Source of the DNA: Promethearchaeota archaeon
GTDB taxonomy: Archaea > Asgardarchaeota > Lokiarchaeia > Sigyniarchaeales > SOKP01
Assembly (NCBI GenBank): GCA_019058365.1
Contig: JAHPZE010000015.1
Coordinates: forward strand, 33,873 to 97,872
Direction of reading: 5' to 3'
Length of the DNA stretch: 64,000 bases
In this document: piece by piece, positions 1-64,000 of the stretch
Layout of the letters: every line of letters begins with the position of its first letter
Position numbering within the stretch: the stretch's first letter is position 1
The notes under the pieces: generated by a model
Database searches by the model: none
Told to the model about the DNA's origin: nothing
What the model saw: the letters and a program-made list of their open reading frames with translations, nothing else
Position numbers and translations under genes: made by a program

Positions 1-364
1 TTTTAAAATATTTTCTATATGTAATGTTTATTTGTTCAAAAACTTATCTATATAAAATTAGTTTTATTAAAAGAATTGCTTATTTAAAAATTCTCAGTGG
101 ACTAATATTTTCAATAGTTCAAATTCTTATAAGTGGTAAATATTATGAAAATTACTGTTACTCTTTTACAAACATTCAAAACTTAGAAAGCTTAACCATA
201 ACCCTTAGAGTAAGAAAAATTGTAAGAGATTTAACTCTAATCTACTTAACATTGCTCGTTAAAATTCTATCAATAAATTATAATTCCTTTAAATTATAAG
301 GAAGATTTAATATTTTTAATATTCATATTAATATTGAAAAGAATACAATATTATAATGGGTTAG

Positions 365-1102
365 ATGGTCACTACTTTAGAAGAGTTAAAGGAAACAGCA
401 CAGGATAAGTTACCTAAGCATATAGGCCTGATCATCGATGGTAATCGTCGATGGGCGAAAAAGAGAAACTTAGAGATTAATTTAGGTCATTTAATTGGAT
501 ATGAAAATCTCAAAAAGAGATTATTCGATTTTTTTGATGCGGGGATCCACTACTTAAGTTTATATATTCTATCGCTTGAAAATGTGAGGAAGCGTAATAC
601 TAAAGAACTTGAGTATATTTATAAGATTATGGTTAAAGCTGTCGATACGATTATAAATGAATCAATTGTAAAGGAGGAAAAGGTTAAATTTAATGTTATC
701 GGCAGGATTTCAATGCTACCAGATAAAGTAAGAAGAAAGATTGAAGAGTTAATTAAATTTACTAAGGATCACAGTCAAAATTTCATAAATCTCTGTATTA
801 TGTATGATGGTCATGAAGAAATTGTGGATGCTGTGAAGGAAATAGTTAATAATGGAATTAAGCCCGAACAAGTTAGTACAGATTTAATTAAAGCACACCT
901 TTATACAAAAAATTTTCCTCCATTAGATTATGTAATTAGAACGGGAATGGATGACGGAGCAAGAATTTCTGGATTCTTGCTATGGGATTCTTCTTATGCT
1001 GAATTTAAATTTAGGAATGATTTCTGGCCTGATTATAATAAAGAGATGGTTATTGAGGATTTAGAAGATTATATAAGAAGAAATCGACGAATGGGACAAT
1101 AA
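365..1102 (+). CDS. uppS: cis-prenyltransferase (undecaprenyl/polyprenyl diphosphate synthase)
   Basis: Family motifs PKHIGLIIDGNRRWA, GH..G, LSLEN, YDGHEEI and RTG...RISGFLLW. Confidence 0.95.
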   Translation: MVTTLEELKETAQDKLPKHIGLIIDGNRRWAKKRNLEINLGHLIGYENLKKRLFDFFDAGIHYLSLYILSLENVRKRNTKELEYIYKIMVKAVDTIINESIVKEEKVKFNVIGRISMLPDKVRRKIEELIKFTKDHSQNFINLCIMYDGHEEIVDAVKEIVNNGIKPEQVSTDLIKAHLYTKNFPPLDYVIRTGMDDGARISGFLLWDSSYAEFKFRNDFWPDYNKEMVIEDLEDYIRRNRRMGQ

Positions 1103-1226
1103 TTCTTCTATCTATTTTATTTCATAAATCCAAAATAAATAAATCATTAATAATTGTTAAACCTATAAATTAATGAGAGATTTAGAATTACTAATTTATA
1201 ACGTGAACAAATAAATCATTTGAATT

Positions 1227-3065
1227 ATGGCAAATGCTGACAAAATCATCTCATTGAACATCACAAAATTCCCGCAAAACTTATTAATACCTGGGATTAA
1301 CAATGAGATTATTATCCAAGTAATAAATTATTCAAGTAAAAAGGAGGATTTTAAATTTGATCTTGAGGGAGAAAATTTAAATATTAACGTGGAACCCGAT
1401 AGTTTTAAGAGTAATATTGAATTTAGTCCGGGGGAAACAAAGAGTATTCATTTGAAATTAGATCCTACTACTGATGGTTTTGGTAAATTAACAATTAATG
1501 TCCACCGACTTAAGATTATTAAATATACTGTTAAAGTACAGAAAATGAGAGAGGCTATCCAAACGAGTAAAATTAAGAAGATTTTTGATAAACAAGCATT
1601 TAAAGTTACAGAAACAGTTGAAAAATTTAATCCAGAAGATTATATTATCGATATGAAGGAAAAAGTATTAAAGCAGGCTGAAAAACAATTAGGCTTATTA
1701 ACAGAGCAATATAAATCATCGCAATCGTCAGATATATCTAGCTCTGAATTACTTGAAAAAATGGAAGCTTATATAAAACAAATTGCGAAAGGATATCTTT
1801 CAATCGATAATCCTCAAAGGGCATTAAAATTAGCATTAATGCTTTCAAATAAGAATGAACAGAGGAAATTCTATCTTAGTCTAATTCGCGCTTATGCTTT
1901 AAAAAATCTCGATATAATGCTTCAAATAGTTTCAAACCTACCCGATTTAGAAAAACGACAAAACATATTCAAATTTCTAGCATTAGATCAAGTATTAAAT
2001 AATCCCGAACAAGCAATTAAAATTGGAAATCTAATTCAAAATCCCTCTATTAAAGAAAGTCTTCTAATTAATATTTATGGTCAAATTATCAACTCGGATC
2101 CTTCATTAGCTTTGAAATTAAGAGAGCTAATTGATAATAATACTCTAAAAATTAAGCTTCTATTCAATATTGCTAATAAATTAAAAGAACACGATGCAAG
2201 AACTGAATTAATTAATGTAATTAACTTAATAATTAAGACACTTCTAAAAATTCTTGTAGCAGGTTTTGATAAGTCAATTTATAAAATGCTTAAAAATGCA
2301 ATATATGCTTTAGCTGAGGTCGATAACCCCATTTCTGCAAATGCTATTATTGAAAGTATACCAATTCAAGAAGTTAAAGAAAAAATAGCGAAAGATTTAT
2401 TTGATGATATTTATATAATGGTTGATGAAATTAAAACAAAATATGAATCGGAATTAGCCTTTTCTCAATATTTTCTATTAAATACTTACGTTTCCACCAT
2501 TACGAATGATATTAAAAATTTTAGTCTAACGGGTGGAAACATTAGTAATAATGTTCTTATAAATGATTTTAATTTTAGTAATGTGTTTATATCTTTATTT
2601 GCTTTTGATTTCAGCATTTTTCCAATACTAGATCGTGTATATAACGATTTAAAATATGCTCTAAACAAATCAATCGCATATTATACTTTTCCATCAAAAA
2701 ATAATTATAATCAGGATGAGGTTAGAGTATTAACTAGTTCATTGAAACAATTTTTCAAGAATTTCGAAAATACCCCTGGCCAAGTATCAATTTTTAATTT
2801 AGATTTCATCCCATATCTAGGAAAACCAACTGTGATTATATCGCAGGAATCTGATATAGATAATAATATTTACTCTAATATTAAAAAAATCGGAGACCCC
2901 ATTAATCTAATTGTTGATAATTCTTTATTCAAAGGAGGTAAAATCTCTGAAAATTTAAAGCAAATTTTGCCCTCTAACAAATGTAAAATTATTAATTTAG
3001 TTTTATCTTACGAGTTCATCAACGATTATAATATTTTTAAGACATTAATACAATCTTTACTCTAA
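1227..3065 (+). CDS. hypothetical protein (N-terminal beta-rich/Ig-like region, central helical repeats, conserved-looking C-terminal alpha/beta domain)
   Basis: 612-aa ORF co-oriented with its neighbours; no recognisable catalytic motif. Confidence 0.75.
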   Translation: MANADKIISLNITKFPQNLLIPGINNEIIIQVINYSSKKEDFKFDLEGENLNINVEPDSFKSNIEFSPGETKSIHLKLDPTTDGFGKLTINVHRLKIIKYTVKVQKMREAIQTSKIKKIFDKQAFKVTETVEKFNPEDYIIDMKEKVLKQAEKQLGLLTEQYKSSQSSDISSSELLEKMEAYIKQIAKGYLSIDNPQRALKLALMLSNKNEQRKFYLSLIRAYALKNLDIMLQIVSNLPDLEKRQNIFKFLALDQVLNNPEQAIKIGNLIQNPSIKESLLINIYGQIINSDPSLALKLRELIDNNTLKIKLLFNIANKLKEHDARTELINVINLIIKTLLKILVAGFDKSIYKMLKNAIYALAEVDNPISANAIIESIPIQEVKEKIAKDLFDDIYIMVDEIKTKYESELAFSQYFLLNTYVSTITNDIKNFSLTGGNISNNVLINDFNFSNVFISLFAFDFSIFPILDRVYNDLKYALNKSIAYYTFPSKNNYNQDEVRVLTSSLKQFFKNFENTPGQVSIFNLDFIPYLGKPTVIISQESDIDNNIYSNIKKIGDPINLIVDNSLFKGGKISENLKQILPSNKCKIINLVLSYEFINDYNIFKTLIQSLL

Positions 3066-3163
3066 AATGAAATAAACAAACTAAAACTATAAAATTAAGA
3101 TTTGTTATATGTATAGTAAGCGAATAAAAAGAGAGAAATACGCAATTAGAAGGTAAAATTGCT

Positions 3164-4825
3164 ATGGCAAAAGATAAAAAAAAGAAAGAAAAAAAGAAGA
3201 AAAAGAAAGATGATCCGTCAGGTGATACTTTTTCTCAATTATACGCAAAAGAAGGAAAAACAAAAGCACCTATAGGTATTTCATTGGGACAAAGTATTGA
3301 TAGATCGGGTGATAAATTATTTTTAGGAACAGATTATATGGAAGTACTTATCCCTGAAAGGCCATGGGCTGATATGTTAGCTGATGTTGAACATTGGACT
3401 CCTTTACCATTCACCCATGGCATTGAAATGGAATTAATTATTGCTGATGATAGTGGGGAATACCCTCCCGGAGAAGAAATGGTTTACCGAATGAAAGAAA
3501 TTGTGAAGGATGCAATCAAAATTATGGATGAAGTTCTCTACGAGGGAAGAGAAGATTTTTTACCCGTTCCTGATTATATTAGACAAAAAGTTTTAGCTAG
3601 ACCGTGGGGAAGGGATGATCTTGAAAAAGGGTATACAATGGATATACGCTATGCTCTAGGAGAAAGTTCTGTTGATATAGATTCTTTTGCAAGAGATGGA
3701 AATGTCACAGCAATCACCTATATATTAGAATTAGTCACACCTCCATGTGTTTATGTTGAAGAATTAGCATATTGGGCGAGCACTTTATTTTTATTAGCGA
3801 AAGCTACTCTACCTAAAGATCTGCATATAATTGCTTCCGCTATTAATCCTGCGACGAAAGAATACATGCGTGGGGTGTCCCAAGCTGATCATTCGCACTT
3901 AGGTTCTTTTAATTCAGAATTAGAGAAAATTCAAGCCTATTGTATGATTCGAAATTTTATACCTCATCTTATTGCTCTTACATGCAATTCTCCAATTTTG
4001 AATAACAAACCAACGGATGTGGTTAAAATTATAAATAGGAGGATTACTGCCCCAAATTGCACTAGATCTTTGCGTTTAAAGTATAACACAACTATGTTAA
4101 GTGGGAATGATCCTAAATATTATATCCCTTATTTAACTGATTTAAGTGAGAATTCTATTAATTATTTCCTTCAAACAGTTCAGAAGGCAAGTTTAGAGGA
4201 TGGTAGGTTCCAAGATGTTTTCCCAGTAACGGATTGGGGAACGATAGAAATCCGAATTAGCGATGCACAAATTTCTATATGTCGCCGTATCGGAGTGGGA
4301 ATGCTAATTCAAGCTATGTGCTATAAAGCTAGAAAACTGCTAGAAAAGGGGGTGTGGGTACCTGATGCGGGTAGTGAAACAATAGCAACAAATCGTCAAG
4401 GAGCAATTGAGCGAGGTTTGATTTCTTTATTCCGACCTATAAATATTACACGTGAAAAACTCGCACAATATGATCCTGAATTTGCAGAGCAATATTTGGG
4501 TCCAGAAAATCAACCTGTAAGATACATGATGCAAGGTGTGCAACGCATGTTCTTTTATTTAAAAGATGAACTGAAAGAACTGAGATTCTTGTATAGCCCA
4601 TTCCTAAAACCCTTGCTTCAGTCTGTCTTTGGGAATGTAAGCTATGCAGAACCTCCAATAACTGAAGCAGAATACCAGTTAAGTCTTTACAAATACAAAT
4701 TGGATAACGGAGAAGATCCTAGTATTTTATATGATTTAATATATTTCACTATCCTTTATTGCCAGGATCCTCTAAATAATCCACTTACCGGGATTTTAAC
4801 CCTTCCAAAAGAAATGAGAGAGTAG
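3164..4825 (+). CDS. glutamate-cysteine ligase family 2 (GCS2/YbdK-like carboxylate-amine ligase)
   Basis: Motifs FTHGIEMEL, LELVTPPC, DHSHLG, ALTCNSP and WGTIEIRISD; Lys-rich N-terminus. Confidence 0.8.
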   Translation: MAKDKKKKEKKKKKKDDPSGDTFSQLYAKEGKTKAPIGISLGQSIDRSGDKLFLGTDYMEVLIPERPWADMLADVEHWTPLPFTHGIEMELIIADDSGEYPPGEEMVYRMKEIVKDAIKIMDEVLYEGREDFLPVPDYIRQKVLARPWGRDDLEKGYTMDIRYALGESSVDIDSFARDGNVTAITYILELVTPPCVYVEELAYWASTLFLLAKATLPKDLHIIASAINPATKEYMRGVSQADHSHLGSFNSELEKIQAYCMIRNFIPHLIALTCNSPILNNKPTDVVKIINRRITAPNCTRSLRLKYNTTMLSGNDPKYYIPYLTDLSENSINYFLQTVQKASLEDGRFQDVFPVTDWGTIEIRISDAQISICRRIGVGMLIQAMCYKARKLLEKGVWVPDAGSETIATNRQGAIERGLISLFRPINITREKLAQYDPEFAEQYLGPENQPVRYMMQGVQRMFFYLKDELKELRFLYSPFLKPLLQSVFGNVSYAEPPITEAEYQLSLYKYKLDNGEDPSILYDLIYFTILYCQDPLNNPLTGILTLPKEMRE

Positions 4826-4935
4826 TATATTTTGTTTTTAGCTTTCAATTTCATAGCGCAAAAATAAAATATGAAGTTTAGCACTCTTCTCTCGTTATAT
4901 TAAATTTAATATTTAAAAAAAAGAATGAAAATTTA

Positions 4936-6273
4936 TTATTTATATACTCCATATTCCTTCGTGAACTCAATCATAGCTTTAATGTTTTCTGGTTTAGCAT
5001 CATCAATTACCGCTCCATTCATCATTAAATAACCACCATCTTTACCAACACTATCTATTAATTTCTTTGCGTATTCTTTTACTTCTTGAGGTGTTCCTAA
5101 ATTTAATAAAGTGATTGGCATGTTACCTCCCACGCAGGCAGAGTCGCCTAAAATTTCTTTTGCTTTTTCCATATCTGTCAAATCAAACGCCCATATAGCC
5201 TTACCTTTAGGTAAATCTTTAATAACTTCAAGACGCGAGTTAAAACCACCCTCAACATAAGAAAATGGTATACATCCTTCTTCTATTAAACCCATGAGTA
5301 GTTTTCTAAAGGATGGCCAGTAAAATGTCTTAAATTGTTCATCAGAGAGAAAACCGTCAGCTCCTTTATGTAAAGGTATGAATACAATAGGGTTTCCATT
5401 CATCTTAGCCATAGATACACCCATGTTAACCATCAATGGCGTAATCACTTCAAGAGCTTTAAGCAGTTTATTAGGTTGTCGGTATAAATCAAGCATTATC
5501 CCCGTAGTTCCTCTAAGAGTATCACCAAGGGTATCATAAGGGGCTTTTGTAGCCCCACCAAAGAAGTTTGGAAATCCTTTTTCTGCCATCTCCTTATCGA
5601 AAGCTCCGAGTGTTCCTGCCCACTTTAAGGCATCACTTCCAGCGTCCATAAGAGCTTTAAGGGCTTCTTGAACATCTGGGAGGCCATATGGTAAAATGTT
5701 GCCACCAGTAAATGGCAATTCGATTATATTGGTGAGAGGTGCTAACTGTTTAAGGGGATCTAACGTTCCAAATATACGTGGTAAATAGACGCTTCTAAAG
5801 AAACCAGAGGGATCTTGAATAAAGGCATCATACTCATCCGCTTTCATATATTCACCCTCAAGGCATTGGTATGAAAGGTTAGGAGAGACTCCATGACCTG
5901 GCCAAGCATATAATTTATAATCAAGAATATCAAAAAGTTTTCCTGGACCAGGTACAAAACACCCTATATGGGCATCTGGTTCAAAATCTAAAACCGATTT
6001 TTTCCATGCAGAAAAGAGTTTGTCGTAATCATACATAGATTCTTGTGGAGTTATACCACTATAAAATGCGGGGAAAAAGCCAACCATTAGAACAACCGGG
6101 ATTCTATCAGGCTTTTTTTTCAATTGAATAACGTCTTTTATCCTTATTACTCTTTCCTTATACGCTTTTTCGGTGCTGGGGTTGGCAAATTCAATATTTT
6201 GGGGTGAAAGCCATCTATTAAACATTTCTTCTTGTTTTTCATCTAATGATAAATTTTCCCATTTCTTTTCCAT
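4936..6273 (-). CDS. uroporphyrinogen decarboxylase-family protein (URO-D/MtaA-like corrinoid methyltransferase fold)
   Basis: KPDRIPV, APYDTLGDTLRG, FIPLHKG, CVGGNMP..L..GTP.EV and GGYLM..G; lies directly downstream of a corrinoid protein. Confidence 0.85.
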   Translation of the reverse strand: MEKKWENLSLDEKQEEMFNRWLSPQNIEFANPSTEKAYKERVIRIKDVIQLKKKPDRIPVVLMVGFFPAFYSGITPQESMYDYDKLFSAWKKSVLDFEPDAHIGCFVPGPGKLFDILDYKLYAWPGHGVSPNLSYQCLEGEYMKADEYDAFIQDPSGFFRSVYLPRIFGTLDPLKQLAPLTNIIELPFTGGNILPYGLPDVQEALKALMDAGSDALKWAGTLGAFDKEMAEKGFPNFFGGATKAPYDTLGDTLRGTTGIMLDLYRQPNKLLKALEVITPLMVNMGVSMAKMNGNPIVFIPLHKGADGFLSDEQFKTFYWPSFRKLLMGLIEEGCIPFSYVEGGFNSRLEVIKDLPKGKAIWAFDLTDMEKAKEILGDSACVGGNMPITLLNLGTPQEVKEYAKKLIDSVGKDGGYLMMNGAVIDDAKPENIKAMIEFTKEYGVYK

Positions 6274-6313
6274 TTTTTATTACCTCTTATAATTTCTCTA
6301 CTGAGGACTATTA

Positions 6314-6943
6314 CTATTCAACTATCCATTCCTTAGCCAAAGCTACTGCTTCGATTGCATCTTTTCCATAGGAGTCTGCACCTACATATTTTCTTACGTT
6401 CTCGTTTATTTGCCCTCCACCAATCATTATCTTTGTTTTTTCAGGTAACCCTGCATTTTTAATTTCTTCTATCGTCTCTTTCATAGAGTCATATGCTAGG
6501 GTTAGAAATCCACTCAAGCCTACAATTTTTGAATTCACTTCTCTTATTTTTTCTACAAATTTTTCTTTTGGGACATTTACGCCAAGATCATAAACCTCAA
6601 ACCCATTTGACTCTAACATAAATTTTACAATATTTTTGCCTATATCGTGTATATCACCAAATACTGTCCCTAAAACTACTTTTCCTAAACTCTGAACCTT
6701 GGCACCAGCTTTGAGCATTGGTTCTATAATTTCTGTTATTTGTCTTAGAATCTCTCCTGACATGATCAAATCTGGTAAGAAGAACTCTTTATTCTCAAAT
6801 TTCTCTCCCACTTTAGCCATAGCGATTCTAATTTGTTCTAAAATTTTCATAGGATCCTCTCCAGCGTTAATTTTTTTCTGAACGAGATCTATAGCTTCCT
6901 TCTCGCATAAATCTACTATTAAATCTATTAAATCCTCAGACAT
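6314..6943 (-). CDS. corrinoid (B12-binding) protein, MtbC/MtaC-like
   Basis: B12 cap domain (VGEKFE..EFFLPDL) plus DIHDIGKN, VGLSG and MIGGG. Confidence 0.93.
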   Translation of the reverse strand: MSEDLIDLIVDLCEKEAIDLVQKKINAGEDPMKILEQIRIAMAKVGEKFENKEFFLPDLIMSGEILRQITEIIEPMLKAGAKVQSLGKVVLGTVFGDIHDIGKNIVKFMLESNGFEVYDLGVNVPKEKFVEKIREVNSKIVGLSGFLTLAYDSMKETIEEIKNAGLPEKTKIMIGGGQINENVRKYVGADSYGKDAIEAVALAKEWIVE

Positions 6944-7146
6944 TACAATTCCTCCTTTTAATTAAAATTTAAACTTATCTATATTTTAGATTTCTCATTT
7001 ATCTCATAAGGAGCTTTTATTTATAAATATTATCTTGAATTTCTTTCAAAAATATATTTTTTTAATATTTCAAGATTTTAAATTCGTATATATGGTTGCT
7101 TAACCTTGTAAGAAATAAGAAGAAATGAATGCTTACCCCTCATTTC

Positions 7147-8442
7147 TTAACTCAGAATTAAAGTGTAAAGCATTGTATATCCTAATATTATTAAGAAATG
7201 AATTGTTGCGAAAAAAGCTCCATATTTTAGTAGGCGCTTGTAATCCAAATTTGCAACTCTATATTTTTTTGCCAATGATAGAGTGAGAAGATCACAAGCA
7301 GAACCTTGTGGTAAAAAGTTACCCGCCATATTAACTCCACTTATGAAAGCAATGATGATCGGATTAGGAAAGAATCCATCTCCTATAAGAGCTGAAAAAA
7401 TCGGGAGAAGGATGATGGTAACTGGTGTACCTGCTAGAAATGCAGATAAGAGAGAAGAGATGGTTAATGTCATCAACACTGCGAGATAAATGTTATTATT
7501 TACAAAATTTACCAATCCTGTGGAGATCAACTCTGAAAAACCGAAGTATGATAAAGAATTCGAAAGAATGAATAGGATCGCAAATACAATGATAAGCCTC
7601 CACGAAATATCATTCTTAAGATCTGAGAAATTAGTTTCCTTTGAGTGAATTAGAAGAAGAATTGCTGCGGATATGGTCGCGACAAGTGCAGGCGTGAATC
7701 CTAAGACCATGAACACGAAAGTAGTTAAAACTGTAATAACTGTCATGAAAAAGTACTTTTTATTTTGGATCACAATTCTAGGGTCAAGTATCTCTAAAAG
7801 TATCTTCTTATTTCGTTCAGTTGGTTTTTCTTCCTTTTTTAAAATAAACCAATCCATCAAAAAAATGGTAAGCATTAATGTGATTAAAAACAAAATGCCC
7901 ATATTGGCAAAGTACTCACCAAAACCCCACCCAAATTCCTGACCTATAATTAAGTTTTTCAAGCTAGAAACAGGGGTTAGTATAGCACCAATATTTATCG
8001 TAATGGTCATCCCCATCATGTAGGTACCCGAAGGTATCTCTAAAACTCGGCAAGTCCTGTAGATCAATGGTATCAATATCAAAGAAAGAGTTAAATCCTC
8101 GATAAAGCCAACAATTATGCCTGTAAACAGACAAATCAGATAAAAGAATAATCTGTTATTCCCCTTCGTTATATGAATCAATTTTATGGCGGTATATTCT
8201 AAAACTTGGTCATTAACTGCAAAGTAGATAATTATTTGCATGGCAAATATGAAGATTAACGTGTTAAAATTGATAAATCCAAGTATATCGACCTCAGCAA
8301 TATTACCAAAAGTAAGCATTGAAAGTACTGCGATGACTCCTATGAGTAATGCAATAGGTAAATAATCGATCTTATTTTGGGAAAAAAAAGCCATCAAAAT
8401 GGCAAATAATACTAAGATTATTATTATCGCAGATACGTTCAT
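7147..8442 (-). CDS. ArsB/NhaD/SLC13 (CitMHS-like) ion transporter
   Basis: About 11-12 hydrophobic segments; NIGAILTPVSS..N and NMAGNFLPQGS hairpin motifs. Confidence 0.8.
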   Translation of the reverse strand: MNVSAIIIILVLFAILMAFFSQNKIDYLPIALLIGVIAVLSMLTFGNIAEVDILGFINFNTLIFIFAMQIIIYFAVNDQVLEYTAIKLIHITKGNNRLFFYLICLFTGIIVGFIEDLTLSLILIPLIYRTCRVLEIPSGTYMMGMTITINIGAILTPVSSLKNLIIGQEFGWGFGEYFANMGILFLITLMLTIFLMDWFILKKEEKPTERNKKILLEILDPRIVIQNKKYFFMTVITVLTTFVFMVLGFTPALVATISAAILLLIHSKETNFSDLKNDISWRLIIVFAILFILSNSLSYFGFSELISTGLVNFVNNNIYLAVLMTLTISSLLSAFLAGTPVTIILLPIFSALIGDGFFPNPIIIAFISGVNMAGNFLPQGSACDLLTLSLAKKYRVANLDYKRLLKYGAFFATIHFLIILGYTMLYTLILS

Positions 8443-8631
8443 TCAATAACAAGAAATGGTTTTTATTTTAAAAAGAATCACTTTGACTTAGAAATTCTAA
8501 AAAATAAAAGATTAGAGGAAAGTCATATAAGATTTTGTGATTCTTGAAAATGTTTTATTTATAACATATAAAAATTTAAGATAAGAACTATTTTCAACTA
8601 TTAGAGTAATCGAAATTATAAATCTTGAAAT

Positions 8632-9153
8632 ATGAATACTAATTTTTCTCAAGGAAAAAGTTGGATCATCTCAGCAATTAGTGATATAAAAATAGTTCTA
8701 AATAGCCTTAAAAATGAATATTACTCTCTCGTAGCATTTAGAAGTCAGTTTGCTGTAGAAAAATTAAATAAAGCAGTATTAAGTTTTATGGGACTGAAAA
8801 TAGAAAAAACACATACTCCAACGAGCATATTAGAAGAAATACTTAATAGTAATTCTACTTTTAGTATTGATCAAGAAACAAGAAAGATAATTGAAAAAAT
8901 TTCAACCTATTCAAAATTTTTTGAAAATGAAGGAGTTCAAACAAGATATGGAACAATTAAGGATGATATATTAATCATCGCTGAAGAGATTTATCAATCT
9001 TTCGAAGATATTAAAATTTTCCTCATAAATCTACAAAAAATTGTAAATTGCTATTTAAAACTTCTTAAGGAGAACCTGAATATAACAGAAAATGAATTTA
9101 AAGAGTTTAAACAATTAGAATTATTATCAGGAGAATTAAAGCAATGGATATAG
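8632..9153 (+). CDS. HEPN domain protein
   Basis: W...A..D, AF.SQ.AVEK..KA.L, KTH and RY; overlaps the downstream nucleotidyltransferase by 10 nt. Confidence 0.85.
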   Translation: MNTNFSQGKSWIISAISDIKIVLNSLKNEYYSLVAFRSQFAVEKLNKAVLSFMGLKIEKTHTPTSILEEILNSNSTFSIDQETRKIIEKISTYSKFFENEGVQTRYGTIKDDILIIAEEIYQSFEDIKIFLINLQKIVNCYLKLLKENLNITENEFKEFKQLELLSGELKQWI

Positions 9154-9632
9154 ATTTGAATTTTATAAAAAACGAGTATTTTTCCAAAAAAATAGAAAAA
9201 TACTTACATCACTTATTTCAAGTAAATAAAGAAATAGTAGGAGTAATATTATTTGGCTCAATAGCAAGAGGAGATGCAACTTACTCGGAAGAAAAGATAA
9301 GTGACATTGATTTAATTATAATTTTTAGAGATAATGAACTTCCAGAACATTATAGAAAAAGAAATGATCTGAAATTTAAATTAATGCAATCAGCACCTTC
9401 AGGAGTAGATTCACTCTGGATGACAGAAAGAGAATTTTTAAATTTAGTTAAAATAAAAACCGATATAGTCTTATATGCTTTGGATGAGGGAAAAATGTTA
9501 TATGATCCAGTAGGGTTGATAAAAAAACAAAAAGATATTTTATTTAAAGAATTGAAAAAAAAAGGCGTTAAAAAAGAAAAACATTATTGGGTCTGGCCGA
9601 TAAAAAGTTTTGGAGAAGAAATTGAATGGTAA
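9144..9632 (+). CDS. minimal nucleotidyltransferase (MNT), partner of the HEPN protein
   Basis: ILFGSIARGD...SDIDL (GSx10-13DxD) and EG..LYD. Confidence 0.88.
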   Translation: MDIDLNFIKNEYFSKKIEKYLHHLFQVNKEIVGVILFGSIARGDATYSEEKISDIDLIIIFRDNELPEHYRKRNDLKFKLMQSAPSGVDSLWMTEREFLNLVKIKTDIVLYALDEGKMLYDPVGLIKKQKDILFKELKKKGVKKEKHYWVWPIKSFGEEIEW

Positions 9633-9753
9633 TGGATTTTTAATAAAATTTTTAAGATTTTTTTTAAAATTATATATAAATTAACTAGTTAAATTCTAAA
9701 ATGAATGAGAAAATAAATTATATAAAAAAATATAAAAGAATTGAAATAAGAAA

Positions 9754-11301
9754 ATGTTAACATGTACTTTAGAGCAAGATGGAAAAAAGCGAATAGAGCA
9801 TTTACTTGTAATTGATGCACATTCTCATCTAGGGCAAGATGTTGATGGAGCTACAATGATGAATCCTTTAGCTCCAGGAGCAGGGACTTTCGATTTTTGG
9901 GGTAATGTCCAAGGCAGAATTAAGGCAGATTGGGAGAAGACAGGGGAACAATCATTTACAACTACAATGGATGGGAAATTTACAAAAATCTCATGGTCAT
10001 TCACTCCCTTTCCTTTTACAGATAGACTTTATACTGAACTTGAAAAGCTCGGAAAGAGTCATTCTGCTTTAAAAGCAAAATCTAAGTTTTACTCGTTCAT
10101 AGATCAAGGTGTATGCTTTCCATTTCAAGACGTGTTTAGAGATAAACATCCCGAAGCGCTATATAGAGCAAGCAATATAAATATTTCACGTTTTACTACA
10201 AGATTCCCTTTTTCTATGAAATTAATTGGATATGGTCGCTGTGATCCAATGGAGGGACAAAAAGCTGTAAACGAAGTAAAGTATATAAGAGAAATATTAG
10301 GACTTCGAGGTTTAAAATTACATCCTCGATCAGAAGGATATATAGATAAAATAACTTCTGTAAAAGTAGTTAATGTGCTTGTAGAAGCAGCCAGTTATTC
10401 TTTACCAGTTATTTTTGATACAAGAGGTCGGGGATCGATCTTAGAAATTGGTAAATTAATAAGATCTGCTAGAAATATAATTCAGTCCAAATATCCTGAT
10501 TTATTACCTCATTTAAAAATTATTATAGCTCATTTTGCTCAAGGAAATATTGATGATTATGAAGTGTATAATACTATTGTTCAACCAAATACATACGGAG
10601 ATCTTTCAATGTTGCATGGAGCAGGTGCAGGAAATTTCTTTGAAAGTTTTCGAAGATGGTTTCAATCCAATAACAAAAAAAGTGTAGATAATCGAGATTG
10701 GTCGGAATATATCTTGTTTGCTTCAGATTTTCCCTACTTTGGAGATGCACATGCACAGAAACTAATGAAATATATTATTAATAAACAGTTCTTTGATACA
10801 GGGGGAACAATCGCGGATGTTAGAAATATCGTTGGGTTAAATCAATTGAAAGTTTTACCAGAGTACAATCTTCCTCAAATTAAGAAAGAACAAAAAGTTA
10901 CCCCTAGTTTAATCCTTTCTAACCCATTATTTAATGAAAATAAGATGAGTACTTATGATATGTCCATAGTGGTTTTAGCAAAGTTAATTGTTGAGAATAA
11001 ATTAGATATTAAAAAATTCTGTATTCAATTCAAAGATTCTTGGGATTCTTTTAGCGAAGATATTTTATTAAGCATCATATCTAATAAGAATAAAAAAGAA
11101 ATAAACTTATTATTGATGAATTTAGTGAAAGATCAGATTTCTCTTTTTGCACCATTGCAAGGCAATATTGAATGGAAAAAATTTGGATATAAATATTTTA
11201 ATCCAGAAGACCGTGCTTTCTTTGCGTCAGTATTTAAACAAAATTATTTAGCTACAGATGTTCTAAAAACAGTAGAGACTTTTTCACATATATATACTTA
11301 G
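9754..11301 (+). CDS. amidohydrolase-2 family metallohydrolase with C-terminal extension
   Basis: IDAHSH, GLRGLKLHP, IIAHF and ILFASDFPY. Confidence 0.85.
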   Translation: MLTCTLEQDGKKRIEHLLVIDAHSHLGQDVDGATMMNPLAPGAGTFDFWGNVQGRIKADWEKTGEQSFTTTMDGKFTKISWSFTPFPFTDRLYTELEKLGKSHSALKAKSKFYSFIDQGVCFPFQDVFRDKHPEALYRASNINISRFTTRFPFSMKLIGYGRCDPMEGQKAVNEVKYIREILGLRGLKLHPRSEGYIDKITSVKVVNVLVEAASYSLPVIFDTRGRGSILEIGKLIRSARNIIQSKYPDLLPHLKIIIAHFAQGNIDDYEVYNTIVQPNTYGDLSMLHGAGAGNFFESFRRWFQSNNKKSVDNRDWSEYILFASDFPYFGDAHAQKLMKYIINKQFFDTGGTIADVRNIVGLNQLKVLPEYNLPQIKKEQKVTPSLILSNPLFNENKMSTYDMSIVVLAKLIVENKLDIKKFCIQFKDSWDSFSEDILLSIISNKNKKEINLLLMNLVKDQISLFAPLQGNIEWKKFGYKYFNPEDRAFFASVFKQNYLATDVLKTVETFSHIYT

Positions 11302-11463
11302 AATATTGAAATTCACTCTCAAAAAATTTTATTCTATTGCACAATAAATTATACTTAAAAAGAATATTAATGTCTTATTCAAAGAGATCTTATTTAATTT
11401 TCGTGTGATAGAAAGATATTATTTATTAATTTTAGACATCATTTTTTAAAATTACTTAAGTTT

Positions 11464-12498
11464 TTAAGAAAATTGTTTTAATTTCTCTGATTTCTCATAG
11501 AACTCTCTCCCAAGTCGATCATCTCCAATTTCAATGCATTTTTCAGCTAATTTTTCGAAAAGTAAAGCAGCATTAGAAAAATTTCCATTTTCTAACGCTG
11601 TTTCAACACTATTTACCAGATTTTCTCGTTCAAAAAGGGGTTTTAATAAGGGAGAGTCTTCAACACTCATTTCAAGAATATCTGCGATAATTCGAATCAT
11701 TCTATCACGATTATTAGGATTGACAGCAATCATAGAATACGCTTTAACACCAGTCATTCTTTCAATATCTTCAACTTTCACGGCTTCAGTTAAATCTTGC
11801 TTATTAGCTATTATTGCTGCATGAGCATAAGGAGCCTCTTCAGTAATTAACTCCAAAAAAGATCTACTTCTTTCAATATTATTAAGTGTTGAATCAGTAA
11901 TTAATAAGACAGCATCACTGCCTTTAATAAATTTGTTCCAAAGAATGCTAAATTGTTCTTGACCAGCGAAGTCCCATAAATAAAACACTAAATTTCCAAT
12001 TTTGATTGTTGCTATCTCACCATTAATAGTAGGAATATGCTGTAGTGGAATTTCTTTTGCTTTAATCAATTGAGTAATTGTGGTTTTACCTACACCAGAG
12101 TATCCAACAAGAGAAATTTTTGGTTTGAGATTTCTATGAAATCCATCAATGATAGAATCTAAAACATTAAAAATAGCATTATCTTTAATCGTATGAATTG
12201 TATCTCCAAATAAACTTAAAAATTCCATTTTTAATCTATATAATTCTGATTGAACTCTATTATAATCGTCGCTTAATGCAGATATAAAAACAAAAATTAA
12301 ATTTAGCTCTTTTTCAGTAATGTAAGATATTTTATATTTAAAATAATCATAAGTTCCAAACTCTTTACCTATTCTTGAAAAAGAAGCATTACTAATATCT
12401 GAAACAACATTTTTAAATTCCACATCTCTTAATGCTTTTGCGTAATCTCTCCTATATAATACGGTTCCATTCTTGATTACAAAAACTTGTCTAAGCAT
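11464..12498 (-). CDS. small GTPase (Arf/Gtr-like) with N-terminal longin-like domain and C-terminal helical hairpin
   Basis: G1 GYSGVGKTT, G2 PT, G3 WDFAGQE, G4 NKQD; N-terminus MLRQVFVIKNGTVLYRR...LNLIFVFIS has a longin-like pattern. Confidence 0.88.
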   Translation of the reverse strand: MLRQVFVIKNGTVLYRRDYAKALRDVEFKNVVSDISNASFSRIGKEFGTYDYFKYKISYITEKELNLIFVFISALSDDYNRVQSELYRLKMEFLSLFGDTIHTIKDNAIFNVLDSIIDGFHRNLKPKISLVGYSGVGKTTITQLIKAKEIPLQHIPTINGEIATIKIGNLVFYLWDFAGQEQFSILWNKFIKGSDAVLLITDSTLNNIERSRSFLELITEEAPYAHAAIIANKQDLTEAVKVEDIERMTGVKAYSMIAVNPNNRDRMIRIIADILEMSVEDSPLLKPLFERENLVNSVETALENGNFSNAALLFEKLAEKCIEIGDDRLGREFYEKSEKLKQFS

Positions 12499-12540
12499 AG
12501 TTTTATCTCAATATTTCAAACCGAAATTATCAAATATTTT

Positions 12541-13473
12541 TTACGTTCTCCGGATTTTATAATAATTTTCAATTTTCAACTTTATTTTTTCTTTTAAATT
12601 AGATATTTCATCAGTTTTATTATTTTCTGAAAAAATAATCAATTTTTTAAGTTCGGGATTTATAATTTCAAGATCACCAACAATTAATTTTAGAATTTCA
12701 ACTCCAGAACTAATAGATTGAATATTTCTCTTAATATCATAATTACCGTCAATGGTTCTTATATAATAGGAAATTACAAAATAAATTTTATAAATTAGTT
12801 CTGTGTTAAAATCATTAGTCATCGATTGTACAATAATATAATTTTTGCTGTTAGTAATAAAACAAATCAAATTGGTAAAATTTTTGATATTTTCATCAAT
12901 AATTATCTTTAAATTCTTAGAATCCTGTGATAGATTACTCAATATCTCCGAAAAAGCATTAAATATAGTGTAATCTATTTCTGGATAGATACTTGTAAAA
13001 TAGAAAGGTATTTCTATTGGTAGAGTAAATCGACTTTTTATACCTCTCTTCATTAAATGGAAATTATCACTAACTTTTTGGTTAATTAAATCAATCTTAT
13101 GAAAAAGAATTACCAGATTATTTTCATTGTTCCTAACTTTCAAAATTTCGAAGATAAGCTTTACTTCTTTAATAATTTCTTGGGAATTTTGTATCCATAT
13201 TGGATAATCTAAGATATAAATAACAACGCCAGCATTTTGAAAAGCTTTTATCTGATCATTTTCGTCTAATAATAAAAAAGGTAACTCTTGCCCAGAAGTG
13301 TCAAATATACTTAATTCTATATCCATCCATGAATATGACCTTTGAATTATTCCGCGTGTAGGTTCGAGAGGATTTAGCATAAGATCAGCGGGATTTCCTC
13401 CTTCAAATAAAAGATTAAGAATACTTGTTTTACCTACTCCAGCTCTTCCTATTAAAGTTATTTTTTCAGGCAT
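12541..13473 (-). CDS. Rag/Gtr1-like small GTPase with C-terminal roadblock-like domain
   Basis: GRAGVGKTS, LEPTRG, FDTSGQE, Rag-type G4 HKID and TSI; paralogous to the GTPase/C-terminal part of 46973-48286. Confidence 0.85.
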   Translation of the reverse strand: MPEKITLIGRAGVGKTSILNLLFEGGNPADLMLNPLEPTRGIIQRSYSWMDIELSIFDTSGQELPFLLLDENDQIKAFQNAGVVIYILDYPIWIQNSQEIIKEVKLIFEILKVRNNENNLVILFHKIDLINQKVSDNFHLMKRGIKSRFTLPIEIPFYFTSIYPEIDYTIFNAFSEILSNLSQDSKNLKIIIDENIKNFTNLICFITNSKNYIIVQSMTNDFNTELIYKIYFVISYYIRTIDGNYDIKRNIQSISSGVEILKLIVGDLEIINPELKKLIIFSENNKTDEISNLKEKIKLKIENYYKIRRT

Positions 13474-13514
13474 TTTGTTATAAATAAGTTTTTTTTCAAT
13501 AAGTACACAAAATT

Positions 13515-14324
13515 TTAAATTATAAAGTATTGATCAATTACTTCTTCAAATTCGAAAAATTGGGTTAATTCGCCATTGAAATTTTTAAGCTCAATTCTAG
13601 TATCAAATTTTTCTATAAATTCGTCGGATATTATTTGCATATATCTTTTGAATGTTTTTGGTATTTCTCCTCTTTCAATTAAGTAGGCAAATATAGCGTT
13701 TTTTTTTATATTCAAATAAAAATTTTGATTTCCAAAATTTATTTGTCTAAGAGTTATACCTGGTTCTTTACGCATCATTTCTCTTGAAAAGGTTAAAATA
13801 GCTGAAATAAAACCACTTATAGGTAACTCACATTCAATAAGCTTTTTTTCTTCTTTATTTATCTTCGAGAGTAATAAATGCCCTGCTATTCCAATAATGA
13901 ATAATGCTAATACTCCTTTGAATTTTGGGATATTAATCTTGTTATAACAAATATCTTTTATAGTTGAGATGGCCTCATGTTGACATAAACTATCATATAA
14001 TTGCCGAGAAAGATTATATAATTCTGAAAAATTCAATATTTTCTCTTTTTTATCTAAATATATGACACATATAATTTCATCTTGTTCATTATAAAAGTAA
14101 TGAATGTATAAAGTAAAATTTGAGATTATATCAATTAAAATACCTTCTTTTTTTGTTAAAATTTTTTCTATATTTTTATTAATTATATTTCTAATTAGTT
14201 GGATACCTATTCCCTTTTGAAAAATAATTTCTATTTCTCTTTTTGAACTAATACCTAGGATTTTTACTAATCCAATTCCTAAGAGTTCTATTGAATTCGT
14301 ATTATATTTTACTGCTGAAATCAT
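13515..14324 (-). CDS. hypothetical protein with longin-like domain(s)
   Basis: C-terminal GVLALFII..AGHLL...ISGFISAILTFSREM...LRQINFGNQNF...IFAYLI...ISDEFIEKF matches the Asgard longin pattern. Confidence 0.65.
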   Translation of the reverse strand: MISAVKYNTNSIELLGIGLVKILGISSKREIEIIFQKGIGIQLIRNIINKNIEKILTKKEGILIDIISNFTLYIHYFYNEQDEIICVIYLDKKEKILNFSELYNLSRQLYDSLCQHEAISTIKDICYNKINIPKFKGVLALFIIGIAGHLLLSKINKEEKKLIECELPISGFISAILTFSREMMRKEPGITLRQINFGNQNFYLNIKKNAIFAYLIERGEIPKTFKRYMQIISDEFIEKFDTRIELKNFNGELTQFFEFEEVIDQYFII

Positions 14325-14764
14325 TTAAGTTCTCTGGATATAATTTTGGTAATTTTACACTTTCTTGCTAAATTTACTATTGATTTTTCTTCCAAAAAAC
14401 GCTTTTTTTAATATATTTTTTAATGTAATTAGGATCTAATTCTTATAAACATAATATAAAAAAGGTTCTTTTTTAATCTTTGCTTCCCATAAAAAATTAT
14501 TTATTGCCTAATATTTTATAACTTAGAACTTATTAGATTTAAATTCATTTTTTTTGTACCCTTTATTCAATTTAAGGTTAAAATATTTATATGAATTCTA
14601 TTATTTTATGTTTATATTTAAGTTATAATTTTGATTTTAAAAATTCTGATTTAGAAAAGGACATTAAAAATAAATTTAAGATTGAATCTATTCATAATGA
14701 TATTTACCTAGATTTGAAATTCTCAATTGTTAATTACATATTATAATTTATATGGTTAAATATA

Positions 14765-15898
14765 ATGAATAAAGAAGTAATTCAAATCCTGCTAATCGAA
14801 GATAATCCTGGAGATGCTCGGCTTATCCAAGAATTTCTTAAGGATTCCAAAAAAGTTGATTTTATAATAAAAAATCATGAAACTCTTAGTGAAGGATTAG
14901 AAGAGTTATTAAATAATAAATTTGACATTATTTTATTAGACCTTAATCTCCCTGACAGTTCTGGGTATGATACTGTGAAAATTATATATGAAAAAATAAA
15001 GTTTATTCCTATTATTATACTTACTGGAAGAGATGATGAAGAATTAGCATTGAATTCTTTAAAATTCGGAATACAGGATTATTTAATTAAAGGAAAAATA
15101 GATCCAATTCTATTAGAACGATCTATTCTCTATACAATTGAGAGATATCATTATATTGAAGCATTCAAACTATCAGAAGAAAAAATTCGTGGAGAATTAA
15201 ATCGTACAAATTTTTATAAAGATTTGTTTATCCATGATATAAATGATATCTTTCAAGGGATAATGTCGGCAACCCAGATTTATAATATGCAACTTAAAAA
15301 TCCTGAAACTAGTAATTATATTATTGATATTAACGAGATCATTGAAAATCAAATTAAAAGAGGAGCAAAATTAATTTCAAATGTAAGAAAACTCTCTCAA
15401 CTTGAAGAAACTGAAATAGTTCTTAAACCCGTTTTAGTATATAATTTTGTATTAAGATCAATTAAAACATTATTAGATACACACAAAAATCAAATAATTA
15501 ATTCCCAAGTAATTTCACCCCATAATAACCTAAGTGTACTTGCTAATGATGATTTAGAAGAAGTATTTGATAATATTTTAATAAATGCTGTAAGACATAA
15601 TGAGAATCCAATAATAGAGATCATAATCAAAATTTCTAGATCAACATTAGATAAGATAAATTATATTAAAATTGAATTTATAGATAATGGAATAGGTATC
15701 GAAGATTCAAGAAAAGAATCAATTTTTTTAAGGGGGACTACGAAAGATACTTATAAAGGTGGTCTAGGTTTGGGATTATCTCTTGTTAGTAAAATTATTG
15801 AGAGTTATAAAGGTAGAATTTGGGTGGAAGATCGAATTGAGGGAGATTATTCTCAGGGAAGTAATTTTGTTATGTTAATTCCTGCTTCTGGAGAATAA
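14765..15898 (+). CDS. hybrid receiver-histidine kinase (REC-HisKA-HATPase)
   Basis: REC LLIEDN..LLDLNLPD; H-box FIHDIND; N-box NILINAVRH; DNGIG and GLGLGL. Confidence 0.93.
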   Translation: MNKEVIQILLIEDNPGDARLIQEFLKDSKKVDFIIKNHETLSEGLEELLNNKFDIILLDLNLPDSSGYDTVKIIYEKIKFIPIIILTGRDDEELALNSLKFGIQDYLIKGKIDPILLERSILYTIERYHYIEAFKLSEEKIRGELNRTNFYKDLFIHDINDIFQGIMSATQIYNMQLKNPETSNYIIDINEIIENQIKRGAKLISNVRKLSQLEETEIVLKPVLVYNFVLRSIKTLLDTHKNQIINSQVISPHNNLSVLANDDLEEVFDNILINAVRHNENPIIEIIIKISRSTLDKINYIKIEFIDNGIGIEDSRKESIFLRGTTKDTYKGGLGLGLSLVSKIIESYKGRIWVEDRIEGDYSQGSNFVMLIPASGE

Positions 15899-16040
15899 TG
15901 ATATTTAGTAGTGTACCTTTTTTTGTGTCTATGTCTATAATAATTATTAAAAATAAAAAACATATATACAGTTTTATAGAATCAATTTCTCTTTTTAAAA
16001 ATAATATATTTTCAAATTAAGATAAGAACAACATTTTTTG

Positions 16041-18269
16041 TTAATTAGTTTCAGAATTTTTAGGAATAGTAAAAAAAAAAGTAGAACCCTTATTTACTTG
16101 GCTGGTAAACCAGATTTCTCCTCCATGAAGTTGTACTAATCGTTTTGTAAGTGCTAAACCTAATCCCGTCCCAGGAATTTTTTTTTTCATTTTATGTTCT
16201 ATCCTTCCAAATTCCTTGAAGATAACATGATAATCTTCTTGAGCAATCCCAACTCCTGTATCTTCAATTTGAAACTCCCAATGATTATTTTTATCAATGC
16301 ATCTAAAAATTATTTTTCCTTTTTCTGTGAATTTTATTGCATTATTAAGAAGATTAAATAAAATTTGTTTGAACCTTAATGGATCCGCTCTTATATATAT
16401 ATCATCACTAATACCTTCTGAATGATAGCTTACTCCTTTCTCAATAAATAAATAGTTTACAATAGAAATCAATTCTTTCATCATTGAAATTAATTGAAAA
16501 GTTTCAAAATTCAATTCAAATTTACCGACTTCAATTAAGGATAAATCTAAAGTTGATTCAGTTAGTTTTTTCAAATGATTAGCTTCTGAGTTAATATCCT
16601 TTAAAGTCTCTAATTGTTCCTTATTTAATTCTCCATAAGCTCCTTCTAATAATAAATCTGTAAATCCTGAAATCACATTTAAGGGTGTTCTTAATTCATG
16701 AGACATTGTTGCCATAAATTTCACCTTAAATTCCAGTGAGTTAATTAATTGGTCTAATAATTTTTCGCGATTCCTCTCATAATTCTTTCTTTCTGTGATA
16801 TCAGAAAAAAAAGATTGAATAATCATATTATCAGCGATTTTTATAATAGTTGATGTTACTTCTACATCAATTAATTTTCCATCCTTTCTTTGAATTGATA
16901 TTTCTAAATTATTGAGTTCTGATGAATTATATAAATCTTCATTATAATGCTTATCAATAATTTCTGTATATTCCGAGTCAAATATGTCATGAATCTTAAA
17001 ATTCAATAGCTCATCTTCACGATATTTAAATAAATTTATAGATTCTTGGTTAACCCGTAAAATTTTCCCACTTATATCGATTAAAAGTATTGCTAAGGGC
17101 GCATCTTCTATTAATGCATTCATTTCATGGAGAGTCTGTTCCAATCTTCTTACTTCTTGCTCTGATTGTTTAATTTCAGTTATATCTTGAATTAATATAT
17201 AAATCAGCTTTTTATTGTCAAAATCCATCAAGGAAAATCTAAGTATACTCCAAATTGAATTTTTATTTTTCTTTTTAATTTTTAATTGTACTGGTTCTGG
17301 TATTTCTCCTTCTTGTAAAATCTTAAATGCGTTTTTAAATAGAGCAATGTTTTTTTTTGAAATTAATGGAGTATTTGTATAACACTTGTATAAAATTTCA
17401 TCTTTGCCATATCCTATTAATTTCTCTAACATTGAATTACAGTCTAGGAAGATTCCATCCATATTCACAATAAGAATAGGATATGGCGAATTTTCAAACA
17501 AATCTCTGTATTTCTTTTCACTTTCTTTTAACTTTTCCTCAAATTTTTTTCGTTCAGATATATCTCGAAGCGTTAAAAGATAAGCAGGTTCATTGTCCCA
17601 TTCAATTTTTACTGCTTGAATCTCTCCAGTTAAAATTACTCCGTCTTTTTGTGCTATTGAAATTTCATTTTTTTCTCCATCTCTTTTTGGTAAATAAAAA
17701 AATAATCCAATAATTTCATTAATTTTTTTATTAAGATATCTTTCAGCAGCAGGATTTAAGAACTTTACTTTACCAGATTTATCAATGATAATAATACTAT
17801 CAGCATTCTCTTCAATTATCTTTCGAAAACGAGCTTCAGTTTCTTGTAATGATTTTGTCAATGAATCCATCGCCAAAATTATCTTATACCTATCTATAGA
17901 GTGCAATATCGCCCGGATAAGAGGATTACCTTCTATTTCCCCTTTAATTAAATAATCTTGAGCGCCTGTTTGAACTGCTTTCCGCGCTAAAATTTCATCG
18001 TTAAGCCCTGTTATAACAATTATTGGTATTTTCTTTACTTTTTCCCTTGTCCGTAGAACTGTTTCAAATCCATCACTATCTGGAAGCTTTAAATCTAACA
18101 AAATAACATCGAACTCTCTTTCTTCAATAAATTTTAATCCATCTGAAAGCGTTTCAGCATTCCATAAATCAAAATTAAAACTTGTTACTTGGTTAAGTAA
18201 TTCTTTTATTAATCGAGCATCACCAGGATTATCTTCGATTAATAATATTTTTAAATTATTATTCACCAT
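16041..18269 (-). CDS. hybrid histidine kinase REC-PAS-PAS-PAS-HisKA-HATPase
   Basis: N-terminal REC; PAS domains ending DISER/DITE; SHELRTPL, NLLNNAIKF, DTGVG and GTGLGL. Confidence 0.95.
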   Translation of the reverse strand: MVNNNLKILLIEDNPGDARLIKELLNQVTSFNFDLWNAETLSDGLKFIEEREFDVILLDLKLPDSDGFETVLRTREKVKKIPIIVITGLNDEILARKAVQTGAQDYLIKGEIEGNPLIRAILHSIDRYKIILAMDSLTKSLQETEARFRKIIEENADSIIIIDKSGKVKFLNPAAERYLNKKINEIIGLFFYLPKRDGEKNEISIAQKDGVILTGEIQAVKIEWDNEPAYLLTLRDISERKKFEEKLKESEKKYRDLFENSPYPILIVNMDGIFLDCNSMLEKLIGYGKDEILYKCYTNTPLISKKNIALFKNAFKILQEGEIPEPVQLKIKKKNKNSIWSILRFSLMDFDNKKLIYILIQDITEIKQSEQEVRRLEQTLHEMNALIEDAPLAILLIDISGKILRVNQESINLFKYREDELLNFKIHDIFDSEYTEIIDKHYNEDLYNSSELNNLEISIQRKDGKLIDVEVTSTIIKIADNMIIQSFFSDITERKNYERNREKLLDQLINSLEFKVKFMATMSHELRTPLNVISGFTDLLLEGAYGELNKEQLETLKDINSEANHLKKLTESTLDLSLIEVGKFELNFETFQLISMMKELISIVNYLFIEKGVSYHSEGISDDIYIRADPLRFKQILFNLLNNAIKFTEKGKIIFRCIDKNNHWEFQIEDTGVGIAQEDYHVIFKEFGRIEHKMKKKIPGTGLGLALTKRLVQLHGGEIWFTSQVNKGSTFFFTIPKNSETN

Positions 18270-18287
18270 TTAATCACCAATTTATTA

Positions 18288-18683
18288 TCAAGTGGAATTA
18301 GCTTCACTATTGACTCTATTCGGTGAATTTAACGCTTTATTAACACTCGTAATTAATTCTTCATGAGTAAAAGGTTTCTTTAAAAAGATAGAAGCTCCAA
18401 TAGAAATCGCTTCATTTTTAATGCTATTATCAGCACTTGCAAAAATAATTTTTGATTTTTTTTTTAAGCTTAGAATTTCCTTTGCTGCTTCTAATCCATT
18501 TTTAACCGGCATTCGATAATCTAATAAAATGATATCTGGTTTTTCTGATAAAGATTTGAAAATACTAATTGCTATTTCTCCATTATTCGCTTTTTCAATA
18601 ATATCAAAACCTTTTGATTTTAACATCAACTCATACATTCTTTGTAAATCTAAATCATCCTCAACAATAAAGATACTTGTTAT
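18288..18683 (-). CDS. stand-alone response regulator (REC); start extended from the track's 18638 to an ATA at 18683
   Basis: The in-frame upstream codons ITSIFIVEDDLDLQR supply REC beta1 and the acidic pocket; LLDYRMP, FASA and KKPF; GAGGTG SD at 18696-18691. Confidence 0.85.
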   Translation of the reverse strand: MTSIFIVEDDLDLQRMYELMLKSKGFDIIEKANNGEIAISIFKSLSEKPDIILLDYRMPVKNGLEAAKEILSLKKKSKIIFASADNSIKNEAISIGASIFLKKPFTHEELITSVNKALNSPNRVNSEANST

Positions 18684-18684
18684 T

Positions 18685-20550
18685 TTATATCACCTCAGGG
18701 ATCAAGAAAATAACATTACTTCCTCTCGAATAATCACCTTTAACTCTATCTTCCACCCAAATTCTACCATCATAACTCTCAATTATTGTTTTGACTAAAA
18801 ACAACCCTAATCCTATTCTGCATAAAGCGTTTGCTTCATTATATCCTAAAAATATTGTCTTCTTCCATTCATCAGGAATTCCTACACCATTATCCATAAA
18901 TTTAAATTTTAAATATTTTTTTCGATTTACTATTTCACTAGTAATTTTAATAGAAATTTCTACCTTTTTGTTTTGATTATGTATTACTGCGTTAGTCAAA
19001 ATATTGTTAAAAGCATCTTCTATTAACTCATTTGCTTGAATTTTTGTTTTTTCATTAAAAATATCTAGATCTACATTTATTTCTCGATTTAAAAAGGAAG
19101 TTTTCAAATGTTCTATTGACTTTTTCAATGTATTTTGGACTTCGATTGGACAATTTAGCATTTTAATTCCTTCCAGCTGTGAAAGTCTTTGGACATTTAA
19201 AATCAATCTTGCTCCTCTTTCAATCTGATTTTTAGAATGTTTCATTATTTCTTTGGATAATTCTCTATTATTAGATGTCCTAAGATCTTCTAAACATAAT
19301 TCAGTAGCAGATAATAAATTCTGAAGTATATTATTCATATCGTGCGTGAAAAGATCTTTATAAAAAATCGCTTGATTATATGCTTCACGGAATTTTTTTT
19401 CACTTTCTTTTAATTTTTGTTCGGCTTTCTTACGTTCTGTAATGTTGTGATTAATAGCCACAACACCAATAGGCTTTCCTTCGTCATCTTTAATAAGTGA
19501 GACTGATGATAATAGATTAAGCCACTTACCATCTTTTCGTGGTTGAGTAACTTCACCTTCCCAATAACCATTTTTAAAAAATTGTTTCAGAACATCTTCT
19601 TGAGTATTATTAGGATATTTTACTGTAATTGTATCCATTACATTTTTCCCTATGATTTCCTCAGCCTTCCAGCTATATATCCTTTCTGCTGCATTATTCC
19701 AGCTAATAATATTGAAATCTAAATCAGTTGAGATAATCGCGTCAGACACGTTATCAACTAACATAGCTTGATATTTAATTTTTTCTTCTGCTTTCTTACC
19801 TTCTGTTATATCACTAATTGTCGCAATCATTTTTGGTGTTCCATCGATATTTATAATACAACCCCTTACCATACAAAAAACATAATGACCATCTTTATGT
19901 TTTGTTCTAAATTCCATTGAAACAATATTTCTGGTTACTTTTGCCTCTTCAAATACTTTTTTAACAGTTGTTATATCATCAGGGTGTATAAATTGAAATC
20001 CATCTACTCCAGTAGATTCTTCAGCCGTAAATCCTGTAATATTAAATATTTGTGGACTTACATATGTTCGTGTCCCATCAAGATTGCTTTCTATGATTGC
20101 TTCAGTGATATTATTAACTAGATTTCTATATTTTGCTTCAGATTTTTTTAATTTTTTCTTTATATTATATCTCTCGATTGCATAATTTATAGAACGTTTA
20201 AGTAATATAGAATTAACTTGTCCTTTAACTAAATAATCTTCTGCTCCAATTTTTACTGCGTCAATAGCTAATTCTAAATCATCTGTACCTGTCAAGACAA
20301 TTATTGGAATATTTTGAGCTTTTTCAAGCATCATTTTTAATGTATCAAAACCACTACTGTCAGGTAACCTCAAATCTAATAAGATTAGATTAAAATCAAC
20401 TTGAGAGAGCTGTTCTATACCTTGGGTTAAATTATCAATATGGGCTATTTCAAATTTGTCCAAACCTAATTCTTTATTCATTTCCAATATTATTCTAACG
20501 TCTCCAAGATTATCTTCAATCAGTAATATATTAATAGATTTAAATTTCAT
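18685..20550 (-). CDS. hybrid histidine kinase REC-PAS-PAS-HisKA-HATPase
   Basis: REC, two PAS domains, FTHDMNN, NILTNAVIH and DNGVG; kinase core is paralogous to 14765-15898 (GRIWVEDR..GDYS.GSN). Confidence 0.94.
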   Translation of the reverse strand: MKFKSINILLIEDNLGDVRIILEMNKELGLDKFEIAHIDNLTQGIEQLSQVDFNLILLDLRLPDSSGFDTLKMMLEKAQNIPIIVLTGTDDLELAIDAVKIGAEDYLVKGQVNSILLKRSINYAIERYNIKKKLKKSEAKYRNLVNNITEAIIESNLDGTRTYVSPQIFNITGFTAEESTGVDGFQFIHPDDITTVKKVFEEAKVTRNIVSMEFRTKHKDGHYVFCMVRGCIINIDGTPKMIATISDITEGKKAEEKIKYQAMLVDNVSDAIISTDLDFNIISWNNAAERIYSWKAEEIIGKNVMDTITVKYPNNTQEDVLKQFFKNGYWEGEVTQPRKDGKWLNLLSSVSLIKDDEGKPIGVVAINHNITERKKAEQKLKESEKKFREAYNQAIFYKDLFTHDMNNILQNLLSATELCLEDLRTSNNRELSKEIMKHSKNQIERGARLILNVQRLSQLEGIKMLNCPIEVQNTLKKSIEHLKTSFLNREINVDLDIFNEKTKIQANELIEDAFNNILTNAVIHNQNKKVEISIKITSEIVNRKKYLKFKFMDNGVGIPDEWKKTIFLGYNEANALCRIGLGLFLVKTIIESYDGRIWVEDRVKGDYSRGSNVIFLIPEVI

Positions 20551-21028
20551 TTTTTACCTCCTTATTATAATAGTGATTATTTTGAATTGATGGTAATTGT
20601 GCAATATTAAGCCAAAAGTCGCCAATACTACTAATAATTTCAATGAATTTTAACATGCCTATTGGTTTAGTAATATAGCAGTTCGCTTGTAAATTGTATG
20701 CAGTTAAAATATCGTTATAAGAGTGTGATGTTGTTAATACAACTACAGGAATTCTTCGTAGTAAAGTATGATTTTTAATTTCAGTAAGAACTTCTCTACC
20801 ATCCTTTCGGGGCAAATTAAGATCCAATAGAATTAAATTTGGATAATTTGATTGCTTATATTTACCTCTTTTATATAAATAAGCTACTGCTTCTTCACCA
20901 TTTTGTACAATATTTAGATTAATGTTAAAATTTGATTCTCTAATTGCTTCAATCGTTAACCTAATATCACCGGGATTATCTTCAACTAATAGTAATTCAA
21001 TTGACTTTTTTTTTCTAGCAACACTCAT
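20540..21028 (-). CDS. stand-alone response regulator (Rcp1-like REC)
   Basis: [33 protein letters not shown] and FWL...LP. Confidence 0.93.
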   Translation of the reverse strand: MSVARKKKSIELLLVEDNPGDIRLTIEAIRESNFNINLNIVQNGEEAVAYLYKRGKYKQSNYPNLILLDLNLPRKDGREVLTEIKNHTLLRRIPVVVLTTSHSYNDILTAYNLQANCYITKPIGMLKFIEIISSIGDFWLNIAQLPSIQNNHYYNKEVKNEI

Positions 21029-21535
21029 TATTCTGCGATAATTTTTTCTCTTGTTTTTATTTTATCTTCCATTTAATTACTTTTTGTGTCCATCTGGAGG
21101 TAATTTCACTATACTAAACCAAAAATTACCTATTGACTTAACAACTTTTATAAATTGTTCTATATCTACTGGTTTTGTAATAAAACAATTAGCATAAAGC
21201 TCATATGATTTTATAATGTCTTCATCAGCAGAGGATGTAGTAAGAATGACAACAGGTATTCTTTTTAATGGGTCTTCCTTCTTTATTTCTTCTAATACCT
21301 CACGACCATCTTTTTTTGGTAAATTCAAATCTAATAGAATTAAATCAGGGCGAGGTTTTCTTTCATATTTATCCTCTTTTCTCAAAAATGCTAAAGCCTC
21401 TATTCCATCCTCGACAATATGAAGATTATTGAAAATTTTACTCTCATTTAAGGCTTCAACAGTCAATCGAACGTCACCAGGATTATCTTCAACCAATAGA
21501 ATCTCAACGGGAATCATTTTTTTTTACCTTACTCA
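21016..21535. repeat. direct repeat copy 1 (REC gene, downstream spacer and first codons of the next gene)
   Basis: Near-identical to 26300-26818 by direct reading. Confidence 0.9.
21077..21517 (-). CDS. stand-alone response regulator (Rcp1-like REC)
   Basis: [21 protein letters not shown] and ANCFITKP; near-identical to 26361-26834. Confidence 0.94.
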   Translation of the reverse strand: MIPVEILLVEDNPGDVRLTVEALNESKIFNNLHIVEDGIEALAFLRKEDKYERKPRPDLILLDLNLPKKDGREVLEEIKKEDPLKRIPVVILTTSSADEDIIKSYELYANCFITKPVDIEQFIKVVKSIGNFWFSIVKLPPDGHKK

Positions 21536-21579
21536 CTTTTTTTATTTAATTTTTATATTTATATTCTTTTATTATTATT

Positions 21580-23724
21580 TTAGTTATAACTATTAAATTT
21601 CTTTTTTGGAATGGAAAAATAGAACGTGGAGCCCTTATCTTTTTCTGATTCTACCCAAATTTTTCCTCCATGACGTTGAACTATTTTTTTACATACAGCT
21701 AATCCAATTCCAGTCCCTCCATATTCATCCTTTTTATGGAGGCGCTGAAAAATTATAAAAATACGATCAAAATATTGCGAATCTATTCCTATCCCATTAT
21801 CTTTAACACTGAATTCCCAAGAATTCTCTTTTACTTCTCCAGTTATATGAACCATCGGAATCTCTGAGGTATTGAACTTGATTGCATTAGAAATTAAATT
21901 CTGAAATAGCTGAGTCATTTGTGAATCATCGGCTATAATTACTGGAAGAGGATCACATGTTACCTCCGCATTTGATTCTGTAATTAAAGTAGATAAATCA
22001 ATTTTTACCGATTCAAGAATTACATTCATATCAGTTGCTTTAAAGGGTTTACCACGCGTTCCTACCCTTGAATATAATAATAAATCATTTATTAACCCCT
22101 GCATTCTTATAGCACCATCTGCAGCATAATTTATGAAATCATTTGCATCATTATCTAATTTATCCTTATATCTTCTCTGCAATAATTGAGTAAAACTTGC
22201 TACCATCCTTAATGGTTCTTGAAGATCATGTGATGCTACATAAGCAAATTGTTCTAATTCTGCATTTGAACGTTTTAAATCTTCCATTAAAATTTTTAAT
22301 TCTTGTTCAATATTTTTAAGTTTTGTAATGTCGATATTTGTTGTAACAATATTTTTAATAACACCTTTTTCATCTATATTTGAATATCCATTAACCAATA
22401 TCCATTTAACATAGTCATTTTTGGGAGAGACTATTCCACCGATATAATCTTTCAAGGGTTTTTTCGATGAAAGAATTAAATTTGCAGGATATTCTTCTTG
22501 AGGGATAATTGTATGATCTTCTTTTATAAAATTCCATTCCTTATCGATGGTTTTTTTACCTACCATCTGATCATAAGTGAGTTCCAGTAATTCTTCAGCT
22601 TTTTTATTACACGAAATTACACTTGTATCAGCATCATGAACAACGATTCCTACAGGTAAATTTTCGAGTAAAAAGCGATATTTTTCTTCGCTTTCTTTTA
22701 ATTCTTTTGTTCTTTTCTCAATTAGGATTTCAAGCCCTTCTTCCATTATCAATCTAAGTATTACACTTCCCACTTCCTTTCCAATTGCTTGAAGTATGGT
22801 TCTTTCTTCTTTAGTAAAGGTATGGTTTTCTGAATTGATTACATTCAATGCTCCTATGATTTTTCCTGCTGTTGTTATAGGAATAATCGCAAGTGCAGAA
22901 TTTTTCCACTTTTTAGAGAGTTCTGGTTCAAATTCTTTATTATTCTCTGTAAAAATTGCATTCCCCTCAACTAAAACAATTCTATAAGGCATTGAATCAT
23001 AAGAGATACATTTTACCGTTTCAATAAACTCAGAAGGCAGACCTTTATGATAGAAAATATTAGCCACTCTCTCCTCCTCATCATTTAGATATAATGCTCC
23101 TCCAGTAATATTCATTAAATTTAACACTATATCCACTAATTTTTCACTGAAATAATTCAAATTCTCAGCATCGTTTCCCAATTTGATAATTTTATTTAAG
23201 ATCTCTAATCTATTGTTAAAAAGTATAACTTTTCTTTCCATTTTTTTCTTTACAGTTATGTCTTGAACTATTCCTTCATATCCTATAAATTGACCTTCTT
23301 GATTTTTTAATAATCTAGTATTTTCCAAAATCCACTTTTTATTACCGTCTTTATCATAGATTTTTGATTCAAAATCAGAAACAAAACCGTTTTTTTTTAT
23401 TAATTTTTTAAAATTATCTCGATTATTAGAATCTCCATATATTTGAGAATCAATATTATATATACTCTTAATAAGTTCGTTAGGGGTATCATAACCTAGA
23501 ATTTTTGCCATATTGGGGTTTGCTATTTTATAGCGATTGCCACCTGTACTCTGATAAATACCCAATATACTATTCTTAAAGATATTCTGATAATTCTCTT
23601 GTGTTTGTTCTAACTCAAGAGTTAAAGCGATCATTCCTTTGTTTGATGCTATTAACTCTTCAGTTAATTCATCAATAATCTTTTGTTGTTTTTTGAGTTC
23701 CTTTTTTAAACTTTCTTTCCTCAT
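21580..23724 (-). CDS. stressosome-associated histidine kinase: coiled coil-PAS-GAF-PAS-HisKA-HATPase (Cph1-type core)
   Basis: N-terminal EELIASNKGMIALTLELE; YVASHDLQEPLR, QNLISNAIKF, DNGIG and GTGIGL. Confidence 0.94.
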   Translation of the reverse strand: MRKESLKKELKKQQKIIDELTEELIASNKGMIALTLELEQTQENYQNIFKNSILGIYQSTGGNRYKIANPNMAKILGYDTPNELIKSIYNIDSQIYGDSNNRDNFKKLIKKNGFVSDFESKIYDKDGNKKWILENTRLLKNQEGQFIGYEGIVQDITVKKKMERKVILFNNRLEILNKIIKLGNDAENLNYFSEKLVDIVLNLMNITGGALYLNDEEERVANIFYHKGLPSEFIETVKCISYDSMPYRIVLVEGNAIFTENNKEFEPELSKKWKNSALAIIPITTAGKIIGALNVINSENHTFTKEERTILQAIGKEVGSVILRLIMEEGLEILIEKRTKELKESEEKYRFLLENLPVGIVVHDADTSVISCNKKAEELLELTYDQMVGKKTIDKEWNFIKEDHTIIPQEEYPANLILSSKKPLKDYIGGIVSPKNDYVKWILVNGYSNIDEKGVIKNIVTTNIDITKLKNIEQELKILMEDLKRSNAELEQFAYVASHDLQEPLRMVASFTQLLQRRYKDKLDNDANDFINYAADGAIRMQGLINDLLLYSRVGTRGKPFKATDMNVILESVKIDLSTLITESNAEVTCDPLPVIIADDSQMTQLFQNLISNAIKFNTSEIPMVHITGEVKENSWEFSVKDNGIGIDSQYFDRIFIIFQRLHKKDEYGGTGIGLAVCKKIVQRHGGKIWVESEKDKGSTFYFSIPKKKFNSYN

Positions 23725-23758
23725 ATTGAATAAAAACGAATTGATTTTACTATACTAT

Positions 23759-24793
23759 TTAATTTAGACTTCTATTTTCTTTTATAACAATTATTGTGGC
23801 ATCATCGTTATCTTTTGCTAAATTTTCTAACATATGATAAGCAATAAATCTTGCTGGTTCATTTAATAAATGAGAATAATCTATCCATCGCCATCTAGAG
23901 TTTATCCCATCAGAAAATAAAACCATAATAAAGCCAGGTTCCCAATGATGTTTCATAACCCTAATTGTTGGTATAGTGCGTCCCACAAGACCTCTTTGAG
24001 TTATGAATGTCTCTTGCATTTTATTACCAAATGTACGCGCTTCAACGTTACCAACTCCCGTAAAGAAGACATCTTTATTTATTAAATCAAATCTTGCTAA
24101 AGCGATTACAATACCTCGCGAATGTCGGCACTCAATATGTAAACCACGAATGATCTGATTAAGAGGTTGATCAAAATTCTTTTTTATGTATTCTAATGCT
24201 ATAGTTGTCGCTCTATTAGCCATTGGACCATGCCCTAATCCATCAATCACGCTAATTAATACATTTTCCTTCCATCTTTTAATAATAAATGCATCACCGT
24301 TCACTTGAAATCCAGGATAAGGGCGAGAGACTCCACTAAAATCAAGGGGAAATATCACTTTTTTTATTACATCTTTTATCCATCGTTTGACAATAATATG
24401 AGTTCCAATACCTTTTCGAGAAATAATATTGAAATTATCCATTAATCGGTTAATAGTTCCCAAACCAAAACCTAAACTACCAATTGTTGAAAAGCCATCA
24501 ACGATTGCTAACTCAACATCTTCAATCCCCGGGCCATTGTCTATGGATTCTATTTGAATGCCTTTTTTACCTTGTTCTTCAATTGAAGTTATAATGATTT
24601 TTCCATCTTTAGCGTACTTGATTAAATTGGAAACTAATTCGCTTGCTGTAATTGCTATTTCTTCTATATCTTCTGCCTTGTTAAAACCAATTTGTTTTGC
24701 AATTATTCTTGATTTTTTCCTAGCTTTTATCTTATCATTTGGATGACCTACTTCCATCGACCATTTTTCTTTTTCCATTAAGATTTTAACCAC
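23759..24793 (-). CDS. rsbX: RsbT-like GHKL domain fused to an RsbX/SpoIIE-like PP2C phosphatase
   Basis: N-terminal half ASELVSNLIKYA, DNGPGI and GSLGFGL; C-terminal half NGDA, VIDGLGHG, FSDGI and DDAT. Confidence 0.85.
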   Translation of the reverse strand: MVKILMEKEKWSMEVGHPNDKIKARKKSRIIAKQIGFNKAEDIEEIAITASELVSNLIKYAKDGKIIITSIEEQGKKGIQIESIDNGPGIEDVELAIVDGFSTIGSLGFGLGTINRLMDNFNIISRKGIGTHIIVKRWIKDVIKKVIFPLDFSGVSRPYPGFQVNGDAFIIKRWKENVLISVIDGLGHGPMANRATTIALEYIKKNFDQPLNQIIRGLHIECRHSRGIVIALARFDLINKDVFFTGVGNVEARTFGNKMQETFITQRGLVGRTIPTIRVMKHHWEPGFIMVLFSDGINSRWRWIDYSHLLNEPARFIAYHMLENLAKDNDDATIIVIKENRSLN

Positions 24794-25188
24794 TTCTTAA
24801 TAATTATTGTTGTACCTTTTCCTACTTCAGATGTAATCTTCATTTCGTCCATCAATCGTTTCACACCTGATAATCCCATTCCTTGACCATTTCCAGTAGA
24901 AAATCCTGGTTTCATTGCATTCTCAATATCAGAGATACCAGGACCATTGTCTTTAAAATCCAATTGAATTCCTTTCTCATCATTATGTGTTAATATATTC
25001 CAAGTCATTACGCCATTCTTTGCATAGATAACTATATTCCTACCTAATTCCGATGCTGCTGTTATGATACGAGTAATGTCAGTAGTACGGAAACCCATAG
25101 TCTCGGTTATTTTGCGTAATATCCTCCGAATTCGCACGAGCGCCGTTTCATTATTAATCTCTATTTCTCCTTTAATTTCACTATTCAA
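24778..25188 (-). CDS. rsbT: RsbT switch Ser/Thr kinase
   Basis: TAASELGRNIVIYA, DNGPGI, GFSTGNGQGMGLSGVKRLMDE and GTT...KKW; TTG start. Confidence 0.92.
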   Translation of the reverse strand: MNSEIKGEIEINNETALVRIRRILRKITETMGFRTTDITRIITAASELGRNIVIYAKNGVMTWNILTHNDEKGIQLDFKDNGPGISDIENAMKPGFSTGNGQGMGLSGVKRLMDEMKITSEVGKGTTIIIKKWLKS

Positions 25189-25255
25189 TATAATTTTCTC
25201 TCAAAAAAATTTTTAAAATCAAATTGACATTTTTATTTTGGTTTCTTAAACTGAA

Positions 25256-25615
25256 TTACAACTTTAATAATTCAAGACCTTTATCTACATTTAATACAAA
25301 GAGAGTATTACCGAGATTAAACCCTAATTCTACCGTAGTAATGGCAACACTTGGATGCATTCCCGCAATAATCGTCTTAGCTCCCATTAGAGCCACCATT
25401 TGAGTTGTCTCAACAATCGTCCTTACAAAAAAAGAGTCTACAACTTCTACTGTTGAAATATCCAGAATTAATCCATTTACTTCATAATCTTCTAAATTTT
25501 GTAATATTTTTCTTTGTATAATCTCAATTTCTTCAACACTGGCCTCCCATGGTATTTTTACCAATAAGACATCATGAATTTTATTGATTGAAACGGTTTC
25601 CTTTCCTTCTGGCAT
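25256..25615 (-). CDS. rsbS: RsbS STAS protein
   Basis: LILDIS.VEVVDSF (conserved phospho-Ser), AGMHPSVAITTVELG and LNVDKGL. Confidence 0.9.
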   Translation of the reverse strand: MPEGKETVSINKIHDVLLVKIPWEASVEEIEIIQRKILQNLEDYEVNGLILDISTVEVVDSFFVRTIVETTQMVALMGAKTIIAGMHPSVAITTVELGFNLGNTLFVLNVDKGLELLKL

Positions 25616-25638
25616 TGAATATTTTGCAACCTCTAAGA

Positions 25639-26085
25639 TTAATCTTTATTCGTGCTCACAATTTTTAATTCAAGAATGTCCAACGCCATCTTAACTCCTA
25701 GTGCTAAAGTCCGAGCTGTCATAATATCGGATAGAACTATGCCCAAATGAACTAATGTTTGTGCTATAGGGGGTTTTATCCCTGTTATAATCACCTTCGA
25801 TCCTAAAAGGCGAACAGCAGAAACAGTATCAATGATATGCTGAGACGTTCTGGAATCTACGGTTGGAACTCCAGTTATATCTATCAAAGCAACTTGTGCA
25901 TCCTCTTTCATTATCTTTTCTAATAAGTTTTCCATAATCCGTTGCGTGCGCTCGGTGTCTAAAGTACCAATAATAGGAGCAACGATAAGACCATCAAATA
26001 TTTTTACAATAGGGATCGAAGCTTCTAAGATTTCGTTAATTTTTTCCATCTTTATTTCCATCCTTTCTTTTAAATTTTCACTCAT
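25639..26085 (-). CDS. rsbR: RsbR-like STAS protein lacking an N-terminal sensor domain
   Basis: PIIGTLDTER, IDITGVPTVDS, VRLLG and TGIKPPIAQTLVHLG. Confidence 0.88.
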   Translation of the reverse strand: MSENLKERMEIKMEKINEILEASIPIVKIFDGLIVAPIIGTLDTERTQRIMENLLEKIMKEDAQVALIDITGVPTVDSRTSQHIIDTVSAVRLLGSKVIITGIKPPIAQTLVHLGIVLSDIMTARTLALGVKMALDILELKIVSTNKD

Positions 26086-26162
26086 AATTTCTCAACTAAA
26101 GTGTGTTTTTTTTTATATATTAGTTACAAGATTTTCAATTTAAACACTATATAAAAAAAACA

Positions 26163-26179
26163 ATATTTAAGGTTTTACT
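26163..26179 (-). promoter_or_regulatory. putative BRE/TATA promoter of the rsbR operon (AGTAAAACCTTAAATAT on the minus strand)
   Basis: 17-bp exact match to 31028-31044 within a longer similar upstream region; about 80 nt upstream of rsbR. Confidence 0.55.
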
Positions 26180-26299
26180 TAAAATAAAAAAAGATTAATA
26201 CTATAATATATTGTGGGATAAATCTGAATAATAATAGTATATAAGGAAAAAAGTATTGTACTAAAAATAATGAAATAAACATTAAATTAATATTTTTTT

Positions 26300-26818
26300 T
26301 AGCAACACTCATTATTCTGAAAAATTTCTTTCTCTTGTTTCTATTTTTTCTTCCATTTAATTACGTTTTGTGTCCATCTGGAGGTAATTTCACTATTCTA
26401 AACCAAAAATTACTTATAGCCTTAACAACTTTTATAAATTGATTTATATCTACTGGCTTAGTAATAAAACAATTAGCATGATGGTCATATGTTTTCATAA
26501 TATCTTCCTCAGCAGAGGATGAAGTAAGAATGACAACAGGTATTCTTTTCAATGGGTCTTCCTTCTTTATTTCTTCTAATACCTCACGACCATCTTTTTT
26601 TGGTAAATTCAAATCTAATAGAATTAAATCAGGGCGAGGTTTTCTTTCATATTTATCCTCTTTTCTCAAAAATGCTAAAGCCTCTATTCCATCCTCGACA
26701 ATATGAAGATTATTGAAAATTTTACTCTCATTTAAGGCTTCAACAGTCAATCGAACGTCACCAGGATTATCTTCAACTAATAGAATCTCAACGGGAATCT
26801 TTTTTTTTATCTTACTCA
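26300..26818. repeat. direct repeat copy 2
   Basis: Near-identical to 21016-21535. Confidence 0.9.
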
Positions 26819-26834
26819 TTTTCTTAATACTCAT
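26361..26834 (-). CDS. stand-alone response regulator (Rcp1-like REC), duplicate
   Basis: Same motifs as, and near identity to, 21077-21517. Confidence 0.94.
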
Positions 26835-26868
26835 ATATTAGCTTTGCACACCTTTATTATAGAGATTT

Positions 26869-29800
26869 TTATCTTAAATCTTTAGGTTTTGGAATTGAAA
26901 AGTAAAACGTTGATCCTTTTCCTGTTTCCGATTCTACCCAAATCTTACCTCTATGGAGTTGAACTATTTTTTTACACACAGCTAAGCCAATTCCAGTCCC
27001 TTCATATTCACTTCTTTTGTGTAAACGTTGAAAAATTACAAATAGACGATCAAAATTTTTTGGATCAATTCCTATTCCATTATCTTTAACAGAGAACAAA
27101 TATTCGTTTTCTTTTACTTCGCTAGAGATATGTACTTCTGGAGTTTCTCCTCCATGAAATTTCATCGCGTTGGAAATCAAATTTTGTAGTAATTGTATCA
27201 TTTGAGATTCGTCACCGAATATCACAGGTAAAGGATCTCTTAATATTTTAGCTTTATTATCTTGAACCTGACGACTTAGATTCATTAAAACAGTTTCAAG
27301 AATTCTATTCATTTCTATTTTTTTAAAGGGATTCCCATTAGATCCAACTCGAGAATACTTCAATAAGTCTTGAATTAATTTTTCCATTCTTGTGACCCCC
27401 TCTATAGAAAAATTAATGAAATCATTTGCATCTTTCTCTAATTTATTTTGATATCGTTTTTGTAATAATTGATTGAATGTTTTAACCATTCTTAATGGTT
27501 CTTGAAGATCATGGGAGGCAATATATGCAAAGTGCTCTAAATCTTCATTAGAACGCTTTAAATCATTTAAAGTATTTTTTAGATTTTCATTTAACACATC
27601 ACGTATAAAAAATGTTTGGATCAATTCACAGATTCCTTCTATTAAGGCTCTTTCCTCTTTCAAAAATGGGCTCTTATCTTTTGATAGCACTAATTTCGAT
27701 TGAAAAACTTCTAATTGTCCTATCTCACTTGAATCCATTAACAATGGATTCATTAATCTGAATTCGGATTCAATAAAATTTTTTGAAATATATTCTTTAT
27801 TATTAATTGTTAATCGAACAGAAGTAATTTCTGGATTATGAAAAGCTTCTGGAATCCGATCTATTATTGATTGAAACAATTCTTCTTGTTTCATATTAGA
27901 TTTACTTAACAGTTTAGAAATATCATAAAGACAGGTCCTTTCCTTTATCCGTTCTTTTAGTTTTTTTTCAGCTTTCTTACGCTCGGTGATATCCATTCCA
28001 TAAACATTTACATAACTTGTTCCTTTTATTGGTGTAATAAATAGTGAATAGAAATAATTGTTGAGTACTACTTCTAAAATCTGAGTCGCATTTTCTTCAA
28101 ATGCTCTATTAATGCCTTCTCGCAATAAAGTAGGAATTCTATGACCAACTTTTATGTTAAATAAGTCTAATCCTGTTTGATTTGCATACAGGACAAACTC
28201 TTTACTTATACGTAATACTGGATTTGGATTCTCTTCGGGAAATTTTGCTAAATTTACAACTTCTTCTTCTGCTTTTTTCCGGTCTGTAATATCTCTTGAA
28301 ATCAATAACCCTTTTTTCAATCCATCTTTATTTATAAATGTTCTCCCTTTAACTTCAAACCATAAATATGTCCCATTTTTTTTCCTCATTCTTGCTTCTC
28401 CTATCCCTTCCCCTGTTTCAAAGCCTTTCTTTAATTTTTTAGAGACTTCTTTAAAATCATCTGGGTGAATAAAATTTAAAGCAGATTTACCTAATAAATC
28501 TTCATATAAATACCCCATTAATTCTTTATGAACTTGTTCGTTGATATATTCATATTTAGAGTTCTGATCCAGGATAACAATTAAATCATTCGCATTTTCA
28601 GATATAAGACGATATTTTTCTTCAGACTCTTTTAATTGGTGTTCGAGAGTTTTACGGTTAGTAATATCTATAGATGCAATTACATGTGCTGGTTTTCCCT
28701 CAAAATGGATTTGCATGCCATGGCTAGCAACCCATAATATTTCTCCTGTATCATTAATTACACGATATTCAAGATGTTTCAAAGCATCAGGAGAATTATT
28801 AAGAGTCTTTCTAACATTTTCTCTAAATAGATTTAAGTCATCAGGATGAATATTTTCAAAAATTCTTTTAATATTCCATTTAGATATTTCACTAACAGGA
28901 ATGCCAGTTATATTAGCTGATTGTGGATTAGCATATTTAACTTTATTATCCTGAATAATAATTAATTCCATCGGTGATTGTTCAGCAATTACCTTAAACT
29001 TTTCTTCAGATTCTTTCAATTTTTGCTGTGTAAGTTTAGCTTCGGTAATATCAATTATCATGGCTAGATCCGCAAATTTTCCATTGTATGTAATCGATGT
29101 AGCAAAGATCTCTACCCAAATAGTTTCACCAGATTTTTTAATACATTTTACTTGATAACGATTTAAAACGTCTTGATCTCCTTTTTGCTTTTTTGTTAAT
29201 TGTTGCTTTACTTTTTCTCTATCATCAGGATGAATAAATTTAAGATGATCTTCCAAATTCCATCTCAGTATTTCTTCAACAGAATAACCACTAATTTCCA
29301 CCCATTGCTGGTTAATATATATCGTCCGATTATCTTGTAAGATTTGTATGCCTATTAATGATTGCTCAGTAATGGTTCTGAATTTTTCTTCGGATTCTTT
29401 TAAATTTTGTTCCATTATTTTATTTTCAGTTATTTCTTGAACCCATAATATTAATTTTTTCGGCTGACCTATTGAATTATATTGATATTTTCTTGTTCCT
29501 GATAACCATTTGATCTCTTTATCTTTAGACATAATTCTAAATTCAATTTTTCGATTATCAAGATTTTTCGTAAAGTCTCTAAAATCCTCTGGATAAAGAA
29601 TCTTATAAAAAAGTGTTTCATTTTCTAGCTCTTGTCTTTCATAACTAATAATCTCCAAAAATTTTGGATTTATATAATCTACTTGTCCGCTCTCTAAATT
29701 GATTTCTAAAAATCCCATTGTTGATGTTTCTATCAAATTACGATATTTTTCCTTAGAAGTCTTTAATTTCTGTTCTGTTAAATTTTTTGAGCTTATATCA

Positions 29801-30915
29801 GTGAAACTTTTTATAATACCTACTAATTCATCATTCAAGTTATATAAAGGATAATTATTGACGATGTAAAATAACAGTTTTCCATCATTAAATTCTTTAG
29901 TTATTTCATATTCATATTGTTCTTTACCAGATAAAATTTGCTTGAGAGAGCATTCCGGAGTAGAGCACAAATTTCCTTTCCAAATATCATAACATTTCTT
30001 TCCAATTATATCAGTTTTTTTTAATTGAAAAAGATTGCAGAATCGTTCATTTACCTTCATAATGTTATAATCTAAATCGGTAACATACATCGGATTTGAT
30101 GCTGCAAAGATTTGATAGAATTCAGAGTGTGTATGATTAATTCCTTGTTCTGCTTCTTTTTGCTTAAGAATAAGTTTCAACTGAGATCCAATCTCATTTA
30201 TTAGGTCTTTTTCTTCTTCGAGAAATGGCCGATTTTCGAGATAATATACTTCTATCCTTAAATTTTTTTCACCAATAGTAGTGCTATTTGATAACCTCCA
30301 TTTTGTTTCTTTAAAATTATTAGTTTTAAACTCCTTATTACCGTAGAATATTCTCGCACAAGAATTATTAGAAAACTGCCATGCGGGTAGAATCAATTCA
30401 AGAGTTTCATGTATAATACCCTCAATCGTAATATCTGGGTTTCCAACAAGTTTAGATATTCCATAAAGACAAGTTAGTTCTTTTACTTGCTTGCGTAATT
30501 TATACCCAGACTCCTTTAATCTAAAGTCTGATTTTTTCTTTTCAGTATTATCTTTTACAATACTCCACATTCCGATTAGTCTTCTATCCTTGGTTTTTGC
30601 CTGCCAGACTCTAATTGTAACAGGAAAAACTGAACCATCTATTCTGATAAGTTCTTTCTCATATTCATCAGAATATCCCCGTTTCATTATTTGACTTTTC
30701 ACAATATCTTCCTCAACTTTTTGCCATTTTTTTGGAGTTAACTGCTGATAAGACAACCTTTTTAGTTGCTTTTTTGTATATCTAAGCATATCTAAATATG
30801 CCTGATTAGCATCAAGAATCTTTCCTTCTAAGTCTGTTATTATGATTCCATCTTTAAGTGAATCAAATAAGTTTTGATATATTTCTTTTCCCTCCGATAC
30901 CCCTAAACTGCTCAT
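26869..30915 (-). CDS. multi-PAS/GAF-like sensor histidine kinase (Cph1-type core)
   Basis: About 7 PAS domains and two KELTCLY/KERTCLY GAF-like modules; IASHDLQEPLR, NLISNAMKF and GTGIGL. Confidence 0.95.
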   Translation of the reverse strand: MSSLGVSEGKEIYQNLFDSLKDGIIITDLEGKILDANQAYLDMLRYTKKQLKRLSYQQLTPKKWQKVEEDIVKSQIMKRGYSDEYEKELIRIDGSVFPVTIRVWQAKTKDRRLIGMWSIVKDNTEKKKSDFRLKESGYKLRKQVKELTCLYGISKLVGNPDITIEGIIHETLELILPAWQFSNNSCARIFYGNKEFKTNNFKETKWRLSNSTTIGEKNLRIEVYYLENRPFLEEEKDLINEIGSQLKLILKQKEAEQGINHTHSEFYQIFAASNPMYVTDLDYNIMKVNERFCNLFQLKKTDIIGKKCYDIWKGNLCSTPECSLKQILSGKEQYEYEITKEFNDGKLLFYIVNNYPLYNLNDELVGIIKSFTDISSKNLTEQKLKTSKEKYRNLIETSTMGFLEINLESGQVDYINPKFLEIISYERQELENETLFYKILYPEDFRDFTKNLDNRKIEFRIMSKDKEIKWLSGTRKYQYNSIGQPKKLILWVQEITENKIMEQNLKESEEKFRTITEQSLIGIQILQDNRTIYINQQWVEISGYSVEEILRWNLEDHLKFIHPDDREKVKQQLTKKQKGDQDVLNRYQVKCIKKSGETIWVEIFATSITYNGKFADLAMIIDITEAKLTQQKLKESEEKFKVIAEQSPMELIIIQDNKVKYANPQSANITGIPVSEISKWNIKRIFENIHPDDLNLFRENVRKTLNNSPDALKHLEYRVINDTGEILWVASHGMQIHFEGKPAHVIASIDITNRKTLEHQLKESEEKYRLISENANDLIVILDQNSKYEYINEQVHKELMGYLYEDLLGKSALNFIHPDDFKEVSKKLKKGFETGEGIGEARMRKKNGTYLWFEVKGRTFINKDGLKKGLLISRDITDRKKAEEEVVNLAKFPEENPNPVLRISKEFVLYANQTGLDLFNIKVGHRIPTLLREGINRAFEENATQILEVVLNNYFYSLFITPIKGTSYVNVYGMDITERKKAEKKLKERIKERTCLYDISKLLSKSNMKQEELFQSIIDRIPEAFHNPEITSVRLTINNKEYISKNFIESEFRLMNPLLMDSSEIGQLEVFQSKLVLSKDKSPFLKEERALIEGICELIQTFFIRDVLNENLKNTLNDLKRSNEDLEHFAYIASHDLQEPLRMVKTFNQLLQKRYQNKLEKDANDFINFSIEGVTRMEKLIQDLLKYSRVGSNGNPFKKIEMNRILETVLMNLSRQVQDNKAKILRDPLPVIFGDESQMIQLLQNLISNAMKFHGGETPEVHISSEVKENEYLFSVKDNGIGIDPKNFDRLFVIFQRLHKRSEYEGTGIGLAVCKKIVQLHRGKIWVESETGKGSTFYFSIPKPKDLR
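28604..29751. repeat. inverted repeat copy A (three-PAS block)
   Basis: Reverse complement of 42078-43225; the protein blocks match from EKYRNLIETSTMG to HQLKESEEKYRLI. Confidence 0.92.
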
Positions 30916-31027
30916 TATTAGTGTTTCACCTACATATTCTTTTTGGATTCCTATTTTAAATTAAAAGGGTGTTTTTTTAATAAATTAGTTAATATTTTAT
31001 CATATTATACACTAAATAACTCAATTT

Positions 31028-31044
31028 ATATTTAAGGTTTTACT
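31028..31044 (-). promoter_or_regulatory. putative BRE/TATA promoter of the 1348-aa kinase
   Basis: 17-bp exact match to 26163-26179. Confidence 0.55.
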
Positions 31045-31262
31045 CAAATAATAAAAGAATTTTGATTATTGGTGTATACTCACCCAATTTAATCACTAAG
31101 TTCCTATTAATAGTGATTATTGCATAAATTTTAAGTGTGCTATTATTTGATTTTACCGATTTATTTAAATATTTTTTTTACTTAAAACACTATTAACAAA
31201 AGGTTTAGGGTTAACCACTAATTAGGCATTATACCTTTAAATAATCTTTATTTATTAGAGTA

Positions 31263-34200
31263 TTGCTTAACAAAATTCATAGGTGGATAAGAACATTGTT
31301 AGGAAAAAAAAAATCATTAGACTTATATGAGAATAGATTTCAGTTCTTAATAGATAATATTTTAAATGTTGTGGCTGAAGTAGATTCAAAAGGGGTTTTT
31401 ACATATATTAATCCTTATATTTATGATGAATTAGGTTATCAACCTGAGGAAATAATTGGAAGATCAATTTTTGAATTAATTCATCCTGATGATGTTAAGA
31501 AAATAAGTAAAATGTTGCATAGAGGAATTAAATCCCGTGGAAATGTGCTAGAAGTTAGATTAAAAAATAAGAATAATCAATTCATATGGTTTGACATAAA
31601 AACAACAAAGATAAAAGATTATGAAAATGAGATTAAGATAATTATTGATTTAATAAACATATCTAAACGTAAGTCATTAGAAAAGAAATTACAGGAGAAG
31701 GAAGAAAATTATCAAAATTTAACGAAATCATTCCCGGAAATGCAATTTTGGAATGTATTAATTCCGAAAAAATATAAAAATGCCATTCATACCAGTTCTG
31801 AGATGTTAAAAGCAATTATTGAAAATATTCCTCAATGTATTTATTGGAAAGATACAGCGTTTAAATATCTAGGTTGTAACCATAAATTCATTGAATTTAT
31901 TGGGATGGATCGTCCCGAAGATATAATAGGGAAAACAAATGAAGAATTATTCTCTAATATAGAAATGCTTCAACAAATCAAGGAATATGAGAATAGTATT
32001 ATACAATCTGGTAAGCCAGTGTATCATATACATGAAATTTGGATTACTCTTGAGGGGAAAAAAATTTGGTTAGACTCAAATAAAGTCCCAATTTTAGATT
32101 TAGATGAAACAATAATTGGGTTTTTAATATCATTTGAGGAGATAACTGATCGTAAACTTGTTGAAGATAATTTACAAAAATCAGAAGAGAAATATAAAAA
32201 TTTAAGTAATGAGTTAGAAACTATACTGGATGTAATTCCTGGAATGATTTTTATAAAAAAAAATGATATGTATACGAAGGTAAATCAGGTTTTTGCAGAC
32301 TATCTCCAACTTAACAAAGAAGAAATAGTAGGAAAATCTACTTTTGATTTGTTTCCTCAAGAACTCGCTACAAATCTCAGTAAAGATGATTTGGAAGTCA
32401 TTAAAAGCGGTATACCTAAATTAAATATGGAAGAAACTGTAAATTTTCCCGGTGGTAAAGTGTCAAGTATAATAAGTAAATTACCCTATTATAATGAAAA
32501 AGAGGAAATTCAAGGAATCATTGGATTAGCTATTGACATTTCTGAAAGTAAGAAACTCGAACAAGAATTAAAAGAATCTGAAGAAAAATATCGTCTTATT
32601 TCAGAAAATGCGAATGATCTAATTGCTATCATAGATAATGACTTCAAATATGAATACATCAACAAGCAAGTTCACAAAAAATTAATGGGTTATTCATCTG
32701 AAGACTTATTAGGTAAATCTGGGTTACCTTTTATTCATCCCGATGATTTTGAAGAAGCCTCTAAAGCATTAAAAGAAGGTTTTGAAACAGGGGAAGGTAT
32801 GGGAGAGGCTAGAATTAGACATAAAAATGGATCATATTTATGGATTGAAATTAGAGGTAAAACATTTATAGATACAGATGGAATAAAAAAAGCATTATTG
32901 ATTTCAAGAAATATTACAGAACGTAAAAAAGCAGAAAATAAATTAAAAGATTCTGAAGAAAAGTTTAGAAATCTTACTGACCAAGCTTTAATGGGTATCG
33001 CAATATTGCAGGATGATTTGATAAAATATGTAAATGAGAGATTAACGTATCTTCTTGGATATAGTGTTGAAGAAATGATAAACTGGCAACCAGGAGAATT
33101 TGTTAAGGTAATTCATCCAGAAGATAGGGAACTAGTAATGGAACAAGTAAGGAAAAAACAAATTGGTGAACCTAATATCATTATTCATTATCAATACCGT
33201 TTAATCAAAAAAAATGGAGAAATTTTATGGGTTGAAAATTATTCAAAAACAATAACTTATGAAGGTAAACCTGCAGATTTAGTGTCAATAATAGACATTA
33301 CCGATCAAAAAAGAGTTCAACAGAAATTAGAAGAATCAGAAAAAAAATATAGAAACCTAATCAATAATATCACGGATATTATAATAGAAGTTGATTTAAA
33401 GGGTACCTTCTTATATGTCAGTCCACAGGTTTACAATATTGCAGGGTATCGCCCAGAAGAAGTTATTGGAGTAAATGGGTTTAATCTTATTCATCCTGAT
33501 GATCTACAAAAGGCAAAATTAATACTTAAAGATACAATAAAAAATAGAGATTCGGTATCTCTTGAATTCAGAACTTTACATAAAAAGGGGCACTATTTTG
33601 ATGTATCAGTTAGCGGGAGGGTTATAAGCATGGATGGAGTAATTAAAGTTATTGCAATCATAAGAGATATTACAAATAAAAAGAAAACGGAATTAATGTT
33701 AAGAGAATCTGAAGGGAAATATCGAGAATTATATGAGAATGCACCAAATGCATATTTCTCTATAAAATCAGATCAGATAATCAAGAATTGCAATAAAGCA
33801 GCAGAGGAACTTTTAGGGTATTCAAGGGACGAGCTTTTAAATATGAAAGTTTTTGACTTGTATGCAGATAATGAAGAGGGGATAATAAAAGCTAAAAAAA
33901 TTTTTAAAGCCTTCTTAAAAGGTCAAAATATTCGCGATCAAGAACTTCTAATGAAAAAAAAAAATGGCGATCTTGTATGGATAAATTTAACAGTTAATCC
34001 TGTTTTGGATAATAAAGGAAACGTAATAGAATCACGTTCGATGGTTATAGATATTTTAAAACATAAGGAATATGAGGAAACTTTAAGGAAGTTAGCACAT
34101 AGTCTTAATGGACGTGTTGAAGAATTAAAGTGTTTAAATAACATTTTAAAGTTAGCTCATACACAAAAAGTTCCAATAAAAATGTTTTTTAATAAAGCGT

Positions 34201-37058
34201 TACAGTTTATCTCTCCAGCATGGCAGTTCCCTGAAATAACATGTGCAAGAATTCTATATAATGGTCAAGAATTCAAAACAAAAAATTTTATGGAATCTAA
34301 ATGGATCCAGAAAGTAGATTTCACAATATTTGGTGAAACAAAGGGTTCTTTAGAAGTTTGTTATTTAAAAGAGATGCCAAAATCAGATGAAGGTCCTTTT
34401 CTTAAGGAAGAAAGAGATTTAATCAATGCGATTGGTGAGATATTTAAAACAACTATAGAACGTATAAACGCAGAGAAAAGCATCTTAACATCTGAACAAA
34501 AATTTAAGGATCTGATGGAAGCAACGCCAATTGGAATTTCTATGAGTAATCCAGCTGGAGAAGTATTTGAAATCAATTCTCAAGTCTATAAAATCTTTGG
34601 TTACAGTTCGAAAGAAGATTTCCTAAAAATACCTGCTACTACTCACTATTACAACCCAAAAGACAGAGAAATGTTTGTTAAATCACTTGAAAAGGGATTT
34701 GCTAAAGATTTTGAAGTCTATTTAAAGCATAAGGATGGAACTCCATTCTGGGGATCAATAACTTCCATTGCGGAACAATTTGAAGGGAAGACAATATTTA
34801 TTAACACATTCCAGGATATCACTAAGCGTAAACAAGCCCAACAAAAATTAAAAGAATCTGAGGAGAATTATAGAAAAATTAGTGAAGAATTAGAGATGAT
34901 AATGGATCACGTACCAGGATTAATTTTTTATAAAGATACTGAAAATAAATTCATTCGAGTGAATAAATATGTTGCTGATGCTCATGAAATGATAAAAACA
35001 GAGTTAAAAGGCAAAAGCATTTTTGATTTATATCCAAAAGAACAAGCACAAGCTTATTGGGATGATGATTTAGAAGTGATAAAAAGTGGCGCGCCAAGAT
35101 TAAATATCGAAGAGCCGTGGGAAACAGTAGAGGGTTCAAGATGGCTTAGCACAAGCAAGATACCGTTTTATAACGAGAATAATGAAATTATAGGTATTAT
35201 AGGATTCTCAATAGATATAACTGAAAGAAAACTCGCTGAACGAAAATTAAAAGAATCTGAAGAAAAATTAAAATCGATCTATAAAACATTTCCAGTTCCT
35301 ACATATACATGGCAAAAAATTGAAGATAATTTGATTTTAATTAATTATAATGAAGCTGCAAAAGAAATAACTAATGGAAATATATCAAACTTTTTAGGAA
35401 TCAAAGCGTCGGATTTATATAAAGATAATCCAGAAATTCTAAGAGATTTGCATCAATGTGCTAATATAAATTCTAACTTTTCTCGAGAAATGAAGTATCA
35501 ATATATAACAACAGGTAAAGAAAAATATTTAACAGTAAAATATAGTTTCATTCCACCTGACTTAATCTTAGTTCACACTGAAGATATCACTGAGCGTAAA
35601 AAAACAGAACAATATTTAAAAGAATCTGAAGAAAAATATAGGATGTTAGTAGAAAATGCTCACGATGGTGTTTGGGCTGTAGATGAAAATGACAATACTA
35701 TCTTTGTTAATCAAAGAATATGTAAGATGTTTGGTTATACCAAAAATGAGATGATAGGTAAAAGTTTATATAATTTTTTAGATGCCTCAATGATACAATT
35801 GATCAATAGCTATCGAGAACGAAGGGAGAGAGGTTTGAAAGATACTTATAATCTTGAATTTATAAAAAAAAGTGGTAGCAAGATATACACAAATATTAAA
35901 GCAACTCCAATTTTGGGAGAAAATGGAGAGTTTAAGGGTTCATTTGCCTACATTACTGATATTACTGATAGAAAAATCACAGAACAACATTTAAAAGAAT
36001 CTGAGCAAAAATATAGAAATTTAGTCGAGACATCTTCAATGGGATTAATGGAGATTGATATCAAGAAAGGAGGAATTATATATATTAATCCTAGATTATT
36101 AGAAATTGTTGGTTATACCGAAGACGAATTAGTAAGCAATGGAATGTTTTATAAAGCTATTTATCCAGATGATTATAAAAAAGTTAAAAAATCAAAAGGA
36201 GATAGAGATATTGAGTTCAGAATAATTAACAAGAAAGGAAAAGTTAAATGGCTATCGGGAAGAACATTACATCATTTTAATGAGCAAGGAGAACTAATTT
36301 ATTTAAGATTATGGTTGCAAGATATTACAGCCATGAAAGAGCTAGAAGACATAAAATCTAATTTGTTAACAAGAGTTTCACATGAAATCAAGACGCCTCT
36401 CATATCAATCAAAGGTTTTACTGATCTTTTATTAGAAGAGTATAGGAACAATCTAGATAAACAGACGATTGCGTTCTTAGAAAAAATTAAAGAGGGTGGT
36501 GAAAGACTAAAATTACTTATCAATCGTTTTTTAGAGGCTACACAGTTAGAAAAAGGAGCAGTAATATTAAATGAATCCTATGAAAATTTATCCCTATTGA
36601 TTAAGAAGGGGATAGGAGACTTGGAAGGGTTAATTAAATTAAGGAATCATACTATTCATGTTGATATTCCCGATGAATTAATGATTTATCTTGATAAAGA
36701 GAAGATTCAATCTGTAATTTCAAACTTATTAACAAATGCTGTAAAGTATACACCTAGTGGAGGTAATATTACCATAAATTCAAGAATCAAGAAAAATACT
36801 CTAATAGTTTCGGTTAGAGATGATGGAATTGGCTTAAAGAAAAAGGAGATAACACAATTGTTTAGACCTTTTGGGAAAATTGAAATATATGGAAGAGGTT
36901 GGGATATAATTTCTGATGGTATTGGATTAGGTTTATATCTTTCAAAAGAAATTATAGATTTACATAATGGTAAGATCTGGGTAGAATCATCGGGCTTAGA
37001 TAAAGGGAGTACTTTTTATTTTTCACTACCAACAATAAGAAATAACAACGATGAGTAA
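31263..37058 (+). CDS. giant multi-PAS sensor histidine kinase (1931 aa)
   Basis: About 12 PAS repeats plus one GAF-like module; VSHEIKTPL, NLLTNAVKY, DDGIG and GIGLGL; TTG start. Confidence 0.95.
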   Translation: MLNKIHRWIRTLLGKKKSLDLYENRFQFLIDNILNVVAEVDSKGVFTYINPYIYDELGYQPEEIIGRSIFELIHPDDVKKISKMLHRGIKSRGNVLEVRLKNKNNQFIWFDIKTTKIKDYENEIKIIIDLINISKRKSLEKKLQEKEENYQNLTKSFPEMQFWNVLIPKKYKNAIHTSSEMLKAIIENIPQCIYWKDTAFKYLGCNHKFIEFIGMDRPEDIIGKTNEELFSNIEMLQQIKEYENSIIQSGKPVYHIHEIWITLEGKKIWLDSNKVPILDLDETIIGFLISFEEITDRKLVEDNLQKSEEKYKNLSNELETILDVIPGMIFIKKNDMYTKVNQVFADYLQLNKEEIVGKSTFDLFPQELATNLSKDDLEVIKSGIPKLNMEETVNFPGGKVSSIISKLPYYNEKEEIQGIIGLAIDISESKKLEQELKESEEKYRLISENANDLIAIIDNDFKYEYINKQVHKKLMGYSSEDLLGKSGLPFIHPDDFEEASKALKEGFETGEGMGEARIRHKNGSYLWIEIRGKTFIDTDGIKKALLISRNITERKKAENKLKDSEEKFRNLTDQALMGIAILQDDLIKYVNERLTYLLGYSVEEMINWQPGEFVKVIHPEDRELVMEQVRKKQIGEPNIIIHYQYRLIKKNGEILWVENYSKTITYEGKPADLVSIIDITDQKRVQQKLEESEKKYRNLINNITDIIIEVDLKGTFLYVSPQVYNIAGYRPEEVIGVNGFNLIHPDDLQKAKLILKDTIKNRDSVSLEFRTLHKKGHYFDVSVSGRVISMDGVIKVIAIIRDITNKKKTELMLRESEGKYRELYENAPNAYFSIKSDQIIKNCNKAAEELLGYSRDELLNMKVFDLYADNEEGIIKAKKIFKAFLKGQNIRDQELLMKKKNGDLVWINLTVNPVLDNKGNVIESRSMVIDILKHKEYEETLRKLAHSLNGRVEELKCLNNILKLAHTQKVPIKMFFNKALQFISPAWQFPEITCARILYNGQEFKTKNFMESKWIQKVDFTIFGETKGSLEVCYLKEMPKSDEGPFLKEERDLINAIGEIFKTTIERINAEKSILTSEQKFKDLMEATPIGISMSNPAGEVFEINSQVYKIFGYSSKEDFLKIPATTHYYNPKDREMFVKSLEKGFAKDFEVYLKHKDGTPFWGSITSIAEQFEGKTIFINTFQDITKRKQAQQKLKESEENYRKISEELEMIMDHVPGLIFYKDTENKFIRVNKYVADAHEMIKTELKGKSIFDLYPKEQAQAYWDDDLEVIKSGAPRLNIEEPWETVEGSRWLSTSKIPFYNENNEIIGIIGFSIDITERKLAERKLKESEEKLKSIYKTFPVPTYTWQKIEDNLILINYNEAAKEITNGNISNFLGIKASDLYKDNPEILRDLHQCANINSNFSREMKYQYITTGKEKYLTVKYSFIPPDLILVHTEDITERKKTEQYLKESEEKYRMLVENAHDGVWAVDENDNTIFVNQRICKMFGYTKNEMIGKSLYNFLDASMIQLINSYRERRERGLKDTYNLEFIKKSGSKIYTNIKATPILGENGEFKGSFAYITDITDRKITEQHLKESEQKYRNLVETSSMGLMEIDIKKGGIIYINPRLLEIVGYTEDELVSNGMFYKAIYPDDYKKVKKSKGDRDIEFRIINKKGKVKWLSGRTLHHFNEQGELIYLRLWLQDITAMKELEDIKSNLLTRVSHEIKTPLISIKGFTDLLLEEYRNNLDKQTIAFLEKIKEGGERLKLLINRFLEATQLEKGAVILNESYENLSLLIKKGIGDLEGLIKLRNHTIHVDIPDELMIYLDKEKIQSVISNLLTNAVKYTPSGGNITINSRIKKNTLIVSVRDDGIGLKKKEITQLFRPFGKIEIYGRGWDIISDGIGLGLYLSKEIIDLHNGKIWVESSGLDKGSTFYFSLPTIRNNNDE

Positions 37059-37101
37059 AACGAGAAATTCTCTAAATTAAATCGTTTTAAATAGATTAAG
37101 A

Positions 37102-37956
37102 CTAGAGATAATCAAATAAAAATTCTAAACTTGGCAAATCAAAAGGTTTTAAAATATAACCATCTGCCATTGTTTCTTCCATTTTTTTCTCTATTTTAGG
37201 AAGTGGTACAGCGGTTAAGTAGAAAACGGGCGTTTCTTTTAGACTCATATGAGATTTTATTTCCTTACAAATATCATATCCACTAACATCTGGTAAAATA
37301 ATATCTAACAATATTAATTTTGGTCTTGTCACATATAATTCTTCAATTCCTTTAGATCCTGTAAGAACTCCTTTAAAGGAATACCCTTTACTTTCAAAAT
37401 AATTCTTTAATAAAAGGATCGTAGATAAATCATCTTCTATAAGCAAAATATCATATTGGGAAGGTTTTTCTTTTCTCTCTTCTAATTTAGTTACAAATTT
37501 ACTCTCCAATTGCTGTGTTTCATTTAATACATTATTTATAATTGATTTAATATCATCGTTTATCTCATTTTTATGTTTTTCAAGTAATAATTGAGAAAAT
37601 CCTTTAATAGTAGTCAATTTTCCTTTTACTTCATGAACTAAGTCTGAATCATTGGCAATTCCTAGGTGTGTAAGTATTTTTCCACCAAATTTTGTTTTTT
37701 CATTTATAAAATAATTAACACTTTCTCTTATTAATTTAGAAAATGAAGAAAATTTATGTGTATCCATAAATTCTTCCCATTTTTTTTCAGTTTCAGTTGA
37801 TACATAAACGGAAATTCTTTTTTTATCAGCATAATAATCTTTTTCACCTTCTTTCCATCTTAGGAATCCCTTAGTGGTTTTTCCCTGCCAAATTGCTTGC
37901 TTTCCCGTCTCTTGCTCAAATTGTACCATTTCCTTAGTTTTTTGATCACTATTCAA
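37102..37956 (-). CDS. response regulator with RHH-like DNA-binding domain, His-containing DHp and C-terminal REC
   Basis: KKRISVYVS.ETEKKW...FSSFSKLIRESV (RHH pattern); LVHEVKGKLTTIKGFSQLL (H-box); ILLIEDD, LLDIILPD, LTA and KPF. Confidence 0.85.
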   Translation of the reverse strand: MNSDQKTKEMVQFEQETGKQAIWQGKTTKGFLRWKEGEKDYYADKKRISVYVSTETEKKWEEFMDTHKFSSFSKLIRESVNYFINEKTKFGGKILTHLGIANDSDLVHEVKGKLTTIKGFSQLLLEKHKNEINDDIKSIINNVLNETQQLESKFVTKLEERKEKPSQYDILLIEDDLSTILLLKNYFESKGYSFKGVLTGSKGIEELYVTRPKLILLDIILPDVSGYDICKEIKSHMSLKETPVFYLTAVPLPKIEKKMEETMADGYILKPFDLPSLEFLFDYL

Positions 37957-38158
37957 TATGAACTTCCACCTTTGATTAAAATATTATAAATTTTTTTTTA
38001 TTCTATTCTTTAATTGATTTTTACATTTACTAATATTTAAAATTGATTAAGTGAATCTTAGGAATAATAAATATCAAATCTCTGATTGTAAGAAACTTCA
38101 ATATATTTTTTAATATGAGATATATATCTTGTATAGCTATTTAAAACAATAAACTTAA

Positions 38159-39652
38159 TCATAAGTCAAAACGATTGACTAAACCTCGCTTCAAGAACAT
38201 TTCTTTTAATTCTGAAAGAACGTCTCCTCTAGGTGAAGTTGATCTAATATTGCCACTTATTGAGATTTTTGGAGGTGGGGGTGGAGGTTTAAGCGAATCT
38301 AAGCTAATTTCTTCCTGTTTCATTGGTGGTGCATTCGGTGGAGTAGAGGATATCTTTGGTAATTGAGTTTTTGATTTTAGAAAAGGTTTAGTTTTTTCTA
38401 ATTTCTCAGTTGTGAGTTTTCCATCTTTAACTAGTTCTTTTTCTTGTAATTTTAAAGATGGATGTGTTGGCAGTGGCTTTGGAGGTCCTGAGCCTTTTTT
38501 ATATTTTTTTTTCTTTTGACTCTCATTAAATTTAGCCTTTTTCTTACCTTTTTTAACACTTTCACTAGATTTTGAGATAGGTGAGATAGAATCATTTTTT
38601 ACTTTTTCAAAAGGAACTGAAAAAAGAGATTGTGATAGATCTGATGGATTCAATCTAAGTATAGCCCTTTTAATTTCTGAAAGTTCAGATACGAATTTAT
38701 CCATTAGTTTCAGATTGAGATCTAAAATCTTCTGAAATTTTTCGTCAATATCAGGTATCACAATCTCTTTACCTTTCTCCTCTTTTTCCTTTGAAAAAAT
38801 ATTTTTAATACTCTTAACTATCTCTGGTTTATTAGAATAATAATTATAAATACTTGTGGGAATAATCTCAAAATTCCAAGGATTTTCAGATTTTTTAAAA
38901 ATCTCCGAGATTTTATCTGCAAGGTATTCAAGTTTAATTTGAAAATCTGGATCTTCTCTGATATCAAAATCTGCCTTATTCAATAAAATTACAATAAAAG
39001 GATTTTCCTTTAAGAATTCGAGAATATCTGTTATATCTTTTAGATATTTTACCGCATTTAAATATCTAACATCATCTTGGGAATCAATAACAAAAATTAT
39101 AATATCCACTTGGATGAAAAATTGTTCTGGAGAGGCAAGATATTCATCTATATGATCTTTTTGACCACCTAGATCCCAGAGAATCAAATCTAATTTATCA
39201 GATTGATATTCTTCTATGTTTGCCCCAATTGTAGGTTCTAAATTAGCTATGTCATTATAATTATAATCTTTAATTAATCTATTTATTAAAGATGTTTTCC
39301 CAGCGAAATCTAAACCTGCAACGACAATTTTCAATTTAGGTTTTTTTAAATATAATTTTCTTTTACTCCATGCATTTGAAATTAAGGTTGAAGCAATTAG
39401 AGCATTCTTTAAAGTAGTTCTATTAATAGAATATTTTTCAATCAGATTTTCAAATCCATAATTTTCTAATTTAGCGAGATCGCGTAAATTTGTGATATCA
39501 ATTTTTCTAAATTTCTCAATCTCTTCTTTTTTTATTCCCTTTAATTTACTTATTTCTAAACCTAATACATCTTTCAGGGAGGTAGGATAATAATCTAAAT
39601 CTAAAAATCGATCAGAGAAATATTTAATAACCCTTTTTGCTGACTCTGACAT
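38159..39652 (-). CDS. Arf-like GTPase with N-terminal HhH-like domain and Lys/Pro-rich C-terminal tail
   Basis: GLDFAGKTS, EPTIG, WDLGGQ and NKAD; N-terminal ISKLKGI; tail KPPPPPPK...RGDVLSELKEMF. Confidence 0.88.
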   Translation of the reverse strand: MSESAKRVIKYFSDRFLDLDYYPTSLKDVLGLEISKLKGIKKEEIEKFRKIDITNLRDLAKLENYGFENLIEKYSINRTTLKNALIASTLISNAWSKRKLYLKKPKLKIVVAGLDFAGKTSLINRLIKDYNYNDIANLEPTIGANIEEYQSDKLDLILWDLGGQKDHIDEYLASPEQFFIQVDIIIFVIDSQDDVRYLNAVKYLKDITDILEFLKENPFIVILLNKADFDIREDPDFQIKLEYLADKISEIFKKSENPWNFEIIPTSIYNYYSNKPEIVKSIKNIFSKEKEEKGKEIVIPDIDEKFQKILDLNLKLMDKFVSELSEIKRAILRLNPSDLSQSLFSVPFEKVKNDSISPISKSSESVKKGKKKAKFNESQKKKKYKKGSGPPKPLPTHPSLKLQEKELVKDGKLTTEKLEKTKPFLKSKTQLPKISSTPPNAPPMKQEEISLDSLKPPPPPPKISISGNIRSTSPRGDVLSELKEMFLKRGLVNRFDL

Positions 39653-39883
39653 TACATATCATTCTCTTTGTTTTTATAGAAAAATTTACTAAACTTTTCA
39701 CTTTTAGTGTTATTTTTATTTTCAATAGTAAAATAAAAAAATTAATAAATAAATTTTGTTACTATTTTAGCGAAAATGGATCTAATTAGTAAAATTTTAG
39801 AGAATTAATTATAATTATTTAAAATATATATATCAAAAAATAGTTTATAATAGACCGAATTAAAAAAAGGAGCGAACTTATAA

Positions 39884-40567
39884 ATGGTTGAAAGGAAACA
39901 GGTTGAGGATACTGTAGAGAATATAATTTCAGATACTTATAATAGCGTGCAATCAATTTTAGAAAAAAATCCTTTCATAATAATGATTGGGAAATATGAT
40001 CATACGTTAGGACCTAGAACTATATACACATCCGTTAACATTGAATTGGAACAACAATTTATTAGAAATCTTTTAAGAGATGCTTTAAATACTAAAAATA
40101 AATTTGTAATTTTAGATTTCAATTATTTTTATTCCCAAATCTATAAGATTGAAATTGAGGACAATAATGCTCGAGGTAAAAAACAATTATACTCTATCAT
40201 TTTACTTCGTGATATTGAATATCCATTAATTCCTGTTATACATTTTAGAAAAATTGAAATGATGTTTCGTAAAATTGGTGAAGATAGTATTTTATCAGAT
40301 GACAAAAAAGTATTTGAAGTTTTTTTTGAAGAATTAAGCGAGATATATATAAAAAAAAATGAAATTCTCCCATTAGAAAAATTCAATTTGCAAATTCGTA
40401 GTGGACTAAATACAATTCAAGGTTTTTGTGAATTGATATTAGAAGATAAAAAGGAGAAGAAGAATCTATCTGATGAGAATATATTAAATTTTATGGAAAT
40501 GATTCTAGATTCTTGTAAAGATATAATTATATCACTTGAAAAATATTTAAAAAATTCCTTAAAATAA
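39884..40567 (+). CDS. uDENN/longin-like domain fused to a degenerate HisKA (pseudo-DHp)
   Basis: IMIGKYDHTLGPRTIY and ARG..QLYSIILL; C-terminal FNLQIRSGLNTIQGFCELILE. Confidence 0.65.
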   Translation: MVERKQVEDTVENIISDTYNSVQSILEKNPFIIMIGKYDHTLGPRTIYTSVNIELEQQFIRNLLRDALNTKNKFVILDFNYFYSQIYKIEIEDNNARGKKQLYSIILLRDIEYPLIPVIHFRKIEMMFRKIGEDSILSDDKKVFEVFFEELSEIYIKKNEILPLEKFNLQIRSGLNTIQGFCELILEDKKEKKNLSDENILNFMEMILDSCKDIIISLEKYLKNSLK

Positions 40568-40602
40568 ATAGTTTAATTTAACTAGAGATTCAAGTATTAA
40601 AT

Positions 40603-41481
40603 TTGATTAAAAAAAAGATTGTCTTTACCGGCCCACCAGATGTAGGAAAAACAACGATCAAAAAGGTATTTTTTGATCATACTAGTCCAGTTTCACTTTT
40701 AAAGAGCCCCTTACAACCTTCAAGGGGCATTAACTCAAGAGTGTATTCAACATTCAATTCTCATTTAGGAATTTTTGATTTAGCAGGCCAAGAGAACAAG
40801 AATTGGTTTTCTAATAAAAGTAAAGATGTATTTACTGAAAGTAATATCATAATTTGTGTTTTTGACATCAGAAATACATTGGAATCAATAATTCAATTCT
40901 TAATGGGGGTATACAAATTGAAAAAAGAACTACATCTACATTCGTGTGAGATCGTTGCATTTTTACACAAAATAGATCTGAGAAGTAATCCCTATGTTAA
41001 TCAAAAATTAAAAATCATTCAAGATTTTATAACAATTCAACATCCACATGGGAAGAATTTTAAAATATATAAGACATCACTTACAATTAATTATTTTTAT
41101 AACACTTATTATATAATTTCGGAAATTTTAGACTTAATTTACCAAAGAAATCTCAGTTCTGTTGATGATCAAGAATTTCAAAAATTGAAAAAAGAATTAT
41201 CTATTATCTTTAATTTGAAAATCAATCTTAGATATAATATAACGGATCTAGTTCATAAATTTAATTTCAATTCTGAAGATTTAAAAAATCATATAAAAAG
41301 ACTAGAAAAATTAGGATTTATTAAGATTTTTGATAAATACCAATTCTTTAAATTAACTGATAGCGCAAATTATTTTAAAGTTGGATTAGAAAAGGAATTT
41401 ACTATTATAGATGAAACACATTTCAATAAAAGAATTGAATTATTTCATATTTTCCTTTGTTTTAAGGAAAAAGAGGTATGA
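40603..41481 (+). CDS. Rag/Gtr-like GTPase with C-terminal winged-helix domain
   Basis: GPPDVGKTT, QPSRG, FDLAGQE and HKID; ITDLVHKF...LKNHIKRLEKLGFI...FKLT. Confidence 0.85.
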   Translation: MIKKKIVFTGPPDVGKTTIKKVFFDHTSPVSLLKSPLQPSRGINSRVYSTFNSHLGIFDLAGQENKNWFSNKSKDVFTESNIIICVFDIRNTLESIIQFLMGVYKLKKELHLHSCEIVAFLHKIDLRSNPYVNQKLKIIQDFITIQHPHGKNFKIYKTSLTINYFYNTYYIISEILDLIYQRNLSSVDDQEFQKLKKELSIIFNLKINLRYNITDLVHKFNFNSEDLKNHIKRLEKLGFIKIFDKYQFFKLTDSANYFKVGLEKEFTIIDETHFNKRIELFHIFLCFKEKEV

Positions 41482-41564
41482 ATTATTAGCTAACCACAGG
41501 ATTAATAATCTTCGAAAATATTGAATATAGATTTTAATAAAGAAATGTTTGTAATGATTATGAG

Positions 41565-44500
41565 ATGAGGCAAGAATTAAATTATAAGGTCCATGACGTA
41601 AGGGAAAGATTTAAAGATATATTTGATTATTCTTTAGATTTAATTTATGCTCATGATCTAAGGGGAAATTTTCTCGATGCTAATGATCTCGCTTTAGCTA
41701 CTCTTGGTTTTACGAGAGAAGAAATTCCAAATATTTCATTAAGTAAATTAATAGATAACAATCAATTAGAAAAAGTATTTAATGTTTTAAAAGAATTAAA
41801 AGAATTTGGGAGACAAAAAGAACCAAGTGAATATAAATTAAAGGATAGATATGGAAATACGATATATCTTGAAACGTATGGAATTCCATTAAAAACAAAT
41901 GGTCAAATTTTTGGTATATTAGGTATAGCGAAAGATATTACTACTAAAAAAAAAACAGAATTACAATTAAAACAAGCTAAACAAGATTTAGAACAAATAA
42001 ATCTTGAATTGGAGAATAAAGTAAGAAAAAAGACTCAAAAATTAGAAAAATCTGTACAAAATTTAAAATTTTCTGAGGAAAAATATCGTAATTTGATTGA
42101 AACGTCAACGATGGGCTTTTTAGAAATTAATTTAGAGAGCGGACAAGTAGAGTATATAAATCCTAAATTTTTGGAGATTATTGGTTATGAAAGACAAGAG
42201 CTAGAAAATGAAACATTTTTTTATAAGATTCTTTATCCAGAGGATTTTAGAGCCCTTACAAAAAGTCATGACAATCGAAAAACTGAATTTAGAATTATGT
42301 CTAAAGATAAAGAAATCAAATGGTTATCAGGAACAAGAACATTTCAATATGATTCAATAGGTCAACCGAAAAAATTAGAATTATGGGTCCAAGAAATAAC
42401 TGAAAATAAAATAATGGAGCAAAAATTACGTGATTCAGAACTAAATTTTAGAACCATTACTGAACAATCATTAATCGGAATACAGATCTTACAAGAGAAT
42501 AGGACGAAATATATTAATCAGCAGTGGTCGGAAATTAGCGGTTATTCTGTTGAAGAAATATTGAAATGGAATTTGGAGGAGCATCTTAAATTTATTCATC
42601 CTGATGATAGGGAATTAGTAAGACAACAATTAACAAAAAAGCAAAAAGGAGATCATGACGTTTTAAATCATTATCAAGTAAAATGTATTAAAAAATCTGG
42701 TGAAACTATTTGGGTAGAGATCTTTGCTACATCGATTACATACAATGGAAAATTTGCGGATCTAGCCATGATAATTGATATTACCGAAGCTAAACTTACA
42801 CAGCAAAAATTGAAAGAATCTGAAGAAAAGTTTAAGGTAATTGCTGAACAATCACCGATGGAATTAATTATTATTCAGGATAATAAAGTTAAATATGCTA
42901 ATCCACAATCAGCTAATATAACTGGCATTCCTGTTAGTGAAATATCTAAATGGAATATTAAAAGAATTTTTGAAAATATTCATCCTGATGACTTAAATCT
43001 ATTTAGAGAAAATGTTAGAAAGACTCTTAATAATTCTCCTGATGCTTTGAAACATCTTGAATATCGTGTAATTAATGATACAGGAGAAATATTATGGGTT
43101 GCTAGCCATGGCATGCAAATCCATTTTGAGGGAAAACCAGCACATGTAATTGCATCTATAGATATTACTAACCGTAAAACTCTCGAACACCAATTAAAAG
43201 AGTCTGAAGAAAAATATCGTCTTATCATAGAGTCAATATCAGACCCACTCCATGTGGTTAATACTGATTTAAAGATTATTTATCTAAATCCTGCATTTAC
43301 TAATTGGTTAAAAGCCTTAGGACTAAATCATGAAGTTATTGGAAAAAATCCTACTGAAGCTTTTCCATTCATCGAAAAGAATGTGATTAAGGAATATCAA
43401 GAAATTTTTAAATCAAAAAAAGAACTTTTTCTTGAAAGCTATAGCGTATTGAATAATAAACGGATATTCACAGAAACCAAGAAAATTCCCGTTCTAAACG
43501 AGGGGAAAGTTATTCAGATAATCACAATTGTAAGGGACGTGTCGGAACGTAAAGAAATCGATTTAAAATTAAGAGAATCAGAAGAAAAATATAGAAGTAT
43601 TCTCGAAAACATTAATGAAGGATATTTTGAGGTTGATCTTAAAGGTAATTTCACGTTTTTTAATAATGCATTGTGTTTAAATACAGGTTATTCAAGAGAA
43701 GAATTATTAAATAAGAGTTATAGCAAATTATTTGATGATAAAAGAGCAAAAGAAGTTTATCGTATGTACCATGAATTATACCAAAGAGGAAAAGGTTCTA
43801 TCTTATTTGATTATCAAGTAATAAGAAAAGATGGAAGTAAGTTCTATCACGAATCCTCTACTTATTTGAGAAATGACTCTAATGGAAACATTATTGGTTT
43901 TAAAGGTTTTATTAGGGATATTAGTGAAAAAAAGAAAATAGATAATTTAAAAGAGAGGTTTAGTCAAGAATTAGAAAAAGAAGTGGAATTAAAAACCAAA
44001 GAATTAAAAGTTGCCTTTAATCAACAAAGATTATATTTAGACAAAATCTTAAAAGCTTCCCACTTTCAAACAGAATTTATGGCCAGAATTTCTCATGAAT
44101 TAAGAACCCCCTTAAATGCTATAATTGGATTTACTGATTTACTTCTTGAGGGAGTTTATGGTCAATTAAATGCAGAACAATTAGAATTTGTTAAAGATAT
44201 TGAAGAATCATCAAAAGATTTACTGGATATGATATCAAATATCCTAGATATATCTAAAATTGAATCCGGTCAAGTCATCCTAAAAATTGAAAAAACAGAA
44301 ATATATGATATTATACAACAGGTGATTTCAGCTTTAAATCCATTATATAATGAAAAAGATTTAAAATTTAAATTAAAAGGTTTAAATAAAAATCAAGTAA
44401 TAATTATTGACCGAATTAAATTCAAGCAAATCATTTTTAATCTATTAAGTAATGCTATAAAATTTACTGAAAAAGGAACTATCTTAGTTGAATTTCTAGA

Positions 44501-44792
44501 TAAAAAGGATAATTGGGAGTTTAATGTAAAAGATACGGGTGTAGGGATAGCAAAGAAAGATTTTAATATAATATTTAAAGAATTTAAAAGAGTGAGAACA
44601 ACTTATGTTAATTCGAAACCAGGTTCAGGTTTAGGATTAGCCTTAACCAAGAGATTAGTTAATCTCCATGGAGGAAATATTAGTTTTATTAGTGAGTTAG
44701 GAAAGGGATCGACGTTTACTTTTTTCATTCCTAAGAATCCAGAAACTCTTAGTAACACTATCAATGTAAGTGAATTCTTAGATCTTTTATGA
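41565..44792 (+). CDS. multi-PAS sensor histidine kinase
   Basis: About 6 PAS domains; ISHELRTPL, NLLSNAIKF, DTGVG and GSGLGL. Confidence 0.95.
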   Translation: MRQELNYKVHDVRERFKDIFDYSLDLIYAHDLRGNFLDANDLALATLGFTREEIPNISLSKLIDNNQLEKVFNVLKELKEFGRQKEPSEYKLKDRYGNTIYLETYGIPLKTNGQIFGILGIAKDITTKKKTELQLKQAKQDLEQINLELENKVRKKTQKLEKSVQNLKFSEEKYRNLIETSTMGFLEINLESGQVEYINPKFLEIIGYERQELENETFFYKILYPEDFRALTKSHDNRKTEFRIMSKDKEIKWLSGTRTFQYDSIGQPKKLELWVQEITENKIMEQKLRDSELNFRTITEQSLIGIQILQENRTKYINQQWSEISGYSVEEILKWNLEEHLKFIHPDDRELVRQQLTKKQKGDHDVLNHYQVKCIKKSGETIWVEIFATSITYNGKFADLAMIIDITEAKLTQQKLKESEEKFKVIAEQSPMELIIIQDNKVKYANPQSANITGIPVSEISKWNIKRIFENIHPDDLNLFRENVRKTLNNSPDALKHLEYRVINDTGEILWVASHGMQIHFEGKPAHVIASIDITNRKTLEHQLKESEEKYRLIIESISDPLHVVNTDLKIIYLNPAFTNWLKALGLNHEVIGKNPTEAFPFIEKNVIKEYQEIFKSKKELFLESYSVLNNKRIFTETKKIPVLNEGKVIQIITIVRDVSERKEIDLKLRESEEKYRSILENINEGYFEVDLKGNFTFFNNALCLNTGYSREELLNKSYSKLFDDKRAKEVYRMYHELYQRGKGSILFDYQVIRKDGSKFYHESSTYLRNDSNGNIIGFKGFIRDISEKKKIDNLKERFSQELEKEVELKTKELKVAFNQQRLYLDKILKASHFQTEFMARISHELRTPLNAIIGFTDLLLEGVYGQLNAEQLEFVKDIEESSKDLLDMISNILDISKIESGQVILKIEKTEIYDIIQQVISALNPLYNEKDLKFKLKGLNKNQVIIIDRIKFKQIIFNLLSNAIKFTEKGTILVEFLDKKDNWEFNVKDTGVGIAKKDFNIIFKEFKRVRTTYVNSKPGSGLGLALTKRLVNLHGGNISFISELGKGSTFTFFIPKNPETLSNTINVSEFLDLL
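42078..43225. repeat. inverted repeat copy B (three-PAS block)
   Basis: Reverse complement of 28604-29751. Confidence 0.92.
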
Positions 44793-44826
44793 TATAATTT
44801 AAAAATTAAATAGGAAAAACAAAAGT

Positions 44827-46962
44827 ATGCTTTTGGATGAAAAGAGACCATTGGAAAAAAAAATTGATTATTTTAAAGAAGTTGAAAATATAAAAAAAAA
44901 ATGGACACACTTAGAGATTTTATCCTCAAATATTTCTTCTCGTTTTCTGGGGGATATTAGTATTAACGATGCTATAAATGCAACACTTCGTGATATGGGA
45001 ATTTTGAGTGGTGCTAGTCGTGTATTTTTGTGTATTTTTAGAGAGGATAAAATTAATTTAAATCATACCTATGAGTGGTGCGCAGAAGGGATAAATAAGT
45101 TGTTCCAATACTTTCAAAATTCATGGATCATTAATTTTCCATGGTGGAATGAGCAGCTTAAAAAGGGAAATATTATAAATATTAGTGATATTAATGATTT
45201 GCCAAAGGAAGCACAAAATACTAAAACATTGTTAAAAGTTAATCAAATTAAGTCTTTATTAATATTTCCATTGTTTAATAAATCAGAATTATCCGGATTT
45301 ATAGGATATGCTAATGATATAATAGAAAAAGAGTGGAAGGAAAATGATTTATCACCTTTACGTTTATCTTCGCAGATAATTGGAAACGCTTTAGAAAAAC
45401 ATAAAATAGAAATTCTTTTAAAAAATTCTGAAGAAAAATACCGTCTTATTATTGAAAATATTAACGATCTTATAGTTATAATTGACAGGAATTTCAAATT
45501 TGAATATATAAATCAAGAAACTGTTTTCAGATTATTAGGGTATCGAAAGGATGAGATTATTGGAAAATCTGCTTTGGATTTTATTCATCCAGATGATGTA
45601 GAACAAGCTATTTATACATTTAAAAAAGGATTCCAACTAGGAGAATCTATTATAGAATTACGCTTTAAACATAAGGATGAGAATTGGCTTTTGTTTGAAT
45701 GTAGTGGTCATACTTTTATTGATAGAGATGGAGAATTAAAAGGAATAATCATTTCAAGAGATATTACAGAGCGAAAATCTGCTGAAGAAAGGTATAAAGC
45801 TCTATTTGATAATTCTCCAAATGCGATACTCATCGTTGATTTTAATGGATTTATTGTAGATGCCAATCCTACAATAGAAGTTTTATTTGGTCTAACTAGG
45901 AATAATATAGTTGGAAAATCCATTGAGGAATATAATGAAATTTTTCATTCAGAAGTTAAAAAATATTTTAAACGAATTTTCAAAGCCTCGTTCTTAAAAG
46001 ATTTTCCTGGACCTATTGAGGTTGAAGTTAAGAATTCACATGGGGAAAATTTATGGGTTAAAACTCAAGCGTCGATTATAAAACAGGATAATAAAACTCT
46101 AATTCAATTAATTTTTGAAGATATCACTGAGAAAAAGAAGATGGAAATTTTGGAAAATAAATTTAAAGATGAACTGGAAAATGAAGTTCAAATGAGAACT
46201 AAAGAGTTAAATGATGCGCTCACACAGCAAAAATTATTTGTAGATCAAATCGTAAAATCATCTCAATTTAAAACAGAATTTATGGCTACTATGTCACATG
46301 AGCTGAGAACTCCACTAAATGCTATCATTGGATTTGCAGATTTACTTCTGGAAAATGTATATGGTCAATTAACTGAAGATCAAAGAGAATTCATATCTGA
46401 TATTAAAAGTTCCGCGGAACATCAATTTGATATGATTAAGCATATTTTAGATATATCCAAAATTGAATCTGGACAAATTTCATTAAATATTCAAAAATTT
46501 TCACTAAATAATATGGTTGAACAAATAAAATCCAGCTTAAAACCATTGATTAATAAGAAAGAAATTAAGGTTAAAATAAAGGGCTTAGAAGAAGAAAAAT
46601 TTATTTTTGCAGATCCAATTAGGTTTAAAGAAATTTTATTAAACCTTTTAAGTAACGCTATTAAATTTACAATTGAAGGAAAAATAACTTTAACTGTTAA
46701 AGAAGAGTATAATTATTGGCTTTTTAAAATAAATGATACAGGAATTGGAATTGCACGTAAGGATTTCCCTTTAATATTTAAGGAATTCAAAAGAGTAGAT
46801 TCTACTTATGTTCGATCTGTTCCCGGAACGGGACTTGGTTTGTCATTAACAAAAAGATTAATAGAGTTACATGGAGGAGATATTAGTTTTACAAGTATAT
46901 TGGGAGCGGGATCTACTTTTACCTATTCAATCTCAAAAAAATTAGAAGAAAAAAAGTGGTGA
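44827..46962 (+). CDS. GAF-PAS-PAS sensor histidine kinase
   Basis: GAF (GASRVFL, YEWCAEG, SLLIFPL); MSHELRTPL, NLLSNAIKF and GTGLGL. Confidence 0.95.
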   Translation: MLLDEKRPLEKKIDYFKEVENIKKKWTHLEILSSNISSRFLGDISINDAINATLRDMGILSGASRVFLCIFREDKINLNHTYEWCAEGINKLFQYFQNSWIINFPWWNEQLKKGNIINISDINDLPKEAQNTKTLLKVNQIKSLLIFPLFNKSELSGFIGYANDIIEKEWKENDLSPLRLSSQIIGNALEKHKIEILLKNSEEKYRLIIENINDLIVIIDRNFKFEYINQETVFRLLGYRKDEIIGKSALDFIHPDDVEQAIYTFKKGFQLGESIIELRFKHKDENWLLFECSGHTFIDRDGELKGIIISRDITERKSAEERYKALFDNSPNAILIVDFNGFIVDANPTIEVLFGLTRNNIVGKSIEEYNEIFHSEVKKYFKRIFKASFLKDFPGPIEVEVKNSHGENLWVKTQASIIKQDNKTLIQLIFEDITEKKKMEILENKFKDELENEVQMRTKELNDALTQQKLFVDQIVKSSQFKTEFMATMSHELRTPLNAIIGFADLLLENVYGQLTEDQREFISDIKSSAEHQFDMIKHILDISKIESGQISLNIQKFSLNNMVEQIKSSLKPLINKKEIKVKIKGLEEEKFIFADPIRFKEILLNLLSNAIKFTIEGKITLTVKEEYNYWLFKINDTGIGIARKDFPLIFKEFKRVDSTYVRSVPGTGLGLSLTKRLIELHGGDISFTSILGAGSTFTYSISKKLEEKKW

Positions 46963-46972
46963 TTAAATTCTT

Positions 46973-48286
46973 ATGGTTAAGGGTATAGTTTTTTTCAGTT
47001 GGGATATAAGGATGGGTGCTACACTTGAGTTGCAGTACCCTTTAGATTTGAATTTGACTGATGATTTAATAAATAAAATATACATGACTCATTCATATGA
47101 AGAGGAATATAAGAAGGATGAGATAATTGAAATTTCCTATAATCATCAACTTATTTTGAGTTTTTGTGATAAAGCTAAAGTTAATGAAGTCGGCTATGAA
47201 ATTGTTATTATTATTCTTGATGAAAAGGAAAAGATCGATTTATATAAATTAAAATCTCAATTTATTGAATTTTCTAGAGCGCTTTTACAAAAGGCAAAGA
47301 GTGAGAGAAAAAAATATTTTATTGAGAAAATTAATATTTTTTTAGGGGAATCTTCATCAAAGAAGTTATTAGTAATTGGCAGAGCGGGTACAGGAAAAAC
47401 AACTGTTAAAAAGATTGTGTTTGAAGGAAATGATCCAAATGATTTATTATCTAATCCATTAGAACCTACACGTGGAATATTACCATCTGTTTATTCGTGG
47501 TTAGATTTAGAATTAGGATTATTCGACTCTTCTGGGCAAGAATTAAGTGATCTATTGGAAAGTAAAGTGGATAATGACCAAATTTTAGCTTTTGAAAACA
47601 CCGATATTATTATATACCTATTTGATTATCCAACGTGGGTTTCCAACTCCCAACTAATTATGGATGATATTCAAAAGGTTTTAGCTATTATAAAAGAAAA
47701 ATCCTATACTGCTAAGCTAATTGTTTTCTTTCATAAAATAGATTTGATAAAAATAGAGTCTAGAAGGGAGATTTTAGAGGAAATAACAAATACAATAAAG
47801 AAGAAATCTGATGTCCCTATCTATTATACAAGCATTTATCCAAATTTAATTTACAGCCTATACAACGCATTTTATGAATTATTAAGTAGTTTTTCGAAAG
47901 AAACCGTTTATTTAAAAAATATTTTAGATAATAGTATTAGAGACTTTTCTAAAACTATGTTTTTTATTACTAACTTAAATGATAGTATAATAGTACAATC
48001 GATGTCCAAAGATTTCAATACCGTGATGATTAATCATTCGCACAAGCTTATAACACAGTTAAATAAGACATTTGAAAATATGGTTAACAACGATAGAATT
48101 GAGCATTTAATACTTTCAAGTTTTAACTTTAATATAATTATGAATAGTCTGAATTATCAAAAATTTGGTCTTAAAAATTTAATTTGCCTTTCTGAGACTC
48201 TTAGTGCAAATAAATTAATTTGGACAATTGGGCAAATTAGATTACACCTAAAAAATGTATATTATTTGAATAAAAATGTGGTTTAA
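46973..48286 (+). CDS. uDENN/longin - Rag-like GTPase - roadblock-like fusion
   Basis: N-terminal KGIVFFSWDIRMGATLELQYP; GRAGTGKTT, EPTRG, FDSSGQE, HKID and TSIY; C-terminal MFFITN...IIVQS. Confidence 0.85.
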   Translation: MVKGIVFFSWDIRMGATLELQYPLDLNLTDDLINKIYMTHSYEEEYKKDEIIEISYNHQLILSFCDKAKVNEVGYEIVIIILDEKEKIDLYKLKSQFIEFSRALLQKAKSERKKYFIEKINIFLGESSSKKLLVIGRAGTGKTTVKKIVFEGNDPNDLLSNPLEPTRGILPSVYSWLDLELGLFDSSGQELSDLLESKVDNDQILAFENTDIIIYLFDYPTWVSNSQLIMDDIQKVLAIIKEKSYTAKLIVFFHKIDLIKIESRREILEEITNTIKKKSDVPIYYTSIYPNLIYSLYNAFYELLSSFSKETVYLKNILDNSIRDFSKTMFFITNLNDSIIVQSMSKDFNTVMINHSHKLITQLNKTFENMVNNDRIEHLILSSFNFNIIMNSLNYQKFGLKNLICLSETLSANKLIWTIGQIRLHLKNVYYLNKNVV

Positions 48287-48291
48287 TTAAA

Positions 48292-49815
48292 GTGAGTGAA
48301 AAAATAATTTTTGTTGGACCTCCGGGTGCTGGAAAAACTACACTCCGTAAAGTTTTTTTTGAAGGTGAAAGTTCAACCAAGTTATTAGAGTATACATTAG
48401 AACCTACTTACGGTGAAGAATCATTAATAATGAAATTGCCTGATTTAAATAAAGACGTCGGTATATTTGATCTCGCAGGACAAGAAAATGAACGATGGCT
48501 TGATACAGATGAAAAAAGAATTTTCATTGGGACTAAACTGATTTTAGTGGTAATAGATACTATATCTGGTCATGATGAAATATTTCAATTTATAAGAAAA
48601 ATAATTGATTTAAGGAATACCATAACACCATCAACTTACATTTTTGTATTATTACATAAAATAGATTTAGTGAGTGAAAAAAAAGTTAGGGAAATTAAAA
48701 CATTAATTAAAAATAAGTTCTCAAATGAAACATCAATAAATTTTTTCTTTACTAGTTTAAAGAGGGAATATTTTACTAAAACATTTTCATATTTCATCGA
48801 CATTATGAAAGTATGTCTTCAAGAAATTATACCTGATGAAGGTTTATTATTAAATATGGTTGAAGAATCGCTTAAGATTATACATCAAATTGATAAAGAA
48901 ATGGTTATAACTAAAGATATTCTCTATGAAAAATTAAATCGTCCAGAAAAATTAGTGTCTTATTTAATCGAGGGTTTAGTTAATAAAGGACATATTGAGA
49001 TAAAGCATATAGAGAATAAAGATCTTCTTAGTTTAACAAATAAAGGTAAGGTATACTATCAAAAAATTTTAAAAGATTTCTCTTATAGTCGTTTAGAAGA
49101 ACCGGAAAGAGAAATAGAAATTGAAGAACAGATTCCTTCAATTATAGGAACTATAATAGCGGATAAAGATGGAAGATCTCTATTAAAATTTGAATTATTT
49201 GATAACGCTCTTAAAAGTTTTATTTCTCACAATATCCCAAATGATGATACGGTTATTCCATTTGATATTGAATTAATCCCAATGTTTATCAGCGCAATGG
49301 AAAAATTCTCTTTAGAATTAAACATTCAAAACTTAACAGGTTTTGGATTAAAAGGAAGTAATTTAAAAATGCATGTTTTTGGATATGAGGGTTATACTGT
49401 AACTATTTTTATGAACCCTAATATCAATTTAAAAGCTATAGAGAATAAAATTAATAATTTTTTTAAGAATTTATTTGAAGAAAATAGAGATAAATTTGAA
49501 GTGGGAATTAACACAGGCAAAATTAACGATCTCTTTCCTTTAATGGAAACAGGAAGAAATTGGTTAATAGAATTAAATAAGTCATATCAAAAAATGATTA
49601 TTAACTCAGAGATTATGGATAAGGAAAATGCAAAAGTTCTTTATAATAAAATCGATGAACTTTATAATGAAATTAATCAAGAATTTTCTATAACTCTTGA
49701 AAAAGTTAAAAAATTAAAGATTAATATAATGCAATCAATAATTGAGAATGATTTTGAGGAATTAAAAAAATTAGCTAAGTCTGCTCAAGATTTAAAAACT
49801 AGATTTGCTTTATGA
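48292..49815 (+). CDS. Rag-like GTPase - wHTH - longin/roadblock-like - coiled-coil fusion
   Basis: GPPGAGKTT, EPTYG, FDLAGQE and HKID; LIEGLVNKGHI...LSLTNKG (wHTH); IIGTIIADKDGRSL...LIPMFISAMEKFS. Confidence 0.85.
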   Translation: MSEKIIFVGPPGAGKTTLRKVFFEGESSTKLLEYTLEPTYGEESLIMKLPDLNKDVGIFDLAGQENERWLDTDEKRIFIGTKLILVVIDTISGHDEIFQFIRKIIDLRNTITPSTYIFVLLHKIDLVSEKKVREIKTLIKNKFSNETSINFFFTSLKREYFTKTFSYFIDIMKVCLQEIIPDEGLLLNMVEESLKIIHQIDKEMVITKDILYEKLNRPEKLVSYLIEGLVNKGHIEIKHIENKDLLSLTNKGKVYYQKILKDFSYSRLEEPEREIEIEEQIPSIIGTIIADKDGRSLLKFELFDNALKSFISHNIPNDDTVIPFDIELIPMFISAMEKFSLELNIQNLTGFGLKGSNLKMHVFGYEGYTVTIFMNPNINLKAIENKINNFFKNLFEENRDKFEVGINTGKINDLFPLMETGRNWLIELNKSYQKMIINSEIMDKENAKVLYNKIDELYNEINQEFSITLEKVKKLKINIMQSIIENDFEELKKLAKSAQDLKTRFAL

Positions 49816-49900
49816 TGTAGATTAACGATTTTGTTTAATAGTATGATATTTCTAAAAATTAAATATAAAAAAATAGGAAATGAAGATGTATATATAGAAA

Positions 49901-58816: not shown

Positions 58817-59629
58817 TTGCGAATAATGAATCTAGGTTTAAAAAATAAGGTTGCATTAGTATTAGCGTCAAGTAAAGGTTTAGGTTTTGCGTGTGCCAAA
58901 GGACTTTACGAAGAGGGTGCTAATGTAGTAATATGTAGCCGTTCTGAAGATAATTTAAATATCGCCAAGAAGGAAATTGAAGCGTTAGAATCCATTAATT
59001 CAAGTAATAAGGTTTTTCCAATTGTGGTAGATTTAATGCATGAAGAACAAATAGAGAATCTTGTAAAGAAAGCTTTGAATGAATTTGGAAGGATAGATAT
59101 TCTTATTCATAATGCGGGTGGACCCCCTTCAGGTCCAATTGATAAAATCACTAAAGAAGAGTGGTCAAATTCAATTGATTTAAACCTCCGTTCTTTTATT
59201 AATATAACAGATATGGTTATTCCAATAATGAAGAATCAAAAAGAAGGCAGGATTATCGCTATTACATCCGTATCTGTTAAGCAACCCTTAAATAATTTAG
59301 TATTATCAAATACAACTAGATTAGGAGTTGTAGGATTTGCTAAAACTCTAGCAAATGAATATGGAAAGGATAATATTTTAGTCAATGTTGTATGTCCTGG
59401 GCCAACGCTTACCGATCGTATGAAAGAATTAATCGATACAACAGTAAAAAATACAGGAAAATCTTATGAGGAGGTTGAAACAACATGGATAAATCCTATA
59501 CCATTAGGACGATTAGGAAAACCTGAAGAATTAGCAAATTTAGTGGTATTTTTGGCATCTAAAAGAGCCAGTTATATTACTGGAACAGTTATTCAAGTAG
59601 ATGGTGGGTTTGTAAAAAGTGCTTTTTAA
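58817..59629 (+). CDS. short-chain dehydrogenase/reductase (FabG-like)
   Basis: ASSKGLG, HNAGGP, LSNTTR, VCPG and GRLGKPEE...VDGG. Confidence 0.93.
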   Translation: MRIMNLGLKNKVALVLASSKGLGFACAKGLYEEGANVVICSRSEDNLNIAKKEIEALESINSSNKVFPIVVDLMHEEQIENLVKKALNEFGRIDILIHNAGGPPSGPIDKITKEEWSNSIDLNLRSFINITDMVIPIMKNQKEGRIIAITSVSVKQPLNNLVLSNTTRLGVVGFAKTLANEYGKDNILVNVVCPGPTLTDRMKELIDTTVKNTGKSYEEVETTWINPIPLGRLGKPEELANLVVFLASKRASYITGTVIQVDGGFVKSAF

Positions 59630-59842
59630 ACTAAATTTATTGAGATATTACTTTCATAATTTAAGTATTTAAACTAGAATATACTAATTTTTATTGATAA
59701 ACAGAAAAGATTTTAATATACTATATTGATATTACTATCCTATATTTTATTCTAATAACATATATATTGATTGTCAATTAAATATTAATTTAAATTGTAT
59801 TTATAGATATAAATAATATAATAATTTAAGAAGTGAGTGAGA

Positions 59843-62800
59843 TTGCCCGTAAAAAAGTTTAGGTATCTACAGGTTAACAGAATTAATAAAAAAAAGATTT
59901 TAGCATTGTCATTCTTATTTTTTAGTTTCTTCTTTATTACTTTTTCAAATAATTTTAATATAAATCGTATTATTAATCAAAATGAACAAATTAATGAAGA
60001 TATAGGAGTTGGAAATTTAAAAACTCAAGATCTAAGCGTTGATAATATTTTTAGTGGTATTGGAGAGCCTTGGAAGGTATCTCATTGGGCAAATAGAACG
60101 GATTATAACCTACTTGTAAGTTTTAACAACGGCACTTCTGATACAAAATATATGAGTTTAGGAAGTGGTTGGGAGGGTTATCAATTGAATGGAACCATAA
60201 AAAATTTATATGATAAAAGGAATTGGGTAAATGGAACTTTTGAAGCGGGGAATGATGATGGTACTTTTGGAACAAATGAAAATGATAGTAATGATGTCCT
60301 AAATTGGACCTTTGTTAAGAGCGACATTATTGGATATACAAATCCAATGAGTGGAAATTATTATGATGATGGTAATGCTGAAACACAATATCAAAACTGT
60401 TTAGAATTAAGAATAACTGGTGGTGGATCAGGTAGAGGATATGATCAAGGTGATGCTTGCTATTGGTATACAGATTTCGTAATACCTAGAGGTGATGTTA
60501 TTGATGGGGAAATAAATTTTGCTGTATATCCTCAACAATTTAATGGTTATGGAAATCATTTTGTTTTTCAGGTCTTGATAAATGATGTAAATGTTTATAC
60601 AAGAGGATTGCTAGCTTTGGTTGAAGAATGTCCTGATCCAATTAATGGAGATTGGTTAAATGTAATTGTACCTTTAGATGTTTATTTTGACAATATCCAA
60701 GTATTTCCTGATAATGTTAAAGACATGAACGTTACATTAAAATTTAAAAGAGTTGGAGAAACACTAGATACACCGAGTTATTTACCTAATTATCGTGTTT
60801 TTGTTGATAATGTATCGTTGATTGTAAAAACTCAAGTTAATGCTACTCAAATCGGTTTAAGGATGAATAATGAACCTGTAGTTGATGGTGAAGGATGGGG
60901 AAACGGGAAAGTTTCACAAATTAGTACTTGGACATCTTCTCCAGTAAATATTCAATTCGATAGTACTGAAGCGAATCCATCCCCGGAAATGGGTGGATAT
61001 GAGGTTGAATTTGAAACAGATTTAAATTTGTATGCGAAAAAAATCGATGATAATTCTGATTATAAACCTAATTTTGATGGTGTAAATTTCGAAGTAAGCA
61101 ATAATAGTTATGTAGAATGGGAAACCTATGCACGTGTATCTGTTCCTACTGGATATGAGGAAACAAATATGTCAATTGTATTCCCTGAAGATGTGAATAT
61201 AACATGGATTTCAAACGCAGAATATCCGAATACTAATATGTTAAAATACTGCGATAATTCAACTCTAGGGATATTAAAAGTGTTTAACTTTTCAGAAACA
61301 CCAGATGGGTTTTGGTGGGTAAAAGGAAGATCACCAAATTATTGTAGTGATTTGAAAATTTATAATAATGCTACAGGATCATGGATACTTGATAATACAT
61401 TCTTTAGTGGAGAATATATTAATATTACAGCAGAAATTGGAAATTCAGTTGGATGCCTTGATATATCAAATTATATAGAAAATACTCAAGCACAATTATA
61501 TTTAAAATTTCCAAATGGCACGATTTGGACAGCAGAAAATCAAATAAAGCCAGTCGCTGATACTGGAATTGTGCATTTTGATCCTATTTTAATACCTTCT
61601 GATGCTCCAAATTACGAAGTAGGTAATTACCATGCAATTATTACATGGAATAATTCATATTCTAGTTCTAATTTAAATGAAACAGGGCTTATATACAAAA
61701 CTTTTACTGTTAACCATAATTCAACATTAATTCCTGATGAGTACATTTATACAAATATATATGAAGGAGATACAGTAAATCTAAAGGTCTCATTTTACGA
61801 TCCAAAGAATGATAAACCGATAGAGGATGCAAATATCTCTTTAACAAACTTTACCGGGGGTATTCAATATTTTGATGAGATAAATCCGGGCTATTATTTA
61901 CTTATCTTTAATACATCAGGAGGTAATGCTGGAGACAATAATCTTACTATTTATGCCACTCATCCTTCATATCAAAATAATGAAGTTAATATTACTATAG
62001 AAGTAATCTATTATACTAGTCTTACTGCTGAAGAATATCCTAGTATAGAAGTCCCTTGGAATAATAATGTTACAATACATCTCAATTATACCGTTACATC
62101 AGATGACTCTCCTATTATGAATGCTAATCCAACAGTTTACTGGAATGATGACTGGTCTATCAAATCGGGAAACGGACTATATAATATAACTTGTAATACT
62201 TCAAAATATCAAGTGAACACAGCTCATAATTTAAGAATTAAATTTGATGAAATCGGATATGAATCTCAAACAATAATAATTTCAATTGACGTTGTTGAAC
62301 GGGATACATATATTGATGAGATTTTTATAAATAATCATGATTGTACACTTAATAGATCTTATAATATACAACCGGGAGATTTAATGAATATTACAGTTAA
62401 ATATAAGGATAATGACGCAGGTGGAAGTCTTATCCATGATGCGATGGTTACTTTGAATGGAACAGGTATAGGAGAAATCTTTACAGATAATATTAATTTC
62501 TATAACCTTACATTAAATACTACACAATTAAGTATTGGGATATATTTTTTAAATATAATCGCTCATAAAGACAATTATACGGCAATAACTGAATTATTAA
62601 CTATTAATGTATATCAAATAGAAACAGACTTAACTTTATTCATAGATGGTGCGGATGTAACATCTGATCCTTCAATTACTCGATACCGAAACGAAATGAT
62701 TAATGTTACAGTTTCGTATGACAGGTCTGTTCCATTTGGTCATATTCCTGGTGCAATTGTGGACATAAATGGTTCAGGAGTATCAGAGCTTCTTCCTGAA

Positions 62801-64000
62801 GCTTTCAATAATTATTCGGTGCTTATTAATACAACTGATTTAAGTCAAGGAGCAAATTTCTTAGCTATATTCGCTCGAAAAATAGGATTTGAAGCTCATT
62901 CGATTTCACTTGTTATAAATATTATTCGAATAGAAACAAATCTAACTTTATTCATAGATGGTGCGGATATAACATCTGACCCCTCAATTAATCGATATCC
63001 AAACGAAATGATTAATATTACAGTTTCATATGATAGATCTATTCCATTTGGTCATATTCCTGGTGCTACTGTGGACATAAATGGTTCAGGAGTATCAGAG
63101 CTTCTTCCCGAAGCTTTCAATAATTATTCGGTGCTTATTAATACAACTGATTTAAGTCAAGGAGTAAATTTCCTAACTATATTCGCTCAAAAAGATGATT
63201 ATGAATCTCAGAGTATTTTACTTGTTATAAATATCATTCAAATAGAAACAGATTTATCATTATTTATAGATGGTGAGGATATAACATCTGATCCCTCAAT
63301 TACCCGATATCCAAACGAAATAATAAATGTTACAGTTTCATATGATAGATCTATTACAGTGAGCCATATTCCTGGTGCTACTGTGGACATAAATGGTTCA
63401 GGAATCTCAGAGTTAATTTATGAGGCTTTCAATAATTATTCGGTACTTATAAATACGAACGATTTAAATCAAGGAGCAAACTTCTTAACAATTTATGCTC
63501 GAAAAAATGGATATGAGCCTCAGACTATTTCACTTGTTATACAGATTATTCAAATTGAAACGGATTTATCATTATTTATAGATGGTGAGGATGTAACATC
63601 AGATCCATCAATCAACAGATATCCAAATGAAACCCTCAATATTACTGTTTCATATGACAGGTCTGTTCCATTCAGTCATATTCCTGGTGCTACTGTGGAT
63701 ATTAATGGTTCAGGAATCTCAGAGTTAATTTATGAAGCTTTCAATAATTATTCGGTACTTATAAATACAAATGATTTAAATCAAGGAGCAAACTTCCTAA
63801 CAATTTATGCTCGAAAAAATGGATATGAACCTCAGACTATTTTACTTGTTATACAGATTATTCAAATTGAAACGGATTTATCATTATTTATAAATGGTGA
63901 GGATGTAACATCTGATCCCTCAATTACCCGATATCCAAATGAAATCCTCAATATTACTGTTTCATATGACAGGTCTGTTCCATTCAGTCATATTCCTGGT
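59843..64000 (+). CDS. giant secreted/cell-surface glycoprotein with tandem Ig-like repeats (3' partial, at least 1386 aa)
   Basis: TTG start; basic N-terminus followed by a hydrophobic signal (KKILALSFLFFSFFFITF); same frame open at all positions checked up to the window end; many N-x-S/T sequons; absent from the ORF track because it has no stop in the window. Confidence 0.85.
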   Translation, partial: MPVKKFRYLQVNRINKKKILALSFLFFSFFFITFSNNFNINRIINQNEQINEDIGVGNLKTQDLSVDNIFSGIGEPWKVSHWANRTDYNLLVSFNNGTSDTKYMSLGSGWEGYQLNGTIKNLYDKRNWVNGTFEAGNDDGTFGTNENDSNDVLNWTFVKSDIIGYTNPMSGNYYDDGNAETQYQNCLELRITGGGSGRGYDQGDACYWYTDFVIPRGDVIDGEINFAVYPQQFNGYGNHFVFQVLINDVNVYTRGLLALVEECPDPINGDWLNVIVPLDVYFDNIQVFPDNVKDMNVTLKFKRVGETLDTPSYLPNYRVFVDNVSLIVKTQVNATQIGLRMNNEPVVDGEGWGNGKVSQISTWTSSPVNIQFDSTEANPSPEMGGYEVEFETDLNLYAKKIDDNSDYKPNFDGVNFEVSNNSYVEWETYARVSVPTGYEETNMSIVFPEDVNITWISNAEYPNTNMLKYCDNSTLGILKVFNFSETPDGFWWVKGRSPNYCSDLKIYNNATGSWILDNTFFSGEYINITAEIGNSVGCLDISNYIENTQAQLYLKFPNGTIWTAENQIKPVADTGIVHFDPILIPSDAPNYEVGNYHAIITWNNSYSSSNLNETGLIYKTFTVNHNSTLIPDEYIYTNIYEGDTVNLKVSFYDPKNDKPIEDANISLTNFTGGIQYFDEINPGYYLLIFNTSGGNAGDNNLTIYATHPSYQNNEVNITIEVIYYTSLTAEEYPSIEVPWNNNVTIHLNYTVTSDDSPIMNANPTVYWNDDWSIKSGNGLYNITCNTSKYQVNTAHNLRIKFDEIGYESQTIIISIDVVERDTYIDEIFINNHDCTLNRSYNIQPGDLMNITVKYKDNDAGGSLIHDAMVTLNGTGIGEIFTDNINFYNLTLNTTQLSIGIYFLNIIAHKDNYTAITELLTINVYQIETDLTLFIDGADVTSDPSITRYRNEMINVTVSYDRSVPFGHIPGAIVDINGSGVSELLPEAFNNYSVLINTTDLSQGANFLAIFARKIGFEAHSISLVINIIRIETNLTLFIDGADITSDPSINRYPNEMINITVSYDRSIPFGHIPGATVDINGSGVSELLPEAFNNYSVLINTTDLSQGVNFLTIFAQKDDYESQSILLVINIIQIETDLSLFIDGEDITSDPSITRYPNEIINVTVSYDRSITVSHIPGATVDINGSGISELIYEAFNNYSVLINTNDLNQGANFLTIYARKNGYEPQTISLVIQIIQIETDLSLFIDGEDVTSDPSINRYPNETLNITVSYDRSVPFSHIPGATVDINGSGISELIYEAFNNYSVLINTNDLNQGANFLTIYARKNGYEPQTILLVIQIIQIETDLSLFINGEDVTSDPSITRYPNEILNITVSYDRSVPFSHIPG
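62615..64000 (+). repeat. 312-bp (104-aa) intragenic tandem repeat, at least 4.4 copies
   Basis: The unit QIETDL.LFIDG.DVTSDPSI.RYPNE..N.TVSYDRS...HIPGATVDINGSG starts at 62615, 62927, 63239, 63551 and 63863. Confidence 0.93.

What the first reader, a model, noticed from the sequence alone, without database searches (positions are those of the whole stretch)
38159..39652. Arf-like GTPase with a basic, polyproline and WH2/VASP-like tail: possible link to Asgard actin
Seen: after the G domain and a coiled segment come a Lys-rich stretch (KKGKKKAK...KKKKYKK), Pro-rich motifs (GPPKPLP, TPPNAPP, KPPPPPPK) and a terminal amphipathic helix RGDVLSELKEMFLKRGL. Established: basic region + polyproline + WH2 (R..LL..I....L[KR]K) is the layout of WASP-family actin regulators; polyproline binds eukaryotic profilin; Asgard archaea encode actin and profilin. 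Inference: a GTPase-fused actin regulator that could be a cytoskeletal output of the island.
Basis: partly seen in the sequence, partly recalled or inferred. Interest (0 to 1): 0.75.

Follow-up and report, generated by a model that had tools for sequence, protein, structure and literature searches.

The report
Loki GTPase with proline tether, docking helix
A Loki-type Asgard archaeon encodes an Arf/Rag-like switch protein whose long floppy lysine- and proline-rich tail ends in a strongly conserved short helix; the layout recalls eukaryotic actin-assembly factors, but the helix is not a recognisable WH2 motif and its binding partner, possibly the archaeal actin machinery, is still unknown.

Summary
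ORF 38159-39652 (-) encodes a 497-aa protein with an N-terminal HhH/SAM-like helical domain, an intact Arf/Rag-like G domain and one long helix. A ~140-aa disordered tail follows, carrying a polybasic patch, Pro motifs and a terminal helix.

The tail is not junk. LKPPPPPPK and the terminal helix are as conserved as the G domain, while the linkers between them drift. The spacing from the polyPro tract to the helix is nearly fixed.

The helix motif (R-x-x-[IV]-[ILM]-x-E-L-[KR]-x-[MILV]-F-x-[KR]-[KR]) is portable. It also ends a paralogous GTPase and a 147-aa coiled-coil/polyPro protein found in every Lokiarchaeia genome sampled. The cultured MK-D1 has an ortholog, QEE16620.1.

WH2 membership fails: no Pfam or PDB profile match, and the "LKR" seen here exists only in the six closest orthologs.

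Links to actin are circumstantial:
- rare fusions of the small protein's head with gelsolin- and profilin-like domains;
- one adjacency to MKD1-2DGel.

The Lokiactin co-IP "ARF GTPase" of L. ossiferum is a different, tail-less protein.

The gene's own neighbours are a folliculin-type longin, other GTPases and two-component genes.

This scan noted the same family before on other DNA. Verdict: a real, undescribed docking cassette; an actin role is possible but unproven.

The parts
38159..39652 (-). Whole gene, 497 aa: Arf/Rag-like GTPase with tail (P0001)
   Evidence: Open frame. There are 161 homologs, with full-length coverage in Lokiarchaeia MAGs.
39350..39652 (-). N-terminal helical domain, aa 1-101, (HhH)2/SAM-like; it replaces the usual Arf N-terminal amphipathic helix
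   Evidence: AF2 on 24 sequences gives pLDDT 85.6. Weak fold matches are to the Dpo4 thumb, the Rad51 N-domain, RNAP alpha-CTD and SAM domains: Foldseek E about 0.3 and VIA Z 7-7.8. Pfam HHH_5 scores 9e-4 on ortholog P0338.
38843..39340 (-). G domain, aa 105-270: P-loop GLDFAGKTS, switch I PTIGANIEE, WDLGGQ, NKAD, PTSIY
   Evidence: Pfam Arf and Gtr1_RagA match. The motifs are invariant in A1. The nearest solved structure is LokiRagO 8yl2, E 3.9e-14, 31% identity.
38654..38749 (-).
   Evidence: AF2 helix 302-333 with pLDDT about 70. Majority-residue fraction is 0.72.
38231..38653 (-). Disordered tether, aa 334-474
   Evidence: pLDDT is below 50. Linker columns have majority-residue fractions of 0.28-0.47 and vary in length.
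38495..38557 (-). Polybasic patch, aa 366-386 (KKGKKKAK ... KKKKYKK)
   Evidence: K+R make up 19-27% of the tail in all 32 orthologs.
38468..38488 (-). GPPKPLP, aa 389-395 (family consensus GPPKRL)
   Evidence: G389 and P391 are nearly invariant.
38324..38344 (-). TPPNAPP, aa 437-443 (family consensus PPxAP)
   Evidence: P442 is nearly invariant. The island's majority-residue fraction is 0.47.
38267..38293 (-). LKPPPPPPK polyproline tract, aa 454-462
   Evidence: P456 and P457 are invariant; L454 and P460 are nearly so. Majority-residue fraction is 0.83.
38177..38230 (-). C-terminal docking helix, aa 475-492: R-x-x-[IV]-[ILM]-x-E-L-[KR]-x-[MILV]-F-x-[KR]-[KR]
   Evidence: R, E, L and F are invariant in 24 tails from three protein families. 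hhalign against the 147-aa family matches only here, E 1.7e-5. AF2 predicts a helix at 475-488.
39884..40567 (+). Context: divergently transcribed folliculin-type longin (invariant GP, near-invariant Arg) with a His-less DHp-like end
   Evidence: Pfam Folliculin 2e-4. It is the adjacent gene in about 24 of 33 ortholog loci. Alignment.
37102..37956 (-). Context: receiver-domain protein immediately downstream on the same strand
   Evidence: Pfam Response_reg 1.8e-16. It is conserved downstream in most close ortholog loci.
40603..41481 (+). Context: second small GTPase following the longin
   Evidence: Pfam Ras and Arf match. It is syntenic in most loci.

Best explanation
The protein is a working Arf/Rag-like GTPase that carries a tethered ligand. 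After the G domain and one stalk helix comes a flexible arm of about 140 residues. The arm holds a polybasic patch, which probably contacts acidic membrane or protein surfaces. It ends in a two-part cassette at fixed spacing: a polyproline tract (LKPPPPPPK) and, about 13 residues later, a docking helix. The helix has one hydrophobic face (I/V, I/L/M, L, M/L, F), with invariant Arg and Lys/Arg on that same face. The same helix ends two other Lokiarchaeial families, so all three probably dock onto one shared partner. I commit to the following mechanism. The GTPase is switched by the neighbouring folliculin-type longin and the two-component genes. It sets where and when the arm presents the cassette, and the cassette recruits the Lokiactin machinery. 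The helix would bind the actin monomer groove as arcadin-2 or a WH2 helix does, or bind a gelsolin- or profilin-like protein; the polyproline tract would engage a profilin-like domain. Shown here: the architecture, the conservation, the portability of the helix and the synteny. Inferred: membrane contact, GTP control of the arm, and above all the identity of the partner.
For: The G motifs are intact and conserved. The tail is disordered but has conservation islands equal to the G domain, at near-constant spacing. The docking motif is shared with an own-genome paralog (C51, 413 aa) and a 147-aa coiled-coil/polyPro protein (C35:16603-17052). A profile built from the motif hits 33/33 and 3/3 genomes of the two Lokiarchaeia families sampled in the phylum-wide search, and 2/3 of one other Asgard family. 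The MK-D1 ortholog QEE16620.1 keeps PPPPPP plus the helix on a much shorter linker. Actin-side hints: the head of the 147-aa family occurs fused to Ras-like GTPases together with gelsolin-like domains (P0252 at Pfam 0.008; P0253 at 3.7e-4). P0253 also carries polyPro tracts and a C-terminal part that matches this genome's profilin ORF at E 2e-5. In MK-D1, QEE15846 (polyPro plus LRGGMTEELKTLFSK) lies directly after the experimentally characterised MKD1-2DGel QEE15845 (PMC9433394). No SH3_1 or WH1 domain was found in this genome, while profilin-like ORFs were. Archaeal precedent: arcadin-2 has a folded head, an unstructured linker and a conserved C-terminal helix that binds the actin groove (PMC5173319).
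Against: No WH2 or other actin-binding profile matches the helix, and the LKKT-type element is not conserved. Loki profilins were reported not to bind a VASP polyproline peptide (PMC8410842). In L. ossiferum the Lokiactin co-IP enriched a different, tail-less GTPase (UYP48373.1). The 147-aa docking-helix protein there is inferred to be GNAMCCOK_02219. It is in the proteome table but absent from all co-IP rows held as text, which reach down to a log2 ratio of -1.06. The target's own conserved neighbours are signalling genes, not cytoskeletal ones. The MK-D1 gelsolin adjacency is not reproduced in this genome. The gelsolin and profilin assignments in the fusions fall below Pfam's cut-offs. Full-length orthologs occur in only about 37 of 151 Lokiarchaeia genomes, so the protein is accessory.
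Confidence: 0.35

Rival explanations
1. The docking helix binds a non-actin protein shared by the three families. One candidate is the helical head of the 147-aa protein and of the paralog, which would give self-association or hub formation among these proteins. Another is a GTPase regulator such as a longin or roadblock protein. The polyproline tract would then be only a stiff spacer.
For: In the paralog and the 147-aa family, head and helix always travel together; the profile of the small protein covers positions 17-145 at the C-termini of paralog GTPases P0298, P0371 and P0393. Most carriers of the cassette are GTPases. The target's neighbours are longin and GTPase genes. The 147-aa protein is not among the Lokiactin co-IP rows held.
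Against: No partner has been identified. hhalign finds no head-like region in the target itself. The fixed polyPro-to-helix spacing and the strongly conserved PPPPPP suggest that the proline tract is itself read.
Confidence: 0.3
2. The helix is an intramolecular latch. It folds back on the protein's own G domain, stalk or N-terminal domain in one nucleotide state, giving autoinhibition as the formin DAD does on the DID. It has no partner in trans.
For: The helix is predicted with moderate confidence (pLDDT about 71) in the monomer model. The shorter linker of the MK-D1 form would still allow folding back. The resemblance to a formin DAD (hydrophobic helix followed by a basic cluster) rests on my own recollection.
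Against: The same helix ends a 147-aa protein that has no G domain. The contacts of the model could not be inspected. The long, variable linker fits reach in trans better.
Confidence: 0.13
3. The tail is a membrane anchor: the polybasic patch plus a terminal amphipathic helix replace the missing N-terminal Arf helix, as in K-Ras4B/Rit-type C-termini or the MinD membrane-targeting sequence.
For: No N-terminal amphipathic helix is present; an HhH/SAM-like domain sits there instead. The tail is 19-27% K+R in all orthologs. The helix ends in basic residues.
Against: The hydrophobic moment of the helix is low, 0.02-0.25 on the Eisenberg scale, with Arg and Lys/Arg lying on the hydrophobic face. R, E, L and F are invariant across families that share less than 30% identity elsewhere, which is atypical for lipid-binding helices. 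The conserved polyproline is left unexplained.
Confidence: 0.12
4. It is a true WH2-domain nucleation-promoting factor, homologous to WASP/WAVE.
For: The order basic - polyPro - helix holds, and the window's own sequence fits a loose WH2 pattern (VLSELKEMFLKRG).
Against: The loose match is confined to 6 of 32 orthologs and the strict match occurs in none of 76 sequences. There is no Pfam WH2 hit. The protein ends 6 residues after the helix, with no central/acidic region.
Confidence: 0.03

Closest known systems
Asgard Arf-related (ArfR) and Rag-like small GTPases (bioRxiv 10.1101/2024.02.28.582541; LokiRagO, PDB 8yl2)
   Same: The G domain carries Arf-type motifs (WDLGGQ, NKAD). Pfam Arf and Gtr1_RagA score above their cut-offs, and the nearest solved fold is LokiRagO.
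   Different: It has a 100-aa HhH/SAM-like N-terminal domain instead of an amphipathic helix. It has no roadblock domain. It has a 160-aa tail with the polyPro plus docking-helix cassette, which the ArfR preprint does not mention: term search only, no occurrence of 'proline' or 'C-terminal extension'.
WH2 domain with upstream proline-rich region (WASP/WAVE/WIP; Pfam PF02205)
   Same: The order is basic patch, polyproline, then a short helix with an R-x-x-hydrophobic-hydrophobic-x-x-hydrophobic start, at the end of a disordered region.
   Different: There is no profile match. The LKK[TV] element is absent from the family consensus. There is no central/acidic region or GBD, and the GTPase is fused in cis rather than acting in trans.
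Ena/VASP (EVH1 - Pro-rich - GAB/FAB - coiled coil)
   Same: A polyproline tract lies a short, fixed distance before an amphipathic helix, and a helical segment lies elsewhere in the chain. The role of the VASP loading site is my recollection of Ferron et al. 2007, which was not read here.
   Different: No EVH1/WH1 domain was found in the genome. The domain order is reversed, and no GAB/FAB similarity was detected.
Arcadin-2 of Pyrobaculum calidifontis (crenactin regulator; PDB 5LY3; PMC5173319)
   Same: It is an archaeal protein with a folded head, a non-conserved unstructured linker and a small conserved C-terminal helix. In arcadin-2 that helix binds the actin hydrophobic groove with a Kd of 31 nM.
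   Different: Arcadin-2 is encoded in the actin (arcade) cluster and this gene is not. Arcadin-2 has no GTPase and no polyproline.
Unnamed Lokiarchaeial 147-aa coiled-coil - polyPro - docking-helix family (own copy G000:C35:16603-17052; L. ossiferum and MK-D1 copies in L120 and L119)
   Same: It has the same terminal motif preceded by polyproline: hhalign E 1.7e-5, alignments.
   Different: It is stand-alone, with no G domain, and its head is not detectable in the target. It is universal in the Lokiarchaeia sampled, whereas the target is patchy.

Membership tests
Arf family / Asgard ArfR small GTPases | Ras-superfamily G domain with G1-G5 motifs, including the Arf-type WDxGGQ | tested here: met
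   GLDFAGKTS, PTIGANIEE, WDLGGQ, NKAD and PTSIY are all invariant or nearly so. Pfam Arf scores 79.8 bits against a cut-off of 22.3.
Arf family / Asgard ArfR small GTPases | N-terminal amphipathic (often myristoylated) helix coupled to the nucleotide switch | tested here: not met
   Residues 1-101 form a separate five-to-six-helix domain (pLDDT 85.6) with HhH/SAM-like fold matches. There is no Gly2.
Rag/Gtr GTPases | Gtr1/RagA-type G domain | tested here: met
   Pfam Gtr1_RagA 1.6e-20, 73.9 bits against a cut-off of 22. The top fold hit is LokiRagO 8yl2.
Rag/Gtr GTPases | C-terminal roadblock domain for dimerisation | tested here: not met
   After residue 270 the model has only helices and disorder, with no beta strands.
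WH2 domain (PF02205) | Match to the family profile | tested here: not met
   No WH2 hit at E<=10 for the 173-aa tail, the last 43 aa, or any of 24 tails. HMMER filters may hide very weak hits.
WH2 domain (PF02205) | N-terminal amphipathic helix with a hydrophobic pair and a third hydrophobic residue one turn later | tested here: met
   [IV]-[ILM]-x-x-L is conserved in all 24 tails, preceded by an invariant Arg.
WH2 domain (PF02205) | Conserved LKK[TV]-type motif after the helix | tested here: not met
   The strict pattern occurs in none of the 76 sequences of A1-A3. A loose pattern occurs only in the 6 closest orthologs, because the position after the invariant Phe is Leu there; elsewhere it is V, I, K, R, Q, A, S or G.
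WH2 domain (PF02205) | Binding to the barbed-end groove of G-actin | not testable with these tools
   No multimer prediction or binding assay was available.
WASP-family nucleation-promoting factors | Central and acidic (CA) region that engages Arp2/3 | tested here: not met
   The protein ends 6 residues after the helix (VNRFDL).
Ena/VASP | EVH1 (WH1) domain | tested here: inconclusive
   PF00568 was not found in the genome at E<=0.01, but the control search hit nothing anywhere. No WH1 hit on the protein itself.
Arcadin-2-like actin sequesterers | Folded head, unstructured linker and conserved C-terminal helix | tested here: met
   the arcadin-2 description is from PMC5173319.
Arcadin-2-like actin sequesterers | [quoted passage not shown] | not tested
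   The peptide chain is shorter than the 20-aa limit of the PDB sequence search. No actin gene lies in the window's neighbourhood.
Lokiarchaeial docking-helix cassette (unnamed) | C-terminal R-x-x-[IV]-[ILM]-x-E-L-[KR]-x-[MILV]-F-x-[KR]-[KR], usually after a proline-rich tract | tested here: met
   Alignment A3; hhalign E 1.7e-5; the profile scores 54.5 bits on the target.

The most novel reading that the evidence does not exclude
The cassette is a prokaryotic actin-assembly or actin-sequestering module fused in cis to a small GTPase. The docking helix would bind the barbed-end groove of Lokiactin, and the polyproline tract would load a profilin-like protein. This would be the missing GTPase-to-actin link (a nucleation, elongation or sequestration factor) in the closest archaeal relatives of eukaryotes. 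It would be either convergent with, or a forerunner of, the WASP/VASP layout.
Probability: 0.2. Interest if true: 0.9.

Novelty: new variant of a known kind. Interest (0 to 1): 0.55.

Why it matters
Asgard archaea have actin, profilins and gelsolins. However, filament nucleation machineries "have yet to be discovered in Asgard archaea" (PMC9433394). The 2026 Nature paper on crawling L. ossiferum says actin regulation must be more intricate than gelsolin plus profilin, and it points to an ARF GTPase in its co-IP (PMC13716822).

A conserved, portable polyproline plus docking-helix cassette on GTPases is a concrete, cheap-to-test candidate for such wiring. A 40-50-residue peptide and the cultured MK-D1 ortholog QEE16620.1 are enough to start.

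If the partner turns out not to be actin, the cassette still defines an undescribed interaction hub. That hub would link Arf/Rag-like GTPases, a folliculin-type longin and two-component signalling in Lokiarchaeia.

Tried and rejected
- **Pfam on the tail.** WH2, RPEL, thymosin and the rest of Pfam were scanned against the 173-aa tail, the last 43 aa and 24 tails at E<=10. Nothing relevant appeared, only stray SAP and CSTF2_hinge hits.
- **PDB sequences.** A profile of the helix found nothing at E<=10.
- **ESM Atlas.** There was no usable hit for the tail. For the 147-aa protein only unnamed Asgard clusters came up.
- **Recalled ELM WH2 regex.** It gave 0 of 32, but my memory of its first term is probably wrong, since real WH2s carry Arg there. 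I replaced it with explicit core patterns.
- **MIM1/MIM2 (Vps4 MIT) reading.** Considered by eye and set aside, because the invariant Glu sits where MIM1 needs Arg. This was not tested further.
- **Was the Lokiactin co-IP 'Arf' of L. ossiferum this family? No.**
  - UYP48373.1 was identified by exact sequence and mass (38.12 kDa).
  - It is a G domain plus an alpha/beta C-terminal domain without a tail, 30% identical in the G domain.
  - L. ossiferum has no ortholog of the target at E<=1e-20.
- **Homology of the stalk helix to the head of the 147-aa family.** I suspected it by eye, but hhalign did not find it.
- **Fused forms.** The 'longer' search gave only 3 hits, and its candidate cap makes it weak. 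The exhaustive representative search found GTPase fusions above all.
- **QEE15846 homolog next to this genome's 2DGel.** None was found.
- **SH3_1 and WH1 domains in the genome.** None was found.
- **Earlier scan notes** call the module 'nearly universal in Asgard'. My profile finds it in Lokiarchaeia and one other family only.
Full report
**What is there.** The window is AT-rich (about 27% G+C). It lies in a 4.74-Mb, 54-contig Lokiarchaeia genome that has six actin-family genes and profilin-like ORFs.

The ORF 38159..39652 on the minus strand is open, starts with ATG and gives 497 residues. Pfam places an Arf/Gtr1_RagA-type G domain at residues 98-270. All G motifs are present and invariant among orthologs. 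The nearest solved structure is the Lokiarchaeal RagA-like GTPase 8yl2, followed by Arl, Arf and Gtr1.

**Anatomy.**
- An AlphaFold2 model on 32 orthologs gives a helical N-terminal domain (1-101), the G domain, one long helix (302-333), a stretch of pLDDT below 50 from 334 to 473, and a terminal helix at 475-488 with pLDDT about 71.
- Folded alone, the N-terminal domain reaches pLDDT 85.6.
- It matches (HhH)2/SAM-like five-helix domains only weakly: Foldseek E about 0.3, and VIA Z 7-7.8, which is within the range of common helical arrangements. One ortholog gives a sub-threshold Pfam HHH_5 hit.
- The protein therefore lacks the Arf N-terminal amphipathic helix, and it lacks the Rag roadblock domain.

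**The tail is selected, not drifting.** Homologs number 161, all from Lokiarchaeia/Promethearchaeota metagenomes, and most cover the full length.

| Segment (32 diverse orthologs) | Majority-residue fraction |
|---|---|
| G domain | 0.79 |
| LKPPPPPPK | 0.83 |
| Terminal helix | 0.75 |
| Linkers in between | 0.28-0.47 (with indels) |

The distance from the polyproline run to the ELK of the helix is 19 residues in most sequences. This is the signature of short linear motifs on a disordered tether, read at a fixed geometry.

**The helix is a portable module.**
- A six-frame scan of the window's own genome finds the motif at the extreme C-terminus of three proteins only:
  - the target;
  - a 413-aa paralogous Arf/Rag-like GTPase (C51);
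  - a 147-aa protein (C35:16603-17052) made of a conserved helical head, a coiled coil, a Gly/Pro-rich run (PPPPPPPP) and the same helix.
- The small protein defines a family of its own, with more than 190 hits and no Pfam domain.
- Twenty-four tails from the three families share invariant R, E, L and F in the pattern R-x-x-[IV]-[ILM]-x-E-L-[KR]-x-[MILV]-F-x-[KR]-[KR].
- Profile-profile comparison of the GTPase and small-protein alignments matches only this segment, E 1.7e-5.
- A degenerate DNA pattern for the motif hits 103 of 161 Lokiarchaeia genomes, against about a dozen hits for the reversed control.
- A profile of the motif hits 33/33 and 3/3 genomes of the two Lokiarchaeia families sampled in the phylum-wide search. 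It also hits 2/3 of one other Asgard family and almost nothing in about 120 other Asgard genomes.
- An exhaustive profile search with the small protein shows that its whole length is built into the C-termini of the paralog GTPases. Its linker plus helix is built into target-type GTPases.

**Distribution.**
- Full-length orthologs (E<1e-100) occur in about 37 of 151 Lokiarchaeia genomes.
- Shorter orthologs (about 400 aa, 38-40% identity) occur in a sister family.
- One of these is QEE16620.1 of the cultured Promethearchaeum syntrophicum MK-D1. It keeps QPPPPPPKKK and R-N-D-V-M-S-E-L-R-K-V-F on a much shorter linker.
- Ca. Lokiarchaeum ossiferum has no ortholog at E<=1e-20, but it does have the small protein.

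**Is it a WH2? No, by every test available.**
- Pfam WH2 matches none of the tails at E<=10.
- The motif profile finds no PDB sequence.
- The first half of the helix does follow the WH2 helix pattern. The LKK[TV] element does not exist in the family.
- The window's 'F-L-K-R' gives a loose match only because a variable position is Leu in the six closest orthologs. Elsewhere that position is V, I, K, R or Q, and in the sister families A, S or G.
- There is no central/acidic region.
- The helix has a low overall hydrophobic moment, because the invariant Arg and the Lys/Arg sit on its hydrophobic face. This argues for protein docking rather than lipid insertion.

**Links to actin.**

*A literature lead did not hold up.* The L. 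ossiferum crawling paper (bioRxiv 10.1101/2025.11.30.690169; Nature version PMC13716822) reports an 'ARF GTPase' enriched in a Lokiactin co-IP.
- I identified that protein (GNAMCCOK_04696 = UYP48373.1) by position, exact sequence and mass: 329 aa, 38.12 kDa.
- It is a G domain plus an alpha/beta C-terminal domain without any tail, and it is only 30% identical to the target's G domain.
- Its homologs in this genome lie at C16 and, within the window, at 56643-57641.
- The L. ossiferum small protein is inferred from gene order to be GNAMCCOK_02219. It is in the proteome table but in none of the co-IP rows held, which reach down to log2 -1.06; 841 rows are cut. This is mild evidence against stable actin binding.

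*Positive but indirect evidence.*
- Rare proteins join a Ras-like GTPase, a gelsolin-like domain (Pfam 0.008 and 3.7e-4, just under the cut-off) and the head of the small protein.
- One of them, P0253, adds polyproline tracts, a degenerate helix and a C-terminal part that matches this genome's profilin ORF at E 2e-5.
- In MK-D1 a 697-aa membrane-anchored protein with polyPro and LRGGMTEELKTLFSK (QEE15846) directly follows MKD1-2DGel (QEE15845), a characterised actin-severing protein (PMC9433394). This adjacency is not seen in the window's genome.
- No SH3_1 or WH1 domains were found, so profilin-like domains are the only canonical polyproline readers detected.
- However, Loki profilins were reported not to bind a VASP peptide.
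- Arcadin-2 of Pyrobaculum gives an archaeal precedent for a head-linker-terminal helix protein whose helix binds the actin groove.

**Gene context.** In about 24 of 33 ortholog loci three features recur:
- the gene is transcribed divergently from a longin gene, which is followed by a second small GTPase;
- a receiver-domain gene follows the target on the same strand;
- PAS histidine kinases and Rag-like GTPase pairs surround them.

The longin has an invariant Gly-Pro and a near-invariant Arg. This is the signature described for folliculin/SMCR8/NPRL2-type GAP longins, whose Asgard GTPase partners are an open question (PMC12290439). The context therefore says 'signalling GTPase' and gives no cytoskeletal hint.

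**Reading.** The protein is best described as a GTPase with a tethered, two-part docking cassette shared by three Lokiarchaeial families.
- I commit, at about one chance in three, to the actin machinery as the target of the cassette.
- Nearly as likely is a non-actin protein partner, including self-association with the head of the sister families.
- Less likely are an intramolecular latch or a membrane anchor.
- Homology to WH2/WASP is very unlikely.

**Literature and earlier notes.** I found no paper that describes the cassette, in three full-text searches and ten papers read or term-searched.

Earlier notes of this scan had already flagged the same GTPase family and the small protein on other genomes, with the same verdict on WH2. 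I re-tested those claims here rather than relying on them.

Noticed in passing
window 56643-57641 (-): A 332-aa Rag/Arf-like GTPase (Pfam Gtr1_RagA 3.9e-24). It is 43% identical (tblastn E 5e-79) to UYP48373.1, the 'ARF GTPase' enriched in the Lokiactin co-IP of L. ossiferum. The best own-genome match is at C16:132598-133518 (48% identity).
   Followed up: partly
window 39884-40567 (+): A longin protein with invariant G43-P44 and near-invariant R45 (the GP motif plus Arg finger of FLCN/SMCR8/NPRL2-type GAP longins) and a His-less DHp-like C-terminus. It is the conserved divergent neighbour of the target and a candidate GAP for it or for the next GTPase.
   Followed up: partly
G000:C35:16603-17052 (L083:3601-4044, -): A 147-aa protein with a conserved helical head, a coiled coil, a Gly/Pro-rich run with PPPPPPPP, and the same terminal docking helix. 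Its family has no Pfam domain and was present in all Lokiarchaeia genomes sampled, including L. ossiferum and MK-D1.
   Followed up: yes
G000:C51:16545-17810 (L084:3573-4814, +): A 413-aa paralogous Arf/Rag-like GTPase ending in the same docking helix but without a long polyPro run. This form, about 415-430 aa long, occurs in nearly all genomes of the window's taxonomic family.
   Followed up: partly
L121:775-2868 (MK-D1, QEE15846): A 697-aa protein with polyPro, an internal LRGGMTEELKTLFSK and a C-terminal transmembrane helix. It is encoded directly after MKD1-2DGel (QEE15845), a characterised actin-severing gelsolin.
   Followed up: partly
L120:738-1358 (L. ossiferum, UYP45915.1): An Elf1-like zinc-ribbon protein encoded next to the small docking-helix protein. 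It matches GNAMCCOK_02218 by mass (24.0 kDa), which is enriched in the Lokiactin co-IP (log2 1.36, adjusted p 0.034). The Elf1-like neighbour also occurs beside the small protein in MK-D1 and near it in this genome.
   Followed up: no
P0253 (758 aa, metagenomic Lokiarchaeota): A multidomain fusion: Ras-like GTPase, gelsolin-like domain, head of the 147-aa family, polyPro, degenerate docking helix, a second polyPro, a profilin-like domain and zinc ribbons.
   Followed up: partly
window 26869-53889: A dense signalling island. It holds at least five PAS or other histidine kinases, three receiver proteins and, besides the target, five more small GTPases (40603, 46973, 48292, 52435, 53335).
   Followed up: partly
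G044:C207:26445-27173: In one related genome the copy of the target carries six in-frame stops (2 TAG, 4 TAA). It may be a pseudogene, which would fit the patchy distribution of the family.
   Followed up: no

What the first reader, a model, noticed from the sequence alone, without database searches (positions are those of the whole stretch)
39884..40567. uDENN/longin domain fused to a His-less pseudo-DHp: possible adaptor or kinase inhibitor
Seen: the N-terminal GKYDHTLGPRTIY resembles the uDENN 'FD...GP' signature. The C-terminal FNLQIRSGLNTIQGFCELILED...FMEMILDSCKDII aligns with the H-box of the neighbouring kinases (ISHELRTPLNAIIGFTDLLLEG...FVKDIEESSKDLL), but has Leu at the phospho-His position and no ATPase domain. 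Inference: it could heterodimerise with kinases or bind receivers and so tether them to a GTPase, like pseudo-kinase adaptors such as DivL. It is the first gene of the mixed operon.
Basis: partly seen in the sequence, partly recalled or inferred. Interest (0 to 1): 0.8.

Follow-up and report, generated by a model that had tools for sequence, protein, structure and literature searches.

The report
Folliculin-type longin with histidine-less kinase hairpin
A small protein of a Loki-type Asgard archaeon joins the kind of domain that switches off Rag GTPases in eukaryotes to a histidine-kinase hairpin that has lost its phosphorylated histidine, and its gene always travels with sensor kinases and Rag-like GTPases; this gives a testable but untested link between the two signalling systems, and fusions of this general kind are already in print.

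Summary
ORF 39884-40567 (227 aa) has an NPRL2/folliculin-type longin domain (aa 29-161), with the invariant GKYDHxLGPR "GP" motif and an invariant Arg (R97) in the beta4-beta5 loop. A two-helix hairpin follows (aa 162-226). It matches the HisKA H-box in register, with Leu169 where the phospho-His should be, and there is no ATPase domain.

Evidence for the hairpin: hhalign against local kinases scores 32.2, versus 10.9 +/- 2.3 for 200 column shuffles. It superposes on the HK853 DHp at 1.4 A. Divergent relatives still carry His at that site.

Of 166 family rows, 155 have L/M/I at the site and 4 have His. Helix 1 just after that site is almost invariant on all faces, whereas helix 2 is not, which suggests a docking surface rather than simple dimerisation.

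In 14 of 14 informative loci from two families of one Lokiarchaeial order, the gene directly precedes a sensor kinase or a RagA-like GTPase followed by kinases. An Arf/Rag-like GTPase co-occurs with it.

My reading is a dimeric GAP-type regulator of the neighbouring Rag-like GTPases, controlled through the dead hairpin. No binding or activity has been shown. Longin fusions to two-component domains (Liu 2020) and GP/Arg Asgard longins (2025) are published, and this scan has already met the family in at least 15 genomes.

The parts
39884..40567 (+). ORF of 227 aa: longin plus histidine-less DHp hairpin (P0001)
   Evidence: There are 267 homologs, all from Promethearchaeota/Lokiarchaeia and all named 'hypothetical'.
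39819..39874 (+). AT-rich TATA-like stretch (39819-39835) and SD-like GGAG (39870-39873) ahead of the ATG
   Evidence: Read directly from the sequence. The genome is AT-rich, so this is weak evidence.
39890..39967 (+). Poorly conserved N-terminal helix (aa 3-28)
   Evidence: AF2 secondary structure. Mean majority fraction 0.42.
39968..40366 (+). Longin domain of the NPRL2/FLCN type (aa 29-161)
   Evidence: Pfam Folliculin, sub-threshold, in 22/22 members. VIA-align Z 13.0 to NPRL2 and 11.3 to FLCN.
39989..40018 (+). GP motif GKYDHTLGPR (aa 36-45) in the beta1-beta2 loop and the start of beta2
   Evidence: G43 is found in 163 and P44 in 162 of 163 rows with a residue. The motif is defined in PMC12290439.
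40160..40186 (+). DNNARGKKQ (aa 93-101) in the beta4-beta5 loop, with candidate arginine finger R97 (codon 40172-40174)
   Evidence: R97 is found in 159 of 164 rows. Equivalence to FLCN R164 or NPRL2 R78 was not tested at residue level.
40367..40561 (+). Pseudo-DHp helical hairpin (aa 162-226)
   Evidence: (HK853, rmsd 1.4 A).
40379..40435 (+). H-box-like stretch KFNLQIRSGLNTIQGFCEL; Leu169 (codon 40388-40390) occupies the phospho-His position
   Evidence: Residues 172-182 are at least 96% conserved at every position except 175.
40603..41481 (+). RagA-like GTPase with a C-terminal winged helix, 35 nt downstream; candidate substrate
   Evidence: PDB 8yl2 (Lokiarchaeal RagA-like) E 6.4e-9 and human RagA E 1.8e-3. 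34% identical to the G domain of 48292. Directly downstream of the longin gene in 9 of the 14 informative loci (window included).
41565..46962 (+). Two PAS (and GAF) sensor histidine kinases with intact HisKA and HATPase_c domains
   Evidence: Kinase orthologs follow the longin gene in every informative locus.
46973..49815 (+). Pair of Rag-family GTPases (longin-G and G-wH-roadblock types)
   Evidence: Pfam Gtr1_RagA 4.6e-23 and 1.9e-14. Syntenic in most loci.
49901..53313 (+). Membrane kinase, single-domain receiver (51951-52319) and a second Rag-like GTPase-wH (52435-53313) on the same strand
38159..39652 (-). Divergently transcribed Arf/Rag-like GTPase with a long tail
   Evidence: Pfam Arf 2.2e-22 and Gtr1_RagA 1.6e-20. 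35 of the 37 own-family genomes that hold its ortholog also hold the longin-hairpin gene.
37102..37956 (-). Receiver protein with an ATPase-less DHp-like segment that keeps its His
   Evidence: Pfam Response_reg 1.8e-16 and HisKA 0.0019. It is the only other hit of the hairpin-family HMM in the genome (E 0.021).

Best explanation
The protein is a two-module adaptor.

Module 1 is a longin domain of the class that forms the catalytic subunit of the eukaryotic Rag/Arf GAP complexes (NPRL2, FLCN, SMCR8). It carries their GP motif and an invariant loop arginine.

Module 2 is a histidine-kinase DHp hairpin that has lost the phospho-acceptor His (Leu169), the adjacent acidic residue (Gln170) and the whole ATPase domain. 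It keeps the rest of the H-box helix almost invariant.

Proposed mechanism (inferred, not shown): the hairpin pairs two chains into a four-helix bundle. This brings two longin domains together into the dimeric platform that longin GAPs need. That platform acts on one or more of the co-encoded Rag-family GTPases; the first candidate is the RagA-like GTPase-wH at 40603, then the Arf/Rag-like one at 38159. R97 would serve as the finger.

The conserved face of helix 1 is the surface that real kinases use to dock their receiver and their own ATPase domain. Here it would dock a two-component partner, most likely a phosphorylated receiver from the same island, less likely a kinase. The state of the phosphorelay would then set GAP activity or location.

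Shown: the architecture, loss of the His, the conservation pattern and the synteny. Inferred: dimerisation, GAP activity, the identity of the GTPase and the identity of the docking partner.
For: Architecture.

GAP-type longin:
- GP motif and R97 are near-invariant in about 165 unique relatives.
- NPRL2 and FLCN are among the top structural matches.
- PMC12290439 reports GP motif plus Arg finger as specific to GAP longins and present in Asgard longins.

Substrate plausibility:
- All four neighbouring GTPases carry DxxGQ in switch II (read).
- The next gene is RagA-like.

Docking surface: residues 172-182 are at least 96% conserved on all helix faces except position 175. Helix 2 averages 0.58 and the loop 0.48.

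H-box positions H+8/+11/+12/+15 are T/G/F/L. The co-operonic kinases have A or S/G/F/L or I there (read). That these are receiver-specificity positions is from my own knowledge of Skerker/Laub work.

Synteny:
- A longin -> (Rag-wH) -> kinase order is seen in 14/14 informative loci across two families.
- Receivers lie in or next to the cluster.
- Co-occurrence with the Arf/Rag-like GTPase is 35/37.

Relatives that keep the His sit beside receivers and kinases (L079: GTPase, longin-DHp(His), REC; L081: between kinases and RECs). The L079 protein scores HisKA at E 1.8e-5.
Against: - No binding, dimerisation or GTPase assay exists.
- Pfam Folliculin stays under its cut-off (21.6 vs 23.3 bits), and the PDB sequence searches find no FLCN or NPRL2.
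- The longin fold match does not stand well clear of non-GAP longins (Z 13.0 vs 10-11 for Fuzzy, VAMP7, Sec22b).
- I could not superpose R97 on the known fingers residue by residue.
- Eukaryotic longin GAPs are heterodimers with a second, different longin subunit and DENN or other domains, none of which is seen here.
- PAS-fused relatives (P0133/P0134) have a hairpin with almost no H-box left, so in at least that branch the hairpin may be only structural.
- An earlier check in this scan priced the GAP claim for a relative at 12/100.
Confidence: 0.42

Rival explanations
1. The hairpin is only a dimerisation or coiled-coil scaffold. It was recruited from a kinase gene to make a longin homodimer and has no contact with two-component proteins. 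The kinase neighbours act in parallel or through the receivers alone.
For: DHp domains are dimerisation modules by nature. Lokiarchaeal longins crystallise as dimers (8yqg). PAS-longin relatives keep the hairpin but lose nearly all H-box residues. His, Glu and Pro of the H-box are gone.
Against: A plain scaffold should conserve core positions on both helices. Instead three turns of helix 1 are invariant on all faces, while helix 2 and the loop drift. The gene is glued to kinase genes in 14/14 loci.
Confidence: 0.25
2. The protein is a kinase inhibitor or modulator. The pseudo-DHp forms a mixed four-helix bundle with the DHp of a co-operonic kinase (RetS-GacS style) or binds its ATPase domain. 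It thereby blocks autophosphorylation, and the longin reports GTPase state to the kinase. Information would flow from GTPase to kinase.
For: A kinase gene always lies next to it or one gene away. The H-box helix is 26-37% identical to the neighbours' DHp and in register.
Against: The neighbours' DHp are not clearly closer to the hairpin than kinases elsewhere in the genome. The loop at the base of the bundle differs in length and sequence from the kinases'; that this region sets dimer specificity is from my own knowledge. No test was possible.
Confidence: 0.15
3. The longin is not a GAP. It is a GEF-type or passive platform, as in TRAPP, Mon1-Ccz1, Ragulator or MglB, that binds a Rag-like GTPase without an arginine finger. 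R97 would then be structural.
For: Most longin and roadblock domains are platforms or GEFs (PMC10933270). The fold scores do not separate GAP from non-GAP longins well. Pfam Folliculin is sub-threshold.
Against: The GP motif is reported as absent from non-GAP longins. D93-x-x-A96-R97-G98-x-x-Q101 is near-invariant. The paralog without the Arg (L081) sits in a kinase/receiver cluster with no GTPase, while the paralog with it (L080) sits in a GTPase operon.
Confidence: 0.18

Closest known systems
Asgard NPRL2-like longin proteins fused to two-component domains (Liu et al., bioRxiv 10.1101/2020.10.19.343400, Fig. 5c; later in Nature 2021)
   Same: An NPRL2-like longin joined to a domain of the two-component system in a Loki-type Asgard archaeon. 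The authors already surmise that growth control runs through two-component systems with 'eukaryotic' regulators.
   Different: The text gives no detail on this architecture. It does not mention a DHp without ATPase domain and without His, its His-bearing paralogs, or the fixed kinase/Rag-GTPase island.
Asgard FLCN/SMCR8-type longins with GP motif and arginine finger (PMC12290439, Traffic 2025)
   Same: GP motif before beta2 and a conserved loop Arg. GAP activity towards Asgard Rag or Arf-related GTPases is proposed as a possibility.
   Different: That paper stresses Heimdallarchaeia and does not mention kinases or a DHp tail ('kinase' occurs 0 times). Its sequence supplement is not held, so I could not check whether this family is among its 15 proteins.
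Eukaryotic longin GAP subunits NPRL2 (GATOR1, RagA/B), FLCN (with FNIP2, RagC/D) and SMCR8 (with C9orf72, Arf)
   Same: Longin fold (Z 11-13), GP motif, a loop Arg, and genes for Rag-family GTPases alongside.
   Different: No DENN or NPRL2 C-terminal domain and no second, distinct longin partner is seen. The sequence match is sub-threshold. Dimerisation would come from a kinase hairpin instead.
DivL of Caulobacter (PMC4211667)
   Same: A histidine-kinase scaffold that has lost the phospho-His and is repurposed to read the phosphorylation state of a single-domain receiver through its DHp (abstract).
   Different: DivL keeps PAS and ATPase-like domains, has Tyr rather than Leu at the site, and talks to another kinase (CckA), not to a GTPase regulator.
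Actinobacterial conservons / G protein systems (CvnA-D; PMC13343842, PMC13621833) and MglA-MglB-RomR of Myxococcus
   Same: [quoted passage not shown]
   Different: In those systems the parts are separate proteins, the GAP is MglB-type roadblock without an Arg finger, the GTPases are not Rag-type, and there is no kinase-derived hairpin on the GAP.

Membership tests
FLCN/NPRL2/SMCR8-type GAP longin | Longin fold (five-stranded sheet with flanking helices) | tested here: met
   AF2 topology. Z 13.0 to NPRL2, 11.3 to FLCN and 8.6 to the C9orf72:SMCR8:WDR41-ARF1 entry 7mge (chain C) over aa 28-161.
FLCN/NPRL2/SMCR8-type GAP longin | GP motif at the end of the beta1-beta2 loop or start of beta2 | tested here: met
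   G43-P44 lie at the start of beta2 and are invariant in the family. The criterion is from PMC12290439.
FLCN/NPRL2/SMCR8-type GAP longin | Catalytic arginine finger at the position of FLCN R164 / NPRL2 R78 / SMCR8 R147 | tested here: inconclusive
   R97 is near-invariant and lies in the beta4-beta5 loop. No residue-level superposition or alignment to the solved chains could be obtained.
FLCN/NPRL2/SMCR8-type GAP longin | Sequence-profile membership (Pfam PF11704 at or above its curated cut-off) | tested here: not met
   21.6 bits against a cut-off of 23.3. All 22/22 relatives hit, but the best E is 3.8e-5. I therefore call it 'folliculin/NPRL2-like', not a Pfam Folliculin member.
FLCN/NPRL2/SMCR8-type GAP longin | Second longin subunit and DENN or other C-terminal domain forming a heterodimeric complex | tested here: not met
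   The protein ends in a helical hairpin. No DENN domain is found.
FLCN/NPRL2/SMCR8-type GAP longin | GAP activity on a Rag or Arf GTPase | not testable with these tools
   Needs a biochemical assay.
HisKA (DHp) domain of histidine kinases | Antiparallel two-helix hairpin of about 30 + 30 residues | tested here: met
   Helices 162-190 and 197-226. Superposes on HK853 253-315 with Z 8.4 and rmsd 1.4 A.
HisKA (DHp) domain of histidine kinases | H-box sequence similarity in register | tested here: met
   hhalign P 5.5e-6, with 0/200 shuffles reaching the score. BLASTP E 3e-4. Pfam HisKA is the top hit of the tail but sub-threshold (14.6 bits vs 26.9).
HisKA (DHp) domain of histidine kinases | Phospho-acceptor histidine | tested here: not met
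   Leu169 here. Across 166 rows the site is L 122, M 28, I 5 and H 4.
HisKA (DHp) domain of histidine kinases | Partner ATPase (HATPase_c) domain in the same chain | tested here: not met
   None is found in the 227 aa.
HisKA (DHp) domain of histidine kinases | Homodimeric four-helix bundle | not testable with these tools
   Only single-chain prediction is offered.
Asgard NPRL2-like longin fused to two-component domains (Liu et al.) | NPRL2-like longin plus a two-component-system domain in one Asgard protein | tested here: met
   Homologs are named Promethearchaeota/Lokiarchaeia.
DivL-type pseudo-histidine kinase | His-less DHp that binds a phosphorylated receiver | not testable with these tools
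   Loss of His is shown. Receiver binding is not testable here. DivL's ATPase-like domain is absent from this protein.

The most novel reading that the evidence does not exclude
The island is a direct wire from phosphorelay to Rag switching. A phosphorylated single-domain receiver docks on the dead H-box helix, and may even be dephosphorylated there, since the H+4 hydroxyl residue Ser173 is kept while His and Glu are lost. This docking turns on or relocates an arginine-finger longin GAP for a RagA-like GTPase. That would be a prokaryotic forerunner of GATOR1/folliculin nutrient signalling, with bacterial-type sensor kinases in the role of the eukaryotic amino-acid sensors. His-bearing paralogs would be the phosphotransfer-competent ancestors.
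Probability: 0.15. Interest if true: 0.8.

Novelty: new variant of a known kind. Interest (0 to 1): 0.5.

Why it matters
Matching Asgard small GTPases to their regulators is hard because these genes are usually not in operons (PMC10933270). Here a folliculin/NPRL2-like longin, a RagA-like GTPase and their probable inputs sit in one conserved island.

That gives a defined pair for testing whether longin GAP activity on Rag GTPases predates eukaryotes. It also gives a concrete physical candidate, the dead DHp helix, for how two-component signalling feeds into it. If the test fails, the protein is still a clean example of a kinase dimerisation hairpin reused as a scaffold.

Tried and rejected
- RNA-polymerase alpha-CTD (helix-hairpin-helix) reading of aa 161-201. 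There are weak profile hits to 1z3e/3ihq (E about 0.85) and Pfam RNA_pol_A_CTD in 2/22 members. I rejected it because the model has one continuous 29-residue helix there (pLDDT 82-90) and the HisKA evidence is far stronger.
- PDB sequence searches with the protein, its longin part and two family profiles found no FLCN, NPRL2 or SMCR8, and only sub-significant kinase hits.
- The longin domains of the neighbours (46973, 49901) show no detectable sequence relation to this one. This protein is therefore not a truncated copy of the 7TM-longin kinase.
- The hairpin is not clearly closest to the co-operonic kinases, so an origin by local duplication is not shown.
I took context from the genome search and the fetch from genomes instead.
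- The search for related loci with the His-bearing P0131 gave only a spurious bacterial hit.
- The supplement of PMC12290439 is not held.
I dropped the step, so the equivalence of R97 to NPRL2 R78 or FLCN R164 rests on loop position and recollection only.
- ESM Atlas gave only leads (own cluster; HisKA 0.87; a cluster with NPR2 in 19% of members at 0.85).
Full report
WHAT IS THERE

The window is AT-rich (GC 0.23-0.36). It lies in a 4.74-Mb, 54-contig genome. The closest homologs of the protein come from records named Promethearchaeota, Promethearchaeia or Lokiarchaeia, so this is a Loki-type Asgard archaeon.

ORF 39884-40567 (+, 227 aa) follows a 231-nt AT-rich divergent intergenic region. An SD-like GGAG lies about 10 nt before its ATG.

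N-TERMINAL DOMAIN

- Pfam Folliculin (PF11704) is the only family hit: E 2e-4, 21.6 bits, just under the 23.3-bit cut-off, covering aa 78-131. All 22 of 22 aligned relatives hit it, none convincingly above threshold (best E 3.8e-5).
- An AF2 model built from 22 relatives (pLDDT 77, pTM 0.61) gives a helix at 3-28. A longin topology follows: beta 31-39, beta 43-49, alpha 57-68, beta 74-78, beta 82-92, beta 100-110, alpha 118-130 and alpha 141-157.
- Foldseek and VIA-align put GATOR1 NPRL2 first (Z 13.0, rmsd 2.9 A, 132 residues). Next come a Lokiarchaeal roadblock-longin protein (8yqg, Z 12.1), yeast Npr2 in SEAC (Z 11.9) and FLCN (Z 11.3, with the highest identity, 16%).
- Non-GAP longins (Fuzzy, VAMP7, Sec22b, sigma-adaptins) follow closely at Z 10-11. 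The fold alone therefore says 'longin', not 'GAP'.
- The class assignment comes from two sequence features. G43-P44 at the start of beta2 is invariant. The stretch D93-x-x-A96-R97-G98-x-x-Q101 in the beta4-beta5 loop is near-invariant in about 165 unique relatives.
- A 2025 paper defines this GP motif, next to the arginine finger, as specific to the GAP longins FLCN, NPRL2, SMCR8 and C9orf72 and absent from other longins. It reports both features in a class of Asgard longins (PMC12290439).
- I could not show residue by residue that R97 matches FLCN R164 or NPRL2 R78. No PDB sequence search reached those chains, and the fold tools return ranges only. From recollection, the FLCN finger sits in a D..ARG context and the NPRL2 finger in the same loop. 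That is a lead, not a test.

C-TERMINAL DOMAIN

The model ends in two long helices, 162-190 and 197-226 (pLDDT 82-90). The evidence that this is a HisKA-derived hairpin:

- It superposes on the DHp of HK853 (4jav_B, 253-315) with Z 8.4, rmsd 1.4 A and 21% identity over 63 residues. Helix 1 is gapless in that alignment, so L169 falls on residue 260. To my knowledge H260 is the phospho-His of HK853.
- A helical hairpin is a common shape, so sequence evidence matters more. A profile of the family's last 72 residues was aligned by hhalign to a profile of 17 HisKA segments from this window and related loci. It gave probability 85.6%, P 5.5e-6 and score 32.2, with N168-L169-Q170-I171-R172 opposite S-H-E-L-R.
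- In 200 column shuffles the score averaged 10.9 +/- 2.3 (max 19.3). The reversed profile gave 11.9.
- BLASTP against the kinase at 49901 aligns the same register at E 3e-4.
- Pfam HisKA is the top hit of the isolated tail (E 0.034) and is hit by 10/22 relatives.
- In a BLAST of the tail against all ORFs of the genome, about ten of the top 18 hits are kinase H-boxes in the same register.
- Divergent relatives still carry a His at exactly that position: P0127 SHHVR, P0131 SHKIR, P0140 EHKAR and the fragment P0139 NHQIR. One such protein (L079) reaches HisKA at E 1.8e-5 and 25.1 bits.

A weak resemblance to the RNA polymerase alpha-CTD is rejected on the model's single long helix. No HATPase_c domain is present.

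IS THE LOSS OF HIS CONSERVED?

Yes. Among 166 rows with a residue in that column, 122 have Leu, 28 Met, 5 Ile and 4 His. The adjacent acidic residue is Gln (138 rows), and the Pro of HELRTP is Gly (146 rows).

The rest of the H-box helix is more conserved than in real kinases. In 142 full-length relatives of at least 50% identity, every position from R172 to C182 except 175 is at least 96% conserved, which is three full turns on all faces. Helix 2 averages 0.58 and the loop 0.48.

A mere dimerisation module would conserve core positions on both helices. All-faces conservation just below the former His site points to a docking surface. In real kinases that surface is where the receiver domain and the kinase's own ATPase domain bind (established knowledge of HK853-RR468 and EnvZ-OmpR).

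CONTEXT

Downstream on the same strand, with gaps of 5-166 nt (5-85 nt between the first six genes), lie:
- a RagA-like GTPase with a winged helix at 40603 (best PDB hits are the Lokiarchaeal RagA-like 8yl2, E 6.4e-9, and human RagA, E 1.8e-3);
- two PAS/GAF sensor kinases with intact HisKA and HATPase_c;
- two Rag-family GTPases with built-in longin/roadblock parts;
- a membrane kinase;
- a single-domain receiver at 51951-52319;
- a second Rag-like GTPase-wH.

Upstream and divergent lie an Arf/Rag-like GTPase with a long tail, and a receiver protein whose ATPase-less DHp keeps its His.

I fetched about 24 related loci from other genomes. In the 14 with enough flank, the longin-hairpin gene is directly followed either by a kinase or by the Rag-wH gene and then kinases. 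One locus has a kinase on the other side as well. The Arf/Rag-like gene and the Rag pair are usually within a few kb. This holds in a second taxonomic family of the same order (L070: REC, longin-hairpin, kinase, Arf/Rag-like, all on one strand).

DISTRIBUTION

- The family is confined to one order. Matches at E <= 1e-6 occur in 48/134 genomes of the window's own family, 11/14 of a second and 1/4 of a third. About half of the second-family matches are weak, longin-only paralogs. In the rest of the phylum sample there is only one weak match.
- Only 24 cluster representatives among 1.84 billion proteins reach E <= 1e-3.
- Within the window's own genus only 12/53 genomes have it. Of the 37 own-family genomes with an ortholog of the Arf/Rag-like GTPase, 35 also have the longin-hairpin gene. 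The island therefore behaves as an accessory unit gained or lost whole. These genomes are kin, so this is a pattern, not a statistic.

PARALOGS THAT INFORM THE MECHANISM

- Genome G356 holds two copies. One is His-less with the ARG loop and sits in an operon of four GTPase genes (L080). The other has His (SHHVR), has no Arg (IEGET), and sits among kinases and receivers with no GTPase nearby (L081).
- In G258 a copy with both His and Arg lies between a Rag-like GTPase gene and a receiver gene on one strand (L079).
- A 390-aa form (P0133/P0134, L041) carries a PAS domain in front and a hairpin with almost no H-box left.

These cases suggest an ancestral longin-DHp that exchanged phosphate with receivers. 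The present family would have kept the docking and lost the chemistry. The sample is very small.

MECHANISM

My best reading (confidence about 0.4 for the whole chain) has three steps. The hairpin dimerises the protein. The paired longins act as a GAP-type regulator of a co-encoded Rag-family GTPase, with R97 as finger. The dead H-box helix docks a two-component partner so that the phosphorelay sets the GAP's activity or place.

A receiver is the more likely partner than a kinase, for two reasons. The conserved surface is the receiver-docking one, and its H+8/+11/+12/+15 residues (T/G/F/L) nearly equal those of the island's kinases (A or S/G/F/L or I; read).

All four neighbouring GTPases have DxxGQ in switch II, so a trans arginine finger is chemically sensible.

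Rivals are scaffold only, kinase inhibitor by mixed DHp bundle, and non-GAP platform. They are set out in their own section.

COMPARISON WITH WHAT IS KNOWN

- Liu et al. [quoted passage not shown] They surmise that growth control runs through such systems.
- The 2025 Traffic paper proposes, as a possibility, GAP activity for GP/Arg Asgard longins.
- I did not find four points in print: this particular architecture (DHp without His and without ATPase), the all-faces conservation of its helix 1, the His-bearing paralogs, and the fixed island with a RagA-like GTPase. My searches cover open-access text only.
- Functional analogues are DivL (PMC4211667) for the repurposed His-less DHp, and conservons and MglA/MglB/RomR for kinase or receiver plus roadblock-GAP plus small GTPase.

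EARLIER NOTES OF THIS SCAN

The same family has been flagged and followed up on other DNA in at least 15 genomes, with the same verdicts: observation confirmed, reading partly supported. One later check priced the GAP claim at 12/100.

My own tests agree on the architecture and synteny. They add the shuffle control, the column census, the helix-face conservation, the His/Arg paralog split and the co-occurrence count.

VERDICT

This is a real, well-conserved and interpretable protein. It is a new variant within a published kind, of moderate interest because it offers a defined, testable regulator-GTPase-input set. No function has been shown.

Noticed in passing
window 40427-40429 and 40514-40516 (C182, C211): Two cysteines, one on each hairpin helix, are conserved in 152 of about 160 relatives, and C211 in 100% of the close set. 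C182 sits at H+13, a small core-facing position in real DHp domains. A dimer would bring four Cys together, so a redox or metal site is conceivable.
   Followed up: partly
L080:1255-1884(-) and L081:1902-2528(+) (genome G356): One genome holds two paralogs. One is His-less with the Arg loop and sits in a GTPase operon. The other has His (SHHVR) but no Arg and sits among kinases and receivers.
   Followed up: partly
L079:720-1403(-): A relative with both the H-box His and the Arg loop lies between a Rag-like GTPase gene and a single-domain receiver gene on one strand. Its HisKA score is 25.1 bits (cut-off 26.9).
   Followed up: partly
L041:683-1849(-); proteins P0133, P0134: These 390-aa forms carry an N-terminal PAS domain and a degenerate H-box-like helix before the longin, and a C-terminal hairpin that has lost nearly all H-box residues. 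They lie next to a Rag-roadblock-type GTPase gene.
   Followed up: partly
window 37102-37956 (-): This receiver protein has an ATPase-less DHp-like segment that keeps its His (VHEVKGKLTTIKGF). It is the only other ORF in the genome hit by the hairpin-family HMM (E 0.021), so it is a possible bundle partner.
   Followed up: partly
window 51951-53889: A single-domain receiver (51951-52319), a second Rag-like GTPase-wH paralog (52435-53313) and a Rab/Ras-like GTPase on the minus strand (53335-53889, Pfam Ras 7.8e-42) extend the island.
   Followed up: partly
whole island, about window 37102-53313: The island is patchy even within one genus: the longin-hairpin gene is found in 12 of 53 genomes, and the same genomes hold the Arf/Rag-like GTPase. 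It behaves as an accessory unit.
   Followed up: partly
G000:C16:127785-127979 (-), outside the window: A second sub-threshold Pfam Folliculin match (19.7 bits) lies in a 492-aa ORF elsewhere in the genome.
   Followed up: no
L022, L023, L026, L082 (second family of the order): Short (160-200 aa) longin-only paralogs carry SHYHxKLGPQ and ARG motifs but no hairpin.
   Followed up: no
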